Origin: an uncultured archaeon
Lineage (GTDB): Archaea; Aenigmatarchaeota; Aenigmatarchaeia; CG10238-14
Assembly: GCA_964392445.1 (NCBI GenBank)
Contig: CAYMPD010000001.1
Location: 61,030-125,029 of the forward strand
Length of the DNA: 64,000 nucleotides
Direction: 5' to 3'
The translations under genes and the position numbers were made by a program. This document shows, piece by piece, positions 1 through 64,000 of this stretch. Below the pieces are notes generated by a model, which was not told the origin of the DNA, did no database searches, and worked only from the letters and a program-made list of their open reading frames with translations. How positions within the stretch are numbered: the first letter of the stretch is position 1; each line of letters begins with the position of its first letter.

Positions 1-2
1 GT

Positions 3-158
3 AAGGGTATCTAAAGCCCAGTCACCTGAGAAAGCCGCTAAATAAGTAAATATTGGATCCATAAACCATCTATTTAAAAATCCGTCTTTCTTTCCCATTA
101 TTTTTTTAATAGGTCTTCCTAAAGTTCTTTTTTGAGTACTGTATCCTTCTGATTCCAT
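3..158 (-). CDS. Hypothetical protein, 5' part only (runs off the window start)
   Basis: Read by hand: ATG at 158 preceded by an SD-like GAGGT. The open frame MESEGYSTQKRTLGRPIKKIMGKKDGFLNRWFMDPIFTYLAAFSGDWALDTL reaches the edge. Not in the ORF track. Confidence 0.55.
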   Translation of the reverse strand, partial: MESEGYSTQKRTLGRPIKKIMGKKDGFLNRWFMDPIFTYLAAFSGDWALDTL

Positions 159-322
159 TGAATTTACCTCTTTCTATTAAATTAAATTTTTTTCTTAGTT
201 AATATGGTAAGTTAAAAAATATAAATATTACTATTAATAAGTGAGAAATTCTAATTTATATTTAATCCTTAATTTTACTTATAAGAAAAAAGGAGGGTCT
301 CTAATAAATATATTTATTGAAA

Positions 323-2425
323 TTACTCATCCACAAATTCCACAGAGCAAGTACTAAGATTTTCCCCTATTTCTTTAGGTCCTAACACATAAACCATGAA
401 ATTTATCTCAGTTTCATAACTATACTTTCCCAAAGATTGTATCAATTTCCTCTTAACACGTTTTGAAGAACAAACAAAAACTAAATCCCCATCAACTTTT
501 TCCAAGTACTTATCAATATCATATCCAATAACCGATGTTTTGAATACAACCCTATTCCTCAAATCTTTCTTCTGGAAAACCAAATCATCTTTATCTTCAA
601 CTAATTCCCATCCTCTAGATCCATAATCCTCCTTAACCATCTCCTTCAAGTTCTCAACCGATTCCTCATCCTCTCTGTTAATTATCTCCCCATACTTTGA
701 AATGTAAACCAACCTTCCCTTCTTAGTCAAAAAGTAGTAATAAGCATAATTTCTATGCAACTTGACCTTTTTCCGGTTTATTATACCCTTATCCATTAAC
801 TCCTCAGCCCTATTCCTAAAAGTAGTCCCAGAAACACCCAGTCTTCTCTGTATTTGAGAGCTAGATATCCCCTTTCCTGGAGCAAGAATTTTCAAAACAT
901 TCCAAAGAGACCTGTCCAAACTTTTAGCCATAGAAGCTATATCCTGTTTTTTGTGAAGCATATCTATAGCCTTTTCTGGGTCTTTTGGGATTTTAATATC
1001 CAATTCATCCTTCTTTTTCTCTTTATAGAGCTTTACTATCCTCTTTCCCATTATATCTCTAACTAAATCGTCTTTAATCACTGAATTATCAATTCTAAGA
1101 AGTGGAAACTTAACCAAGAAAGGATTTCTGAAATCCATTCTCCTGGCAACAATATAACCATGTCCTGTTGGTAACTTCCTAATATATTCTATTTCCTCAT
1201 TTGTTTTTAAACCAAGCATGTGTGATGCATCCATAATATCTGAAGAGGATTTAGTATCCAAACCCAGATTCATGTAAATATGAGTACTAGTATTACCCAA
1301 AGCAGGATAACTTATCAAAGAAGGGTGCTGATCTAAATAAACCAAACCTACTCCTAACTCACGAACCTCACGAAATATAAGATCAACCACACCTTCCATT
1401 CCCGACCTAATCGTCTTCTCCCTATTCAGAATATTATGAGCTTCTTCAATGATTATTACACCATTCAATTCGTTCCTCTTATCACTTACAAGCAACCAAT
1501 CTCTTATCCACTGGAGCATTATTTCAATCATAAAAGTCTTGTCAGCGGTCGCAAGAGGGTCCAGTTCCAGAATCGTTATCTTTCCTTTTTCAAAGAATTT
1601 ATCTGGAGTTATACCTTCTTCTGTATCAAATATATGTCCAACCTCACGAAATGTCAATGATTCCAATGGTCTTTGTGCGGTTGCAATCCAGTTTTTCTCT
1701 CTTGATGTCTTAGTTGATTTCAATGCTTCTTCAACACCTTTTTTCAGGTCTTTGATCTTTGGATATCCAGCTCCATCATCATAAACCTTATCCAGGGCTT
1801 TAAGTATAACGTGCCTACCTCCACCCAGCAACCAATAGGCGTGATCGAATATCTCTGCAAATTCCTTAGCCCATTGAGAAATTGGTATATTTTCAGGAGG
1901 TTTTAATGGATTGAATCTGAAGGGTGATACACTTCTACCAACCGTGTAAATACTAACTTTGTCTTTTAACTCAGGATCTTTTAACAAATTCCTATAGTTT
2001 CTCTTTGAGAAGTCGAATATTAGAACCGGGATATCTTTCTCCGATAGTTTTTTCGTGAGCGATCTCGCCAGATTAGTTTTACCAGAACCCGAAGAACCAA
2101 ATATTCCTATATGTGTCAAAAAATCTTCCTCGCTGAGCATTAGTGGATACAAACCTTGTTTATCATAAAGTACCGTTCCTAATTCCACGTTTCCTTTTAA
2201 TGCAGCATGTTCTGAAGGAGGTTCCATAACTGGTATATTTTCAAATCTATCCTCTGAGAAAACTGCAGCCTTGATTGCGTCTATGGTTTCCTGGATTCTT
2301 TGTCTTGTTAATTCATCTCCGAGAAGATAAGCTGCTCTGATTTTTTTTGTGGACTTTTTCCCAACTATAGGTGCTAGTCTATTGATATCATCAACTATCA
2401 ATTCTTCATCAGTCCTGTAAACCAT
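323..2425 (-). CDS. HerA/VirB4-like (DUF87) P-loop ATPase with C-terminal winged-helix region
   Basis: Walker A HIGIFGSSGSGKT, Walker B IIIEEAH, REVRELGVGLVYLDQHP motif typical of HerA/FtsK-like ATPases, and a wHTH-like segment (SSSQIQRRLGVSGTTFRNRAEELMDKGII). Confidence 0.8.
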   Translation of the reverse strand: MVYRTDEELIVDDINRLAPIVGKKSTKKIRAAYLLGDELTRQRIQETIDAIKAAVFSEDRFENIPVMEPPSEHAALKGNVELGTVLYDKQGLYPLMLSEEDFLTHIGIFGSSGSGKTNLARSLTKKLSEKDIPVLIFDFSKRNYRNLLKDPELKDKVSIYTVGRSVSPFRFNPLKPPENIPISQWAKEFAEIFDHAYWLLGGGRHVILKALDKVYDDGAGYPKIKDLKKGVEEALKSTKTSREKNWIATAQRPLESLTFREVGHIFDTEEGITPDKFFEKGKITILELDPLATADKTFMIEIMLQWIRDWLLVSDKRNELNGVIIIEEAHNILNREKTIRSGMEGVVDLIFREVRELGVGLVYLDQHPSLISYPALGNTSTHIYMNLGLDTKSSSDIMDASHMLGLKTNEEIEYIRKLPTGHGYIVARRMDFRNPFLVKFPLLRIDNSVIKDDLVRDIMGKRIVKLYKEKKKDELDIKIPKDPEKAIDMLHKKQDIASMAKSLDRSLWNVLKILAPGKGISSSQIQRRLGVSGTTFRNRAEELMDKGIINRKKVKLHRNYAYYYFLTKKGRLVYISKYGEIINREDEESVENLKEMVKEDYGSRGWELVEDKDDLVFQKKDLRNRVVFKTSVIGYDIDKYLEKVDGDLVFVCSSKRVKRKLIQSLGKYSYETEINFMVYVLGPKEIGENLSTCSVEFVDE

Positions 2426-2969
2426 CTTCTCTCAACTCCTCGAATAATTCAGCTACTTTACTCTCTATAGCCAACTGTTCTTCTAATTGGTGAAGCTCTC
2501 TTTGGACTTCAAGTCTATCCTTCCAGAACAAAAGATTCTCTCTTCTCCTTTCCATCTTAAGATTAGTTAGATCTAATTGTAAGTCTCGGATTCTTTCAGG
2601 ATCATTCAAAGTTTTTATTTGACTTTCTTTTTCATCAATGTCTTGTGTTATTTCAGCTATTGAGTTTTTATTAATGGTTTGTCTTGCTTGAGCTGCTAAT
2701 TTCAAATCAGATACTCTAATCTCTAAGAACTTGACTCTTTCAAAAATATTACCTATTAATTCCCCACCAAGTAATCTTAATGACCTCAGTCTTTCTTCCT
2801 TTATTTTTTGCCATCTTTTTTCTTGTTTTGTAACTACTTCTCTAACTATCCTTTCTCTTTCTTCGTACAATTCTTGTCTTTCAAAACCTGGCGAAAGTCT
2901 CTCATCCTCTTCGTAAGGTCTTCTATCTCTAGGCGTTATATAAGGTGCACGTGGTACTCCGTCTTTCAT
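2409..2969 (-). CDS. Coiled-coil hypothetical protein, overlapping the start of the ATPase gene
   Basis: 186-aa ORF, E/K/R/L-rich helical composition, 17-nt overlap with the ATPase ORF. Confidence 0.65.
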   Translation of the reverse strand: MKDGVPRAPYITPRDRRPYEEDERLSPGFERQELYEERERIVREVVTKQEKRWQKIKEERLRSLRLLGGELIGNIFERVKFLEIRVSDLKLAAQARQTINKNSIAEITQDIDEKESQIKTLNDPERIRDLQLDLTNLKMERRRENLLFWKDRLEVQRELHQLEEQLAIESKVAELFEELREDGLQD

Positions 2970-3087
2970 CCAAATCCCATCTGTCTTAATATGTCTTACA
3001 TGGATGGTAAGATTTAAATACCTATCGGTAGTGACAGATTGCTCGATATAAAATTTATTAGGATTATTAAGACCTATAATCAGTCTT

Positions 3088-3489
3088 TTACCATCTCTTT
3101 AACTTTACTTTTTCCTTTTTACAGAATTTCTCATAATGTTTATCATTACTTAGAATATCATGACAATTCATGTGTTTCGCGGTTGAAGCAATTATAGAAT
3201 CTATCAACGGTATTCCAAAAGTATGTGATATTTTACCGGCTTCTATGGTTATTTCATTTGTGGTCTGCACTATTTCTATCTTTGGCTTAACTTTTAACCC
3301 ATTCACAAAAGATTCAACTTTCTTTATAATTTTACCTTTTTTCAAGTAATTCCTAGTATATTCGCCTAAAACAATGGAAGGGATTATTAAATGATCTTTA
3401 CCAGATACCGACTTCCTTAATATATTTAATGCCTTTTCATCCTTATCTGAAAGTAGTAGTAAAAACCAAGTATCGGCACAATGTCTCAT
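3088..3489 (-). CDS. vapC: PIN-domain toxin (VapC family)
   Basis: N-terminal ADT motif, PSIVLGE, GIPLIDSIIASTA and ILSNDKHY are PIN catalytic acidic motifs. 4-nt overlap with the AbrB gene. Confidence 0.82.
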   Translation of the reverse strand: MRHCADTWFLLLLSDKDEKALNILRKSVSGKDHLIIPSIVLGEYTRNYLKKGKIIKKVESFVNGLKVKPKIEIVQTTNEITIEAGKISHTFGIPLIDSIIASTAKHMNCHDILSNDKHYEKFCKKEKVKLKRW

Positions 3490-3731
3490 CTCTCAGATTC
3501 CTCTCTTTCTTCTTGTATTCTCTTCCAGTCTTTCTTACCTAAACCTGAAGATGAAAAAAAGTCCACAATATCTCTGAAATCTGGTTCTCGTGTTATTTTA
3601 TCTACAAATATCATACTAGGCACGTAACTAACTTTAACCATGTCCATTGGACATATCCCCTCTTTTTCTCTAATCGATTTGGGTATTGTTATCTGCCCTT
3701 TTTGATTGACTTTAACTATTTTATTTAACAT
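3486..3731 (-). CDS. vapB: AbrB/MazE-family antitoxin (VapB)
   Basis: VKVNQKGQITIPKSIRE swapped-hairpin signature, directly upstream of the PIN gene. Confidence 0.8.
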   Translation of the reverse strand: MLNKIVKVNQKGQITIPKSIREKEGICPMDMVKVSYVPSMIFVDKITREPDFRDIVDFFSSSGLGKKDWKRIQEEREESER

Positions 3732-3825
3732 GTATTATTTTAAGAATTTCCTACTTTTATACTTTACTATTCAGATACCCCCATAATTAACAAAAATGGA
3801 AAGAATAACAGGAAATTCCCAAAAT

Positions 3826-4740
3826 TTAATCTTTCTTCAACTTAATCTTCATCATATCTCTAGCAACAACAGCATCAGGAAGAACTTCTCTTGCTTGGTC
3901 TTCCAGTTCTTTAGGATCAGTATATCTTCGGCTAATATGAGTGAGAATAAGTTTCTTAACACCAGCTTTCTTTGCCAATCTTGCGGCTTCTTTAACATCA
4001 GCATGAGCCTTAGAACCAACATCTTCCTCGAGGAAAGTCCCGTCATGTATCAGAAGATCCGCGTTCTTAGAAATTTTAATAATATTATCACAGGGAGCAG
4101 TGTCCCCAGAATAAACAACCTTCAAACCTTCCTTCACATAACCAACATCCTCTATCCTAATCTCCTTATCTTCCCAAACCATCTTATCTTCCTTTTTCAA
4201 TTTTTTAAGCCATGGTCCTCTATTTATCCCCATCTCCTCAAGCTTATCCTCATAAATATTCCATTTATCTTTCTCCTTAAAACAAAAACCAACAGTAGGA
4301 ACAGAGTGAAGAACAGGTATTGAACTTATCTCGTAGTTCTCATCCTCGTCTATTTTAGTAATCTCACTACCTTCAAACGGGACATTCACTGCTTTAACTG
4401 GGAATCTTAATCCAAAGTAACCCATGTCAAGGATGTTTGATACAAATCTTTCAGCCTCGGGAGCAAATATGGTCAAAGGTTTGTCTCTTTTTTCCAGGTT
4501 CATAGTTTGTATAAGTGGTATTAATCCCGCAAAATGATCAGCATGCCAATGACTGATAAAAATCTTGTCAATCGCCATAAAACTTACATCCGACTTCATC
4601 AGTTGTTTTTGGGTTCCCTCCCCACAGTCGAAAAGAAATACCTGTCTTTCATTTGTAAAATGTTCTAGAACTATTGCTGGGTGATTCCTATGAAGACTAG
4701 GTATGCCTGACACTGTACCAAGGAATGTTATTGTTATCAT
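3826..4740 (-). CDS. rnz: Ribonuclease Z (tRNA 3' endonuclease)
   Basis: TFLGT, FDCGEGTQ, ISHWHADHFAG (HxHxDH), YSGDT, LIHDGTF and THISRRY motifs. Start placed at ATG 4740 rather than TTG 4761. Confidence 0.93.
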   Translation of the reverse strand: MITITFLGTVSGIPSLHRNHPAIVLEHFTNERQVFLFDCGEGTQKQLMKSDVSFMAIDKIFISHWHADHFAGLIPLIQTMNLEKRDKPLTIFAPEAERFVSNILDMGYFGLRFPVKAVNVPFEGSEITKIDEDENYEISSIPVLHSVPTVGFCFKEKDKWNIYEDKLEEMGINRGPWLKKLKKEDKMVWEDKEIRIEDVGYVKEGLKVVYSGDTAPCDNIIKISKNADLLIHDGTFLEEDVGSKAHADVKEAARLAKKAGVKKLILTHISRRYTDPKELEDQAREVLPDAVVARDMMKIKLKKD

Positions 4741-4778
4741 AAGTAATTCTTTTAACCTCAAATTAATTATAGTTATTC

Positions 4779-5264
4779 ATGCCACCCAAAATCTGGAGAA
4801 GTGTAATGTATGGACTTTTCATTGGTACTACTATCTCTTCAGTAGTTCTTTTTGTTTTCAGAATTATTCCTATTTCTACAATTGGTATGATAATGATACT
4901 TTATCTTTATGCTGCTGTTGGTGGGATCACGGGTTATATTGCTCATAGGAAATTTGAGGATAGTTCTAATGTCCCCAGGGAAATAGAAAAGAAACCTGAA
5001 GAAAACCCTGATAACCCACCTCCAAAAGAAAAAGTTAATCCCACCCCAGTAAAACAGGAGATAATTAAAATCGAGAACTACAGACAAAAATTAGATGAAA
5101 TTAAAAACCTCAAAAGAACTTCTCTTATTCTTAAAGGGTTAGTAAATACTCGAAAAAGGTTAGAAGAGTTAAAAAAAGAAAGTAACTCTATTCTTGAAGA
5201 TAGTGTAGAAATAATGGACAATAAAAGTGCTGATTTGACTAAGAGTTATTTGAAGACTAGTTAG
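4779..5264 (+). CDS. Membrane protein (two N-terminal TM helices plus coiled-coil tail)
   Basis: Two hydrophobic stretches followed by a charged helical C-terminus. Confidence 0.6.
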   Translation: MPPKIWRSVMYGLFIGTTISSVVLFVFRIIPISTIGMIMILYLYAAVGGITGYIAHRKFEDSSNVPREIEKKPEENPDNPPPKEKVNPTPVKQEIIKIENYRQKLDEIKNLKRTSLILKGLVNTRKRLEELKKESNSILEDSVEIMDNKSADLTKSYLKTS

Positions 5265-6283
5265 CTGTTTGTCGCTCCTGGGGTTGGTGTATCATCTACT
5301 TCGAAATCATTTGTATCACTATCCGTATCTATTCCATTAGATATCCTTGCGGTCGATCTACCGTCCTCAGGAATGGGTGCATTATCTGATGCATCACCAT
5401 CATCAAAATCTCCATATGCTACTTGGTCTACAACCTCTGATAGCTCTCTTAGTATTATAACATCTCCGCCATCGTTTAAACCAAAACTGAAATCATCTCC
5501 TTTCACAAGTACCAAATACCCATTTTCCGGAATAACCATGCCATCTAAAGTGGTATTTCCACCCCCGCTACCATAAGTGGATCCTGTATTATCTTCAATT
5601 GTCCAACCAGTCAAATTAACCTCAGAACTTCCCTTATTGTATAATTCAATCCATTCATCTTCACCAGTGTTAGGATCTGAGACAAACTCATTAATTACCA
5701 CTCCTTTATTGCTCTCATAGCCTTTTTTCTTTGTAGATGGAAATTCAGACTCAGATTTTATTTGCTCCATTTTTTCGACTTCTTCTTGGAGTTCTTGTTC
5801 TACTCCGGCACAAACTTCCACAACATTCTCCTGATTTACACCCTCAAAGGTTTCGGTAACCTCACCCTTTTCCAAAACTTTAGTCAACTCTCCATTTGGA
5901 GTTGTACAAATCTGCTCAATATAACCTAAACTTCTTGTGATTTTAAATCGGTATTCATTTGTTGTTATTTTCCAAACCGTTTTTTCGGTATCTTCTTTGA
6001 CCACTGTTACTTTACCTGGTTTAGAGAGTTCCTGAAATACCTCCCCAGCAGAAATACGCATAGTAAATTTACCAAAGGGTGTTTCATAAGTCTTTTCGAA
6101 TTTTTCCGAACTAAAAATCTTTGACATTTTACTAGGAACACTTTCAACCTCACTTTCATCAGCCATATCCAAAACTAATTTACCCGTAGGAACAGAATCA
6201 CTTAACGGACCAGTGACAAGGAAAGGTATCGAAATAAGACCAGTTATAATCGAACTGATGATGACAATATCACTCAATGTCAT
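5261..6283 (-). CDS. Secreted/anchored lamin-tail-domain (LTD) protein
   Basis: N-terminal hydrophobic helix. C-terminal VVINEF...EWIELYN...VNLTGWTIED and PTPGATN motifs are typical of LTD. Start placed at ATG 6283. Confidence 0.72.
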   Translation of the reverse strand: MTLSDIVIISSIITGLISIPFLVTGPLSDSVPTGKLVLDMADESEVESVPSKMSKIFSSEKFEKTYETPFGKFTMRISAGEVFQELSKPGKVTVVKEDTEKTVWKITTNEYRFKITRSLGYIEQICTTPNGELTKVLEKGEVTETFEGVNQENVVEVCAGVEQELQEEVEKMEQIKSESEFPSTKKKGYESNKGVVINEFVSDPNTGEDEWIELYNKGSSEVNLTGWTIEDNTGSTYGSGGGNTTLDGMVIPENGYLVLVKGDDFSFGLNDGGDVIILRELSEVVDQVAYGDFDDGDASDNAPIPEDGRSTARISNGIDTDSDTNDFEVDDTPTPGATNS

Positions 6284-6673
6284 GCTAATAATTGAAAATG
6301 TTCCCTTATATAATTTTCTATCTAATATAAAATTTTTTAATATGTTATATCCTAATGTAAAATACATTAACTCCCTAAATCCCTAAAAAGTCGATTTTGA
6401 AGTCCTATTAGGAGTCCATATCTTTTAACCACTTTAAAGTAGCATTCAATTTAGCCCGTACCCCACTCTATCTCACACTCACTTTCAATCCGTGAGAGTT
6501 GTTCTATATTATATATTTTTTAAAACATATTTTACTTCTATCATATTTTTATTATATAATATAAAACATATTTTCTGATTATAGTTTAAGTTAACTTATT
6601 TTAAAATCTATATATTTTGATTAAACCGCCTGAACATATAAATACTTGGGAAAACTAATAATTATTGGATTGT

Positions 6674-6973
6674 ATGGCGGTAAAAGAAACTGAATTAACA
6701 AAGCTCTTCTTAAGGACTAAGCCTGTTAGAATGCTAATTGCTTTGAAGAAAGGTCCCAAATATTGTACCCAAATTTCAAAGGAAATAGACTGTACCTATT
6801 CTCATACAATAAAACTTTTGGACGAGTTGGAAACATTGAATCTAGTCACATTCAAAAAACAAGGAAGGATCAAAATTGTCAACCTAACAGAAAACGGCGA
6901 AGATCTTGCACATTCTATTGAAGGTACATTGATGAAATTGGCTAGAATCCGAGAGCAAAATAAGGAAGAGTGA
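6674..6973 (+). CDS. Winged-helix (MarR/ArsR-like) transcriptional regulator
   Basis: YCTQISKEIDCTYSHTIKLLDELETLNLV...GRIKIVNLTENG wHTH pattern. Confidence 0.78.
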   Translation: MAVKETELTKLFLRTKPVRMLIALKKGPKYCTQISKEIDCTYSHTIKLLDELETLNLVTFKKQGRIKIVNLTENGEDLAHSIEGTLMKLARIREQNKEE

Positions 6974-6988
6974 CACTAAATAGTGTCA
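6971..6988. repeat. Perfect inverted repeat TGACACTA-AA-TAGTGTCA overlapping the wHTH stop codon
   Basis: Seen directly: 8-bp arms with a 2-nt spacer. Confidence 0.8.
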
Positions 6989-7124
6989 TAAATGAGGGTT
7001 CTTGGTCTAACTGATAGTCTTTTGTTGTGTTATAGGGGGGTTTTTTCTCTTATTTAAAAGTAGTCAATATATGATGACATATTTATTTACTAGAAAAGGG
7101 GTATAATATAACAGGTATCATTAT

Positions 7125-7711
7125 ATGATGACGGATAATACATCAGAAGTAAAATGCCCTACATGTCGAAAAACATTCAAAAAGACTAGATATAGAAAAA
7201 AATACTGTTCTAGAGAATGTGCTCAAATAGGGATTGCTAATAGACCAAGAACAGAGGCGCTTAAATATAAGGATAGATACTGTAAGTTTTGTGGAAATTT
7301 GTTTAGATCATCAAGAAGAGATCAAAAATTTTGTTCTAAAAGCTGCTATTATGATTATGTTAAACATACCAATAAGTTGAGAAGACGTAAAGGACCTAAC
7401 AAAGCGGAAAACATCTTATTAGGATAATAAAAGGACATGGTCTCCCTTTCAAATTTGTAGGGAATGGAGAATTCCATGTTGGGAAGAAAAATCCTGATTT
7501 TATCGGGATTGGTAAGCAAAAGTACAAAATAATAGAACTCTTCGGCGATTATTGGCATAAAAAGAAAAATATAAGATATCACAGAACAGAAGAGGGAAGA
7601 CAACTATATTATTGGAAAAGTGGTTATGATTGCTTAATAATATGGGAATCAGAATTAGAAAATGAAAAAAAGATTGTGAATAAAATTAAAAATTATCTAA
7701 GAGGTGATAAC
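7125..7711 (+). pseudogene. Zn-finger-repeat + Vsr/DUF559-like endonuclease split by a -1 frameshift near 7406-7420
   Basis: The first frame gives CPTC..YCSREC and CKFC..FCSKSC then PNKAE. The -1 frame (open from 7400) gives HLIRIIKGHGLPFKFVGNGEFHVGKKNPDFIG..KIIELFGDYWH..YDCLIIWESE, a Vsr-like PD-(D/E)XK pattern. No stop separates it from the downstream wHTH frame. Confidence 0.72.
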
Positions 7712-8065
7712 GTGCAAATTAAAACTTGGGTGATAAATAAAATAGACTATGATGAGTTTGACTGGAATGACTTTATGGATACATTATTTCCAGGGAAAAA
7801 GGAGAAAACTAGAGAAGCTGCAAGTAAAATTTTGAAATATTTGAAAGAAAACCCAGCGACATTAAATGAAATTATTAAAAATAAGAATTTAGTTAGAGGG
7901 ACAGCTTATAACGCATTTGACTATCTTAGAAAATCTGGACTTATATACAGAAAAGATAAGTATTCGAAAATAATAATCTCTGAGCAATTTGGAAGGGCAC
8001 TTGAAAGGCTTGCTAAGTACTGGTATTTGTGGTGTAGAGGAGTTAAAGAAAAAAGAACTAGATAA
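7712..8065 (+). CDS. Winged-helix protein, in frame with the upstream nuclease domain
   Basis: GTG at 7712 preceded by SD GAGGTGA (7701-7707). PATLNEIIKNKNLVRGTAYNAFDYLRKSGLI wHTH pattern. Confidence 0.68.
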   Translation: MQIKTWVINKIDYDEFDWNDFMDTLFPGKKEKTREAASKILKYLKENPATLNEIIKNKNLVRGTAYNAFDYLRKSGLIYRKDKYSKIIISEQFGRALERLAKYWYLWCRGVKEKRTR

Positions 8066-8358
8066 TATAGGGTAAGGGAACAATTTTTATGTCCGAAAAG
8101 GGGGTGTTTTTACCTTAAATTATATACTAATTTATAATAAATTTTGATATAAGTTTAGTTAAATAATAATTGAAAAGTATATTATTCATAATAACTAATT
8201 TTTGATACTTCCTAACATATTTACTAAAAAATATGTTTTATTTTATATAATAAGTATTCACACACAAAAGTGAGAGTTAAATTTTGGAAAGTAGAAATAA
8301 GTTTTAGTCGGAAAACACGAGGAGAAGGGTTATAAGCACATAAAATCTTAATTTAGTT

Positions 8359-8784
8359 ATGAAAATTCCTGAAAGTGTTGGCTGGGATAGAATAAACGAA
8401 GGATTGAAAAAACTAGATGTAGTTGGGATAAACCATTTCAGTCTTGGGTTACCTAAGGAAAGTGAGGGAACAAATCCTGAAAAGGTAGAACTTTTCTTCG
8501 AGGAAATGGGAAAAATTATTGGAATAGAGAATCCTAAAGAGGTGAAATCGACTGAGTGGTTCATCTACCCTGATGGTAAAACTCCAGGATATGAGCATCT
8601 ACTTTGGCCTGGTAAAAAAGTTTTTTATCATATTGAAATCGATGTTAAGGATTCTAATGAAAGAATAATGGAGGTTTTTCCTGAAGCATTTGAAGAAAGG
8701 CCCGGAATGTTTTGGTTAACAGTAGATAAGGGTTTCTTGGGAATACTGTGGGCGGTCATTATAACTAACAAGAGAGAAAAGTGA
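8359..8784 (+). CDS. Hypothetical protein, possibly VOC/glyoxalase-like fold
   Basis: INHFSL and YHIEIDVKD weakly resemble paired VOC motifs. The stop TGA lies inside the degenerate repeat at 8778. Confidence 0.5.
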   Translation: MKIPESVGWDRINEGLKKLDVVGINHFSLGLPKESEGTNPEKVELFFEEMGKIIGIENPKEVKSTEWFIYPDGKTPGYEHLLWPGKKVFYHIEIDVKDSNERIMEVFPEAFEERPGMFWLTVDKGFLGILWAVIITNKREK

Positions 8785-8788
8785 GGGT

Positions 8789-9166
8789 ATGAAGCTAATA
8801 AACAAGACCAAAAATAAAGTAATCGCAACAAAAATAATAGTAAGGAAGAGCAGGATAGGGTTAATGTTAGGACTGATCCCATACAAAACCAAAAACGAAT
8901 ACATCTACGATTATTTGAAGTTCAAAAAGTTCGGTAGAAAAGATGCTATGCTATTCAAAGTGAGAGGTAAAGGTGGGATTCATACATGGTTTATGAGTTT
9001 TCCGATAAGTGTTTTCTTCCTGGATAAGGATATGAAAGTAATTGATAAGGTTCAACTATATCCTTTTGAGAGATATAAACCAAAGAAAAGATATGAGTGT
9101 TTTGTTGAATTGGATGGTTCCTGGATAAATAAGATAAGGATTGGAGAGGAATTAGAACTAAAGTGA
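8789..9166 (+). CDS. DUF192 family protein
   Basis: GLMLG..AMLF..IHTWFMSFPISVFFLD motif. The stop TGA lies inside the 13-mer at 9160. Confidence 0.8.
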   Translation: MKLINKTKNKVIATKIIVRKSRIGLMLGLIPYKTKNEYIYDYLKFKKFGRKDAMLFKVRGKGGIHTWFMSFPISVFFLDKDMKVIDKVQLYPFERYKPKKRYECFVELDGSWINKIRIGEELELK

Positions 9167-9169
9167 GAG

Positions 9170-9388
9170 TTAATCCTTCAAACTTGGGAATCCTTCTAGG
9201 TTCTTTATATCGTAAATTTCGATTAGTTTTTTTCTGCCTTCCTTTGTTTTCGATAATTCCTTGTAAACTCTTTGGTGGTTTTGGAAAAGTGAGTTAATGA
9301 ATTGGGTGTGAATCTTTCTCCACTTATCTGGGTTATTTCTAACAAATTCTGCCCATCTTTCTATTTGATCTTGATGTGTTTCCCTCAT
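9170..9388 (-). CDS. Small helical protein, putative antitoxin/partner of the nucleotidyltransferase
   Basis: 72 aa, 4-nt overlap with the NTase gene. The stop TAA is supplied by the 13-mer. Confidence 0.6.
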   Translation of the reverse strand: MRETHQDQIERWAEFVRNNPDKWRKIHTQFINSLFQNHQRVYKELSKTKEGRKKLIEIYDIKNLEGFPSLKD

Positions 9389-9942
9389 AATCTCAACTTC
9401 TTAATCATTTGTTTGATCTTTTTTACTTCTTCTTCTTTTACTTTATCCTTGTATACCCTCCTCAAATACTCGGCGTCTTCCAAGTCTTTGGGGGATTTTA
9501 ATAAGTCTTCCTTAAAGGCTATATTCATGTTAATGGAACTAAACCATACATCTAAACCAGTTAAAGGTAATTTTTCTTTTGTTTCGAATTGATAGTTATC
9601 AAGTTCATCCTTCGCGAATTTAAGTTCAATTTCGGGTAAAGGGTTATCTTCACGGGCATACCTCACAGGGATATTACTATCCAAATAATCATAAATTTCT
9701 TCTAAATCAGGGCTTTGTATACAAGTAAATCCTTCTTCTACTAAATCTTTGTGTAATTTCTTAAAATTCTCATAGCCCATTCTCCGTATTATTATGTCTA
9801 TATCTTCTGTTCCCCGAGTTCTACCTGAGGCTATCACAACAAACCCAGACACTACTATGTACTCTACATGCTCCTCAAGTATTTCACAAAAATCGGAACA
9901 AAACTCATTCAATACATTCTTATCTGATATCTGCCTTTCCAT
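9385..9942 (-). CDS. Nucleotidyltransferase-superfamily protein (DUF6036/AbiE-like)
   Basis: YIVVSGFVVIASGRTRGTEDIDIII matches the G..A....G..R.T.DID pol-beta-type NTase motif. Confidence 0.7.
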   Translation of the reverse strand: MERQISDKNVLNEFCSDFCEILEEHVEYIVVSGFVVIASGRTRGTEDIDIIIRRMGYENFKKLHKDLVEEGFTCIQSPDLEEIYDYLDSNIPVRYAREDNPLPEIELKFAKDELDNYQFETKEKLPLTGLDVWFSSINMNIAFKEDLLKSPKDLEDAEYLRRVYKDKVKEEEVKKIKQMIKKLRL

Positions 9943-9986
9943 GATTATTACTAGAATTCCAGAAATTTATTCTTGAAAAGTGAGAG

Positions 9987-10613
9987 TTATTTCACTACTT
10001 TAACACTCTTAATTACAACATCTTCAGCAGGAACATTCCCGTACATACCTACATTGTGAGTTTTTACCTTAGCTATAGAATCAACAACGTCCATACCTTC
10101 AATCACTTTACCAAAAACAGCATAACCATAAGGATCATTACCTCCTGGATTAAGAAAATCATTATCAACTAGGTTAATGAAAAACTGGGAAGTTGCGGAA
10201 TCAGGGTTGTTTGTCCTTGCCATTGCTATAGTGCCTCTTTCATTTGTTAGTCCACTGTCCTTGGCTTCGTTCTTGATAGTTGAGTATTTCGTTTCTTTTT
10301 CAGTCATTCCAGGTTCAAATCCTCCGCCCTGTATCATAAATCCATCTATCACTCTGTGAAAGATTAGTCCATCATAAAACCTATTCTCGACATACTTGAG
10401 GAAATTCTCGGTTGTTTTAGGTGCTCTTTGTCCATCTAACTCCAAAACGATTGTCCCCTTATTCGTTACCATCTCGACATTGACCATACCCGAAACTTTG
10501 TTGTTAGAAATATTAATTAGTTTGTAACCGAAAAATGTAAGAACCACCAAAATTGTTATTAAACCTAGTATCAAATATTTTCTCTCTATCTGAATTTCCA
10601 CTGACATGAACAA
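9987..10613 (-). CDS. ppiA: Cyclophilin-type peptidyl-prolyl cis-trans isomerase with N-terminal TM anchor
   Basis: [39 protein letters not shown] and [10 protein letters not shown] motifs. Confidence 0.93.
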
Positions 10614-10647
10614 TATTTGAAAAATAGATTATTATTTTTTACCGAAA

Positions 10648-10749
10648 GTGAGAGTTAAACTAACAATTTTAGATTTAATTATTGCCTCTATAGGTCTTAT
10701 TTTATTAGGACTAGGATATATAGACCAATGTAATTGTGTGAGTATTTGA
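10648..10749 (+). CDS. Possible 33-aa membrane peptide starting at the GTG inside the 13-mer
   Basis: Hand translation MRVKLTILDLIIASIGLILLGLGYIDQCNCVSI gives one hydrophobic helix. No SD seen. Confidence 0.35.
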   Translation: MRVKLTILDLIIASIGLILLGLGYIDQCNCVSI

Positions 10750-10867
10750 TCAGGTGATAGACTGAAGGAACCCAGATAGATTCCTTTTCAGGTCCCTGAA
10801 AAGGGGATTTATATAGTTTCATCACCACCAAAATGCTTAATTTAGAGGTCATGTATATATTTCTTGT

Positions 10868-11749
10868 ATGAAAATTGTTATTTTAGGCTCCCCAGAAAGG
10901 AGAAAAAAAGACTTAGAACTCCTGAAAGACGCAAAAGGGGTTTTTGATAAAGCTTTATATGTTTCAATAGATTCCGTTAAGTTGGAGGTATCAGACGAAA
11001 TGAAAGTATCCTTCGAAAAGACTGATCTTTCAGATTTCGACGTAATTCTCCCTGTGCCCACATATGAACACAAAGAAACCTATTATATGTGTCTGAAAAT
11101 TCTTGAAAAAAGTTGTTATGTTCCATACAAGAGCGATGATTTCTTTTTACTCTGGAACAAACCACTTTTAATAAAGAAACTTCAAGAGAGTGATATTAAC
11201 GTGAGGAAAACAGTTGTAGTCGCATCTAATTATATACCCGAAAATGCTGTAAAAGAATTGAAATTGCCTATCATTGTTAATTCATATAAGGGGAAAGTTT
11301 TGGTCACCGACAAAAATACCCTTAAGGATGTTATGGATTTATTTAAAAAAGGTATAATGAATAGACTTGAGAAGCCTATATCGGCTAATAAGAGTATCTG
11401 GTGCTTTATTGTCGGTGACGAAGTTATTGGTTGTTATGAAAAAGTAGGTGATGAGAGAAAAAGAATGACTAAAGCCAGTTCGGATATTACTAAATTATCT
11501 AAAAGGATAAAATCCATTGTCAATACTGATTTCTGCATAATTAATTTCCTAGAAACTAAAGACAAAATAATCGTAAAAAATATTAGTGTGACACCAGATT
11601 TCCCGTTGTTTGAAAAAATCACAGGTAAAAACCTAGGCTTGAGTTTACTAATTTATGTTAAAAGCCAGATTGAAGAAGAAAAACTTCCTTTTATAACGAA
11701 ATTCATAATAGACGTTATGGATTTATTGAAAAGGTTGGTGAAACAATGA
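10868..11749 (+). CDS. Degenerate RimK-like ATP-grasp paralog
   Basis: N-terminus parallels the neighbouring RimK (KKDLELLKDAKGVFD..LSDFDVILP; WNKPLL). The Gly-rich loop (GSxGxG) is absent. Confidence 0.65.
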   Translation: MKIVILGSPERRKKDLELLKDAKGVFDKALYVSIDSVKLEVSDEMKVSFEKTDLSDFDVILPVPTYEHKETYYMCLKILEKSCYVPYKSDDFFLLWNKPLLIKKLQESDINVRKTVVVASNYIPENAVKELKLPIIVNSYKGKVLVTDKNTLKDVMDLFKKGIMNRLEKPISANKSIWCFIVGDEVIGCYEKVGDERKRMTKASSDITKLSKRIKSIVNTDFCIINFLETKDKIIVKNISVTPDFPLFEKITGKNLGLSLLIYVKSQIEEEKLPFITKFIIDVMDLLKRLVKQ

Positions 11750-12612
11750 AAATAGCGATATTGGGTAAAGTAAAAAGGAGTTACGAAGAAATAAAGATCA
11801 TAAAAGAAGCGAAGAAAGTTTTTAACTCTGTTTTATATTTACCTATACCAGAAGCGAGGATAGAGATAAATTCCGACTTCAGTGTTAAATTTAAGAACGA
11901 AGATTTGTCGGACTTTGACTGTATATTACCAAGGATTCCCCGAAGTTATAGGACATATGGATTCACGTTATTGTCAGCTCTTAAAGGCAAAACATTTGTG
12001 CCAATAGAGCCAATGTCCTTGTTCAACTGTCATAATAAATTCCTAACCCTCATGATACTGAATGAAGAGGGTTTACCTGTACCTAAAACATTACTATCCG
12101 AAAAGAGAAAAATCATCGAGGATTCCTTGGATGAAATAGGTTATCCAGTTGTAATGAAACTTCTCTACGGTTCCATGGGGAAAGGTGTAATGTTTGCAGA
12201 CGGCAAACAATCTGCTATAAGTTTCATGGACACACTTGAAAGATTCGACGAACCAATTTTCGTCGAGGAATTTGTTCCAAATAATGGAGAGGATATTAGA
12301 ATTTACATGGTAGATCATGAACCCATTGCTTGTATGAAGAGAGTGGCAAAAGAAGGGGAAAAAAGGTCTAATATTGGGATTGGGGGAAAAGGGGAAAAGT
12401 ACATATTGCCTGAAAAATACGAAGATCTGGTCCACAGTGCATCCAAGTCACTTGAAGCCAGGATTTGTGGCTTGGATTTGATGGAATCCAAGAAAGGACC
12501 CGTTTTTATTGAAGCTAATATCAACGCCCAATTCAAGGGACTAGAAGAAGCTACCAAAATCAACGTTGCAAAAATTATAATAGAATTTATGAAGAGCTGT
12601 GTGAAAGAGTGA
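11746..12612 (+). CDS. rimK: RimK-family alpha-L-glutamate ligase (ATP-grasp)
   Basis: NKFLT, PVPKT, PVVMKLLYGSMGKGV, EEFVP..GEDIRI, RSNIGIGG and EANIN motifs. Confidence 0.85.
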   Translation: MKIAILGKVKRSYEEIKIIKEAKKVFNSVLYLPIPEARIEINSDFSVKFKNEDLSDFDCILPRIPRSYRTYGFTLLSALKGKTFVPIEPMSLFNCHNKFLTLMILNEEGLPVPKTLLSEKRKIIEDSLDEIGYPVVMKLLYGSMGKGVMFADGKQSAISFMDTLERFDEPIFVEEFVPNNGEDIRIYMVDHEPIACMKRVAKEGEKRSNIGIGGKGEKYILPEKYEDLVHSASKSLEARICGLDLMESKKGPVFIEANINAQFKGLEEATKINVAKIIIEFMKSCVKE

Positions 12613-12616
12613 AAGA

Positions 12617-13453
12617 ATGGATTTTCTTAGATTTAGTGACTTAAAATCAATGGATAGTTTTCTAGAGGAGATTAGTGTCAAAAGAGAAGACAAAATGGAG
12701 TATTACAAATTTAGCAAGTTCGAGGAGAACAGAATTCTTTTTACAGCCGAGCACAGCAAAATCGTGAAATTTCAGACCTCTAAATTCCCAAGACCCAATT
12801 GTATCGAATTAGGTGATAGAAATACTGACAAAATCGCTAAACTGATGTCCTACAAACTTAAATCTGGGTATCTTATTTTCGGGTACCCGAGAACGGAAGT
12901 TGATGCATCAAGATCTTTCAGAACTTTGGGTGGAGATGAAAAAATAAAGGCTGCAGTTACAAGAAAAAAAGAATTATTAGGAAAAGTGGATGTAAAGATA
13001 CACCAAAATGAGAAATATTTGTCAAACCTTCAGAAATACCATTCTATAGTTGAAAAATCGAACCCTAAGATAATAGCGTCCATCCATGGTATACAGAGGA
13101 GACACAAAAATGATGTAGTTTTTGGGTTAGGTGAGAATTCTGAGTATGTGGGTGGGGCGAAGGAAGAGAAAAGGTTAATGAATATACTCGAAAAAAATCT
13201 TGAAGAAAATGGTCAATCAGACTTGAAATTCAGAGTTTCAAAAAAATATTATACTGGTAAAAGGAATTTTGTTTTACATCGAAATATCCTCGAGTTCAAT
13301 AGAAGTAATCCAGAAAAAAGGTACGGCATGCAGATAGAATTTAATAGGAGAACCAGAGTGGGAGATAAATCCAAAGAGTTCATAAAAAAGAAATATCAAA
13401 TTGTATGTCAAATAATAGCGGATTCAATTTTAGAGTGGGGAAAACCTAAATGA
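12617..13453 (+). CDS. Putative N-formylglutamate amidohydrolase-like (Zn exopeptidase fold) hydrolase
   Basis: FTAEHS, PRTEVDASR, IASIHG and GMQIEF resemble the FGase-superfamily H / PR.xD.NR / (D/S)xH(G/S) / QIE motifs. Confidence 0.5.
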   Translation: MDFLRFSDLKSMDSFLEEISVKREDKMEYYKFSKFEENRILFTAEHSKIVKFQTSKFPRPNCIELGDRNTDKIAKLMSYKLKSGYLIFGYPRTEVDASRSFRTLGGDEKIKAAVTRKKELLGKVDVKIHQNEKYLSNLQKYHSIVEKSNPKIIASIHGIQRRHKNDVVFGLGENSEYVGGAKEEKRLMNILEKNLEENGQSDLKFRVSKKYYTGKRNFVLHRNILEFNRSNPEKRYGMQIEFNRRTRVGDKSKEFIKKKYQIVCQIIADSILEWGKPK

Positions 13454-13638
13454 GTCGATCCAAATAGATTCCTATTCAGGTAAGGGACCCAAAGAAGCCT
13501 AGATGCTCAGAAATGATGGGATTATTTCAATGGAGGGTGTGAAAAAGTATTATGATAAAAAACCATGAGTATCAAAAAAGTGAGAGTTAAATACAAAAAA
13601 TTTAACTGATAAAACCAAATTAATTCAGAGGTGAGTTC

Positions 13639-14235
13639 ATGGGAGATGTATGGCAAAGGACATTATTTATGGTTAAACCTGATGGTGTTAAAAGAGGGTT
13701 AGTGGGAGAGTGTTTTAGAAGAGCAGAGAACGCTGGATTAAGTGTTATAGCAATGAAAATGATCCATCCAACAAGAGAACAGGCGGATAGACATTATCCA
13801 AGTGAGGAAGATGATAAAGACTGGTTCCTAAAGGTAGCCGAGAAAGGAAGAAAAGGATACGAGAAAAGAGGTTTAGAATTTCCTTACGATGATATGGAAT
13901 ATGCCAGAAACATCAAAAAATGGTTAGTTGATTACTTATCTTCTGGTCCTGTTGTTGCTTCGGTTTTAGAAGGTCCAAATGCGATTAGTATGGTTAGGAA
14001 GATTTGTGGAGCAACGGAGCCTGCTCAAGCGGAAATAGGTACAATAAGGGGAGATTTCTCGGTTGATAGTTACAAACTGGCAAATAAACTAGAAAGACCA
14101 CTCAAGAACATAGTTCATGCAGCATCCAGTCCTAAAGACGCGGAGAAAGAGATTAAAGTTTGGTTTAGTGAAGATGAAATAATGGAATATAAGAGAGCGG
14201 AAGAAGGTGTGATGTTCGATCCAATCGAAAAGTGA
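13639..14235 (+). CDS. ndk: Nucleoside diphosphate kinase (long form with insertion)
   Basis: RTLFMVKPDGVKRGL, SGPVVA, GTIRGDF and NIVHAASS motifs. SD GAGGTGAG. Confidence 0.93.
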   Translation: MGDVWQRTLFMVKPDGVKRGLVGECFRRAENAGLSVIAMKMIHPTREQADRHYPSEEDDKDWFLKVAEKGRKGYEKRGLEFPYDDMEYARNIKKWLVDYLSSGPVVASVLEGPNAISMVRKICGATEPAQAEIGTIRGDFSVDSYKLANKLERPLKNIVHAASSPKDAEKEIKVWFSEDEIMEYKRAEEGVMFDPIEK

Positions 14236-14248
14236 GACTTCACAGGGT

Positions 14249-15166
14249 AAAATCCTCGTCACTAGTTACAAAAATCCAGACTTAGACGGAACTGCATGTA
14301 TGGTTGGTTATTCTGAATTGCTTAGAAAGAAAGGTGAGGATGCTAGTCCAGGTTATTTTGGAAATCTTCAAAGGGAGACTAAGTATCTTCTTAAGAAATT
14401 CCGTATCTCTAGACCTAAGAAGGGTGAGGATCTAATCGAAAAGTGTGATAAGGTTGTAGTAGTTGACAATGTTAACCCCATTGGTTTATCGGAAAAAATA
14501 GACCTTGAAAAGGTCGTGGAAGTTATCGATCACCATTATTCTGAAAAGAGACTTTTGAAAGAATATCCTAATGCTAAAGGGGAGATAGAAGAGGTTGGAG
14601 CGGCAGCAACATTAATAGTTGAAAAGTATATGGAATCTGAAATACCGATCGACAGAGATCCTGCAATCTTGCTTTACAGTGGCATTATTTCCAATACCTT
14701 GAATTTCCAATCAAATACAACAACTGAAAGGGATAAGAAAGCTGCGAAATGGTTGAGAAAGTTAATTGATATCCCTAAAACTTTTGCAAGAGATATGTTC
14801 GCCTCGAAATCGGATCTAAGTGATAAGAAAATTTATGATGTGTTAACTGGTGATTTGAAAGAACTGAAAGATGATTCTCTTTATATTGCACAACTAGAGA
14901 TAATTGATTTAGAAAAAACAGTGAGAGAAGGGAAAGAGGAAATAACCAAAGCGCTCAAGACGATTAAAAAAGAAAAAAGTGGAAAATATGTCTTCCTAAC
15001 GGGAATGGATCTCGAGAAAGGATTCAATCTCTTTTTGGTAGTGGATGATAAAAGTAAGGAACTTCTTGAGAAAGCTCTAAATGTTAAATTTGTTAATAAT
15101 ATAGCCAGGCGAGAAGGATTAATCATGAGAAAGGAAATAATACCAATAATTGAAAAATACTTGTGA
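14249..15166 (+). CDS. ppaC: Mn-dependent family II inorganic pyrophosphatase (DHH/DHHA2), conserved N-terminus lacks an in-frame start codon
   Basis: In-frame KILVTSYKNPDLDGTAC lies upstream of the track ATG (14300). VVVVDN, VIDHH, GIISNT and GLIMRKEII motifs. Confidence 0.88.
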   Translation, partial: KILVTSYKNPDLDGTACMVGYSELLRKKGEDASPGYFGNLQRETKYLLKKFRISRPKKGEDLIEKCDKVVVVDNVNPIGLSEKIDLEKVVEVIDHHYSEKRLLKEYPNAKGEIEEVGAAATLIVEKYMESEIPIDRDPAILLYSGIISNTLNFQSNTTTERDKKAAKWLRKLIDIPKTFARDMFASKSDLSDKKIYDVLTGDLKELKDDSLYIAQLEIIDLEKTVREGKEEITKALKTIKKEKSGKYVFLTGMDLEKGFNLFLVVDDKSKELLEKALNVKFVNNIARREGLIMRKEIIPIIEKYL

Positions 15167-15178
15167 AAAGTGAGAGTT

Positions 15179-15655
15179 ATGAAACCAGGTAAAGACTTCA
15201 TTGGCTTAGGAGTAGGAGCAATAATACAAAACGAAAAGGACCAAGTCCTACTTCTTAAAAGACCAGATACAATAACCCCTGATAGAACAACATCTGGAAT
15301 GTGGTCAGTTCCTGGGGGTGAAGTTAAGTTTATGGAAAAAGTTGAAGATGCACTCAAACGAGAAGTGAGAGAAGAGATAGGAGTGGAAGTTGAAATAATT
15401 AAACCTATAGAATATCATGATCAGATACTAGATGAATCCCAAGTACACTGGCATTGTCAATCATTTCTTTGCAAAATTAAAGAGGGTAAACCTGAAATAC
15501 ATGAACCAAGTAAATGTGAGGATTTGAAGTGGTTTGATACTGATATTCTCCCCGAGAAGTGTGGTATAGCCCATATTGTTGTTCCTCTGTACAAGCTTGG
15601 CTGGATTAGTAAGAGTGAGTATGAAAGGAGATTAAGAAACACCCCCGAGAGTTGA
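15179..15655 (+). CDS. NUDIX hydrolase
   Basis: Nudix box GGEVKFMEKVEDALKREVREEIG. The ATG overlaps the last base of the 13-mer. Confidence 0.9.
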   Translation: MKPGKDFIGLGVGAIIQNEKDQVLLLKRPDTITPDRTTSGMWSVPGGEVKFMEKVEDALKREVREEIGVEVEIIKPIEYHDQILDESQVHWHCQSFLCKIKEGKPEIHEPSKCEDLKWFDTDILPEKCGIAHIVVPLYKLGWISKSEYERRLRNTPES

Positions 15656-15660
15656 TTAGT

Positions 15661-16194
15661 ATGGATATAGAAATTTTCAAGAAAAATAAAAAGTCTCTCC
15701 TAGTCATGGGAATTGGTATTATAATAGGGATGATCGGGCTTTTTCTGTTCCCAACTTTTCTAATCTTTACTATTTTTCTTGTAGGTACTGGAATCTTAAA
15801 CTTCGTACAGAGTAGGATGGAACTTCCATTTGACCTGACACCCTCCTTAGCTATCTTGATTCTCTTCTCGATAAAATTAGGATTTCTTGAGGGGATGATA
15901 TTTCTGATATTGGGTTCTATAATACCCGGGATACTGGGAGGGGGATTTAATCACATGACTTTATTTTTCTTCCTTTTAGCTATGGGTATAAGTTATCTGG
16001 GATCATCATCTTTAATTGGGGACTTGAGAATCTATGGTATTGTCCTTATTGTGATTCAAGGCGTCTTTAGTTATCTAATCATAAAGCTCTTTTCGGTTGA
16101 TCCTACGGATATTTTATCTGTTTTTCTAGGGTTCTTTGTAAACATTAGTTATTTTTTAGTTTTAAGTGAGTTAATAGCGAGCGTATTGGTTTGA
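15661..16194 (+). CDS. Multi-pass membrane protein
   Basis: About 6 hydrophobic segments. Confidence 0.7.
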   Translation: MDIEIFKKNKKSLLVMGIGIIIGMIGLFLFPTFLIFTIFLVGTGILNFVQSRMELPFDLTPSLAILILFSIKLGFLEGMIFLILGSIIPGILGGGFNHMTLFFFLLAMGISYLGSSSLIGDLRIYGIVLIVIQGVFSYLIIKLFSVDPTDILSVFLGFFVNISYFLVLSELIASVLV

Positions 16195-16231
16195 ATGATA
16201 CTTATTTCTTTATTTTCCTAAAAAGTGAGAC

Positions 16232-16417
16232 ATGAGTTATTGGTATTGTTTGGATTGCAGAAAAGTCGTGGATACTTATATGGATATTTTCAAAGCTTTC
16301 TCGCTTTGCTGTAAAGAGTGTGGGAGTACTAGGTTGTTGAAATTGAATAAGATGGATGAGAAAGAGTTTGATAAATTTGTTGAAGAATTCAAAAGGAAGA
16401 CTGGGGAGGTTGAGTGA
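16232..16417 (+). CDS. Small zinc-ribbon protein
   Basis: CLDC and CKEC pairs in 61 aa. The ATG follows the degenerate repeat at 16222. Confidence 0.6.
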   Translation: MSYWYCLDCRKVVDTYMDIFKAFSLCCKECGSTRLLKLNKMDEKEFDKFVEEFKRKTGEVE

Positions 16418-16418
16418 A

Positions 16419-16823
16419 GTGAAGGTTTATGTTGCGTCTAGATTTAATAATCAGCAAAAAGTCAAAGAAATTTATAGGGAACTGATTGAAAATGGGTTTG
16501 AAATAACTGTTGATTGGACCAAACATAAAAAAGTGAAGCCTTATGAAAAGAATCCTAAAATGTCTGAGAAATATTCAAAGGAAGATATCGAGGGGGTAAA
16601 AGATTCTGATATTTTAATTTTGTTGACTACTGAAAACCCTGGTAAAGGCATGTTTGTAGAAATGGGGGCTGCTATAATAGTAAATATACTTACAGGAAAA
16701 CCAAAGATTTACATAATTGGAGATTATAATAAACAATCCCTATTTTACTTTCATCCGAACGTTAAGCGCCTAAACACGATAGAAGATGTTATTGAAGACT
16801 TGAAGAAAAGTGAGGTTTCATGA
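16419..16823 (+). CDS. Nucleoside 2-deoxyribosyltransferase-like / N-glycosidase protein
   Basis: KVYVAS, DIEGVKDSDIL and GMFVEMGAA motifs. GTG 16419 has SD GGAGGT. Confidence 0.78.
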   Translation: MKVYVASRFNNQQKVKEIYRELIENGFEITVDWTKHKKVKPYEKNPKMSEKYSKEDIEGVKDSDILILLTTENPGKGMFVEMGAAIIVNILTGKPKIYIIGDYNKQSLFYFHPNVKRLNTIEDVIEDLKKSEVS

Positions 16824-17185
16824 CCAAAGAAATGACCTTAAAAGAACTCCAAAAGGTTCAGAAAGAGTTCGATGAAAAATACTTTAGTAAATACTGGATT
16901 GATAAGGAAGATATAGATCAGAAGATTAACTTTCTCAAAGACATGGCCATAGCCTTAACAGGAGAATTAGGTGAATTCGCAAACATCATCAAAAAAGTGA
17001 GTAGGGACAGAAAGAATCTTGGTAAAGAACCTAATAAGGAAAATATCCAGAAACTCAAGGAGGAATTGACGGATTGTTTTATTTACCTTATAATCCTATC
17101 CAACATACTCGAAATGGACATAGAAAAACAGTATCTAAAGAAGACAAATCTAAATCACAAAAGATTTCAGAAGTACTTAAAATAG
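16820..17185 (+). CDS. MazG-like all-alpha nucleotide pyrophosphohydrolase
   Basis: LTGELGEFANIIKK and EELTDCFIYL ExxE/ExxD motifs. Confidence 0.82.
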   Translation: MTKEMTLKELQKVQKEFDEKYFSKYWIDKEDIDQKINFLKDMAIALTGELGEFANIIKKVSRDRKNLGKEPNKENIQKLKEELTDCFIYLIILSNILEMDIEKQYLKKTNLNHKRFQKYLK

Positions 17186-17203
17186 AAGTGGAAAAAGAAA
17201 AAA

Positions 17204-17314
17204 CTACTTACTAAATATCATACTTCCTATTAATGGTATTAGAGCTGCTCCGAAGAGTAAGCCCATTACCAATAATGTTCCACCAACTTGAGTGCTGGCA
17301 AATTGTAATGACAT
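17204..17314 (-). CDS. Possible 36-aa membrane peptide
   Basis: Hand translation MSLQFASTQVGGTLLVMGLLFGAALIPLIGSMIFSK, below the ORF-track cutoff. Confidence 0.45.
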   Translation of the reverse strand: MSLQFASTQVGGTLLVMGLLFGAALIPLIGSMIFSK

Positions 17315-17498
17315 AACTAATTACTTTCATAGTATGATTTAAAAGCTTTGGAGGTATTTTATTACAGAAATACTTAAATTACCCTTCTAAAAACCACTTT
17401 TGTTGGTATTTAATATATGTTAAAATGAAGTGAAAATTAAATTGAAATTTGGGAAAAGTTAAATATTTATATTACAAAATCCTATATAGTAAGATTAT

Positions 17499-17669
17499 AT
17501 GGAAGAAAATTTTATCAGAAGGGTGAGAAAAAGTGGTTCAAGCCACTGTATTAATATTCCAGTAGAGATAGTAAATTTACTCAACCTGGATGATGGAGAA
17601 TTAGTAAAAGTTACAATTAAAAAAATACGAAAGGAGGTGAGTGATGATGCCGAAACACAAAGTGATTGA
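17499..17669 (+). CDS. Small AbrB/SpoVT-type DNA-binding protein (56 aa)
   Basis: Hand translation contains RKSGSSHCINIPVEIVNLLNLDDGELVKVTI, an AbrB signature. Not in the ORF track. Confidence 0.7.
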   Translation: MEENFIRRVRKSGSSHCINIPVEIVNLLNLDDGELVKVTIKKIRKEVSDDAETQSD

Positions 17670-17886
17670 ATACGGGACTGAAACGTGCCCCTGGTGTCAT
17701 AGAGCAAGAGAATTCTTTGAGGAGAATGAGATTAAGTACAAGTACATAGATGTGGGGAAGGACAGAAAAGCAGCAAAAGAAATGATTGAGAAGACAGGTC
17801 AAAGAGGAGTACCAGTGATTGAAATAGATGGGGAATTTATTGTTGGGTTTGATGAGAAAAAGATTAGGGAGAAGTTAGGTCTGTAA
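17644..17886 (+). CDS. Glutaredoxin / NrdH-like redoxin
   Basis: CPWC active site, GQRGVPVI and VGFD motifs. SD GGAGGTGA. Confidence 0.88.
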   Translation: MMPKHKVIEYGTETCPWCHRAREFFEENEIKYKYIDVGKDRKAAKEMIEKTGQRGVPVIEIDGEFIVGFDEKKIREKLGL

Positions 17887-17900
17887 AAATATCCTTTATT

Positions 17901-18596
17901 TTAACCTAAAACCCGCCTAAGAATTTTAGAAAGACTATAGCAAAGAAAAGGTTCCACTAATAAATAACTTTTTCCAATTTTTCGAACAGCTTTTTTTGTA
18001 CCCTTTCTTTCACTATTCCCAACGAAAATTACTGGAGTTCCTCTATTAGGTCCCCTTTGCCTTATTCTTTCTGCAACATAAAACCCAGAAGTCCAGTATA
18101 ATCTTTGCATATGCATTTTTCTTGCTACATCTAAAGAGAGATTAGGAACGTCCCTTTCTACTAATTCTGCAATTCTTCTTTGTATTGGCCGGGTATCTGC
18201 GTATCTTTCGTTCTCCCTAAAAAGTCTTTTTAATTCTCTCCTTGTTTCTGGAGAAAATTCGCTTGAATCCAGTTCGGAGTCTGGCCCAAGAGTTAAAGAC
18301 ATCATTAAAAGATCGAATGGGGGTTCCGCCTTTGGGAAATGTGTTTTTCCGAAAGCATAAGCTTCGAAAGGGTATACAGTTTCTGATATATCTCCTCCAG
18401 ATTCTAATTCTGGTTTCCAACAAATTCCCAGAATGATGAGGTCCCAGGGTTCTTTCCATAGTCTTTGAACTGTGTCTGGGTACATTGAATAATCCAAGCT
18501 AGAATATCTTGATATTGTATTTTTATATTCATCCAACCTTTCTTCATCTCTCAATAAACCTACTTCATAGTCTGCCCAAAAGGTTCTAGGGGACAT
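17901..18596 (-). CDS. Degenerate receiver-like (CheY fold) protein with an insertion
   Basis: FWADYE..., WDLIILG (acceptor Asp replaced by Gly), TPVIFV and YLLVEPF. Confidence 0.45.
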   Translation of the reverse strand: MSPRTFWADYEVGLLRDEERLDEYKNTISRYSSLDYSMYPDTVQRLWKEPWDLIILGICWKPELESGGDISETVYPFEAYAFGKTHFPKAEPPFDLLMMSLTLGPDSELDSSEFSPETRRELKRLFRENERYADTRPIQRRIAELVERDVPNLSLDVARKMHMQRLYWTSGFYVAERIRQRGPNRGTPVIFVGNSERKGTKKAVRKIGKSYLLVEPFLCYSLSKILRRVLG

Positions 18597-18705
18597 ACTA
18601 TGAAAAACTGGAAAATTAAATATTTAAACCCAATCTTTATAAGATAAACACCCAACCCACAAAAAATAAGTCTATCCTTACCAATAATTATATCTTAGGT
18701 GAACA

Positions 18706-19680
18706 TTGATGTATGACGTAATAATAATTGGGGGAGGACCTGCGGGTCTAACGGCTGGTATTTATGCTATAAGAAGAACATTGAAAACTTTAATTATAAG
18801 TGAAGAATTTGGTGGTGTGGTTGCCACTGTCCCCTCGATTGAAAATTATCCTGGGTTCAAGGAGATTAGTGGAAGGGATCTGATGAAAAGAATGGTGGAG
18901 CAAACCAAAAATTTAGGAGTGGAAACTGTTAGCAGTGAGTCCGCAAGAGAGATAATTGAAAAGAAAGATAAATTTATAATAAAAACAGAAGTGAGTGAGT
19001 ATGAAGCCAAAGCTGTTATACTTGCATTTGGGAGATCGCCTAGACACTTAGATGTTCCGGGGGAAGATGAATTTGAAAATAAAGGTGTCTCTTACTGTGT
19101 TAACTGTGATGGCCCGCTTTTCAAGGACGAAGTTGTTTGTACTGTTGGAGGTGGAAATGCTGCTTTGGACGCTGCTTTAATGATGAGTGAGATTGCAAAG
19201 AAAGTTTATGTAATCCACAGGAGAGATGAGTTCCGTGGGTTTGAAGCGTTTGTAAATAAGATAAAAAATAAAGACAATGTGGAATTTGTTCTGGATTCGG
19301 TTGTTAAGGAATTCAAAGGGGATAAGATGTTGAAATCAGTAATAGTTGAGAATGTTAAAACCAAAGAGACAAGAGAGTTAGAAGTAGCAGGATCTTTCAT
19401 CGAGATAGGTTCTGTGGTAGAGAGTGATTTTGTTAAGCATCTGGTTAAAGTTAATGATAGTAGACTCATAGTAGTTAATAAGAATTGTCAGACTTTTTAC
19501 CCAGATTCAGATAAAGTGAGGCCTGGAATATTTGCTGCAGGAGATGTTACAGATAATCCCTTCAAACAAATCGTGGTTGCTACTGGACAAGGAGCTATTG
19601 CCGCATTAGAAGCTTACAATTATGTTCAAGGTAGAGAAGGAGAACTTTATGCTGATTGGGGACATAAAAAGGAAAAATAA
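18706..19680 (+). CDS. trxB: Thioredoxin reductase
   Basis: GGGPAGLTA, SYCVNCDG, VGGGNAA and FAAGDVT motifs. Confidence 0.92.
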   Translation: MMYDVIIIGGGPAGLTAGIYAIRRTLKTLIISEEFGGVVATVPSIENYPGFKEISGRDLMKRMVEQTKNLGVETVSSESAREIIEKKDKFIIKTEVSEYEAKAVILAFGRSPRHLDVPGEDEFENKGVSYCVNCDGPLFKDEVVCTVGGGNAALDAALMMSEIAKKVYVIHRRDEFRGFEAFVNKIKNKDNVEFVLDSVVKEFKGDKMLKSVIVENVKTKETRELEVAGSFIEIGSVVESDFVKHLVKVNDSRLIVVNKNCQTFYPDSDKVRPGIFAAGDVTDNPFKQIVVATGQGAIAALEAYNYVQGREGELYADWGHKKEK

Positions 19681-19696
19681 AGGAGGTTGTTGGATT

Positions 19697-20797
19697 ATGA
19701 TGAAATTAGAAGTTAAACAAGATGAATGGGGGCCTGAAAAGATTCTGTCAGTTTACGATCCTAAAACTGGGATGAAAGGATTTACGGTCATAGATAACAC
19801 TGTCAGAGGGCCTGGTAAAGGAGGAATAAGAATGGTTTCTGATGTTACTGTGGGTGAAGTGTTTAAATTAGCAAGAGCAATGACTTGGAAAAATGCTTTA
19901 GCGGACTTACCATTTGGCGGTGCAAAGTCGGGGATAATTTGGGACGGAAAACAAGACAAAAAAGTTTTAATGAGAGCTTTCGCCCGTGCAATCAAACCAG
20001 TAGTTCCAAGTGAATATGTTGCTGGACCTGATATGAATACTACTGAAAAGGAGATGGCCGCATTTGCAGATGAGATAGGAAATATGAAAGCTTCAACGGG
20101 AAAACCGTCAGAAATGGGTGGTTTACCACATGAATTGGGTTCAACGGGGTTTGGAGTTGCTGAATCAACTGAGGTAACTGTTGAACATCTTGGTTGGGAT
20201 ATGGATGATTTAACTGTGGCAATAGAAGGGTTTGGGAATGTAGGGACTTTTACAGCGAAATTTTTATCAGAGAAAGGAGCAAAAATAGTTGCTGTTTCTG
20301 ATTCCAAGGGGACAATATATAATAAAGATGGGATGGATGCTGAAAAACTAATCAAAGTAAAAACTGAGACTAAGGCTGTAAAGAATTATGGTGATGGTAA
20401 AGTATTGCCCCCAGAAAAATTGTTTGAACTTCCTGTGGATATTCTAATCCCAGGCGCAAGACCAAATGTTATAACAGATAAAAACAAAGAAAAAGTCCAA
20501 GCAAAAATAATCGTAGAAGCAGCAAACATACCAATTCCCGAGTCGGTCGAAGAATGGTTTCACCAAAAAGGTGTTCTAGTAGTTCCAGATTTTGTGGTCA
20601 ATGCTGGTGGAGTGATATCAAGTTATGTGGAGTTTATTGGTGGTAATGAAGAGAAGATGTTTAAAACAATCAGAGAAAAAGTGAGACGTAATAGTGAATT
20701 GGTTCTGAAGAGATCTAGAAAAGAGGGAGAAGTTCCAAGAGAATCTGCGTTAGCTATTGCTCAGGAAAGAGTCAGACAAGCGATGGAAAATAGATAG
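19697..20797 (+). CDS. gdhA: Glu/Leu/Phe/Val dehydrogenase (glutamate dehydrogenase-like)
   Basis: GPGKGGIR, MTWKNA..GGAKSG, AGPDMNT, EGFGNVG and PDFVVNAGGV motifs. Start moved to ATG 19697 after SD AGGAGG. Confidence 0.88.
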   Translation: MMKLEVKQDEWGPEKILSVYDPKTGMKGFTVIDNTVRGPGKGGIRMVSDVTVGEVFKLARAMTWKNALADLPFGGAKSGIIWDGKQDKKVLMRAFARAIKPVVPSEYVAGPDMNTTEKEMAAFADEIGNMKASTGKPSEMGGLPHELGSTGFGVAESTEVTVEHLGWDMDDLTVAIEGFGNVGTFTAKFLSEKGAKIVAVSDSKGTIYNKDGMDAEKLIKVKTETKAVKNYGDGKVLPPEKLFELPVDILIPGARPNVITDKNKEKVQAKIIVEAANIPIPESVEEWFHQKGVLVVPDFVVNAGGVISSYVEFIGGNEEKMFKTIREKVRRNSELVLKRSRKEGEVPRESALAIAQERVRQAMENR

Positions 20798-20851
20798 TCC
20801 TCAAATTACCAAGAATAAAAATCCAAAAAACAAATACTAGTAAGAATTCAA

Positions 20852-21532
20852 ATGAAACTAGTATTATTTTCAAAAACAGAAATTGAAGAAGAACTTAAGC
20901 AAGAAATTAAAGATTATGGTTTTGAATATTCTGAAAAAAACCCAAATTTTGTAATAAGTATGGGTGGTGATGGGACTTATTTAAGATCTGAAAGACAGTG
21001 GCCTGGTATTCCTAAGTTAATTGTAAAACAAAATAGTATCTGCAGGAAGTGTGAGACCGATACGTTAGAGAAAGCACTTGAGAAATTAAAGAAAGGTAAG
21101 TTTGAGATAAAAGAAAACATCAAACTAGAAGCTAGGATAAGAAGAAAAAAAGTAACCTGTGTGAACGAATTCTCGATCAGAAACATGTACGCGACAACCG
21201 CTATAAGGTTCTATTTGTGGATAAATGAAGAAAGAACAGACGAAATAATTGGAGATGGGGTAATAATTGCAACGCCATTCGGTTCAACAGGTTATTACAA
21301 ATCAGTGGGTGGAAAAGAGTTTAAAGAAGGGATAGGAATAAGTTTTAACAACCCAACAGAAAAAATGAAGCATTTAGTAGTTCCAGAGGACTCAGAAATA
21401 AAAGTAAAGGTAATAAGGGAAGATGCCGTTTTTAATTCGGATAATGACCCAAGAGTTATTCTTCTTAAAAAAGATGAGGTTGTTAAAATTAAAAAAAGTA
21501 AAAAGGTTGCAAAGCTCGTTGATATAAGATAG
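20852..21532 (+). CDS. nadK: NAD(+) kinase
   Basis: GGDGT, NE and GDGVIIATPFGSTGYYKSVGG motifs. Confidence 0.88.
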   Translation: MKLVLFSKTEIEEELKQEIKDYGFEYSEKNPNFVISMGGDGTYLRSERQWPGIPKLIVKQNSICRKCETDTLEKALEKLKKGKFEIKENIKLEARIRRKKVTCVNEFSIRNMYATTAIRFYLWINEERTDEIIGDGVIIATPFGSTGYYKSVGGKEFKEGIGISFNNPTEKMKHLVVPEDSEIKVKVIREDAVFNSDNDPRVILLKKDEVVKIKKSKKVAKLVDIR

Positions 21533-21571
21533 AAAAGCAATCGATAAATAATTAAAGAATAATTCTTTGGT

Positions 21572-21796
21572 ATGAACTTGCGTTTGATTGGGTTTGGGGG
21601 TTTATTAGGCGTAGTTGTATTTTTATTTAGTCAGCTTTTATTGATTTCCTGGACTGGAGAGGCGATTTTCACTGAACCACACAGTGGTATATTAATGGGA
21701 GAATTGATTCTATTGGTACTTTTAATGGTATTTACCTCATTTCTGCTAGTAGAAGAGCTTAAAAACGGGGGAAGGAGTTTAAAAAGGTTGAAATAA
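21572..21796 (+). CDS. Small two-TM membrane protein
   Basis: Two hydrophobic helices in 74 aa. Confidence 0.55.
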   Translation: MNLRLIGFGGLLGVVVFLFSQLLLISWTGEAIFTEPHSGILMGELILLVLLMVFTSFLLVEELKNGGRSLKRLK

Positions 21797-21846
21797 AAGA
21801 CTTAAATATGTTTTTAGTGATAATAGTAGTAAATCTGTGATTGAAA

Positions 21847-22902
21847 ATGGCCAAGAAAAAATCTAAAGAAGATAAAAAGGTCTTTACAATTAAAATTCCT
21901 TCTTTTAGCTTAAAGCACGTTATCATTGTACTTGGTATTTTACTTGCTGTTAGCGCATTTTTCAATTTTAGAGGAGGTTGTTTTGGTACAGGTGCTTTAG
22001 TTAAGCCATCTCCTCTTGAAGGTAAACTAACAGAAAAGGAGGTAAGTGATAAGGCTGTTGATTATATAAACAATAATCTAGTGGCAACAGGTGAAGTTAC
22101 ATTGGTTTCTATGGAGGAAACTAATGGCATGTATAAACTAACTACTTCTTATCAAGGTCAAGAAATTCCTATTTATGCTACTTTGGATGGTAATTACATG
22201 TTCTTGCCTCAAGGTACAATTAACCTGGAAGAAACACCTGAAACCACGGAACCTGAAGAGCAGGAACCACCTGAGGTACCAAAACAAGATGAAGTTGTAG
22301 CTAATGCGTTTATTATGAGTTATTGTCCTTATGGTTTACAATTTTTGAAAGCTTATGTTCCAGTTATGGAATTACTTGGTGATAAAGCCGATATACAAGT
22401 GAATTTTGTTGATTATGCCATGCACGATAAACAGGAACTCGATGAAAATAGCAGGATGTATTGTATACAAAAAGAACAGGAAGATAAATTTACTGAATAT
22501 CTTAGATGTTTTATCGTTGAAGGCGATTATGAAGGGTGTATTGAAGAAGTTGGAATAGAAGAAGCCACTTTGAATGAATGTATAATTTCACTTGACGAGG
22601 AATATAAAATCACAGAACTTTATGAAGATAGAAGTACCTGGTCAAACGGCCAATTCCCAATGTACCCAGTAGAAACAGAACTTAATGAACTATACGGTGT
22701 CAGAGGATCACCAACATTTGTTGTTAATGGTCAAGCTGTAAGTGTTAACAGATCACCAGAAGCGATAAAAGATGCTATTTGTGCAGGATTTAATACACCA
22801 CCAGAAGAATGTGAACAGGAATTGAGTACAACTGCAGAACAACCAAGCTTTGGTGCCATTGGTTCAGGAAGTGGAGGCAGTGATTCCACAGCCCAATGCT
22901 AA
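21847..22902 (+). CDS. Membrane-anchored extracellular thioredoxin-fold (DsbA-like) protein
   Basis: TM helix, FIMSYCPYG and GVRGSPTFVVNG motifs. Confidence 0.72.
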   Translation: MAKKKSKEDKKVFTIKIPSFSLKHVIIVLGILLAVSAFFNFRGGCFGTGALVKPSPLEGKLTEKEVSDKAVDYINNNLVATGEVTLVSMEETNGMYKLTTSYQGQEIPIYATLDGNYMFLPQGTINLEETPETTEPEEQEPPEVPKQDEVVANAFIMSYCPYGLQFLKAYVPVMELLGDKADIQVNFVDYAMHDKQELDENSRMYCIQKEQEDKFTEYLRCFIVEGDYEGCIEEVGIEEATLNECIISLDEEYKITELYEDRSTWSNGQFPMYPVETELNELYGVRGSPTFVVNGQAVSVNRSPEAIKDAICAGFNTPPEECEQELSTTAEQPSFGAIGSGSGGSDSTAQC

Positions 22903-22936
22903 AACTAATTAATTTCTGATTGTAATTATTCTAATT

Positions 22937-23212
22937 ATGAAGTCAAGGCTACATTGTTTTATCTCAGGTAGGGTTCAAGGAGTACGTTTTAGATCTTATA
23001 CAAAAAAGAGTGCTGAGAGATTGGGGCTGAAAGGTTGGGTTAAGAATTTGTCCGACGGAAGAGTGGAAAGTGTAGCTGAAGGAGAAAAGAAGAAGTTAGA
23101 GAAATTTATTAAACTTCTGGAGAGGGGTTCTATGTTATCTAGGGTAGATGAAGTAAAAGTTGATTGGGGGGATTATACCGGTTCTTTCTCAAAATTTAGG
23201 ATAGTTTACTAA
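22937..23212 (+). CDS. acyP: Acylphosphatase
   Basis: GRVQGVRFR and GWVKNLSDGRVE motifs. Confidence 0.92.
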   Translation: MKSRLHCFISGRVQGVRFRSYTKKSAERLGLKGWVKNLSDGRVESVAEGEKKKLEKFIKLLERGSMLSRVDEVKVDWGDYTGSFSKFRIVY

Positions 23213-23230
23213 TTTTATAACTACTTAACA

Positions 23231-23953
23231 GTGGTATTTAAATTTCTAACTGGTTATTTTACCCATATGGGAAAACTTTTGTTGCTCTTAAAAGCTACTT
23301 TAATTGTTTTAATCCCTCTTTTAGTCGCGATTCTGTATGGAATTTTTATAGGAAATGTAAATGTTAACAGCCAAGAAACTTATGAGGTTGAAGAGAATTT
23401 ATGTGAGATACCAGAAGATGCTCCTGAAGATCAGGTAATAATAGATTTTTTAGAGAAGAGTTATGAAAGTGTTATTAATCAAAAAGATGGGAATATTCCT
23501 ATGGTAGTTTTTGAGCAAAGACTAGAGTATGCTACTGATTATAGACCTGAAATTAGTGATTACCTAGAAACTAGGGGTTATCGATATCAGTTGCCAACAG
23601 AAGCGCAAAAAACCCTGGAAGGATTAGTCGAAGAAGATAGTTATTCTAAGACCGTTAATAACATTCACAATTGGATAATTGAAAATATAGACTATAACTA
23701 CAACAGAAACTGGTATACAGCAGAATCAACTTGGGAGGAGAAGGCAGCTAACTGTAACGGGATTAGTTTTTTGAGTTGTGGGATGATGAGGGAAGTGGGG
23801 ATACCTTGTATAGTTGTTGCTAACCATGACCACGCTTGGACTGAATATTTGTATGTGGATGATCAAGGAAGATTGGTTTGGAACGTGTGGGACCAAGGGT
23901 TAGAAGGTTATCCTGTTCTTGGTAATAATGTTTATGAGTATGATTTGGATTAG
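23231..23953 (+). CDS. Transglutaminase-like domain protein with N-terminal TM
   Basis: HNWIIENIDY, ANCNG and HAWTE Cys-His catalytic motifs. Confidence 0.75.
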   Translation: MVFKFLTGYFTHMGKLLLLLKATLIVLIPLLVAILYGIFIGNVNVNSQETYEVEENLCEIPEDAPEDQVIIDFLEKSYESVINQKDGNIPMVVFEQRLEYATDYRPEISDYLETRGYRYQLPTEAQKTLEGLVEEDSYSKTVNNIHNWIIENIDYNYNRNWYTAESTWEEKAANCNGISFLSCGMMREVGIPCIVVANHDHAWTEYLYVDDQGRLVWNVWDQGLEGYPVLGNNVYEYDLD

Positions 23954-23955
23954 AA

Positions 23956-24846
23956 TTATTTAGTCGTCACAATAGGTTTATCCTGAACAATAACGGTTTC
24001 TTCGTGTTGTGCAACCTTGGCTTCGGATTTTTCACGTAGAGGTGGGTATCCTCTTATTACTCCACGATTTTCAAGTTCTCTTAAAGCTAGGTGAAGTCTT
24101 AATGGGGTTGTGACATCTTTTAACCATCTCTTTGCAAAAGGTAGAGTCTTGTATTCTTCTCCTATTTTTTCGATTATTTTTCTTGATTCTCTTAATCTAA
24201 CTGGAGCTAGTTGGTTGAACATGTAAATTAGGGTGGGAGATGATTCTTTTACCATTCCTTCTCCTCGGGTGGTAAACACTTCCATTCCTAGAACACTATC
24301 TTCGGGGATTAGTTGATCACTTGGGATTTTGCCATTGGGGATTGATAGTTCACCATGCTGCAGATATTGTCCGACACTGTGTCCTGCAAGATTACGGATT
24401 GGTTTAACTCCATGAGAAAGAACTACTTCCTCTATCAACTCAGAAATCTCACCAACTGTCTTACCCGGTCTTATTTCTTTTGTGACCTGATCTACTGCGT
24501 CCTTTGAAGCTTCAATTAAATCATTGTCCTGTCCACCAATACTAACTGTTGTAGCAGCATCAGCAATATAACCATCAACATGAACACCTATGTCAACCTT
24601 CACCAAATCTCCATCCTTGAGAGTGAGGGTATCATCAATATCAGGAGTATAGTGGGCGGCTATGTCATTGATTGAAAGATTAATTGGAAATGCTATTCCT
24701 GCTCCTTTGTCCTTAATCATTTTTTCTATTTTTTCTCCTAATTCCAGAACACTTACTCCCTCCTTGACTTGTTTCAGTGTTAATTTCCTGACTTCTTTAT
24801 GTATTTCTCCAGCCTTTCTATAATTTTTAAGAACTTCTTTTTCCAC
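23956..24846 (-). CDS. map: Methionine aminopeptidase type II
   Basis: AAHYTP, KVDIGVHVDGYIADAA, NLAGH, E and AQHEETV motifs. Confidence 0.95.
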   Translation of the reverse strand: MEKEVLKNYRKAGEIHKEVRKLTLKQVKEGVSVLELGEKIEKMIKDKGAGIAFPINLSINDIAAHYTPDIDDTLTLKDGDLVKVDIGVHVDGYIADAATTVSIGGQDNDLIEASKDAVDQVTKEIRPGKTVGEISELIEEVVLSHGVKPIRNLAGHSVGQYLQHGELSIPNGKIPSDQLIPEDSVLGMEVFTTRGEGMVKESSPTLIYMFNQLAPVRLRESRKIIEKIGEEYKTLPFAKRWLKDVTTPLRLHLALRELENRGVIRGYPPLREKSEAKVAQHEETVIVQDKPIVTTK

Positions 24847-24936
24847 TATATCAACTCCATGACTATTTAGTTACTAATATTGAAATAATAATAATAATAA
24901 TAATAAACGATGTATAATTAATTGTTAGGTGTGGTA

Positions 24937-25851
24937 ATGGGAAAAGGTCAGATGTCGATTCAAATGATTGTTGCCCTTGTTATACTTCTTGTTGTAGCTG
25001 TTGTCACGATTAGAGTGTTTCTTAAAAAAATGGGGGAAGCAGAACAGCCCCAACAAAATATGAAGGAGATTATTCGGGATATAGGCTTTGAAGGTCAGTG
25101 TGAGAGACTTTGTAACGAGTATAAACTCGACGAATCAACAGCTGCTCTGGCCAAATACTGTTATACTAAGTTGGAAGGGGATACTGATCTAAACAATAAT
25201 GGATTAGTGGACAGTTTTAATGCTAATACCAAGGTTCTTCCGATTTGTGAGGACGGAGTTTATTGTTTTCATGTGGTTGAATGCAAGACCAATACTGGCG
25301 TTGTTGACTGGGAGGATTGTAGGAAGACTGTTTGTGATGAGTACTCGAAGATTGATGGCGTTGATGTTGATGGTAAGGTGAAAGAATTGTTTCCAAGTGA
25401 AGGGAGTTGTGATTTACCTAGAGGTGAGAATTGGTGGGATATGTACTTTGGACCGATACCATGTAGTTTTCCTCCTGGGATTCTTGGGTTGAAGGATTGT
25501 TCTTATGATAGTGATACTGATGAGTTAATTTGTACGACTAATTGTGGTTCTGATCCAGATCCAGAGATTGTGGTTGTTTTGACGGATACCGATGCTGATC
25601 CTGTTTGGAGTGCTGTTATGAATGTGACTCACCAATTTTTAATGGGTCCCGATGGGGAAGAAGATTTTTCGGGCGGAGAGATAATAACATTTGATGAAGA
25701 TGAGAATGAAATAAAAGTGGAGAATCTTGTTAGTAATTGTAGTAAAGATGTTAATTTTGATTTTACTGATCGGGATGATTGGTTTGTTTTTCTTGTTTCT
25801 ACTGGTTTTCCACCGGAGTATGATATTGCTTATGTACAGGGAGTTGAGTGA
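24937..25851 (+). CDS. Type IV pilin-like protein (class III signal peptide) with Cys-rich domain
   Basis: MGKG|QMSIQMIVALVILLVVAVVTI prepilin-type N-terminus and many paired Cys. Confidence 0.7.
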   Translation: MGKGQMSIQMIVALVILLVVAVVTIRVFLKKMGEAEQPQQNMKEIIRDIGFEGQCERLCNEYKLDESTAALAKYCYTKLEGDTDLNNNGLVDSFNANTKVLPICEDGVYCFHVVECKTNTGVVDWEDCRKTVCDEYSKIDGVDVDGKVKELFPSEGSCDLPRGENWWDMYFGPIPCSFPPGILGLKDCSYDSDTDELICTTNCGSDPDPEIVVVLTDTDADPVWSAVMNVTHQFLMGPDGEEDFSGGEIITFDEDENEIKVENLVSNCSKDVNFDFTDRDDWFVFLVSTGFPPEYDIAYVQGVE

Positions 25852-25862
25852 AGTGAGGTTTA

Positions 25863-27815
25863 ATGGAAATATATAAGAAAAGAATTTCCTTACTCTTTAT
25901 TTTATTCTTATCTTTTATGATATTTTCTATAAATATTATTAATGCGGATACTTGGGAAGATACATGCGAAAGTGACGAAGATTGTACTGAATATATAGAT
26001 GAAAATACTGGAAACCCCATCGACACATGTAAAGATAATACTAAATGGTTTTGTGCTGTAGATTGGGGAACTTCAGAATGTGATCATCCTATTAAAAATT
26101 GCAGATTAAAATGTTTAGAAGGTTGTTGTTGGGTTGCTGACGGGAGTACTAATTGTGATAGTGGTTACAGTTATTGTTATTGTCCGGATGGTCCTCCTCC
26201 TGAGGACGATGTTGGTTGTGAAAATATACCAAAAGACCATGTCCCAGAAAGTTGTCCTAAATGTAAAAATTGTGAAGACTGTATATACCATTGGTGGACA
26301 CCAGGAGGAAATTCATGCGGTTGGTGTGGTGATGATAATACATGTAAATATGGAAGTCTTTCTGGACCTGAAGAGGGAGAGTGTAATGATTGGTACTGGG
26401 TTAATTGTGAAGGAGCTGCGGAACCTCAAGAATGTTCACAAGGTTCACAGGAATCGACTGATTGGGATTGGACACCAGACGGATGTATAACGTCACAATG
26501 GAACTGTGAAAATTGCGGTACAGCAGATGAATGCTGTGAGATTTGGGGAGATCCAGGATGTGAGTCTGGATTATATGTAAAAGGAACTAAGGGTTATATT
26601 TACGTTGTAGATCCTTCTATAAGTCAGGTTGCATGTGAAGAATATGAGCCTCCTAATGAAGCTCGTATTGAAATTAGTCTTGATCCTGAACAGGAATGTT
26701 ATGAACCAGGTGATGAAATGAACTATATAACACTTAAATTCTATTTAAATGACGTTTTAACAGATCCTAGCGAAAAGACCCTAAAAATAAAATATCATGA
26801 AGAAGATTTAATTAATGATTATACTGATCAGCTTTCTAAAAACAAAATAGGTGAATATAAATTCACTTGGGATTTGACTATAGAGGAGGAGGATGCTACG
26901 GGACTCAGAAAAATAACCGCAACAGCAACTTTTCCAGGAGGAGAAACAACAGAAGCAACTAAAGAATACGAAATTCAAGAGACTTGTGATGGTAGTAGTG
27001 ATGATGCTATCCCAATAACCGACTGTCAAGAAATAACTGAACCAGGGAATTACGTTTTAGCGAATGATATTACTATGACTGGTCAAAATAAAGTTAGTTA
27101 TGATAAATCCAGTGGAGGTACTTATTACGCTTGTATAGTTATTAGTACTTCGAATGTTAATATAGAAGGTAATGGAAAGAGTATAGAAGGTTACCGAGAA
27201 TATTTAGGTATAGCCATTTTAGGAGATAACAATAAGATTGAAAATTTAAAATTAAAAAATTTCTGGACAGGCATTAGGATATATAGTGGAAAAAATGATA
27301 ATACAATAACTGATACCGTAATTACAAATATGGACGAAGATGGTATATTTGTTGATTCAAATTCCAATATAATAAAAAACAATATATTTGAAAATAATGG
27401 GAGAAACGGAGTTTTTATCACTACGATCACTACGGATACAGAAGACAATACAATAGAAGGGAATGTTATTAAAAAGAGTGGAGTTAATGGGATTGTGATT
27501 TTTGGGGGTACTCATAAAATTAATGGAAATACTGTCTGTGAAAACACTAATAATGATATAATGTTATCAGCGAGATCAACAACCTCTGAACTTTCCAATA
27601 ACGTTTGTAACATTCTATCATACCCTTTGGGCCCAGGACGATGTGGAAGATTATGTCCCGGTACCAGTACTCAATATTCTACCGAAACCCCCGAAGCAGG
27701 AGAATCACTCCAATTATCTTTTTACGGGCAAGATATATATCAAGGAGGACTAGCAATAATAACAGACCACTTCAACGACCAATCATCCAACGAATCGAAC
27801 ACGGCTCAGAGGTAG
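25863..27815 (+). CDS. Large secreted surface protein: Cys-rich (PSI-like) region, Ig-like region, parallel beta-helix (NosD-like)
   Basis: Signal peptide, CxxC..CGWC..C..C..W motif, and repeated GIxI..SN.N.I..N beta-helix rungs. The C-terminus may continue in the -1 frame to 27913. Confidence 0.72.
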   Translation: MEIYKKRISLLFILFLSFMIFSINIINADTWEDTCESDEDCTEYIDENTGNPIDTCKDNTKWFCAVDWGTSECDHPIKNCRLKCLEGCCWVADGSTNCDSGYSYCYCPDGPPPEDDVGCENIPKDHVPESCPKCKNCEDCIYHWWTPGGNSCGWCGDDNTCKYGSLSGPEEGECNDWYWVNCEGAAEPQECSQGSQESTDWDWTPDGCITSQWNCENCGTADECCEIWGDPGCESGLYVKGTKGYIYVVDPSISQVACEEYEPPNEARIEISLDPEQECYEPGDEMNYITLKFYLNDVLTDPSEKTLKIKYHEEDLINDYTDQLSKNKIGEYKFTWDLTIEEEDATGLRKITATATFPGGETTEATKEYEIQETCDGSSDDAIPITDCQEITEPGNYVLANDITMTGQNKVSYDKSSGGTYYACIVISTSNVNIEGNGKSIEGYREYLGIAILGDNNKIENLKLKNFWTGIRIYSGKNDNTITDTVITNMDEDGIFVDSNSNIIKNNIFENNGRNGVFITTITTDTEDNTIEGNVIKKSGVNGIVIFGGTHKINGNTVCENTNNDIMLSARSTTSELSNNVCNILSYPLGPGRCGRLCPGTSTQYSTETPEAGESLQLSFYGQDIYQGGLAIITDHFNDQSSNESNTAQR

Positions 27816-27952
27816 AAATAACACCCCAATCACCAGGACAACTAGTAACGAGAGCAATATCGTTCGACCCTGAAGTCAAAGTCACCAATCTTGTTCAGGA
27901 AGTGGAGGAGTAACAATCAACCTTTTTTACCCAGTATTCCTAATTTGTTATT

Positions 27953-30310
27953 ATGAACAAAACATTCATCCTCGTCGTGATCATTCTTCTACTAATACCT
28001 GTAATCCGAGCTGGGGGTGTACCTGGTACCAAAATAGCCACTTTTGTCTCGAAATATTCATCTAGAAGTATGGACCCTGATACATATGAATACTACCAAA
28101 AAATAAAAGAAAATTATAATGTTTACATTGTCCAAGACTCTTCTGTTGCAGGTGATAGTCATGATTGGAAAACCGCTTCCCAAATTTCAGATCTAGTTTT
28201 CGTTACCGCCCTCAGTCACAAAATGTTAAATGAAAGTAAAGATGCGTTCTGTGAGAATTTGGGTCACATATTAACAGAATCTGTTGGTTTAATTTTCGCA
28301 GGTAACTCTCTAATCTTCTATAGTAATAACACACCAGATGGAACTATTAATACTTCAAGTTGTATTTATACTGATTATTTTGATTTTGGTCACGCCGCTC
28401 CTAATACAGAAATAACTGACAATAAAATCAAGATATCAGAGTATCATGAAATAACAGAAGGATATGAAACAAAAGAATATAATTTAGCTCAATCTAACAA
28501 AATTTACCCTATAGTCTCTCCTAAGAATGGCCTGAACTTAGCCACTGTCTATGGGGACCCAGATGGTTCTGGGTCGATGGTAATAGGTCCAGATGATTAT
28601 CCAACAGTGGTTTTATGGCAAGGAATTCGTCACAACACCCTAGTTTGGGGACTAACAACATCCGAAATGGAGGGTTGTACGGATTGTCTTGGATGGGATT
28701 TATTTGAACAAATAATAGACTGGATATCAGACGAAGAAAACATGGGATTTGAGATTTACACGGATAAAGAGGTATATTTTTTGGATGAAACCATTAACAT
28801 TGATGTCCAATCTCATGTTGATATCGAAGATATTAAGGGGAAAATAATCTACCCAACTGGCAGAGAAGAAGAATTATATTTCACTGGCTCGGGAAAATTT
28901 TGGAGTAGTATGTATCCTTTTGAAGTTGGTGATCCTCCTGGTAATTATACTATATCCACTACAATAGATACATTGAATATAAGAAAAGAAGTCATTGTTA
29001 AGACAATGGAGATTGACATAGATGTCATTAATAATACAAAAGAAGTTGAAATTTATGTTGATCTAAAAGACAAATACAATGATCTCTTGGAAAACGGTAA
29101 TATGAATATAACTATAACTAAGCCTTCTGGCATCCAAAGCAGTTACAATTTTGAAGATACTAGTTCTGCTCATCTTATATATAACGTCACCGAGAGTGGT
29201 ATTCATGTTGTTTATATTTCTGCTCAAGGGAATGGTGGTTCACAATCTAAAACTGAAAGTTTCTATTTCAAACTAAAACCAAAACTGACTTTTATACCTG
29301 AAAATATCACTGAAACGGTTAACTATCCTCAAAACCTGACAAGAAGTATAACTATAAGTAACGATGGTAATGAGAGTGTTGCTAATGTTGTACCTAAAAG
29401 CGGGGGAGAGATTGGTGATTGGATTGATTTTAACGATACCCCCTTTAGTCTAGGAAAAGGGAACTCTACCTACTTATCCTTGGAAATATCTGTACCTGAA
29501 GTGGGTGAAGGTGAACACAAAGGATTTATCAACTTCAGTTCAAGTGAGGGGTCTGATATATTTCCTATAACTGTCGAAATTGATTATTTAGGTCAATTAT
29601 CTGTAAAACCTCAATCATATCAAGAAGTGTTTTCAACGGGTGAAATACGAGAACTAGAATATCAATTAGAAAATATTGGTAAAGGAAGTTTAGAAATAAA
29701 ATCAATAACACCTAGCCAACAAATAGAAGAATGGGTTCATGTCTCCAACCAACCTAGACTAATTCCATCAGGAGGAAGAGCATCATTAAAAGTTCTAGTG
29801 TCGACTCAGGGTGTAGATGTTGAGGGAATGTTAAAGACGATAAGTGGGAATCTCGAAATAGTCACTGATTTAGGTACATATGATTCTCCTCCCAGTTTGA
29901 GTTTTAAGGTCTACTCTGATATCTCTAAAAAGGCTGAAGGATTTTACCCAGATTTAGTTGAAATTGAGAGAAAATTGGAAGACCTAAAAGAGAAAACAGA
30001 TGTGACAGAATTCCAAGAAGAAGTTGATAATATAAGGCTGAAAATAATGCAAGTTCAGGAACTTTATAATAACGAACAGTTAGAAAGTGCTTATGAAAAA
30101 TATAACTCGATTCAATCAGAAATTGACAATCTGGAATCAAAGGTTGATCAAAAGGAGACTGAACTGGAACAAAGAAAACAAAAAACTATAACTATTGCTA
30201 TTATCGCCGTGGGAGTTTTAGTTGGAATAATAATTCTTTACATAATCATCAAGAAACTTAAAGGGAAATCCGAGTATGGGTGGTTATATCAGAAATGGAA
30301 AAATCGTTAA
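27953..30310 (+). CDS. Large cell-surface protein with Ig-like/CARDB-type repeats, coiled coil and C-terminal TM anchor
   Basis: Signal peptide, ITISNDGNE and YQLENIGKGSL Ig-like motifs, C-terminal TM helix followed by a basic tail. Confidence 0.72.
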   Translation: MNKTFILVVIILLLIPVIRAGGVPGTKIATFVSKYSSRSMDPDTYEYYQKIKENYNVYIVQDSSVAGDSHDWKTASQISDLVFVTALSHKMLNESKDAFCENLGHILTESVGLIFAGNSLIFYSNNTPDGTINTSSCIYTDYFDFGHAAPNTEITDNKIKISEYHEITEGYETKEYNLAQSNKIYPIVSPKNGLNLATVYGDPDGSGSMVIGPDDYPTVVLWQGIRHNTLVWGLTTSEMEGCTDCLGWDLFEQIIDWISDEENMGFEIYTDKEVYFLDETINIDVQSHVDIEDIKGKIIYPTGREEELYFTGSGKFWSSMYPFEVGDPPGNYTISTTIDTLNIRKEVIVKTMEIDIDVINNTKEVEIYVDLKDKYNDLLENGNMNITITKPSGIQSSYNFEDTSSAHLIYNVTESGIHVVYISAQGNGGSQSKTESFYFKLKPKLTFIPENITETVNYPQNLTRSITISNDGNESVANVVPKSGGEIGDWIDFNDTPFSLGKGNSTYLSLEISVPEVGEGEHKGFINFSSSEGSDIFPITVEIDYLGQLSVKPQSYQEVFSTGEIRELEYQLENIGKGSLEIKSITPSQQIEEWVHVSNQPRLIPSGGRASLKVLVSTQGVDVEGMLKTISGNLEIVTDLGTYDSPPSLSFKVYSDISKKAEGFYPDLVEIERKLEDLKEKTDVTEFQEEVDNIRLKIMQVQELYNNEQLESAYEKYNSIQSEIDNLESKVDQKETELEQRKQKTITIAIIAVGVLVGIIILYIIIKKLKGKSEYGWLYQKWKNR

Positions 30311-30627
30311 CCTTTGAGTTTAATTTGAATATGAACTCCCTGTGGGACCTGAATCCTCAGAACCTTTCTTAAAGCCCTATCATCAGCCTGCATATCGATT
30401 ATTCTTTTGTGTACTCTCATTTCCCATCTATCGTAAGTTGTGTTTCCGTGCCCTGTACCGTCCCCGCAAGGTGTTTTCATAGTTGTTACCTTTAACTTTT
30501 TGGTAGGTAGGGGTATAGGACCTTTCCAATTAACTCCTAACTTCTTGGCAACTCCAGTTATCTCTGTACAAATCTCTTTTAATTTTTCTGGGTCTTTGCT
30601 TGAAAGCTTAATTCTTGCCATCTGCAT
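30307..30627 (-). CDS. rps10: 30S ribosomal protein uS10
   Basis: ARIKL, GPIPLPTKKL and WEMRVHKRIID motifs. Confidence 0.95.
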   Translation of the reverse strand: MQMARIKLSSKDPEKLKEICTEITGVAKKLGVNWKGPIPLPTKKLKVTTMKTPCGDGTGHGNTTYDRWEMRVHKRIIDMQADDRALRKVLRIQVPQGVHIQIKLKG

Positions 30628-30675
30628 AAGTATCAAATACTAAATGTGATGTTAATGCATTTAAATCTTTTGTTC

Positions 30676-31929
30676 TCAGGTTCCTTCTTTCCAGGAATTC
30701 AAATATTTTTTCTGTTTTTTAGTTAATTTATCGATTTTTATTCCCATTGAATCTAATTTCAGAGAAGCGATTCTTTTATCAATCTCGGGAGGTACATCAT
30801 AAACTTTATTTTTTAGTTTCTTTTGATTTTTAACAACATATTCCGCAGATAAAGCATGATTACTGAAAGACATATCCATCACATTACAAGGATGTCCTTC
30901 TGCACCTGCTAGATTAACTAGTCTTCCTTCTGCAAGTAAATAGATTTTTTTACCGTTTTTCAGGGTATATTCAACCGTGTTTTCTCGGATTTTTTTCTTG
31001 TTTTTAGCAATTTTTTCAAGTCCCTTTACATCTACTTCCACATTAAAGTGTCCAGAATTAGCAACTATAGCACCATTCTTCATTAACCCGAAGTGTTTCT
31101 CTGTGATAATATCTCTGTCACCTGTAGAAGTAACGAAAATATCTCCTAACTTTGCGGCTTCATTCATAGGCATTACCCGATAACCATCCATAACCGCTCT
31201 TAAGGCACGAAGAGGATTAACCTCTGTTATTATAACATTTGCACCCATTCCTCTAGCCCTTTTTGCTATTCCACTCCCACAGTCCCCATAACCACCCATA
31301 ACAAAGGTTTTTCCAGCGAACATAATATTAGTTGATCTAAGAATCCCATCAATTGTACTTTGAGCCGTTCCGAGATGATTATCAAACATGTGCTTAGTGG
31401 GTGTATCATTGACAGCAATGATCGGGTATTTCAACGCCCCATCTCTCTCCATGGCTCTAAGTCTTATTACACCCGTCGTAGTCTCTTCCTGTCCCGCATA
31501 AACATCCTTGATTAGCTCCTGTCGGTCGCTGTGGATGGTTGAAATAAGGTCTGCACCATCATCTATAGTAATACTTGGCTTAAGATCTAGGGCTTTGTTA
31601 AGACACCAGTAATATTCCTTGTTAGTACATCCTCTCCAAGCGTAAACGTGAATTCCTTCCTTAGCAAGAGCTGCAGCGACATCATCTTGGGTAGATAAAG
31701 GGTTGGATTGACATAAACCTACTTTTGCTCCGCCCAATTTCAAGGTTTTAACTAGAACTGCGGTTTCTTTTGTGACGTGTAAACAGCAACCTATGGTTAA
31801 TCCTTTGAATGGTTTATTTTTCTTGAATTCTTCTCTTATTTTCATCAGAACAGGCATATGATCTTCTGCCCATTCTATTTTTAATTTTCCTTGCTTAGTC
31901 AATTTAATATCTTTTACCTTATAATCCAA
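30676..31929 (-). CDS. ahcY: Adenosylhomocysteinase (SAH hydrolase)
   Basis: CLHVTKETA, SNPLSTQDDVAAAL, EETTTG, GYGDCGSG and GRLVNL motifs. TTG start with SD GGAGGT. Confidence 0.96.
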   Translation of the reverse strand: MDYKVKDIKLTKQGKLKIEWAEDHMPVLMKIREEFKKNKPFKGLTIGCCLHVTKETAVLVKTLKLGGAKVGLCQSNPLSTQDDVAAALAKEGIHVYAWRGCTNKEYYWCLNKALDLKPSITIDDGADLISTIHSDRQELIKDVYAGQEETTTGVIRLRAMERDGALKYPIIAVNDTPTKHMFDNHLGTAQSTIDGILRSTNIMFAGKTFVMGGYGDCGSGIAKRARGMGANVIITEVNPLRALRAVMDGYRVMPMNEAAKLGDIFVTSTGDRDIITEKHFGLMKNGAIVANSGHFNVEVDVKGLEKIAKNKKKIRENTVEYTLKNGKKIYLLAEGRLVNLAGAEGHPCNVMDMSFSNHALSAEYVVKNQKKLKNKVYDVPPEIDKRIASLKLDSMGIKIDKLTKKQKKYLNSWKEGT

Positions 31930-32014
31930 ATTATCTACCTCCCTAAAAGTTACTATTTAATTTTCTCGGTTCATTGATAAATAGGTTTAAATATTTCAGA
32001 AATATTATTTTTGC

Positions 32015-32236
32015 ATGGTATTAACAAATTTGCCTCAAGATATTAGAATTATAAACGAATACCAATTACCTTCTGATGTAAAATTTGTTGATCTCTCCCA
32101 TCCAGAGGTTGAAACTCGCCCATTTGATACCGTATATTCAGTTTTAGTTAAAGATAGAGTAGTGGGTGAATTAATACCCAAATACGGGAGATTATGTGAA
32201 GTTGAATATGAAGGTCATATATACTCATCAAGATAA
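32015..32236 (+). CDS. Hypothetical protein (73 aa)
   Basis: ORF fills the gap between two reverse-strand genes. No recognised motif. Confidence 0.4.
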   Translation: MVLTNLPQDIRIINEYQLPSDVKFVDLSHPEVETRPFDTVYSVLVKDRVVGELIPKYGRLCEVEYEGHIYSSR

Positions 32237-33133
32237 TTAAAATCTAACAATTTCCCTAAATTTCTGGTATCTTTGCTCAATATCTTCCATTTTCAACGAT
32301 AAAAATTTACCCACACTAAAATCCTCAACAGCAAAAGAACCCATAACATTACCATAAACAATTGCTTCTTTGAGTATTTTTTCGTCTAATTTTCCTTTTC
32401 TTGAGATATGCCCCAGAAAACCACCAGCAAACGAGTCCCCAGCACCAGTAGGGTCAACAATATCCTCCATTGGGTAAGCAGGTGCAGGGAAAACAGTATC
32501 ATTAGAAACTAATAGAGAACCATGTTCCCCTTTTTTGACAACGACATAATCTGGTCCCCATGAAAGAATCTTTTTAGCCGCTTTAATCAGATTAGGTTCC
32601 TTACACATCATTCTTATTTCATCATCATTTAACACAACAACATCCACCGAGGACATCATCTCTTTGACCTTATTTCTCTTGTTTTTTATCCAGTATTCGA
32701 TTGTATCACACACTGACAAGACGGGATTATCAACTTGTTTCAAAACTTTAAGATTCTGAACAGGATCATTATTCGCTAAGTAAACATAATCAGCTTTTTT
32801 GTAATAATCAGGCAATTCTGGGTTAAAATTCTCAATCACATTCAACTCAGTTTTGTTCTCCTCTCTTTTGCTGAATCCGTAGTCAAACGCTGAGTCATAA
32901 AAGAATGTTTTGCCTTTTTTGTCTACTTTTACCCCAGACAAGTCTAGTCTTTTCTTCAGAATTTTATAGTATTTATCGGGAAAATCTCCGCCGATTATCC
33001 CAACTATACCTGTTTTCGAGAAGAAACTTGCTGATAAGCCTGTGTAAACTGCTGCTCCACCTAGGATTCTTTCCATGGTTTTAAAGGGTGTTCTTGTCGT
33101 ATCCAAAGCAACTGTACCAACGCAGATAATCAT
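32237..33133 (-). CDS. PfkB-family kinase (adenosine/nucleoside kinase-like)
   Basis: GGAAVY, VKKGEHG and DPTGAGDSFAGG PfkB signatures. Confidence 0.88.
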   Translation of the reverse strand: MIICVGTVALDTTRTPFKTMERILGGAAVYTGLSASFFSKTGIVGIIGGDFPDKYYKILKKRLDLSGVKVDKKGKTFFYDSAFDYGFSKREENKTELNVIENFNPELPDYYKKADYVYLANNDPVQNLKVLKQVDNPVLSVCDTIEYWIKNKRNKVKEMMSSVDVVVLNDDEIRMMCKEPNLIKAAKKILSWGPDYVVVKKGEHGSLLVSNDTVFPAPAYPMEDIVDPTGAGDSFAGGFLGHISRKGKLDEKILKEAIVYGNVMGSFAVEDFSVGKFLSLKMEDIEQRYQKFREIVRF

Positions 33134-33164
33134 AGTTAGAAATAGTTTTTTAGAATTAAGTGTT

Positions 33165-34451
33165 TTAATTGGAAATAAAATTTTCCATTATTTTCCCAGC
33201 TTTGTCAAATACTTCCTCCTCGTCAATCCCAAGAATATCCTTATCCTTCATCAAAAATTTACCATTAACAATAGTACTATCAACATCCCAACCCCGACAA
33301 GAATAAACCAGACTAGAGACAACGGTACTCTTACCATGAACAGGTTGGAGATGGGGTTTCTTAAAGTCAACAAGAATTAAATCCGCACTTTTACCTTCCT
33401 CCACACTTCCAACTTTATCGTCAATTCTAAAAACACTAGCACCATCAATAGTAGCCAAATCCAAAGCCTTCTGAGCGGGAATAAATGTAGGATCTCTGTT
33501 ATAAAACTTGTTAACCAATGAACAATTCTTCATCTCTTCGAACATATCCAGATTATTGTTAGAAGCACAACCATCTGTACCTAAACCTACTCTAATATTT
33601 TTGCTAAAAATCTCTCTCAGGGGCGGCATTCGACCATTAGCAAGTTTCATATTAGAAGTGGGGCAATGAACAACACTACAATTCCTTTTAGAAAATATAT
33701 CAACATCCTTATTAGTCAACCAATTGCAATGGACAGCTATTAGTTTGTCGTTTAAAATTCCAATCTCATCCAAGTGTTCCACAGGTGTTTTTTTCTTAGT
33801 TTTCTGAAAATCTTTAACCTCTTTCTCTGTTTCTGAAACATGCGTGTGCATAAGAATATCGTATTTGTCTGAACTTTCTTTTAATTTAAGTAATGTTTCT
33901 TCAGAACAGGAATAGGGAGCGTGCATGTTGACTAATGGAGTTATTAACTCATCTCCTAACCATTTTTTCGTAAATCTATCAGAGTAAGGAAGTTGTTTTC
34001 CAATATTCCAATCAAATATTACTTCACCTAAGAAGCACCTTAAACCCGTTTCTTCAACGGCTTTCGCTATATCATCTACATGAATGTACATGTCGTTAAA
34101 ACAAGTAACCCCAAATCTTATCATTTCCAAACAGGCAAGAAGAGAACCTAAATAGCAGTCTTCTGGTTTTAACTTTGCTTCTAATGGCCATATCTTCTCC
34201 TCCAACCAAGGTTTGAGCTCCATATCATCCGCATACCCGCGAAAAAGAGTCATGGATGAGTGAGTGTGAGCGTTGATTAGCCCTGGTAAAAGAACTTTTC
34301 CTTTTCCGTCAATTACATGATCTGCTTCTACTTTGGGATTTCCTATTTCTACTATTTTACCGTCTTCAATGTAAACTGATTTATTTCTAAGGATTTCTCT
34401 TTTGGAATTTTGGGTTACTATCCAATCGGGATTTTTGAGTAGGATTGACAT
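33165..34451 (-). CDS. mtaD: Amidohydrolase, MTA/SAH/5'-deoxyadenosine deaminase-like
   Basis: NAHTH, HAPYSC, HTHVSE, HCPTSNMKL and GTDGCASNN motifs. Confidence 0.85.
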   Translation of the reverse strand: MSILLKNPDWIVTQNSKREILRNKSVYIEDGKIVEIGNPKVEADHVIDGKGKVLLPGLINAHTHSSMTLFRGYADDMELKPWLEEKIWPLEAKLKPEDCYLGSLLACLEMIRFGVTCFNDMYIHVDDIAKAVEETGLRCFLGEVIFDWNIGKQLPYSDRFTKKWLGDELITPLVNMHAPYSCSEETLLKLKESSDKYDILMHTHVSETEKEVKDFQKTKKKTPVEHLDEIGILNDKLIAVHCNWLTNKDVDIFSKRNCSVVHCPTSNMKLANGRMPPLREIFSKNIRVGLGTDGCASNNNLDMFEEMKNCSLVNKFYNRDPTFIPAQKALDLATIDGASVFRIDDKVGSVEEGKSADLILVDFKKPHLQPVHGKSTVVSSLVYSCRGWDVDSTIVNGKFLMKDKDILGIDEEEVFDKAGKIMENFISN

Positions 34452-34485
34452 GTTAAGTTTTATTGAATTGAAAATTTAAATTAGG

Positions 34486-35448
34486 TTAGTGATAAAGGTC
34501 TCTAATAAGTTCACGAGATAATATTTCGATTCTAGGTCCAATTTTTTCCATCGCGGCCAATACCTCAGCATCATCAGTATTATTAGTAAGTGTATCATGA
34601 TCAAATTTTTCATCATAAACCTCTTCCATTGTATTTGATATACCGGATATTCCTAAAACTCTTACATCTTCCAAATCATCTGAGCCCTCCAGGCCCAGAA
34701 ACCCTCTCATTCCTATAAGTTCTATAATAGTTGACATCCCAACACTACCCAATCCAAATGCTCGAAATCTTGATGTTTTAGCGGCAGGCTCAAATTCGGA
34801 GCCAGCAACATACCTATAAACACCAGTTCTACATGGTATTTCAAGTTTTTCAGCGATGTCTTTTACCCTATCTGTGAGCTCTAAGTCATAAATACCACCA
34901 TAATAAGGTTGTGGGAGATGGTGAACTACACGAACATCAGGAGGTGGACATATTAAAGGGTTCTGATCATGAGTTAAAGATGAGTAATCGTGATCAATTA
35001 TTAGCATCAAATCCCCCACTTCATAGTCGGAATTAAGGCCCCCAGCAGCATTTGTCAAGACCAAAAGTTCTATACCCATTAATTTCATTAATCTCGTTAA
35101 AAATGCTATTTCATGTCCATTATATCCTTCATGGTAATGATTCCTACCGTTTGCAACTATTGTTTCAACATCTTCAAAATACCCTACTGAGAATTTCTTT
35201 TCGTGTCCAATTGCGGAATATCTTCCAGGAATAGGAGGGAAACATAGAATATTAGAATATGGAATCTCAACACCACCCTCTGGTACTATACAACCCTTTT
35301 GTGCCGAACCAAGAATAAAACCTAATCTTGGACTTTGAAGACTTCTAGGAACTTGATCTAATAAATCTCTATAGGCTCTTGAAAGATCATGTGAAGTAAG
35401 ATATTCCTTTTCCGCCTTTTCAATATAATTTAACCAGGGATTTATCAT
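34486..35448 (-). CDS. Divergent trimeric-type purine nucleoside phosphorylase
   Basis: ILGS, GRNHYHEG, TNAAGGLN, IDH and VGMST motifs. Confidence 0.78.
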   Translation of the reverse strand: MINPWLNYIEKAEKEYLTSHDLSRAYRDLLDQVPRSLQSPRLGFILGSAQKGCIVPEGGVEIPYSNILCFPPIPGRYSAIGHEKKFSVGYFEDVETIVANGRNHYHEGYNGHEIAFLTRLMKLMGIELLVLTNAAGGLNSDYEVGDLMLIIDHDYSSLTHDQNPLICPPPDVRVVHHLPQPYYGGIYDLELTDRVKDIAEKLEIPCRTGVYRYVAGSEFEPAAKTSRFRAFGLGSVGMSTIIELIGMRGFLGLEGSDDLEDVRVLGISGISNTMEEVYDEKFDHDTLTNNTDDAEVLAAMEKIGPRIEILSRELIRDLYH

Positions 35449-35560
35449 AACCCTTTAATTAAAAATAAAATATTAATAAAGAAATCTAAACTTTCGTATA
35501 AAATAATTTAACTTCTAGTAGAATTTAACTAAAAATAAAATAAGAAAAAAGAGGAGGTCA

Positions 35561-36835
35561 CTACTTCTTAACTAAATCAATCACAATTCCAGCAGCAACT
35601 GTCTGTCCCATGTCTCTAATAGCAAACTTTGCTAATTGTGGAATATCTGTTTGTTTCTCTGCTACCATGTCTCTTGTTGGAACAACCCTAATCCTCGCAG
35701 CATCACCTGTTTTCAAGAAATCTGGTTTCTCTTTAACAACCTGACCTGTCTTTGGATCAATCTTTGCAATTATCTCTTCAACCTTACAAGCAACTGAAGC
35801 TGTTCCTAAGTGGAATACGGGTGTATATCCTGCTGTCATAACAGTTGGGTGATTCAAAACAACAATCTGTGCTGTGAATTCCTTTACAACTGTTGGTGGA
35901 TTATCTGGATGTCCTGCTACATCTCCACGTTTAACGTCTTTCTTTCCTAAACCTCTAACATTGAATCCAACATTATCTCCTGGTTTAGCCTCTGGTTGTT
36001 TTTTGTGGAACATTTCTATTGATTTAACTTCACCTTCTTTTCCAGATGGCTGGAATACAACCTTATCTCCAACCTTTAGTACACCTGTCTCTATTCTACC
36101 AACTGGAACTGAACCTACACCTGTAACTGTATAAGCGTCTTGGACTGGTATTCTCAATGGCTTATCAACTGGTAATTCAGGTGGTTCTATTGTACTGTCC
36201 ATTGTATTAATTAAGGTCTCTCCCTCATACCACTTTGTATTCTCTGATTTTTCAAATACATTGTCTCCCTTTAAACCAGAAACTGGTACAAATGGTACCT
36301 TTGAAACATCATATCCTATTGATTTCAATAGTTTTTTTACGTTTGAAACAACTTCCTCATATCTTTTTTGATCATAATTTGCTGCATCCATTTTATTGAT
36401 AGCAACCACTAACTGATTAACTCCCAATACTTTCATTAAGAATGCATGCTCTTTTGTCTGTTCTTGAACACCTTCTCCCGGCTTTGCAGAAACAACAAAT
36501 AGAGAAGCGTCCGCTTGTGATGCCCCAGTAATCATATTTTTAACAAAATCCCTGTGACCAGGACAATCAATTACTGTGTAAAAATATTTTTTTGTTTTAA
36601 ACGGTCTGTGCATAATGTCAATAGTTAGACCTCTTTCTCTCTCTTCCTTTAATTTATCCATTACATAAGCAAATTCCCAAGTTTCTTTCTTATACTCCTT
36701 GGCCAACTGCTCCATCTTTCTCATCTGTTCTGGTTTTATTGCTCCAGAATCAAATAATAATCTCCCAATTAGAGTAGACTTTCCAGCATCTACATGACCA
36801 GCACTTATTATGTTAATTTTTGGTAATTCTGCCAT
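35561..36835 (-). CDS. tuf: Translation elongation factor EF-1alpha
   Basis: GHVDAGKST, RGLTID, DCPGHRDF and NKMD motifs. Confidence 0.98.
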   Translation of the reverse strand: MAELPKINIISAGHVDAGKSTLIGRLLFDSGAIKPEQMRKMEQLAKEYKKETWEFAYVMDKLKEERERGLTIDIMHRPFKTKKYFYTVIDCPGHRDFVKNMITGASQADASLFVVSAKPGEGVQEQTKEHAFLMKVLGVNQLVVAINKMDAANYDQKRYEEVVSNVKKLLKSIGYDVSKVPFVPVSGLKGDNVFEKSENTKWYEGETLINTMDSTIEPPELPVDKPLRIPVQDAYTVTGVGSVPVGRIETGVLKVGDKVVFQPSGKEGEVKSIEMFHKKQPEAKPGDNVGFNVRGLGKKDVKRGDVAGHPDNPPTVVKEFTAQIVVLNHPTVMTAGYTPVFHLGTASVACKVEEIIAKIDPKTGQVVKEKPDFLKTGDAARIRVVPTRDMVAEKQTDIPQLAKFAIRDMGQTVAAGIVIDLVKK

Positions 36836-36883
36836 ACCTACACCTCCTCTTTAAATAATATTTATATTATTCTTATATATTTA

Positions 36884-39073
36884 TTAACTTTCTACCCCTG
36901 GAATTTTTTCACTCAACCCCCTTCTTTTTCTTACTTTTAAAACGGTTTGGTCTTGCAAACTCTTGGGTAGTTTCTCATATATAACATCAATTAAACTATA
37001 AAAACCTTTGCCTCCAGTCGCAGATTTCAATTCTGAGTTAAATCCGAACATTTCTGAAACCGGTAGCTTTGCTTGTATCATAGTCATTCCTCTTTCCTCA
37101 TCCATTCCCAAAACCTGTCCTCTTCTGTTTTGAACCTCTTTTATCGCACCGCCCATATTTTCTGTAGGTACATCTATCCTGATTATTTGTTTAGGTTCAA
37201 GAATACTTGGTTCTCCTAGAAGCATTCCAATCTTAACCCCATGTCTAATTGCGGGTAAAACTTGTCCAGGGCCACGATGAACAGGATCTTCATGTAAACT
37301 AGCGTCAACTAAAGTAGCTTTTACCCCATAACATGGTTCTCTTGCTAAAGGCCCTTCATCCATTATAGATTTGAATCCATCCTTCACCATTTCCATTGCT
37401 TCGTTCAGGTATTGTACACCTTTACATGAATTGAGAAGCATGTTCCTCTCGTAAATTAACTCAAGATTCTTGACATCATCAGCACTCATTCCTAACTCTT
37501 TTAAATCATCTATTAATTCTTGATTTTTCTTTTTCATATCATAGGTTGAGGGTATAGTATCTTCCTTCATTGCCTCATAGTATTGTCTTTCAAGTGGCTC
37601 GATAATAAAGTAGAATCTGTTGTGTTTGTTCGGCGACTTTCCTTCTATCTCAGGTGATTTTTTAACTAGTGTTTCTCTGTAAACAACAATCGGCGGAGAA
37701 GCCCTGAATTCCAAGCCCATTTCTTTTAATTTTCTTTCCACTTTTGCATCAATATGTAATTCTCCTAACCCAGAAACAAGATACTCCCCAGTTTCCTGAT
37801 TAATTTTAACTCTGATAGTCGTATCCTCTCGCCCAAGTTTTTTCAAGAAGTTGATTAGTTTTGTTAGGTCTCTTGGGTTTTTCGGCTCCAAAGCTTTGGT
37901 AACTACAGGCTCAAATATATGTTTGATTTGTTCAAAAGGTTGAATTAGATAATCTGGTTCACAAATAGTTTCGCCAGAAAATGCATCAGGTATACCAACC
38001 AAACCAACAATATTCCCAGCCACGACTTCATCTACTTGTATCCTGTGTGGACCTTTGTAAACACTTACTTGTTGTAATCTACCCGTCTTTCTTTTGCCGA
38101 TCATCTTCACATCAGTTCCTTTGACTACTTTTCCAGAGAATATTCTCGCAGTTGCAATAAAACCAGCATGTGGATCTGGTGTAACCTTGGTAACTACACC
38201 TGCCAAATGTCCATCAACATCAACCTTTTTCATGGATTGACCAATTTCCGAATCCATATCCCCAGACCATATCTTCGGTATCCTGTACTCTTGTGCTTTA
38301 ATCGGTGAAGGAAGATGTTTAATAATCATGTTAAGAACTACCTGGTGTAAAGGTGATTTTTCGGCAAGATCGCTCTGTTTATCTTGTTCCGTCTTTTCAA
38401 TTATCTCAGTGAAAGATATGCCCGTTTTTTCCATGTAAGGAATCGAAGTTCCCCATTTTTCCAGGGCTGAGCCAAAAGCAACTGAGCCATCGGCAACATT
38501 AACTAACCACTTGTCTTTGTATTCCTTTTCAGCATATTTTTGTATTAGAACATTAACATCAGTAATTATTCGTGTGAATTTTTCTTGCATCTGCTCTGGT
38601 GTGAGTTTTAGTTCTTTGATTAGTCTATCAACCTTGTTAATGAATAGAATAGGTTTAACTCTTTCTTTTAAAGCCTGACGTAGGACTGTCTCGGTCTGAG
38701 GCATAGCACCTTCTACAGCGTCAACTAGGAGTATAGCACCATCTACAGCTCTTAGAGCGCGCGTGACATCCCCACCGAAGTCCACATGACCGGGAGTGTC
38801 TATTAGATTGATTAGATAATCGTCCCCGTCCCAATTGTGAACCATACTAGCATTTGCTGACCAGATTGTTATTCCTCTTTCCTGTTCTTGATCATCTGTG
38901 TCCAAAAATCTTCTTTGGCCAGCTACATTAAACGAGATCATTCCCGCTTGTGCTATCAAACTATCAGAAAAGGTTGTTTTCCCATGGTCAATATGGGCGA
39001 TTGTTCCTATATTTCTGATTTTGCCCGGTTTGTACATCAGTTTCTTTACTTTTTCTATCATTTCTTCTGCCAT
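36884..39073 (-). CDS. fusA: Translation elongation factor EF-2
   Basis: AHIDHGKTT, RGITI, DTPGHVDF and NKVD motifs. The diphthamide-loop His is retained (HEDPVHRGPGQ). Confidence 0.98.
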   Translation of the reverse strand: MAEEMIEKVKKLMYKPGKIRNIGTIAHIDHGKTTFSDSLIAQAGMISFNVAGQRRFLDTDDQEQERGITIWSANASMVHNWDGDDYLINLIDTPGHVDFGGDVTRALRAVDGAILLVDAVEGAMPQTETVLRQALKERVKPILFINKVDRLIKELKLTPEQMQEKFTRIITDVNVLIQKYAEKEYKDKWLVNVADGSVAFGSALEKWGTSIPYMEKTGISFTEIIEKTEQDKQSDLAEKSPLHQVVLNMIIKHLPSPIKAQEYRIPKIWSGDMDSEIGQSMKKVDVDGHLAGVVTKVTPDPHAGFIATARIFSGKVVKGTDVKMIGKRKTGRLQQVSVYKGPHRIQVDEVVAGNIVGLVGIPDAFSGETICEPDYLIQPFEQIKHIFEPVVTKALEPKNPRDLTKLINFLKKLGREDTTIRVKINQETGEYLVSGLGELHIDAKVERKLKEMGLEFRASPPIVVYRETLVKKSPEIEGKSPNKHNRFYFIIEPLERQYYEAMKEDTIPSTYDMKKKNQELIDDLKELGMSADDVKNLELIYERNMLLNSCKGVQYLNEAMEMVKDGFKSIMDEGPLAREPCYGVKATLVDASLHEDPVHRGPGQVLPAIRHGVKIGMLLGEPSILEPKQIIRIDVPTENMGGAIKEVQNRRGQVLGMDEERGMTMIQAKLPVSEMFGFNSELKSATGGKGFYSLIDVIYEKLPKSLQDQTVLKVRKRRGLSEKIPGVES

Positions 39074-39075
39074 AA

Positions 39076-39678
39076 TTATCTCGCCCCACTGGCCTCTCTC
39101 TCAATCCTTTCTTTTTCCTTAATCGCAAAAGACTTCGAGGAATCATTTTTATAAGCATGAATTATCTCATCTACCAATGCATCAACCATTGATATTTTAT
39201 TACCAAACGACTTCCTGTAAGACGATTGAACAATTATCGACAAAGCCGAATCAACTCTTCTTTGAGGAGATGTAATAACAGCTTTCCTAACTATCGTCCC
39301 TCCAATCTGATAAGAACTTATCTCCTCCCTCAAAGATGCATTTTCCAAAGCCCCAACTAGAATCTCTATTGGGTTCTTTTTAGTCTTCTTTTCTATTTTT
39401 TCAAAACCTTCTTTTACAATATTAAGAATAGTTTGACTTTTTCCAGTAGTTCTACCTGAAGAAATAAGATGTTTTTTCCCTCTATGACCAGGCACCATCA
39501 ACTTGTTAACAAGTCTTTCTACAATATTCACTCTAGACTTACCAAATTTCTTTTGACTAAACTTCCCACCAGTATTGGGAACAATAACTGGATCAAGATT
39601 AATATAAGGTTTTAATCCAGGATCATTCACCTTAATATCCTCAAAGGACCATCTGTTAAAAAGTTTAATTTCTACCAT
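39076..39678 (-). CDS. rps7: 30S ribosomal protein uS7
   Basis: IVERLVNKLM and SPQRRVDSAL motifs, str-operon position. Confidence 0.95.
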   Translation of the reverse strand: MVEIKLFNRWSFEDIKVNDPGLKPYINLDPVIVPNTGGKFSQKKFGKSRVNIVERLVNKLMVPGHRGKKHLISSGRTTGKSQTILNIVKEGFEKIEKKTKKNPIEILVGALENASLREEISSYQIGGTIVRKAVITSPQRRVDSALSIIVQSSYRKSFGNKISMVDALVDEIIHAYKNDSSKSFAIKEKERIEREASGAR

Positions 39679-39683
39679 AACTA

Positions 39684-40109
39684 TTACCTCACTGGTTTCT
39701 GCTTTTTACCTGCAAGTATTTCTGATAAGGCAACTCCATTCACTTTGACAACTTTGTATTTCAAACCCCACTGACTTCCAACGGGACCACCTTGAGAACC
39801 ACCTACACCCTCTATCAAAACCTCGTCATGTTCAGTTATTTTATCAATCGCATGGTCACCTGGAACAAAGGCTGTAACCCTAATATTGTTCTTAACTAAT
39901 TGTACTCTGACGGTTTTAATCAAACCAGAGTGAGGCTGTTTTTGCTCGCAAGATCTTTTATCAATAACTATTCCTCTAGCTTGGGGAGCACCTTCTAACG
40001 GCTCTTTCTTTTTGAGATTGAGTTGTCTACGCATGTATTTATTATCCTTCCATTTGAATTTCTTTCTATCTTTCTTAAGTTTTCTCGCGGCAAATTCTCC
40101 TCTAGCCAT
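39684..40109 (-). CDS. rps12: 30S ribosomal protein uS12 (divergent)
   Basis: KQP.S, VRVQL, AFVPGD and EHDEVLIEG motifs, operon position. Confidence 0.95.
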
Positions 40110-40525
40110 TATTTCACCCTCAAATCTGATACATTATGGACTCTCTTTAATATTTCCCTATATATTTTTATTTTTTCCCCCCCACGCCCAATCACATAAC
40201 CTTTATCGGATTTATCAACTTTTATCTCTATCTCAACCGAATCAGTATTATTGATCACAGTTACTTCCTTTGCTTGAGGGATTAAATTTTTAACGAATTC
40301 AACAAGATTAGGCGAGTATTCGAAGACTTTAACATTCTTTTCAATAGATTTTTCAACGTTTTTGATAGAACTTCCGCCCCTACCTATAGCCAACCCAATC
40401 TTCCCTTCTTCTACTATAAAATAAACGTCATCTTCATCAACAAAACAGTCTTTTACATGAACTTTTGTTATATTTTCAAATAAGTTCAGTAGTCTTATAG
40501 TCTCCATATTAAGTACAATTGTCAT
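40109..40525 (-). CDS. nusA: Archaeal NusA-like transcription factor (KH domains)
   Basis: GLAIGRGGS and [10 protein letters not shown] motifs, operon position. Confidence 0.92.
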
Positions 40526-40794
40526 TTTTTACTCCCTTTTATTGCTAGCACGCTTACTGAAAATGGTTTACCGCAAACCAAACCCAATTCCAAGTTATCT
40601 TTGGGGTATTCTTTTACGATTATTTTTGAAATTTTTGAATTGTGAAGTATATTTTCCAATTTATCTCTTGGTAAATTATTTGAATGAACTACAAGTTTTG
40701 GTTTTCCAGTTTTAATTTCCTTTATTACACTTTTATAACCGAATATTATTCTTTTCTCCTTAACTGCGTCTTTTATAGTTTTATTCAAATCCAT
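40522..40794 (-). CDS. rpl30e: 50S ribosomal protein eL30
   Basis: ELGLVCGKPFSVSVLAI motif. Confidence 0.93.
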   Translation of the reverse strand: MDLNKTIKDAVKEKRIIFGYKSVIKEIKTGKPKLVVHSNNLPRDKLENILHNSKISKIIVKEYPKDNLELGLVCGKPFSVSVLAIKGSKK

Positions 40795-43361
40795 TAATCT
40801 TCACCCATCCTTGCAACCAGATCAAATATTCCGGTACCCACGGGAACTTGCTGATTTATCATAACATTTTCAAATAAACCTGAGAAATCGTCAACTTCAC
40901 TTCTAACCGAGGCCTTAATTAGGTGTTTTACTGTCTCTTCGAAACCCGCCCTTGTAAGTACAGAAGATTTCATTCCAGCAACACCATACCTTCCTATCGC
41001 CTCTAACTCCCCTGTGAACACCATTATATCCGTCAAAATCATTACATGTCTATCATCTACATTCAAACCCTGTTGAGACATCGTAGATTTTGTTTCCTCT
41101 ATCAAAGCTCTTCTAGTAGCCTCTATACCCAGAACTTCTTGAACCTCGTAGAAATTATTAGTATGACATCTCTTTGAGTCAACTTCTTCCATTTTAAGCA
41201 CTTCGGAGTAATTAGATCCGAATGTTCTTATAACCCAGTCATCACCTTCCCTTAGAACAACCGCATTTGAAACTCCCTTAAGACCAAGTACGTTAATATT
41301 AAGTAATCTTTTTTTCAATTTCCTAAGATATTTAGTACTCAATTCCTTGTCCTCATCCTTGGATTCGATTGTTACCCTGCTCTGCCTGACTGTAACCTTA
41401 TTTCTTCTAAACTTCTTATTTATTAATTTAACTATCTCTTCCCTCTCTGACTTTTTAGTATCCTTAAGCTTAGCTCTGATTCTTTTATCAGTTAAATCCA
41501 ATGAAACAGAATCTAGATATGATTTCATCTTTTTCTCTTTTATTTTATTAGCAAATCTCTCAGCTTTCTTTTGGGTATTGTATTTTCCCCTAAGATAAAC
41601 AGTCATAGTTGGTGTTCTTGGCTCTTTTCTAGCATCGAATATTTCTATCAAACGAGGTAAACCAAGTGTAACCTGAAGACCAGCAGAACCCGCAAAGTGG
41701 TAAGTTCTCATTGTATTGTGTGTAACTATTCCATCAAAAGTTGTGAATGTCTCTAAGCCGTCAACAGAAAGATCGTAAACATATTCTTTTGTCGGTTTTA
41801 CATAAGAAATTTCAACTATCTCGTCCCAGACAACATCCGAGTTAAACATCCTCTTCATGATTTCAAGTTCTTCGTCTATATCCACATTCTTTTCTTTAGC
41901 AAGTCTCTCAAAAAGGTTTATGTATCTGTAAAGTGTGGTTCTTCCTATCTTTTGTCTTTTAGTAAAGTTGTTAACATATCTTGTTGGATAGTTCAGTTTT
42001 TTTGCTGTTCGATGAAATAAATCACCAAATCCAGATATCATATCTGTGAAATCTTGAGAACTATTATCCCAAAACTTTTCTGCCATTTCAGAGAGCTTTA
42101 CCAATCTCTTTCTCTTTTTCTCTATATCAGATCCTATCCTTGACAAGAATATGGGTGCATATTTGTAAGGAATAAGGAGGTAGTATTGTTTTTCATCTTT
42201 ATTTTTACTGGCAAATATACCAAACCTAGTAAGTAAAAGTTTAATGCCATCTATTAGTTCTTCGGAATTAGAATGTACCCTTATCATTTTTCTACTAACA
42301 CTCACACTACCATCTCCATCAAAGTATCCCCTTAAAAGGCCAGAAACAAAATTTTCTTTCGCACTGTAAGCAAATTCTGGAACTCTTTTATTATAAGATC
42401 CCTTACCACAAGTATTCTCAATAAAGCGAGAAAATACACATGAATTTATCTCAAAATCTCTTGATGGTCCAAAAGCTCCTCGATATTCTCTGGTTTTAAA
42501 ATCTACGTTTAACATTTGAGCGAAATTTTTGAAATTGGTTGAAAATCCCTTACTTATATTGGTAATTCTAATTTGACTATTCAAACAGCTGCCTTCAGAA
42601 AGATAAGCACCACTAAACCAACCAAATATTGAATTTAAAGGTATTTTCTCAGGAATTTTATTTATATCGTGAGTAGAAGAGAAAATCTGTCTATCTTTAA
42701 CAAAGTATCTATCGGAAGGAACGTAATCTAACATGTTCAGATGTCCATTGCAATTTTCTGGTAAATACTTCATCACTGGAATCCTATCACTGATACTTAG
42801 CTTTTTACCCGCTATTGGAATTACTTTATTGTTTTTTCTGATTAAGAACGAGTGATGATCTGTTGCGGTAATTATTCTCCCAGATTTTGTTTTTATTTTC
42901 ATTAGTTTTTCATTAGTTTTATGTCTGATGCAAGAAGATATTCTCTTCCATTTAATTTTTTCATCTTGATCTAAACTTAAAGTGAAAACATCCACGCCTT
43001 CAGGTAAATCGCAAATCTCATGTCCTTTTTCTCTTTCGAAGTTATAACTGTCTAGCATTTCATCCACAAATTCCCCAATTTTAAGGATTCTTATGTTATC
43101 GTCCATTTTTAGAATAAGTCTTTCATTATAATCGGTCGACATCTGAGTAGCTGGTTCAGAGAGTGATTGAGCAGAAATTATGCCTATAGCCTCACCAGGT
43201 TCAAATGAACTCTTAAGGTATCTTTTTTTAACTTCTTCTATCAATTTATTTCTCTTATAAGAACTAAATTTCTCCTTCTTGCAAAGGCTCTCTATTTGAT
43301 CCATTATTTCCATTGGTAATTCTAACTCATCTAAATATTTGGTCTGAGATTTTTTTGACAT
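40794..43361 (-). CDS. rpoA2: RNA polymerase subunit A'' (Rpo1C) containing an intein
   Basis: PGEAIGIISAQSLSEPATQM / TMRTYHFAG and VTLGLPRLIEI motifs. 855 aa minus the 475-aa intein leaves 380 aa. Confidence 0.96.
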   Translation of the reverse strand: MSKKSQTKYLDELELPMEIMDQIESLCKKEKFSSYKRNKLIEEVKKRYLKSSFEPGEAIGIISAQSLSEPATQMSTDYNERLILKMDDNIRILKIGEFVDEMLDSYNFEREKGHEICDLPEGVDVFTLSLDQDEKIKWKRISSCIRHKTNEKLMKIKTKSGRIITATDHHSFLIRKNNKVIPIAGKKLSISDRIPVMKYLPENCNGHLNMLDYVPSDRYFVKDRQIFSSTHDINKIPEKIPLNSIFGWFSGAYLSEGSCLNSQIRITNISKGFSTNFKNFAQMLNVDFKTREYRGAFGPSRDFEINSCVFSRFIENTCGKGSYNKRVPEFAYSAKENFVSGLLRGYFDGDGSVSVSRKMIRVHSNSEELIDGIKLLLTRFGIFASKNKDEKQYYLLIPYKYAPIFLSRIGSDIEKKRKRLVKLSEMAEKFWDNSSQDFTDMISGFGDLFHRTAKKLNYPTRYVNNFTKRQKIGRTTLYRYINLFERLAKEKNVDIDEELEIMKRMFNSDVVWDEIVEISYVKPTKEYVYDLSVDGLETFTTFDGIVTHNTMRTYHFAGSAGLQVTLGLPRLIEIFDARKEPRTPTMTVYLRGKYNTQKKAERFANKIKEKKMKSYLDSVSLDLTDKRIRAKLKDTKKSEREEIVKLINKKFRRNKVTVRQSRVTIESKDEDKELSTKYLRKLKKRLLNINVLGLKGVSNAVVLREGDDWVIRTFGSNYSEVLKMEEVDSKRCHTNNFYEVQEVLGIEATRRALIEETKSTMSQQGLNVDDRHVMILTDIMVFTGELEAIGRYGVAGMKSSVLTRAGFEETVKHLIKASVRSEVDDFSGLFENVMINQQVPVGTGIFDLVARMGED
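41715..43139 (-). mobile_element. Intein (475 aa) with LAGLIDADG homing endonuclease in RpoA''
   Basis: Starts with Ser (STDYNERL), has block B TATDHHSF, LAGLIDADG blocks GAYLSEG and LRGYFDGDG, and ends VTHN before a +1 Thr. Confidence 0.95.
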
Positions 43362-45810
43362 CTATTCCACCTTTTTGTATTTTTGATGGATCTAAACCAT
43401 CTTCTCCTGGGACAAATTGGACTATATTATTGCTACTGTCCCGAACGGTTTTATCATAAGTAACCTTCAAGTCTTTCAAAGCCGCGATTAATCTTCTTTC
43501 CAAATAACCACTATGCCTGGTTTTCAAAGATTTATCCATCAGCCCCTCTCTACCATTCATAGCATCAAAGAAGAATTCAAATGGACTAAGTCCTTGTTTG
43601 TAACCATTACTAACAAATCCCTTTGATTCTATAGATTTATCACCTCTTTTGAAATGTGAGAATGTTCTATTATAGAAACCTATGTTAATTCTTTGACCCT
43701 TCACTGTTTCTTGACCTATCATTGCTGATGACTGGACTATATTCACTAAACTTCCTCTAGCCCCACTTTTAGCCATGATATTGATATTATTTTCCGGCAT
43801 ATCTTCTTTGACGATTTGGGTAACTTCATTTAACATATCAGCAAGTTCTTTTTGTATTAACGTCTCTAATGTTTCTTCTGATGTTTTACCTATTATCAAA
43901 TCGACCTTACCATCTTTAAAGTTCTTAATTATTTTATCGGTTTTAGACTTAACTTTATCTAATAATTTACCCACTTTCTCACGCGCCTTATCACTTAAAT
44001 CGGTGTCTGAAATGGAAAGACTAAATCCGTATAAAGATAAAATTTCAATTGAAAGTTTTGACATGTTAAACAGGAATTCCTTAGCATAAACATGCCCATA
44101 CTCCTTATCGATGTAATCAAGTATCTTACCCTTAAAAGCCGCAAGTCCTCTTTCATCTATTGTACCTTTAACCAACTGACCATCTTTAATTACTACTTCA
44201 TCGCTCTTACCCTTATACTCGAAATTAAGATCATCAGGTAAAAATAAGGAAAATATTTCTTTTCCCGATAATGTTTTTTTGTTAGGAATTTCTATGTCAG
44301 GATCACATGCTCTTACTATATTTACAACATCTTTACGTTTGAATTTTTTATCCCCATTGGTCAAAATATAAAATCCTGTTATATAATCATTTACAACCCC
44401 TATTATTGGTCCACTAAATCTAGGACTTCTGATTTGAGTGGTAACTGAAGCTAGAAGCTCGGTCTCGGTTTGCGACTCTTTGGTCTGAGGGACATGTATA
44501 TTCATCTCATCCCCATCAAAATCTGCGTTATAAGGAGGACAAACAACTGGATTTAGTCTGAAAGTCTTGTAAGGCATTACTCTCACTCTATGACCCATCA
44601 TACTCATTCTGTGAAGTGAGGGTTGTCTGTTGAAAATTACCCAATCACCATCACTTAGTTGTTTTTCTACAGTATATCCGGGTTCAAGTTCTTCTGCTAT
44701 CTCTTTTTTATTGATTTCCGATAGTTTCTTTCTTCTACCATCAGGTCTTATTATGTAATTAATAGTTGGCCAATTAGGATAATTCTCTACTAACTCTTTT
44801 AGATATTCTGAATTCCTCTCTTCCACGACAAGAGGTATTGTTAGTTCCCTTGCAATCTCTAGAGGAACACCAATCTCATCTATATCTAACATAGGATCTG
44901 GGCTAATTACGGTTCTTGCAGAAAAGTCCACTCTTTTCCCAATTAAATTGTGTCTAAATCTACCTTCCTTCGATTTTAATCTTTGTGTTAAAGTTTTCAA
45001 TACTCTCCCTGATCGATGCCTAGCTGGAGGGACACCAGAAATTCCATTGTCTATGTAAGTCGCTACATGATACTGTAAAAGTTCCCATAGGTCTTTGATT
45101 ATAAAATCAGGCGCTCCTAAGTCTATATTCTCCCTTAATCTTTTGTTTATCCTTACTATATCCACCAATTTATGAGTTAGATCGTCCTCAGATCTCTCAC
45201 CTGATTCTAATGTAATAGAAGGTCTCATGGTCACAGGAGGTACTGGAAATAAACTTATTATGAAGTGTTCGGGTCTAGTATTTCTTATCCCCATATAAGC
45301 CAAATCTTCATCCGATATATTTTCTAATCTTTTTCTAACTTCTGTCTGGGTTAGTGTTTTTCCACCTTCGAGATGAGTTGTTGGTTTAATGAACTTGATT
45401 TTCTTTTGTTTTTCATTACAATATGGACAGGTTGTTTTGGAAAGTCTTCTCAATTTTCTCAAGGATTTTTTACTTTTTCTAAATTTATCTAACCTCTCTT
45501 CAGTAACAAGTATCCTATTACACTTCCTACAAGTTAACCTAAGGATATTGTATATTAGTTTAGCATAATTAACATTCACCACTGGTCTCGTGAGCTCCAA
45601 ATAACCAAAGTGACCCGTACATTCACCAACTGAACCCCCACATCTTCTACATCTCAGCCCAGGATCAATTGTTCCTAGTCTTGGATCCATCAAACCTCCT
45701 TCAACTGGATACCCTTCCTGATCATACAAATCAGTCTTACTTATTCTAGCTGCTGCCATTTTCTTGATAACTTCTGGCTTCATAACCCCGAAAACTATTT
45801 TATCTATCAT
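43327..45810 (-). CDS. rpoA1: RNA polymerase subunit A' (Rpo1N)
   Basis: GHFGYLEL, GKRVDFSARTVI, NRQPSLH and catalytic YNADFDGDEMN motifs. Confidence 0.98.
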   Translation of the reverse strand: MIDKIVFGVMKPEVIKKMAAARISKTDLYDQEGYPVEGGLMDPRLGTIDPGLRCRRCGGSVGECTGHFGYLELTRPVVNVNYAKLIYNILRLTCRKCNRILVTEERLDKFRKSKKSLRKLRRLSKTTCPYCNEKQKKIKFIKPTTHLEGGKTLTQTEVRKRLENISDEDLAYMGIRNTRPEHFIISLFPVPPVTMRPSITLESGERSEDDLTHKLVDIVRINKRLRENIDLGAPDFIIKDLWELLQYHVATYIDNGISGVPPARHRSGRVLKTLTQRLKSKEGRFRHNLIGKRVDFSARTVISPDPMLDIDEIGVPLEIARELTIPLVVEERNSEYLKELVENYPNWPTINYIIRPDGRRKKLSEINKKEIAEELEPGYTVEKQLSDGDWVIFNRQPSLHRMSMMGHRVRVMPYKTFRLNPVVCPPYNADFDGDEMNIHVPQTKESQTETELLASVTTQIRSPRFSGPIIGVVNDYITGFYILTNGDKKFKRKDVVNIVRACDPDIEIPNKKTLSGKEIFSLFLPDDLNFEYKGKSDEVVIKDGQLVKGTIDERGLAAFKGKILDYIDKEYGHVYAKEFLFNMSKLSIEILSLYGFSLSISDTDLSDKAREKVGKLLDKVKSKTDKIIKNFKDGKVDLIIGKTSEETLETLIQKELADMLNEVTQIVKEDMPENNINIMAKSGARGSLVNIVQSSAMIGQETVKGQRINIGFYNRTFSHFKRGDKSIESKGFVSNGYKQGLSPFEFFFDAMNGREGLMDKSLKTRHSGYLERRLIAALKDLKVTYDKTVRDSSNNIVQFVPGEDGLDPSKIQKGGIDVKKISDQIFR

Positions 45811-45814
45811 TATC

Positions 45815-47611
45815 TCATTCCTCTTTTACAACTATTTTTGGATGTATTAACATACTCTTTAGCTCGTCTAAAAGAAGCTTGAAAGCATAAGCCATTTTAA
45901 CTTCAATAATCTTAGAATCTCCACAAACAGGACAGAATTTTTTGTTTTTTATTTTATCATAAACAGCTGGTAAACCACATTCTTTGCATATCGGAATCTT
46001 TGTCTTGTCTGCATCAAATCTTTCTTTGAGTAATAGAGAACTACCATGAGCGATTAAACAGTCCTTCTCCATCTCTCCTAATCTAAGTCCTCCTCTCTTA
46101 GATTTTCCTTCTGTAGGTTGCTTTGTCAATAAAGTGACAGGTCCTCTGGATCTTGCGTGTATCTTATTTGAAACTAAGTGATCTAATTTCTGGTAAAAGA
46201 CGCTTCCAGCAAATATATTATTCTTGTACTTCTCACCTGTATCTGCATTATAAAATGAGTCTTTCCCATTCTCGTTAAATCCGTTTTCTTCTAATTTCTC
46301 TCTTAAATCCTTCTCTGAAACAGGATGAAAAGCAGGACTCATTATCCTTTCACCTTCTAAAGCAGATACTTTACCCGTCATTATTTCTAAAAGTTTTCCC
46401 ATAGTCATCCTTGATGGAATTCCGTGGGGATCAAATATTATATCCGGAACAACTCCTTGTTTTGAAAATGGTAAATCTTCTTGAGGAATAATTAAACCAA
46501 TAACACCTTTCTGACCGTGCCTGCTCGCAAACTTATCACCTATTTCTGGTTTTTTCAAATCTCGAACAACCACCTTGACAAGTCTATTTCCTCCCTCGCT
46601 CTCAGTTACGAAAACCCTATCAACTATCCCTTGCTCACCATGTCTTAACTTAACAGATGTCTCTCTGAGATTTTCCAAATCGGTAATAAATTGATCCGGA
46701 CTTCCTAAGAATCTTAAAGGTGAGGTTTTACCTATTACAACCTGCTCGTTCTCCAGTTCTGTTTCAGGATTAACGATTCCATCTTCTGGTAAATGTTTGT
46801 AAGCATCCTCTCCTCCGTATCCCTTCACACCAGGTTCTGGAACGCCTATAATATCCTCCTGACCACCCATGTACCTTTTTTCCTCAGCTTCATAAGATCT
46901 GAAAAGATAGCTCCAAAACAAACCTCTTTCTATCGCGGACTTATTCATGATTACTGCGTCTTCTATATTAAAACACTTGAATGGCATTAAAACCACAGTT
47001 GTGTTATGTCCACCAGAATGAGTTTCGTGTTGAAGGACATCGTCTATATGAGTTTTAACCAAGAATTTTTGGGGGTAAACAAGAATATTAGTTTTTGTGT
47101 CAACTCTCTTCAGAAAATTCGTAGAGAACATACCAATTGCCTGTCCAATCATCTTAGAACCAAAATTTACTCTGTCACCACGATTGAATTCAGGAAAAGG
47201 AACAAAGGCAGTTGATATGCCAAAAATGACCAAAGGATCAAGTTCAAGATGTGTGTGTTCTTTTGTGAGGTTCTTAGGCTTGAGAGCTACATAAGCATTT
47301 TCTTCTTCCTCCGCATCCAAATACTCAATAATACCAGTGTTGATTAAATCGTGCCACTTCATTTCTCCCTTCTTTAATTTTTCCAAGTGTTCTCTCGTTA
47401 ACTTGGGTTTACCATCTTCAACCACGATTAATGGTCTCCTTACCCTCCCAGGATCAGTGACTATTTTTACCTCGTTAAGATATTCCAAATGAGAAATATT
47501 GATTTGATTAGGTACTTTTCCTGCTCTTCTTTTTTCTCTTAAATCATCTACTAATTTATCTGGTTCATCGGTGTCCCCGACATATCTACCATCAATAAAT
47601 ATCTCTGTCAT
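45815..47611 (-). CDS. rpoB1: RNA polymerase subunit B' (Rpo2C)
   Basis: GDKFASRHGQKG, PSRMT and GGLRLGEMEKD motifs, C-terminal Zn ribbon. Confidence 0.98.
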   Translation of the reverse strand: MTEIFIDGRYVGDTDEPDKLVDDLREKRRAGKVPNQINISHLEYLNEVKIVTDPGRVRRPLIVVEDGKPKLTREHLEKLKKGEMKWHDLINTGIIEYLDAEEEENAYVALKPKNLTKEHTHLELDPLVIFGISTAFVPFPEFNRGDRVNFGSKMIGQAIGMFSTNFLKRVDTKTNILVYPQKFLVKTHIDDVLQHETHSGGHNTTVVLMPFKCFNIEDAVIMNKSAIERGLFWSYLFRSYEAEEKRYMGGQEDIIGVPEPGVKGYGGEDAYKHLPEDGIVNPETELENEQVVIGKTSPLRFLGSPDQFITDLENLRETSVKLRHGEQGIVDRVFVTESEGGNRLVKVVVRDLKKPEIGDKFASRHGQKGVIGLIIPQEDLPFSKQGVVPDIIFDPHGIPSRMTMGKLLEIMTGKVSALEGERIMSPAFHPVSEKDLREKLEENGFNENGKDSFYNADTGEKYKNNIFAGSVFYQKLDHLVSNKIHARSRGPVTLLTKQPTEGKSKRGGLRLGEMEKDCLIAHGSSLLLKERFDADKTKIPICKECGLPAVYDKIKNKKFCPVCGDSKIIEVKMAYAFKLLLDELKSMLIHPKIVVKEE

Positions 47612-49158
47612 GGTTTACCACCCATATTTTTCTTAACATAATCAAACAGTAATTTCCTATCCTTTTCAGCTAAACCTGTTGTTACCCTAGCCATTATAGC
47701 CAAGTATTTTCTTAAACCAATTGTTGCTCCTTCTGGTGTCTGAGATGGATCTATTCTCCCCCAGTGTGTGGGATGTAATTCCCTTGCTTCAAAGTGTTCC
47801 TGAGTTGGTGTTAGTGGAGATAGGACATTCCGAATGTGAGATATAGTTTTAACAAAACTATCTCTTTCTAACCTCTGAGAAACACCAGTTCTCCCACCTA
47901 CCCAAGAACCTATAGCTATTGCTGAGACTATTTGGTTTGTTAAAACATTTGATTCGACTATAGAAGGCAAAGGTGGGAATCTTCCTCTTTTCGTAAGTTT
48001 TTGATAATTATAATTTATCCTAGTTATTAGGCCCCACTTGCCAAGTAAAATTGATCTGAATAGAATCTCTAAAAGGTCGCCAACTAGTCTTATTCTCTTG
48101 TTGGAATAATGATCTAAATCATAATCAGGTATCTTGTCAAGGTTGGATTGAATTATTTTCTCGATGGCTTTTGCCAAGAATTCTCCTTTTTCGTATCTAT
48201 TCTTTTCTTTCTGTCCCAAATGAGGTAGTAAGTATCTATCTATAATTTTCTCAGCCCTTGCTATCCTATACTCTTTTTGAGGTATTTTTAGATGAGCACC
48301 TATTTCTTCTATCGCCTCCTCAACTGTTGAAGAGTCAGTTTCAAATAGATTTGAATAGAATTCCTGCTGTACTTCTGGATCATCAGATATTTTTTCTATT
48401 ATTTCTTTGTCAGATTCTAGCCCCAAAGCTCTCAGAAGAATAACAACTGGAAGCCTGTTAATGTTAGCAAAGTTGATCCTTATTATTCCATCCGTCTTTC
48501 TTTCAACTATGTGTCTTTGAACATAACCATCTTTTGAAGAATGTATACGAGCGTTTTCTGTTATATTTGATAAGCTTGAGTCCTCAATAATAATCCGGTT
48601 AGGGCATATCTCTTCTATTAAAACTAGGACCCTTTCTGTACCATTAATGATAAAGTATCCTCCAGGATCGTCTGGATCTTCGCCAGCTTCTATAAGTTCT
48701 CTTTTACTCATACCTGAAAGAGGACACATCTTAGATTTAATCATAACAGGTAAATCACCGAAATTTACATACATTGTTTCACTTTCTATCCCATTTAAAA
48801 CAGGTGTCATTTCAATATACATTGGTGCTGCGTAACTGAGATCCCTCATCCTAGCCTCTAAAGGAAGTATTTCTCTTATAGAACCATCCGCCTCTTTTAC
48901 TGACGGTCTTCCTATTTTAAACTTACCGAGTTTTATCTTGAAATCTCCTATATCAGGAACCTCTGGCTTAATTTCTTTTATTTCCTTTATAATTCTAGGT
49001 ATTCTTGACTCGATGAACTCATTGAAAGATTCTAACTGAAAATCTATAAATCCCTCTTCTTTTACAAATGATTCTAACAATATTTGAAATCCTTCTAAAT
49101 CGTTCTTTTTTAAATTAGATACCTTCTTTTCCTTTTGTTGGATTTTAGACGACTTCAA
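47608..49158 (-). CDS. rpoB2: RNA polymerase subunit B'' (Rpo2N)
   Basis: QLESFNEF, GYFIINGTERV, RTGVSQRL, HPTHWG and TPEG motifs. Start moved to TTG 49158 (after SD GGTGA) because the track GTG lies inside tRNA-Asp. Confidence 0.95.
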   Translation of the reverse strand: MKSSKIQQKEKKVSNLKKNDLEGFQILLESFVKEEGFIDFQLESFNEFIESRIPRIIKEIKEIKPEVPDIGDFKIKLGKFKIGRPSVKEADGSIREILPLEARMRDLSYAAPMYIEMTPVLNGIESETMYVNFGDLPVMIKSKMCPLSGMSKRELIEAGEDPDDPGGYFIINGTERVLVLIEEICPNRIIIEDSSLSNITENARIHSSKDGYVQRHIVERKTDGIIRINFANINRLPVVILLRALGLESDKEIIEKISDDPEVQQEFYSNLFETDSSTVEEAIEEIGAHLKIPQKEYRIARAEKIIDRYLLPHLGQKEKNRYEKGEFLAKAIEKIIQSNLDKIPDYDLDHYSNKRIRLVGDLLEILFRSILLGKWGLITRINYNYQKLTKRGRFPPLPSIVESNVLTNQIVSAIAIGSWVGGRTGVSQRLERDSFVKTISHIRNVLSPLTPTQEHFEARELHPTHWGRIDPSQTPEGATIGLRKYLAIMARVTTGLAEKDRKLLFDYVKKNMGGKP

Positions 49159-49177
49159 CTCATCACCAAAATAGAAG

Positions 49178-49300
49178 CGCCCTGGACGGGATTTGAACCC
49201 GTGTCCCGGGAGTTCTCCCACTTAAAGTGTTGACAGTCCCGGATTCTACAACATTTTAAATCATTAAATGTTTTGATAGACCGAGCTACACTACCAGGGC
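49178..49300 (-). tRNA. tRNA-Asp(GUC) with two introns (30 nt in the D-arm at ~24/25, 49244-49273; 18 nt at 37/38, 49213-49230)
   Basis: Removing both inserts gives a 75-nt cloverleaf: GCCCTGG acceptor, CGGGA/TCCCG anticodon stem with loop CTGTCAC, T-loop TTCAAAT. Confidence 0.9.
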
Positions 49301-49373
49301 AGATTAGGTTAAAACAGAATTTTGTAGTTTGTTTTTGGGAGATCAATAAACAACACCGGGGTAATTATTAAAT

Positions 49374-49487
49374 AGTTGGCAACGTCCTGGATTTCCCGCC
49401 AATGGCAGTACACCCCAGATCACTAGAGGTCTTAATTACCGTGTTCGGATGAGAACGGATGTTTCCCCTCTGTTTTGGTCGCCAACT
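49374..49487 (-). rRNA. rrf: 5S rRNA (not linked to 16S/23S in this window)
   Basis: Terminal helix AGTTGGC..GCCAACT and CCGTTCTCATCCGAACACGG-TAATTAAG loop C/helix motif. Ends are approximate. Confidence 0.85.
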
Positions 49488-49585
49488 CTAATACTATATA
49501 CCATCATCTATTTAAATCTAATCAATATCGTGTATTTTTAGGAAATAAGATATAAATGTTTTATTTCTCTTAAAAGAAAGGTCAA

Positions 49586-49700
49586 TCCCCTCGGCCGGGG
49601 TTGAACCAGCAACCTCACGGTTTCTACGAACGCTTACTGGTGATGAATGCAAAACAGCAAACATCTACAGCCGTGCGCTCTACCATTGAGCTACAAGGGG
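49586..49700 (-). tRNA. tRNA-Tyr(GUA) with a 43-nt canonical intron (49622-49664)
   Basis: C1:G72 and A73 archaeal Tyr identity elements, CACGG/CCGTG anticodon stem, GTA anticodon. Confidence 0.92.
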
Positions 49701-49728
49701 TTATTACTTATTAGAAATAGTGGTAAGA

Positions 49729-51162
49729 TTATTTAACTTTTCCCGTTATTGAAATTGATTTTGAGACAACTCTTCTGTTTCTTGTTACTTTTCCCTTGTA
49801 TGTGAGATAAGATTTAGGTAATTTTAGCTTACCAATAACATCAATCAAAGGTTTAATCTTGTAGGTTAGAACTATCTCTTCTCCTGATTTTAGCTTTTCA
49901 ATATGCCATTTCAGCTCAGTCCCAGATGATTTAACATTAATTTCAGGTTTTCTTGTGTCAAATTTTCTTATAACCTTGGCTATTGGTGGAACAGTATCTT
50001 TTACAATTACATCTTTTATTGTCCCTCCCCTTCTATTCTTCACATGAAGTGTTATTTTCAGTTCTTCCTCTCCCGATAAAACTCCCAAAAACTTCTTCTT
50101 TAACATCGGCTTGCTGAGATATTCGTAAACCAATATTACCAAAAGTGTGAGTGTTAAGAATGTTATAAAAACATTGATGAATCTCAATTTGTACCTGATT
50201 ATTTTTGTTTGTCCTGGATCTAAATCCTTAATTTTCCAAGTGTATATAATCCTGTTCTCTTTTTCTTGTTCTGTATCTGGTTCTGTTTCCGGATAAAAGA
50301 AGTATTTGGTTATTTGCGGTAAAGATTCTTCAACAGTATATTCGGAATCTGGGACATTACCTGTGTTTGTGACCTCAATCGCTGTTGCTGTGTAGAAAAA
50401 CCCGTAATCTCGTGTTTCATGTTTACTAATCTTAAACTTCTTGTTAATCTCAAAGTTGTCCCTCTCTTTATCCAGTAAATTATTCAAATTATCTTTTAAT
50501 TCAACTTCAACAAAATAAGTACCATATTCCTGTAAATCATTGACATCATAAAAAGTCTTGATTATTTTAACACTTTTCGGGTTCAAGTCTACGGTCTCTT
50601 CGAATTTTTTAATTGTACTTCCGTCTGTCAGGATTTTTGTGGTTAGATATACTCGGGAAGATTGTGTTTTGTGTAAATTTGTTATAACTGATTCTATACC
50701 CAAACTCTGGCCAGGATCAACTGATTCCTTATCCAACTTTATCTCGGATATAAAAAGGTTAGCTTTCCTTTTAACAGTCAAAAACAGAGAATCCGTGCTC
50801 GTTCGGTTTGTATTCAAAGACCGAGTTGTAATACTAAAAACTATTGTCCCTTCTTCGGCATCTTCTGGTGGTGTGATAAAAACTGGTATTTTTTTGGTCT
50901 CATCGGGGTCAACTGTCACCCAATATTTCTCAAGTCTTACCCATTGAGTAGGCCAGATAGTGATGTATACTGTGTCTCTTTGATTTCCTTCATTTTTAAT
51001 CGGGATATTGACCTCATTTGTTTCCCCAGCATGGATAATCACAGTAGATTCTGGAGAGAAAATCTTGATATCTTCAGCAATAGCGATACTCGAAATAAAT
51101 GCAAGAAGTGCGAGTAAAGTAAAAACTAGTGTCTTTTTTTTAAGCATAGTATCTATAAACAA
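49729..51162 (-). CDS. Cell-surface Ig-like/CARDB-type membrane protein
   Basis: Signal peptide, repeated IKNEG / VTNTGN Ig-like strands, internal TM helix. Confidence 0.68.
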   Translation of the reverse strand: MFIDTMLKKKTLVFTLLALLAFISSIAIAEDIKIFSPESTVIIHAGETNEVNIPIKNEGNQRDTVYITIWPTQWVRLEKYWVTVDPDETKKIPVFITPPEDAEEGTIVFSITTRSLNTNRTSTDSLFLTVKRKANLFISEIKLDKESVDPGQSLGIESVITNLHKTQSSRVYLTTKILTDGSTIKKFEETVDLNPKSVKIIKTFYDVNDLQEYGTYFVEVELKDNLNNLLDKERDNFEINKKFKISKHETRDYGFFYTATAIEVTNTGNVPDSEYTVEESLPQITKYFFYPETEPDTEQEKENRIIYTWKIKDLDPGQTKIIRYKLRFINVFITFLTLTLLVILVYEYLSKPMLKKKFLGVLSGEEELKITLHVKNRRGGTIKDVIVKDTVPPIAKVIRKFDTRKPEINVKSSGTELKWHIEKLKSGEEIVLTYKIKPLIDVIGKLKLPKSYLTYKGKVTRNRRVVSKSISITGKVK

Positions 51163-51189
51163 ATTTATTTTTAAACAATTAAAAGTTTC

Positions 51190-51903
51190 TTACTCTTTAG
51201 TTTTTTTGAAAAAATTCTTTACTTTATCACCGAAATTAAATTTCTCTTTTTCTACTGATTCTCTTTCCTTTTTTAGTTCTTTAAGTCTTCTGGACAATTC
51301 ATCTATTTGTTGATCTAATGGTTTCCAATGGTACCTACCTTTTCTACTGTAATCCATGAACCAAGATATCTCTTTTCCATATTTTTCTTCCCAAGTTAAT
51401 CTTTCGAATGATACTCTGTTAGTTTCGTGTGCTTCTTTGTAAGATAATGGGAATCCGAGTGTTATCATAGCAACCGGTCTTACATCTTCTGGTAATTGAA
51501 CTATACTTCCTACTTTATCCTCTTCAAATGCACCAATCCAACAAGCACCTAGTCCGAGATCATGAGCCATCAAAAGCATGTTTTGGATGCAAGCTGCAGT
51601 GTCTTGAAGAGAATAAACTTCTTTCCCTCTTTCTCTATACTTTAATCCTATTTTTTTCAGATTTGCTACTACTACTATTACCACTGGTGCTTCTTCAACA
51701 TGTTCCTGTCTTAAAGCGGCTTTAGATAATTTTATCTTTTTTTCTCTGTCTCTTACAATAATAAATTCCCATTCCTGAGTATTGCCTGCAGAAGGCGCAT
51801 AAGTACCTGCGACTAGAACCTGTGCTAGTAATTCGTTAGGAACATCTTTTTTGTCGTAATTTCTTACTGATACCCGAGATTCAATACAATCAAAAACATC
51901 CAT
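51190..51903 (-). CDS. Nitroreductase-family protein with charged C-terminal extension
   Basis: SRVSVRNY, APSAGNTQEWEF and LGLGACWIG motifs. Confidence 0.88.
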   Translation of the reverse strand: MDVFDCIESRVSVRNYDKKDVPNELLAQVLVAGTYAPSAGNTQEWEFIIVRDREKKIKLSKAALRQEHVEEAPVVIVVVANLKKIGLKYRERGKEVYSLQDTAACIQNMLLMAHDLGLGACWIGAFEEDKVGSIVQLPEDVRPVAMITLGFPLSYKEAHETNRVSFERLTWEEKYGKEISWFMDYSRKGRYHWKPLDQQIDELSRRLKELKKERESVEKEKFNFGDKVKNFFKKTKE

Positions 51904-51985
51904 GATTAGAATTAGATTTGTGAGGTATTAAATTTTCAGGATACTACCAAAAACTATTAACCTCTAAGAAAAACAATAATTAACC

Positions 51986-53650
51986 ATGAAATATTCCACA
52001 CTAGTTGATACCTACGAAAAACTCGAAAAAGAATCTGGAAAACTTAAAAAAACAGAAATACTAGCCAAATTACTTGAAAAAACACCCACAGAATTATTGC
52101 CACAAATAGTTCTACTAGCATCTGGAAAAATATTTCCAACCAAATCCGAAGAAAAAACAGGTATTGCTAACAAGATGATGATCAAGACCCTATCAAAAAC
52201 AATAGGTCTAACAGAAAAAGAAGTGACAAAAAAATTCCGAGAACTTGGTGATCTAGGTACGGTCGCAGAAAAATGTGTGGAAGGAAAAACTCAATCCTCA
52301 TTACTCCAAAAAGAATTAACAGTAAGTTTAGTCTTTGATAATCTCCAAAAATTATCCCAAATAGAGGGACAAGGTTCTCAAGACAGAAAAATGAATCTAA
52401 TTTCAGAATTACTAACATCATCAAAACCCAAAGAAGCAAAATACATCGTAAGAACCGCACTTGAGACCTTAAGAATAGGTGTTGCCGAGGGTATAACTAG
52501 GGACGCAATCTCACAAGCCTTTGGAGTAGATAAAAAAAATGTAGAAAGAGCTTGGTTCTTAAACCCTAACTACGGAAAAATCGCGAAAATAGCTAAAGAA
52601 AAAGGAGAGGGGGGCTTACAAAAAGTTAATCTAACAATAGGAAATCCTTACATCGTAATGTTGGGTGAATCTGCTAAAACACTTGAAGAAGCTCTGGAAA
52701 AATACGAAAAACCGATAATAGAGTACAAGTATGATGGTGTAAGAATAGAAATACACAAGAAAAAAGACCAAATAACACTTTTCACCAGAAGATTAGAAGA
52801 CGTTACAAATCAATTCCCTGACTTAGTTGAATTAGTCAAAAAGGGAATCAAATGTGAAGAATGCATCGTAGAAGGAGAATTAATCGGTATTAATCCTGAA
52901 ACCAACAACCCAATCCCATTCCAACAATTGTCTCGGCGTATACAAAGAAAATATGAAATCAAAAAAATGACCAAGAAAATACCAATAAGAATGTACTTGT
53001 TTGACCTTGTTTTTGTCGACGGAAAAAGTTATCTAAACGAGAATTACAAAAAAAGAAGGGGAAAATTGGAAAAAATTATTGAAATGACCAAAGACAAGTT
53101 TGAATTGTCACAAAGTCTTGTCCCAAAAAATCTTGAAGAAGCAAAGGAATTCTACCAAAAAGCATCAATGGAACAGGAAGGTGTGATGGTAAAGAATCTT
53201 GAAGCCGAATACCAACCCGGACGAAGAGTGGGACAATGGTTGAAAGTAAAGCCTATCCTCGAACCCCTAGACTTAGCAATAGTTGAAGCTCAATGGGGAA
53301 CAGGAAAAAGGTCCAATTGGTTTGGGTCGTTCACATTAGCTTGTCTAAATGAATCCGATAAATATCTCCCTTGCGGAAAACTCGGCACTGGATTAAGTGA
53401 TGAACAATTTGAAAAATTAACAAAGGAACTAAAAGATCTAGTAATAAAAGAATCGGGAAGAGAAGTAAAACTAAAACCAGAAACTATCGTAGAAGTTGGT
53501 TATGAAGAGATACAAAAATCACCAAAATACGAGTCAGGTTATGCATTAAGATTTCCAAGGTTGATCCGATTTAGGCCCGATAGAGATAAACCTAATAAAC
53601 TTAAAAAAATTGAAAATCTGTATGAAAAGGACAGTAAAACAAACAAATAA
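51986..53650 (+). CDS. lig: ATP-dependent DNA ligase
   Basis: EYKYDGVR (motif I), VEGEL, LFDL, EGVMVK, WLKVK and LRFPR motifs. Confidence 0.96.
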   Translation: MKYSTLVDTYEKLEKESGKLKKTEILAKLLEKTPTELLPQIVLLASGKIFPTKSEEKTGIANKMMIKTLSKTIGLTEKEVTKKFRELGDLGTVAEKCVEGKTQSSLLQKELTVSLVFDNLQKLSQIEGQGSQDRKMNLISELLTSSKPKEAKYIVRTALETLRIGVAEGITRDAISQAFGVDKKNVERAWFLNPNYGKIAKIAKEKGEGGLQKVNLTIGNPYIVMLGESAKTLEEALEKYEKPIIEYKYDGVRIEIHKKKDQITLFTRRLEDVTNQFPDLVELVKKGIKCEECIVEGELIGINPETNNPIPFQQLSRRIQRKYEIKKMTKKIPIRMYLFDLVFVDGKSYLNENYKKRRGKLEKIIEMTKDKFELSQSLVPKNLEEAKEFYQKASMEQEGVMVKNLEAEYQPGRRVGQWLKVKPILEPLDLAIVEAQWGTGKRSNWFGSFTLACLNESDKYLPCGKLGTGLSDEQFEKLTKELKDLVIKESGREVKLKPETIVEVGYEEIQKSPKYESGYALRFPRLIRFRPDRDKPNKLKKIENLYEKDSKTNK

Positions 53651-53754
53651 GAAAAATAAATTAAACCAGATAGAAATAAAATTCATTCAAAGTTAAAAAC
53701 AAACAAATAAATTCTTAAATGCTCAATCACTATTAAGTAATAAGGGGGTGTAAC

Positions 53755-54591
53755 ATGTTAGCCTCATCCGAAGTCATGGATGCATTGAAAAGTATTGGAT
53801 TAAACTTATACGAGAGAAAACTATGGGTTGCACTTCTTGCCAAAGGTGTTGCTACGGCCGGAGAACTTTCGGCGGTTGCAAATGTCCCGAGATCAAGAAG
53901 TTATGATGTACTCCAAACGCTAGCTGATAAAGGGTTCGTGGTAGTCCAAACTTCTAAACCGTTAAAATATGTGGCAATAGCACCAGAAGAAGCATTAGAA
54001 AAATCGAAAGAGAAATTGAAAGAGGAATACGAAAGAGAAATTAATAGAATAGACAGACTTCAAGATTCCAAACTAGTCGGTGAATTAGAACAAGTACACC
54101 AAAAAGGACTACAACTAGTATTACCAGAAGACCTGACAGGGTCACTAAAAGGACGATATTCGGTTCTACAACAAACGGATAGTATGCTAAGAAATGCATC
54201 GGATTCAGTAAATATAGTAACAACACCTACAGGTTTGAATGAATTGTACGAGAACCAATTCAACATTCTTAAAAAACTAAAGAATAAAGGAGTTAAGATA
54301 AGAATCGCCACCAAAAAAGATGAGCGGTGTTCAGATGCGATTAAAGCTTTCTCAGGAATAGCAGAAATCAAAAATATCTCAGATATTAGAGTTCCTTTGC
54401 ATGGAAATTTCTATGTTATTGATGGTAAACAATTATCAATGGGATTATCTGACCCTGAGAGTGTTCATACATCACAACAAATGATGTTTTGGACAAAATC
54501 TAATTATGCTGCAGAAAATCTTGGAAAACCTTTATTTGACCTCGTTTGGCACAATGCAACTGATATAAAAGCTCGTAGTAAAGCAAAGTAG
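53755..54591 (+). CDS. TrmB-family transcriptional regulator
   Basis: GLNLYERKLWVALL..VPRSRSYDVLQTLADKGFV motif plus C-terminal effector domain. Confidence 0.88.
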   Translation: MLASSEVMDALKSIGLNLYERKLWVALLAKGVATAGELSAVANVPRSRSYDVLQTLADKGFVVVQTSKPLKYVAIAPEEALEKSKEKLKEEYEREINRIDRLQDSKLVGELEQVHQKGLQLVLPEDLTGSLKGRYSVLQQTDSMLRNASDSVNIVTTPTGLNELYENQFNILKKLKNKGVKIRIATKKDERCSDAIKAFSGIAEIKNISDIRVPLHGNFYVIDGKQLSMGLSDPESVHTSQQMMFWTKSNYAAENLGKPLFDLVWHNATDIKARSKAK

Positions 54592-54620
54592 CCTTTTTTT
54601 CTTTTCCTTTTTGTTTTGAT

Positions 54621-56522
54621 TTAACCTACAAATATTGGTCTCTTTGAGAGTAACTTTGGTAATGAAAGTTTTTTGAATGGTTTCCCTTGAACTTGGTTCT
54701 GTATTTTTTCCACTAATTGTTCAAAGTTCATTTTAACTTCTTCACTTTCCTTTGATCTTATTCTAACAGTGAACTCATTTCCTTTTTTCTCTCTTTCACC
54801 TACAACCAGAATAAATGGAACCCATTCTAATTCTGCATCTCTGACTTTTTTTTGTACTGTTAGTGATCTATCATCCACATCAACTCGGATGTTATCTTTC
54901 TCGAACTTAACCGATACTTCTTCCGCAAAGTCCACATAATCCCCAGAAACCGGTATAAGTCTTACTTGTGTTGGTGATAACCAAAGTGGAAATTCTGGGG
55001 TTTCACCTGATTTCTCTTGTAGATATGCTCTTTCTAACAATGCATAAATATCCCTTTCTATTGCCCCACTCGGGGAACAATGAAGAATTATCACATCATT
55101 TTTCTTACCTTCCTCGTCTATGTATTCTATCCTATATCTCTTAGCGTTCTCAATGTCTATCTGATCGGTTGACAAAGCTGAGCATTTATCTAAAGCGTCC
55201 ACAATATTAAATTCGTACTTCAGAACAAAGTAAAATGCCCTTTTATCCCATATTTCTATCAAAGCCGGTTTACCATGAAGTTCCATTAGTAAGTGTATCA
55301 GGTCTTTGTGATCATTATAAAATTCCTTTGTGAATCTTATTGCTAGTTCATATTCTTCCCTATCAAAACCAATTCCCTCTAAAGTTTCCTGACACATCTT
55401 GAATCTTTTCTTGAATTCTTGTATAGCTTGAGGTATATTTTCACAGAACGCATGAACATCGGGCATGGTGAAAGCTCTTAGCCTCCTTAAACCTGCTAAT
55501 TCGCTCTTCCTTTCTCTTCTGAAACTGTACCTAGTTAACTCGTATAACCAAACTGGGAGGTTCTTGTAGGAAATTGTCATATTGTTTGCCATACAAAACT
55601 GACCAAAACATGCACTGAAACGTGCGAAGAATTCTTTATCTCCGGATTTAATGATGTACTGTCTTGCTGGGAATTTGTTCAGATAATCCACGGCCGCAGG
55701 ATGATTTACACTGTACATTAATGGTGTCTCAACCTCCATTCCTCCATACTCAATTACTTTCTGGGTTACAAAGTCTTCTAGTAATGATTTGATTAATCTT
55801 CCTTTAGGATAAAATCTTAGATTTCCTGAATCACTTGCATCTTCATAGTCAGCAATCTCCATCTCCCTCATCATCTTGATGTGTGGTGGTGCAACCTTAA
55901 CTTCCCTACTTTTAGCAATTTCATACTTGGCAAATTTTTCTAAATTTTTGTATTTTTTGAACTCAAAATCTCCACCCGCGACTAGTTTTTTGTTTTCCAT
56001 CTTTATTGGAATTAATTTTCCGTCTGGTTTCATGACATGCCAATGTGACTTAATTTTCTCTTCTTCTTTTAATGCCTTTGAAATCAATTCTTCTTCCTCT
56101 TTTTTAACCCCCTCAGAAGTTATAGTCTTAGCTTGTTCAGCTAAAGGATGTCCTTTGATCCTAAGCTCGAATTGTTTGTTCCAACCAAAAGGTGCTCGAT
56201 AAACTTTCAATCCCAGTCTTTTTCCTTCAGACTCCATGACTTTTACTACTTTAACCGCCTTGTAAGGATTCAGTAAATTACTACTAAGATGGGCAAAAGG
56301 ATAAACAATAACTTCTTTACATTTAATGATATCTAGACTATCTTTAACCTCTTTCATCGCCTTCTTGGCAACCGCAGAATCATCTCCCTTTTCAGCCGCA
56401 GTAAAAACAACCACAACATCTTCATACCTTTTTTTCTCTTTATCCGACTCTTCAGCCATTTCTATTTCTTTTTCTATTGGTTTGTATTCTATATAATCAA
56501 CATGGAGTTGAAGTATTCTCAT
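54621..56522 (-). CDS. thrS: Threonyl-tRNA synthetase (archaeal type with N-terminal editing domain)
   Basis: MRILQLHVDY editing domain, RFSACFGQF, MPDVH, ILHCSPSGAIER and WLSPTQVR motifs. Confidence 0.96.
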   Translation of the reverse strand: MRILQLHVDYIEYKPIEKEIEMAEESDKEKKRYEDVVVVFTAAEKGDDSAVAKKAMKEVKDSLDIIKCKEVIVYPFAHLSSNLLNPYKAVKVVKVMESEGKRLGLKVYRAPFGWNKQFELRIKGHPLAEQAKTITSEGVKKEEEELISKALKEEEKIKSHWHVMKPDGKLIPIKMENKKLVAGGDFEFKKYKNLEKFAKYEIAKSREVKVAPPHIKMMREMEIADYEDASDSGNLRFYPKGRLIKSLLEDFVTQKVIEYGGMEVETPLMYSVNHPAAVDYLNKFPARQYIIKSGDKEFFARFSACFGQFCMANNMTISYKNLPVWLYELTRYSFRRERKSELAGLRRLRAFTMPDVHAFCENIPQAIQEFKKRFKMCQETLEGIGFDREEYELAIRFTKEFYNDHKDLIHLLMELHGKPALIEIWDKRAFYFVLKYEFNIVDALDKCSALSTDQIDIENAKRYRIEYIDEEGKKNDVIILHCSPSGAIERDIYALLERAYLQEKSGETPEFPLWLSPTQVRLIPVSGDYVDFAEEVSVKFEKDNIRVDVDDRSLTVQKKVRDAELEWVPFILVVGEREKKGNEFTVRIRSKESEEVKMNFEQLVEKIQNQVQGKPFKKLSLPKLLSKRPIFVG

Positions 56523-56562
56523 TCATTTACACCTCTTCAATTATTTCTTAATTATACTTAAA

Positions 56563-56823
56563 TTATATTCTAATTGCCTCAAGTAGATTTGGTCTACCTG
56601 GGCCTTTGTTGCTTACAACTACTTCTATGTCTTTATCTTCAATGAAATCAAAAACGTGAGAGTTAGATCTGGAATAAACATACTTAGAGAAAGATATTTT
56701 TTCTATGTCGGAATTTCTTTTGAGAATCTTCTTGATTAGTCTAACGCTGGCAAACTTTCTTAAATGAATGATCTTAACCGCAGGAGAGATTTTTTGGACA
56801 TCTTGATAACTAGAAATAGACAA
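56563..56823 (-). CDS. Small hypothetical protein, DUF1699-like
   Basis: Size and IIHLRKF..LIKKIL..IEKISF pattern resemble DUF1699. Start uncertain. Confidence 0.45.
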   Translation of the reverse strand: MSISSYQDVQKISPAVKIIHLRKFASVRLIKKILKRNSDIEKISFSKYVYSRSNSHVFDFIEDKDIEVVVSNKGPGRPNLLEAIRI

Positions 56824-56916
56824 ATGTTTTACATTCCCCTTGTCCGATATTCACCTGACATCATCATCACTTAGGTTTTTAGTTGTAGGTTTAGGTTTAA
56901 ATAGCTTGTGGAAATG

Positions 56917-57201
56917 TCACTGGTCCATATACCACAATTGAGCCCCTTCAGTCAAAGTCTTAGAAGCTTCTTTTAGTCCTTTATCCATGAACTTGTACTC
57001 GCCCTTTTTGGCTTCTTTGATAAATTTTTTGTTCTTCAATCTATTCAGTCCTCTGACCACATATTTCCTCTTGGATCTGGCAAATTTCTCAGTAATTTTA
57101 CCTTTATGAACAGTTTTTTCTTTAGATCCCTTAGTAAGCATAAGCATTCCTAATAGCAAGGTTTTATCTAACTCTGTTTTACTCATTGGCATATACAACA
57201 T
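56917..57201 (-). CDS. Basic winged-helix-like protein
   Basis: YVVRGLNRLKNKKFI...YKFMDKG wing pattern. Confidence 0.55.
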   Translation of the reverse strand: MLYMPMSKTELDKTLLLGMLMLTKGSKEKTVHKGKITEKFARSKRKYVVRGLNRLKNKKFIKEAKKGEYKFMDKGLKEASKTLTEGAQLWYMDQ

Positions 57202-57310
57202 ATGTTATTTTATAAATAAATAGTTTTTTGAGGGGTTTTAATAAATAATAAGGTTAATAAGATGCGTTAAATATTTAAAGAAGTTTTTTAGTATAGTTTA
57301 ATACAGAGAA

Positions 57311-57598
57311 GTGATTGAATTGGGGAATAGAACCAGTTTCACAGATGATATCGTTTACAGTTTTGTTTGTAATAACCCAGGAATGTGTACGTATAAAATA
57401 GCGAAAAAGTTAAAGATGACTGGGGGTAGAGTGAGATACGCGTTAAAAAAACTCGAAAAAGCGGGCCTTGTGAAATTCAAGTATGAACATACTAGTAGGA
57501 CCAAAAAGTTGTGTTATCCGGTAGATGCATGGGAATTAGTACCAGAGGGATGGAAATCGAATCTTAGGAAGTTAGTGAAGAATTTGAAAAGTGATTAA
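57311..57598 (+). CDS. Winged-helix transcriptional regulator
   Basis: TYKIAKKLKMTGGRVRYALKKLEKAGLV HTH. Confidence 0.75.
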   Translation: MIELGNRTSFTDDIVYSFVCNNPGMCTYKIAKKLKMTGGRVRYALKKLEKAGLVKFKYEHTSRTKKLCYPVDAWELVPEGWKSNLRKLVKNLKSD

Positions 57599-58053
57599 CT
57601 TACATCCTCAACACTAGCATTATTCAACTCAACAATATCTTTTGGTTTAATTTCAAGAAGTGAGGTATTAGTCCCTCCGCCACCAAAAGTAGTCTCGAAC
57701 TCCAGAATTTTCTTATCAACTATCACTCTGTCAACATTCTCATAACAACAAGGAGGAGTAGCACCAGGATCATAACCACTGTACCTGTGAACTTGTTCAA
57801 ACGGACATATTTTTACCCTACCTTGAACTAATTTCTCCACTTTTTTGGTATCTAACCTAGAATTACCAGGAATAATACATACTATTGGTTCTTCTCCGTC
57901 CACAAGACAAACAAGTGATTTAGTTATTCTTTTGAGTGGTATTCCTGTTTTTGCTGCTGCGTCCGCTGTATGTACGGTAGAATCTTTTTTGTGGATTTTA
58001 TACCATATTTGGTCATCTTCGAGGTATTTTCGGAGTGATTTTTGATTTAGCAT
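57595..58053 (-). CDS. YbaK/EbsC-family aminoacyl-tRNA deacylase
   Basis: ITKSL and GYDPGATPP motifs, GGGG loop. Confidence 0.85.
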   Translation of the reverse strand: MLNQKSLRKYLEDDQIWYKIHKKDSTVHTADAAAKTGIPLKRITKSLVCLVDGEEPIVCIIPGNSRLDTKKVEKLVQGRVKICPFEQVHRYSGYDPGATPPCCYENVDRVIVDKKILEFETTFGGGGTNTSLLEIKPKDIVELNNASVEDVS

Positions 58054-58092
58054 GGTTAATGTTTAGATTGTTTTAGAAATAAATGTTGATGA

Positions 58093-58497
58093 TTATTGTA
58101 TTCCCATTGCACTTTCGACTGCCGCTGTTAAATCTGGGGGTAATGTTCCTCTTTTAACCAAATATTCGTTTGCACCTAATTCTTTCGCTCTTTTTTTTGT
58201 TTCATTACCAGCGATAACAGAATATACGAGTATTGATAAATTGGGGCATAACTCTCTAGCTTCCTCTATAAACTCAAGACCAACATATTCTTCCTTCTCT
58301 CTACTATATCTTGGGTCATCTGGCATTATCAAAGCTGCGATTAAACAATCATATTCACAATTCCTAGAATTAAGAACTTCATAACCAGCTCGACAGGTTA
58401 ATCTCGTATCTACTTTATACCCACTTCTCTTGATATCTTTGGTAATTCCTCTAATAGCCATTGCGTCCGTATCAACCCAAAGAATTCTTCCTGACAT
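58093..58497 (-). CDS. Stand-alone response-regulator receiver-like protein lacking the phosphoacceptor Asp
   Basis: ILWVDTD, YDCLIAALIMP (D replaced by A), GLEFIEEAR and GANEYLVK motifs. Confidence 0.75.
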   Translation of the reverse strand: MSGRILWVDTDAMAIRGITKDIKRSGYKVDTRLTCRAGYEVLNSRNCEYDCLIAALIMPDDPRYSREKEEYVGLEFIEEARELCPNLSILVYSVIAGNETKKRAKELGANEYLVKRGTLPPDLTAAVESAMGIQ

Positions 58498-58613
58498 AAC
58501 CCACCTTAGGAAAATTTTTACCAATATACAGATAAAAAATGGATCGTTTCAAGAAATAGAAAAAAGGTCGCTAAATATTTTAAGGGATAAATGTTAACAA
58601 AGTTAAGTAATTA

Positions 58614-58967
58614 TTGGTGGTGAAGAAAATGAAAAGAGTAAGTTTAGTGGGATTTGATGATTTTGGAACTGAAACTATAGAGGATATTAAAAGAAAAATA
58701 AAACCATTAATCAACCGATACGACAAGATATTCGGTACTGATAAAATCCAGAGTTTTAGGTTGGCATTAAAGACATTCAAAAAAGACGGTGGGAAAGATA
58801 TGCATGAACTTACCATGTCCTTAAACACAACTAAAGGTAATTTCCGGGGCAAAAAACAAGGGTGGGAGTTATTGTCACTGGTAGACGAAGTGGAGTCAGT
58901 TCTGGAAAGACAAATAAAAAAGATGAAAGGAAAAATGCTCGAGCAAAGAAAAGGCAGAAATGCTTAA
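58614..58967 (+). CDS. HPF/RaiA-like (ribosome hibernation factor fold) protein
   Basis: Predicted beta-alpha-beta-beta-beta-alpha pattern ending WELLSLVDEVESVLERQIKK, like HPF-family C-terminal helices. Confidence 0.5.
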   Translation: MVVKKMKRVSLVGFDDFGTETIEDIKRKIKPLINRYDKIFGTDKIQSFRLALKTFKKDGGKDMHELTMSLNTTKGNFRGKKQGWELLSLVDEVESVLERQIKKMKGKMLEQRKGRNA

Positions 58968-59013
58968 ATTTTAATTTGTTTTATTCCTATTTAGTTTTTG
59001 AATAGTCCCGAAT

Positions 59014-59106
59014 AGTCCCGTAGAGAGTTTAAATCTCGCGGAATCTAGTGGTCAAGGATAGGAGCCTTTGGAGCTCTTGACGCAGGTTCGAATCCTGCCG
59101 GGACTA
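59014..59106 (+). tRNA. tRNA-Gln(UUG) with a 20-nt non-canonical intron at position 10/11 (59024-59043)
   Basis: Removing the insert gives a 73-nt cloverleaf: AGTCCCG/CGGGACT acceptor, anticodon loop CTTTGGA, T-loop TTCGAAT. The junction forms a bulge-helix-bulge (CCGT/GCGG helix, AGA and AAT bulges). Confidence 0.9.
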
Positions 59107-59138
59107 TATTTTTAACTTCTAAACATTAACTCATTGTT

Positions 59139-59786
59139 ATGGACAAAGACCTTCAAGAGACTTGGGATATACTAGCCGATTCATGGAATAATATCCGTGC
59201 ATGGCCTTATCCTGAAGTTAAAGAATTTACTGAAACTATAGATAAAGGTCTAGTCGTAGATGTAGCCTGCGGTAACTGTAGAAATCTTCTTCCATTCACA
59301 AAAAAAGGTCTGTCCTGTATAGGTATTGATTTTTCGAAGGGGATGGTTAGAGAGGCAAAAAAATACACTAAAAGAAAGGGAATGAAAGTTAATCTTATTC
59401 TCGGTGACTTAACAAAATTACCACTAAAAGAAAACGTAGCTTCCACGGTCATTTACACGTCTAGTATAACACACTTGAGAACAAAAAAAGAAAGGTTAAA
59501 ATCATTGGAAGAGACTAAAAGAATAGGAAAAAATAATTTTCGAATGATTCTAAGTATCTGGAACCGTTGGCAATTGAAATTTCTCTGGAAATTACTCAAA
59601 GCCTTCCTCTTCAGTAAATATCCCAATGTCTACGTTGACTGGAATTACCATGGTGTTATTCATAAAAGGTTTTATCACTTGTATAGTAAGACTGAGATGT
59701 TGAAAGATTTGGAAAAAGTTGGATTAAAGTCGGAAAAGATGATTAAAGATAATCATGGTGGAATATGGTTCTGGGTGAGAGGATGA
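59139..59786 (+). CDS. Class I SAM methyltransferase, Trm9/ALKBH8-like (tRNA mcm5U34)
   Basis: W...R.WPYPEV, VDVACGN, ITHL..KKERLKSLEE and KRFYHLYS..EM match the motif order of Trm9. Confidence 0.72.
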   Translation: MDKDLQETWDILADSWNNIRAWPYPEVKEFTETIDKGLVVDVACGNCRNLLPFTKKGLSCIGIDFSKGMVREAKKYTKRKGMKVNLILGDLTKLPLKENVASTVIYTSSITHLRTKKERLKSLEETKRIGKNNFRMILSIWNRWQLKFLWKLLKAFLFSKYPNVYVDWNYHGVIHKRFYHLYSKTEMLKDLEKVGLKSEKMIKDNHGGIWFWVRG

Positions 59787-60406
59787 ATAAACAATGGGAA
59801 AATGTGTTCAACAAAGAGGGGAAGATATTTGAAAAACCACACGATGATATGAAAAAAATTTCAAAAGAGTTAAAGAAAAGAAATGTTCAAAAGATACTTG
59901 ACTTGGGTTCGGGGAGTGGGAGACATTTAATTTATCTTTCAGAACTAGGCTTTGAGGTCTTTGGAATAGATATTTCAGAAACTGGGATTAAGATGTCAAG
60001 AGATATGCTGAATAAAAAAGGGTTGAAAGCTAATTTGAAAGTAGGAAATATTTATGATAGATTACCCTATACAGATGAATTCTTTGATTCAGTTATATCT
60101 GTCCAAGCCATGCATCACTCAAACATTGATAATATTCGAAGTTTAATAAAAGAAATTGAGAGAGTACTTAGACCAAAGGGGGTTATATTCATAACAGTGC
60201 CAAAAACGAAGAAGAGTCAAAGAAAGACTAAAAAATATAAAGAAATAGAACCTAGAACATTCGTCCCGTTAGATGGGTGGGAGAAAGGTCTACCACACTT
60301 TCTTTTCAACGAAGGACTGATAAGAAAAGAATTTTCTAACTTTAAAATAAATAAAATCTGGTTAGATTCAACTAAACATTATTGTTTTATGGGTGAGCTC
60401 AAATGA
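59783..60406 (+). CDS. Class I SAM-dependent methyltransferase
   Basis: ILDLGSGSGRH, GIDIS and LRPKG motifs. ATG 59783 overlaps the upstream stop. Confidence 0.85.
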   Translation: MNKQWENVFNKEGKIFEKPHDDMKKISKELKKRNVQKILDLGSGSGRHLIYLSELGFEVFGIDISETGIKMSRDMLNKKGLKANLKVGNIYDRLPYTDEFFDSVISVQAMHHSNIDNIRSLIKEIERVLRPKGVIFITVPKTKKSQRKTKKYKEIEPRTFVPLDGWEKGLPHFLFNEGLIRKEFSNFKINKIWLDSTKHYCFMGELK

Positions 60407-61314
60407 AATGTTCATTCTGCAACAATAAATCAATCTACTTCCGAAAAAATGAAGGACATCATTACTGTGAAGAACATTTCAACAGAAGCATCGAAAAAAG
60501 AGTGAGAAAAACGATTAGGAACAATAACTTAATCGATAAAAAAGACAAGATTGTGGTTGCTCTTTCTGGTGGTAAAGATAGTTCAACCGCACTTATTCTT
60601 CTGACAAAAATATTCAAAAATAATCCCAGGGTCCAAATAGACGCATTAACTATAGATCAAGGTTTTCCTCATTCAAAAAAAGAGATTAAAATCGGTAAAA
60701 AATTAACGGAAAAGTTAGAAGTTAAGTGCCATATATTCTCGATTGAAAAGGAATTTGGCGTGATACTAGAGGAATTGTTCGAAAAAAATCCTAATGAATC
60801 TCATTGTGCTATCTGTGGTGTTTTAAGACGGTACTTAATCAACAAAAAAGCAAGAGAATTGGGTTACAAAAAAGTTGTCACTGGGCATAATCTGGATGAT
60901 GAGGCACAAAGTATTCTGATGAACATTCTAAAGGGAGATATGATGAGATTGGTAAGAGTAGGAGCTATTCCTATGATATCCAAAAACCCAAAATTCGTAC
61001 CTAGGATAAAACCTTTAGTAAATGTTCCAGAAGAGGAAACCATTCTTTTTGCTAAAATTAATAATATCAAATATTCCAATAAAACCTGTCCCTACAGAAA
61101 ATATAACAAATTAAGAGGAGAAACAATCAAATACCTAAATAACCTTGAAAGGAATTCTCCAGGGATCAAACATAGCCTTCTAAAAAGCACAATTAAATTA
61201 AAACCTTATGTTGAAAAACAATTCAAAGGAAGAAAAATAAAATTATGCGAAAAATGTAAAGAGCCCGCAAGCAAAAAAATATGTAAAACTTGCGAAGTAC
61301 TTGGGGTGTACTGA
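60403..61314 (+). CDS. Ncs6/CTU1/TtuA-family tRNA thiouridylase (TIGR00269-type)
   Basis: N- and C-terminal Zn fingers, PP-loop ALSGGKDS, CAICGVLRR and TGHNLDDEAQ motifs. Confidence 0.9.
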   Translation: MKCSFCNNKSIYFRKNEGHHYCEEHFNRSIEKRVRKTIRNNNLIDKKDKIVVALSGGKDSSTALILLTKIFKNNPRVQIDALTIDQGFPHSKKEIKIGKKLTEKLEVKCHIFSIEKEFGVILEELFEKNPNESHCAICGVLRRYLINKKARELGYKKVVTGHNLDDEAQSILMNILKGDMMRLVRVGAIPMISKNPKFVPRIKPLVNVPEEETILFAKINNIKYSNKTCPYRKYNKLRGETIKYLNNLERNSPGIKHSLLKSTIKLKPYVEKQFKGRKIKLCEKCKEPASKKICKTCEVLGVY

Positions 61315-61349
61315 AGTAATAAATGGTTTTAAACCAATAATAGATATTA

Positions 61350-61646
61350 GTGATAATAATGAGAAAAGATATTGAAGATATAAAACAAAAAATCTCCCCA
61401 GTACTGGAACGTCATGGTATTAAAAAGGTCGGGCTGTTTGGGTCTGTTGCTAGAGGTGAAATGAAAGAGGACAGTGATATTGATATTTTAGTGGAGATTA
61501 AAGAGCCTATTAGTTTACTCGACTTCATAAAAATTAAATTGGAAATTGAAAAAATACTAGGAAGAGAGGTAGATTTGGTCGAATATGACACAATAAAACC
61601 CCTTCTTAAAGAAAGAATTCTTAACGAGGAGATCAGGATTATATGA
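61350..61646 (+). CDS. Minimal nucleotidyltransferase (MNT) antitoxin
   Basis: LFGSVARGE..SDIDILV and REVDLV motifs. Confidence 0.9.
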   Translation: MIIMRKDIEDIKQKISPVLERHGIKKVGLFGSVARGEMKEDSDIDILVEIKEPISLLDFIKIKLEIEKILGREVDLVEYDTIKPLLKERILNEEIRII

Positions 61647-61993
61647 AAAGAGATTTGAGGGTTTATATAGAGGATATTCTAGAAAGTATTGAAAAAATAG
61701 AAGATTATATAGATGGGGTCACGAAGCATATTTTCTATGGTGAGACAAAAATTCAAGATTGTGTCTTCAGAAGACTGGAAATAATAGGTGAAGCAGCAAA
61801 AAGTATCCCCGATGATTTTAGGGAAAAATACCCAGAAATACCTTGGAAAAGTATAGCAGGTATGAGAGATGTCCTTATCCATGGATACTTTGAAGTGAAA
61901 TTAGAAAGGGTTTGGAAGGTTGTGGAAAAGGACTTGCCTGACTTAAAGAGAAATATAATGAAAATAAGAAAGGAACTCAATGGAGAAGCTTGA
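61643..61993 (+). CDS. HEPN (DUF86/HepT-like) ribonuclease toxin
   Basis: LEIIGEAAK, IPW and RDVLIH (RxxxxH) motifs. 4-nt overlap with the MNT gene. Confidence 0.9.
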   Translation: MKRDLRVYIEDILESIEKIEDYIDGVTKHIFYGETKIQDCVFRRLEIIGEAAKSIPDDFREKYPEIPWKSIAGMRDVLIHGYFEVKLERVWKVVEKDLPDLKRNIMKIRKELNGEA

Positions 61994-62063
61994 ATAAGAA
62001 ATGTAAAGAGCCCGCAAGCAAAAAAATGTGTAAAACTTGCGAAGTACTTGGGGGTGTACTATC

Positions 62064-62318
62064 TTAGCGGGCTCTTTGAGCTTGAATTTCATCTATTTGT
62101 GACATCAGGAAATCAATTCTATCTTGCAAAAATTTGACTTTCTTAACGCTTTTTGCATTAAATAATTTATTCTTGGCATCAAATAATTGTTCTTGATAGA
62201 ACCGTAACCTGTGGTACTCTTGACCATTCACACAATCACTATCACTATATAGTAGTACTACTATATAAATGTTACTACTATCAAAAGGGAAAATAGGGGA
62301 ATGATTATGAAAAACCAA
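62064..62318 (-). CDS. Small hypothetical coiled-coil protein (true start probably internal, ~55 aa)
   Basis: The C-terminal half is helical and charged. The N-terminal part overlaps the elp3 promoter and start. Confidence 0.35.
   Translation of the reverse strand: MVFHNHSPIFPFDSSNIYIVVLLYSDSDCVNGQEYHRLRFYQEQLFDAKNKLFNAKSVKKVKFLQDRIDFLMSQIDEIQAQRAR
62246..62267. promoter_or_regulatory. Perfect 22-bp palindrome TATATAGTAGTACTACTATATA upstream of elp3
   Basis: The sequence equals its own reverse complement and has TATA-like ends on both strands. Confidence 0.7.
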
Positions 62319-63875
62319 AAAGCTTGCAGGGAAATAATCGAGAAATTAATGATTTTAGAGAAGATAGACGATAGAGTAATAAATAAGGTAGCAAAGTCAA
62401 TAGCCAAAAAGTACGGTTTAAGCGGTATTCCAAGCAAGGTAGATATACTGGGATTCTGTGACAAGGATGAGAGAAAAAAACTCAAACGACATCTTCAAAC
62501 CAAACCCTCAAGATCGATTTCTGGGGTTTCTGTGATAACTGTGGTTGCTAAGCCTGCTGATTGTCCTGGTGAATGTATTTACTGTCCTCGGGGGACTAAT
62601 GCTCCTCAAAGTTATACGGGATTCGAGCCTGCAATCCAACGTGGAAAAAGAAACAATTACGATCCTTTCCTGCAAACCAAAGACAGGTTAAACCAATACA
62701 AATTAACAGGCCACCCAAACGATAAAATCGAAGTAATAATCCTAGGAGGGACGTTTTTGGCACTAAATAAAGACTACCAAAATTGGTTTGTTAAACGGAT
62801 TCTGGATGCTCTTAACGGGAAAGAAAGTGAAAACTTGGAAGAAGCTAAAAGGAGGAACGAATCTGCTGCACATAGGTGCATAGGACTGACTATCGAAACT
62901 CGTTCGGACTACTCTCACAAGAAAGATATTGACCAAATGCTGGATTTAGGGACTACAAGAGTGGAAATAGGGTTACAGTCAATATATACGGAAGTTCTGA
63001 AAAAAGTGAGACGTGGTCATGGGATTGAAGACACGGTTAAATCTACTAAACTTGCTAAGGATAGTTGTTTAAAAGTAACTTATCATGTTATGCCGGGATT
63101 GTTTGTTGATTATAAAAAAGACCTAGAGCAATTCAAAACGCTGTTCTCGGATGATAGATTCAAACCAGATTCTTTGAAGATTTACCCTGTTCTTGTGATG
63201 CTTGATACTAATCTGTACAAAATGTGGAAAAAAGGTGAGCATAAGCCACTCAATACCAAGCAAGGAGTTAAACTAATTTCTGAAGCCATGAAATACATTC
63301 CCAAGTACTGTCGTGTTATTCGTATTCAAAGAGATATTCCCACTGATCGAGTTGCTGCTGGGATTAAGAAAAGTAATCTGAGGGAGTATGTTGAGAAAGA
63401 ATGTGAGAGGAAAAAAGTGAGGATTAAGGAGATAAGATACAGAGAGGTAGGTCATCAGATAATGAGAGAAGTAGAACCTGATCCTGATAAGATTGAACTT
63501 TGTCGGATGGATTATGATGCTTCTGGAGGAAAAGAAGTGTTTTTGAGTTTTGAAGATGTGGAGAATGATGTTCTGTTTGGATTTATTCGTCTTAGAATTC
63601 CTAGTGAACCGTTTAGACCTGAGATTGATGGTAAAACTGGATTGATTCGTGAGTTGCACGTTTATGGTTCCGCGGTGAAAATAGGTAAGAAGAAGGATAA
63701 AGCGTGGCAACACAAAGGATTTGGTAGAAAACTTCTGAAAGAAGCGGAAAAGATTGCTAAAGAGGAATTTGGGATTAACAAGATGATTGTTATTTCTGGG
63801 ATTGGGGTTAGGGAATATTATAGGAAGTTTGGGTATGAAATGGATGGGACTTACGTTTCCAAGAATTTAGATTGA
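62301..63875 (+). CDS. elp3: Elp3 tRNA uridine(34) carboxymethyltransferase (radical SAM + GNAT)
   Basis: CPGECIYC cluster motif, QSYTG.EP, ETRSDY, RIQRDIP, IRELHVYG and QHKGFG motifs. Confidence 0.96.
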   Translation: MIMKNQKACREIIEKLMILEKIDDRVINKVAKSIAKKYGLSGIPSKVDILGFCDKDERKKLKRHLQTKPSRSISGVSVITVVAKPADCPGECIYCPRGTNAPQSYTGFEPAIQRGKRNNYDPFLQTKDRLNQYKLTGHPNDKIEVIILGGTFLALNKDYQNWFVKRILDALNGKESENLEEAKRRNESAAHRCIGLTIETRSDYSHKKDIDQMLDLGTTRVEIGLQSIYTEVLKKVRRGHGIEDTVKSTKLAKDSCLKVTYHVMPGLFVDYKKDLEQFKTLFSDDRFKPDSLKIYPVLVMLDTNLYKMWKKGEHKPLNTKQGVKLISEAMKYIPKYCRVIRIQRDIPTDRVAAGIKKSNLREYVEKECERKKVRIKEIRYREVGHQIMREVEPDPDKIELCRMDYDASGGKEVFLSFEDVENDVLFGFIRLRIPSEPFRPEIDGKTGLIRELHVYGSAVKIGKKKDKAWQHKGFGRKLLKEAEKIAKEEFGINKMIVISGIGVREYYRKFGYEMDGTYVSKNLD

Positions 63876-64000
63876 TTTATAATATTTCCTTTAATCTTCC
63901 CCGTCCCCACTAAAGACTACATAAATTTCCCTAACAAAATTAGTTCTAAAGTTTTGCGTTTTTATGTTTTTATCAGTAATTCTATAACTTGATCAACACC

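Follow-up and report, generated by a model that had tools for sequence, protein, structure and literature searches.

The gene array and its motif

The window analysed here, a 64,000-nucleotide stretch from an uncultured archaeon of the Aenigmatarchaeota, contains an array of about ten small gene units, housekeeping in kind, on both strands (8359–17185) that are parted by copies of a short motif, AAAGTGAGAGTTA (Table 1). Pfam confirmed the gene labels originally given to DUF192, cyclophilin, RimK, ndk, ppaC, NUDIX, the nucleoside deoxyribosyltransferase and MazG, whereas a VOC-like gene and a nucleotidyltransferase pair, also named at that stage, had no support in Pfam or NCBIfam.

Table 1. Features of the array and of the region at its head
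Feature	Position	Strand	Remarks
Lamin-tail-domain gene	5261–6367	-	
Inverted pair of motif-like half-sites	6473–6501	-/+	AAAGTGAGTGTGA (-) and GTGAGAGTTG (+); divergent spacer between lamin-tail-domain gene and winged-helix gene
Small winged-helix protein, 102 aa	6665–6973	+	ArsR/AspA/AF1382-like predicted fold
Second small winged-helix protein, 129 aa	7676–8065	+	Directly upstream of motif copy 1; conserved in the window's own family
TATA box TTTATATA	8242–8249	+	Exactly 17 nt upstream of motif copy 1
Motif copy 1, exact	8267–8279	+	Array head
141-aa gene	8359–8784	+	
Degenerate copy, 10/13	8778–8790	+	On stop of 141-aa gene; 1 nt 5' of DUF192 ATG
DUF192	8789–9166	+	Pfam
Motif copy 2, exact	9160–9172	+	On stops of DUF192 (+) and 72-aa gene (-)
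Two-gene pair (72 aa, 185 aa)	9170–9942	-	
Motif copy 3, exact	9977–9989	+	35 nt from ATG of 185-aa gene (-); on cyclophilin (-) stop
Cyclophilin	9987–10613	-	Pfam
Motif copy 4, exact	10645–10657	+	32 nt from cyclophilin (-) ATG
Small ORF and RimK-like operon	10648–13453		Two RimK-like ATP-grasp proteins by Pfam
Motif copy 5, exact	13577–13589	+	62 nt upstream of ndk ATG
ndk	13639–14235		NDK by Pfam
Degenerate copy, 11/13	14229–14241	+	On ndk stop, at ndk/ppaC junction
DHH phosphatase ppaC	14249–15166		DHH/DHHA2 by Pfam
Motif copy 6, exact	15167–15179	+	Final TA on first two bases of NUDIX ATG (15178–15180)
NUDIX	15179–15655		Pfam
Membrane protein	15661–16194		
Degenerate copy, 10/13	16222–16234	+	5' of Zn-ribbon gene
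Zn ribbon	16232–16417		
Nucleoside deoxyribosyltransferase	16422–16823		Pfam
Degenerate copy, 10/13	16807–16819	+	5' of MazG-like gene
MazG-like gene	16820–17185		MazG/dUTPase-like by Pfam

A scan of the window found six exact copies, all on the + strand and all within 8267–15179. Dinucleotide shuffles gave an expectation of 0.01 copies per window and none of 100 shuffles reached six. No further exact copy was found in the whole 1,215,121-base assembly; the six that the original prediction had picked out by eye are the only ones in the genome, and the motif is confined to the array rather than spread genome-wide. The four degenerate copies it described (10–11/13) were recovered as well, and the ORF table bore out the interlocking of motif and genes: the motif's TGA serves as stop codon to the + strand ORFs that end at 8784, 9166 and 14235, its TTA supplies the TAA stop for the - strand ORFs that end at 9170 and 9987, and ATGs follow directly at 8789, 15179, 16232 and 16820. 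An extra 12/13 copy at 8957 lies inside the DUF192 gene, where it is kept in relatives as coding sequence.

Conservation, promoter geometry and a candidate binder

Rather than being limited to this locus, the motif is conserved across a class of archaea. An exact 12-mer is present in 64 of the 118 genomes of the order and in 127 of 274 in the class, and within the order it occurs about 145 times, compared with about 30 for a reversed control. Families that do not have the 12-mer still show the core, or else a variant, in the equivalent position, and in the flanks only A-rich bases are conserved. Relatives also carry a copy upstream of ndk at a spacing comparable to that seen here, although membership of the putative regulon varies between families (ndk and S13 have no site in family f2). 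In families f2, f3 and f6, two to four copies are stacked in one spacer upstream of a winged-helix gene; copies stacked in this way outside the window's own family lie 37–171 nt apart in a single intergenic region 5' of one gene, with nothing between them. In other orders copies point either way, and some form inverted pairs.

The TATA box 17 nt 5' of copy 1, a spacing shared by the array heads of seven related genomes, places the predicted transcription start inside the motif. Across the class, TATA hexamers peak at -30 to -26 from the core, with a TATA-free zone following, in about 25 of 122 intergenic sites drawn from several non-orthologous promoters and orders. This suggests one recurrent class of site, with TATA about 28 nt upstream and the core, GTGAGAGTT, at the transcription start. 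At other sites the TATA box lies 0–10 nt downstream of the motif, with an ATG at leaderless distance, and some sites stand directly before a start codon; no one TATA geometry suits every site. Of 132 intergenic cores, 87 have the start of a co-oriented gene no more than 300 nt ahead of them, and 27, among them the copies at 9160 and 9977, look towards the 3' end of a gene on the opposite strand, an arrangement for which a simple operator model does not account.

Much of this geometry could also be read as a motif that acts in RNA, forming the 5' end of leaderless or short-leader transcripts with a GUG that opens a mini-ORF (Met-Arg-Val...), and serving at internal junctions as a termination/re-initiation or processing signal. 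The predicted transcription start coincides with the G of the motif GTG, and all copies are on the strand of the main transcription direction. The GTG of copy 4 starts a conserved hydrophobic small ORF of 33 codons (10648–10749), an ORF of this kind (33 or 27 codons) begins at a motif GTG in two genomes, and short MRV... frames lie 3' of many copies. The motif TGA ends upstream genes with ATGs 0–8 nt later, and ppaC has no ATG, GTG or TTG near its conserved N-terminus, which begins just 3' of a copy. However, the mini-ORFs at motif GTGs range from 4 to 47 codons with no conservation past the motif, the distance from motif to real start codon varies from 0 to more than 300 nt, and stacked copies and inverted pairs fit DNA binding better than a role in RNA. 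The Shine–Dalgarno sequence of the genome is the canonical GAGGTGA, relatives likewise have a canonical 16S 3' end, and the motif regions matched no Rfam family. We consider action in RNA unlikely.

For a site read in DNA, the best candidate binder, judging from linkage and sequence conservation, is the 102-aa winged-helix protein. Of the 118 genomes of the order, 104 carry its gene in single copy. Where gene and motif share a contig, the motif is found downstream of the gene, on the same strand and within 39 kb, in 30 of 31 cases. In other orders, the gene is flanked by motif copies that adjoin its ATG. Against a role as regulator, in the window's own order the upstream region of the gene is without the motif, except for a variant in this genome; the - strand half-site of the inverted pair, AAAGTGAGTGTGA, lies about 19–22 nt past a TATA-like box. 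The protein gave weak winged helix-turn-helix hits in Pfam and weak Sso10a hits in NCBIfam, and its recognition helix (T44 Y45 S46 H47, TYSH) is invariant across the class. Foldseek neighbours of its AF2 model (pLDDT 88) are AF1382, SqrR/SmtB and pNOB8 AspA, and the predicted fold, that of ArsR/SmtB repressors and of the site-specific DNA binder AspA, speaks for a binder role. Its presence in families where the 12-mer is rare speaks against it.

Operator-like properties were found in the placement of sites in promoter regions at defined TATA positions, with starts predicted from sequence, and in class-wide conservation of the motif together with a linked winged-helix gene whose recognition helix is invariant. 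Dyad symmetry was not found: more than 90% of sites are non-palindromic, an inverted half-site occurs 5–15 nt upstream in about 7 of 122 intergenic sites, and none occurs downstream at those spacings. ArsR/MarR-type dimers usually read dyads, so a non-palindromic site counts against a winged-helix operator.

Reshuffling of units at the motif

Units of the array are reordered, gained and lost among relatives, with one motif copy at every joint. Among congeners the ends of homology blocks coincide with motif copies, and we saw a unit swap, unit relocation and a variable slot before ndk with at least four different contents. One left flank, namely the 5' region of the 185-aa gene on the - strand, recurs in four genomes, where a single motif copy connects it to a different right-hand unit each time; the flanking 20 kb are collinear in the same genomes. 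Since units were reshuffled with one copy at each joint, recombination between motif copies is likely, but every array junction has a copy, and breakpoints at the motif are thus partly expected for any rearrangement that spares genes.

The original prediction raised, as one of two possibilities, a site-specific gene-capture or shuffling system whose recombinase lies elsewhere. In a non-integron cassette array of this kind, a dedicated enzyme would move motif-bounded units by recombining core sites. Three of our observations leave room for this idea: the motif is not spread over the genome, 16S pairing does not account for it, and gene order is not conserved in relatives, where units differ and a motif copy stands at each joint. 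The array copies are all direct repeats whatever the orientation of the genes, with exactly one copy per junction and flanks from different units on either side. The genome encodes two tyrosine recombinases; the PF00589 matches are only on contigs C32 and C7, with none on C1, the contig of the array. The key expectation of the proposal, reordering, gain and loss of units at motif joints, was borne out. The proposal nevertheless meets several difficulties: no recombinase adjoins the array in any locus fetched, copies are stacked with nothing between them in other families and occur in both orientations in other orders, and TATA spacing is fixed in one class of sites. Moreover, the array keeps one and the same backbone (DUF192 ... 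ndk ... Zn ribbon, MazG) throughout a family, and this backbone holds housekeeping genes. The acquired, accessory RimK operon lacks its own motif both in this genome and in others. A dedicated recombination system thus appears quite unlikely.

Integron cassette arrays resemble this locus in having small gene units parted by a co-oriented short site on stops and starts, and in varying in unit order and content among relatives. Integron cassettes are mostly promoterless, co-oriented accessory genes that vary between strains; the units here do vary between relatives, but they lie on both strands (three genes on -), have their own TATA-like boxes or promoters and carry housekeeping genes, and the same site is stacked without cassettes in other genomes. 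Neither an IntI gene with attI next to the array nor attC sites (inverted repeats of about 57–141 bp forming hairpins) around the motif copies were found; the neighbours of the array head are the two small winged-helix genes in all relatives, and, as originally noted, no hairpin-type inverted repeats accompany the sites. Rearrangement mediated by short dispersed repeats, for example REP/BIME or pdif modules, likewise exchanges modules whose joints each bear a short conserved repeat, but here the repeat is 13 bp, direct and without a Xer-type dyad, and no transposase or RAYT-like gene was found.

Another reading takes the copies as loading or organising sites for a spreading AspA-like or chromatin-type winged-helix protein, centromere-like or domain-organising, instead of gene-by-gene operators. 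In fold, the linked protein resembles the centromere binder AspA of pNOB8 and Sso10a-2 about as closely as it does ArsR repressors, and in nearly all genomes the direct-repeat arrays have a polarity and cluster within a single chromosomal neighbourhood. In Omega heptad arrays of the pSM19035 family and in pNOB8 AspA, short repeats are both operators and centromere; these systems have in common with ours short non-palindromic repeats in direct or inverted arrays and a small dimeric binder that couples promoter control to another DNA transaction, to which the candidate binder here is comparable by its AspA fold match. They differ in that the copies in the window are hundreds to thousands of bases apart and that this is a chromosomal locus, with no partition ATPase or other ParA/ParB-type partner seen in the loci read. 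The sites also follow promoters and gene starts, and the single cdc6 gene is on a different contig from the array. A role in loading or organisation is, in our estimate, very unlikely.

Pairing with the 3' end of 16S rRNA, as a Shine–Dalgarno variant, is refuted: although several copies lie 3–8 nt 5' of an ATG, the 16S 3' ends of four relatives (GGATCACCTCCT) allow at most GUGA/UCAC pairing with the motif, the genome-wide upstream signal is GAGG/GGTGA at -14 to -9, the genome contains AAAGTGAG 60 times without strand bias, a number close to the roughly 47 estimated from composition, and many copies are not near a co-oriented start. Archaeal origin recognition boxes cluster by orc1/cdc6 around an AT-rich unwinding element and are usually inverted; the motif copies are direct repeats scattered through 8.5 kb of genes, and Cdc6_C has its only match on contig C3. 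A BRE specific to an alternative TFB goes with a second TFB paralogue and has its own element directly 5' of TATA, whereas only one TFB gene was found in this 95%-complete genome and TATA spacing is variable.

A probable regulatory site that may double as a joint

Taken as a whole, the data are best explained, with a probability of roughly 0.5, by a promoter-associated cis-regulatory site that is probably bound by a small DNA-binding protein and that has also served as a recombination joint for the units. Of the two possibilities first raised, a protein-binding motif is the better supported, although not as the locus-specific element then envisaged, the motif being conserved class-wide and linked to the winged-helix gene. 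The core, extended in this order to the 13-mer, would act at or next to promoters and, in the recurrent class, would span the transcription start about 28 nt 3' of the TATA box, a position that repressor operators of archaea usually occupy. A small sequence-specific protein, most plausibly the 102-aa winged-helix protein, whose recognition helix varies across the class no more than the motif does, would bind there. The regulated units, DUF192, ndk, pyrophosphatase, NUDIX, MazG and cyclophilin among them, would form one array beside its gene.

The sites of MDR1, Phr, NrpR and TrmB-family regulators are archaeal repressor operators that overlap the transcription start. The motif is like them in being a short conserved site downstream of TATA and across a (here predicted) start, repeated in several promoters near a regulator gene and linked to a small winged-helix protein. 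Unlike them, it is mostly a single non-palindromic 9–13-mer with no dyad and a putative binder, and some of its copies stand 5' of TATA boxes, at the 3' ends of genes or in stacked direct arrays.

Because the same 13–17 bases recur in direct orientation at each junction, copy-to-copy recombination has probably used the motif as a joint in the exchange, loss and replacement of units that separate the relatives. A bolder possibility, which we offer as speculation, is that the motif is the crossover site of an undescribed, integrase-independent shuffling of whole transcription units in Aenigmatarchaeota, a regulatory site doubling as a joint. If so, promoter-plus-gene modules would be exchanged, lost and captured at one chromosomal array, through a site bound by a small winged-helix protein.

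The 13-base element and its conservation

Six copies of the 13-mer AAAGTGAGAGTTA are present in the window, against an expectation of 0.01 copies in shuffled sequence. The six exact and four degenerate copies of the original prediction were all recovered, and its overlaps of the motif with stop and start codons proved correct; most of its gene labels were confirmed, not all. When the whole 1.2 Mb assembly was searched (54 contigs, 94.9% complete, 34% G+C), no exact 13-mer was found besides the six array copies. A tRNA with an intron, a 16S of archaeal type and named relatives in databases mark the organism as an Aenigmatarchaeota (DPANN) archaeon. By itself the 8-mer AAAGTGAG shows no genome-wide enrichment (60 copies, 30 per strand), so the signal is the long form, confined to one locus.

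About ten core copies are intergenic in the window's genome (see table). The copy at the S13-S4 ribosomal-protein operon lies between TATA and ATG; a degenerate form of this site is kept in two relatives of the window's family and is absent in family f2. Another copy, which follows a 298-aa gene on one of the small contigs, forms a near-perfect palindrome, TGAGAGTT-N6-AACTCTCA. A 12/13 copy within the DUF192 gene encodes FKVRGKG; since relatives keep the same coding copy, the match probably arises by chance from a conserved peptide and would not be a functional site.

The exact 13-mer is present in 16 of 40 relatives, with a reversed control near zero. The 12-mer was found in 64 of the 118 genomes of the order (about 145 copies, compared with about 30 for the control) and in 127/274 genomes of the class. 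On every contig of the order with at least two copies (31/31), all copies share a single strand. Genera lacking the exact 12-mer carry the variants AAAGTGAGAGTGAGAGTTA and GAAGTGAGGGTTG in the same place, and one family of another order, without the 12-mer, retains the core GTGAGAGTT/C near the same gene. These variants, together with the core-only family, identify GTGAGAGTT as the conserved core. In the literature, the motif was found only as chance primer matches, and nothing relevant was found on Aenigmarchaeota promoters or motifs.

Coordinates of the motif copies and associated features (window positions unless a contig or a locus fetched from a relative is named)
Feature	Coordinates	Strand	Remark
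Exact 13-mer copies	8267, 9160, 9977, 10645, 13577, 15167	+	
Degenerate motif copies	8778, 14229, 16222, 16807		
12/13 copy	8957-8969		within DUF192 gene
Intergenic core copies, window's genome			six in array
			one upstream of winged-helix gene
	contig C6, about 43675	-	S13 operon
	contig C50, about 2546		palindrome
	56653		
Site with inverted half-site	6473-6501		
26-bp inverted repeats	6549-6574, 8228-8253		
First winged-helix gene	6665-6973	+	102 aa
Insertion	7125-7675		Zn-ribbon ORF, 7125-7427
Second winged-helix gene	7676-8065	+	129 aa
Homology blocks in congener	9160-9989		motif, two-gene pair, motif
	9976-10523		motif, cyclophilin
	10645-10735		
	13577-17836		
Small ORF	10648-10749		33 codons
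	L014:4756-4839	-	27 codons
22-nt direct repeat	10772-10793, 13460-13481		
ppaC start region	14229-14300		
Stacked-site protein genes	L038:4188-4877	-	
	L034:4516-5169	-	
	L033:2204-2941	-	
	others		
115-nt tRNA	49586-49700		Rfam

Position of the motif relative to promoters and gene starts

The first motif copy of the array is preceded by a perfect TATA box at a spacing of exactly 17 nt, in the window as in seven related genomes. Across the 122 intergenic core sites of all fetched loci, TATA-like hexamers peak at -30 to -26 from the core (25 hits) and are nearly absent from -25 to -1; the sites under this peak belong to several non-orthologous promoters from several orders. Given the usual archaeal spacing to TATA, this peak places the predicted transcription start at the G of GTG. 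Elsewhere a TATA follows the motif after 0-10 nt and is spaced about 25 nt from a leaderless-type ATG, and at still other sites the motif directly precedes the ATG. The pooled profile shows no single motif-TATA geometry, a fixed TATA position being confined to a subset. Among 132 intergenic cores, 87 have the start of a gene in the same orientation no more than 300 nt ahead of them; another 27 point towards an opposite-strand gene at its 3' end. An inverted half-site is present 5-15 nt upstream at about 7 of the 122 sites, including one pair in the window.

Pairing with the 16S anti-SD, a check raised by the original prediction, does not account for the motif: 16S 3' ends are canonical in four relatives, which were used here, the 16S of the window's genome ending at a contig edge, and the SD signal of the genome is GAGG/GGTGA. 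An alternative TFB/BRE was rejected on finding a single TFB in the genome, and a replication origin on finding cdc6 on another contig.

The motif might instead function at the RNA level, as a leaderless GUG start or a re-initiation signal. We regard this as unlikely, though it is favored by two features of the array, a conserved small ORF and a ppaC gene without a start codon. The small hydrophobic ORF, LDLIIASIGLILLGLGYI, starts at the GTG of the motif, and its DNA is 90% identical between congeners, above the neighboring genes. In ppaC, the DHH/DHHA2 pyrophosphatase gene, no ATG, GTG or TTG is found near the conserved N-terminus (KILV..., from 14249), and a protein begun at the first listed start (14300) would lack the DHH metal-binding motif. 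Upstream, the reading frame stays open through the ndk stop, with a one-base offset from ndk. One congener has the same arrangement; in a second, a TTG stands three codons upstream. The gene may depend on non-canonical initiation, on re-initiation or on a frameshift. Rfam matched only 5S and tRNAs in the window and nothing in six related loci; one of these tRNAs was uncalled by ARAGORN and fits an intron-bearing archaeal tRNA beside the 5S rRNA.

Rearrangement of the array units

In a congener, the array is represented by separate homology blocks, the two-gene pair and the cyclophilin gene being in opposite order and the rightmost block starting exactly at a motif copy. The congener lacks the 141-aa gene and the RimK operon. 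Other relatives have NUDIX in the first slot, or shorter arrays. The slot preceding ndk is variable, being occupied by the RimK operon, by a 112-aa - strand gene or by a 209-aa membrane protein, or left empty. The 112-aa gene, which replaces the RimK operon in the congener, has no homologue in the window's genome. A metagenome scan aimed at strain-level comparison gave only relatives at 76-79% identity. In four genomes, the same left flank (the 35-nt promoter region of a - strand 185-aa gene) is followed by exactly one motif copy and then by a right-hand unit that differs in each of the four. All these units also occur with other left flanks. Rightward of the array, 20 kb of sequence are collinear in these four congeners.

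Judged from these alignments, recombination between motif copies would be the simplest route to such joints. This conclusion is limited by three observations. The compact array has a copy at every junction, so that any rearrangement sparing genes and promoters must end beside one; the RimK operon is inserted 78 nt downstream of a motif copy and, in other genomes, is not accompanied by the motif; and throughout the family the backbone keeps the order DUF192 ... ndk ... Zn ribbon, MazG. The gain, loss and reordering of units at the motif that had been predicted is seen among relatives, except for the RimK insertion and the stable backbone, and the cassette-like behavior of the array is real but ambiguous. 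That the motif is the site of a dedicated recombination system seems to us somewhat less probable still than an RNA-level role. The search for recombinases proposed with the original prediction returned two tyrosine recombinases, both on contigs other than that of the array, and the sites have no hairpins; an integron was rejected on these grounds. Close to each end of the RimK-like operon is one copy of a 22-nt direct repeat (91% identity). The left copy belongs to a hairpin with 10-bp arms, and the repeat may mark the mode of insertion.

A candidate winged-helix binder and its putative regulon

The 102-aa protein encoded upstream of the array gave weak winged-helix matches in Pfam, and its AlphaFold model (pLDDT 88) consists of a winged helix and a long C-terminal helix. 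Among solved structures, the model comes closest to AF1382, ArsR/SmtB-type repressors, the pNOB8 centromere binder AspA and Sso10a-2. For the motif itself, a centromere-like or chromatin function is improbable. In a class-spanning alignment, the residues T44 Y45 S46 H47 of the recognition helix do not vary. A single copy of the gene is present in 104 of the order's 118 genomes; among the 34 high-quality ones, this holds for 33. When its coordinates were compared with those of the 12-mer in the 31 genomes of the order carrying both on one contig, a copy lay downstream on the same strand, at 0 to 39 kb, in 30. In other orders, motif copies lie on both sides of the gene and in both orientations, two such genomes having a copy immediately adjacent to the gene's start codon.

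In the window's own family, the second winged-helix gene always lies between the first and the first motif copy. The insertion separating the two genes in the window is not present in relatives, where they are about 160-200 nt apart. It contains a Zn-ribbon ORF and, behind it, the remnant of a Vsr/PD-(D/E)XK-like endonuclease. This remnant uses a different frame, lacks a start codon and continues in frame into the 129-aa winged-helix gene; it looks like a decayed homing-endonuclease-type gene. Both winged-helix genes are flanked by 26-bp inverted repeats (25/26), the right arm of which includes the TATA box of the array-head promoter.

Families f2, f3 and f6 have a spacer in which two to four co-oriented copies are stacked 37-171 nt apart. 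The gene downstream of this spacer encodes a protein of 200-250 aa that combines an amphipathic N-terminus (MGLIxxxKK) with a low-complexity repeat linker, a conserved LGLAAGY segment, a coiled coil and, at the C-terminus, a winged helix. The window's genome encodes no homologue of this protein; the 129-aa winged-helix protein was considered, and no homology was found.

From sequence comparison, we put at roughly one in two the probability that the motif is a class-wide promoter/operator element at which the small winged-helix protein, its predicted binder, would act, and whose direct repeats would secondarily serve as joints for modular rearrangement. DPANN archaea cannot be grown by themselves, and to our knowledge almost nothing is known of how they regulate their genes. 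The analysis provides a 9-13-base element whose sequence is exact throughout the class, a named candidate binder whose recognition helix is invariant, and a defined group of candidate target promoters. These belong to housekeeping genes of the nucleotide pool and of pyrophosphate, to an operon for ribosomal proteins and to a second winged-helix gene, the one with stacked sites. The element, candidate binder and targets make up a testable putative regulon. The array, with one copy per joint and a unit order that differs in close relatives, is a clean natural case that raises the question of whether short regulatory repeats may drive modular rearrangement in reduced genomes.
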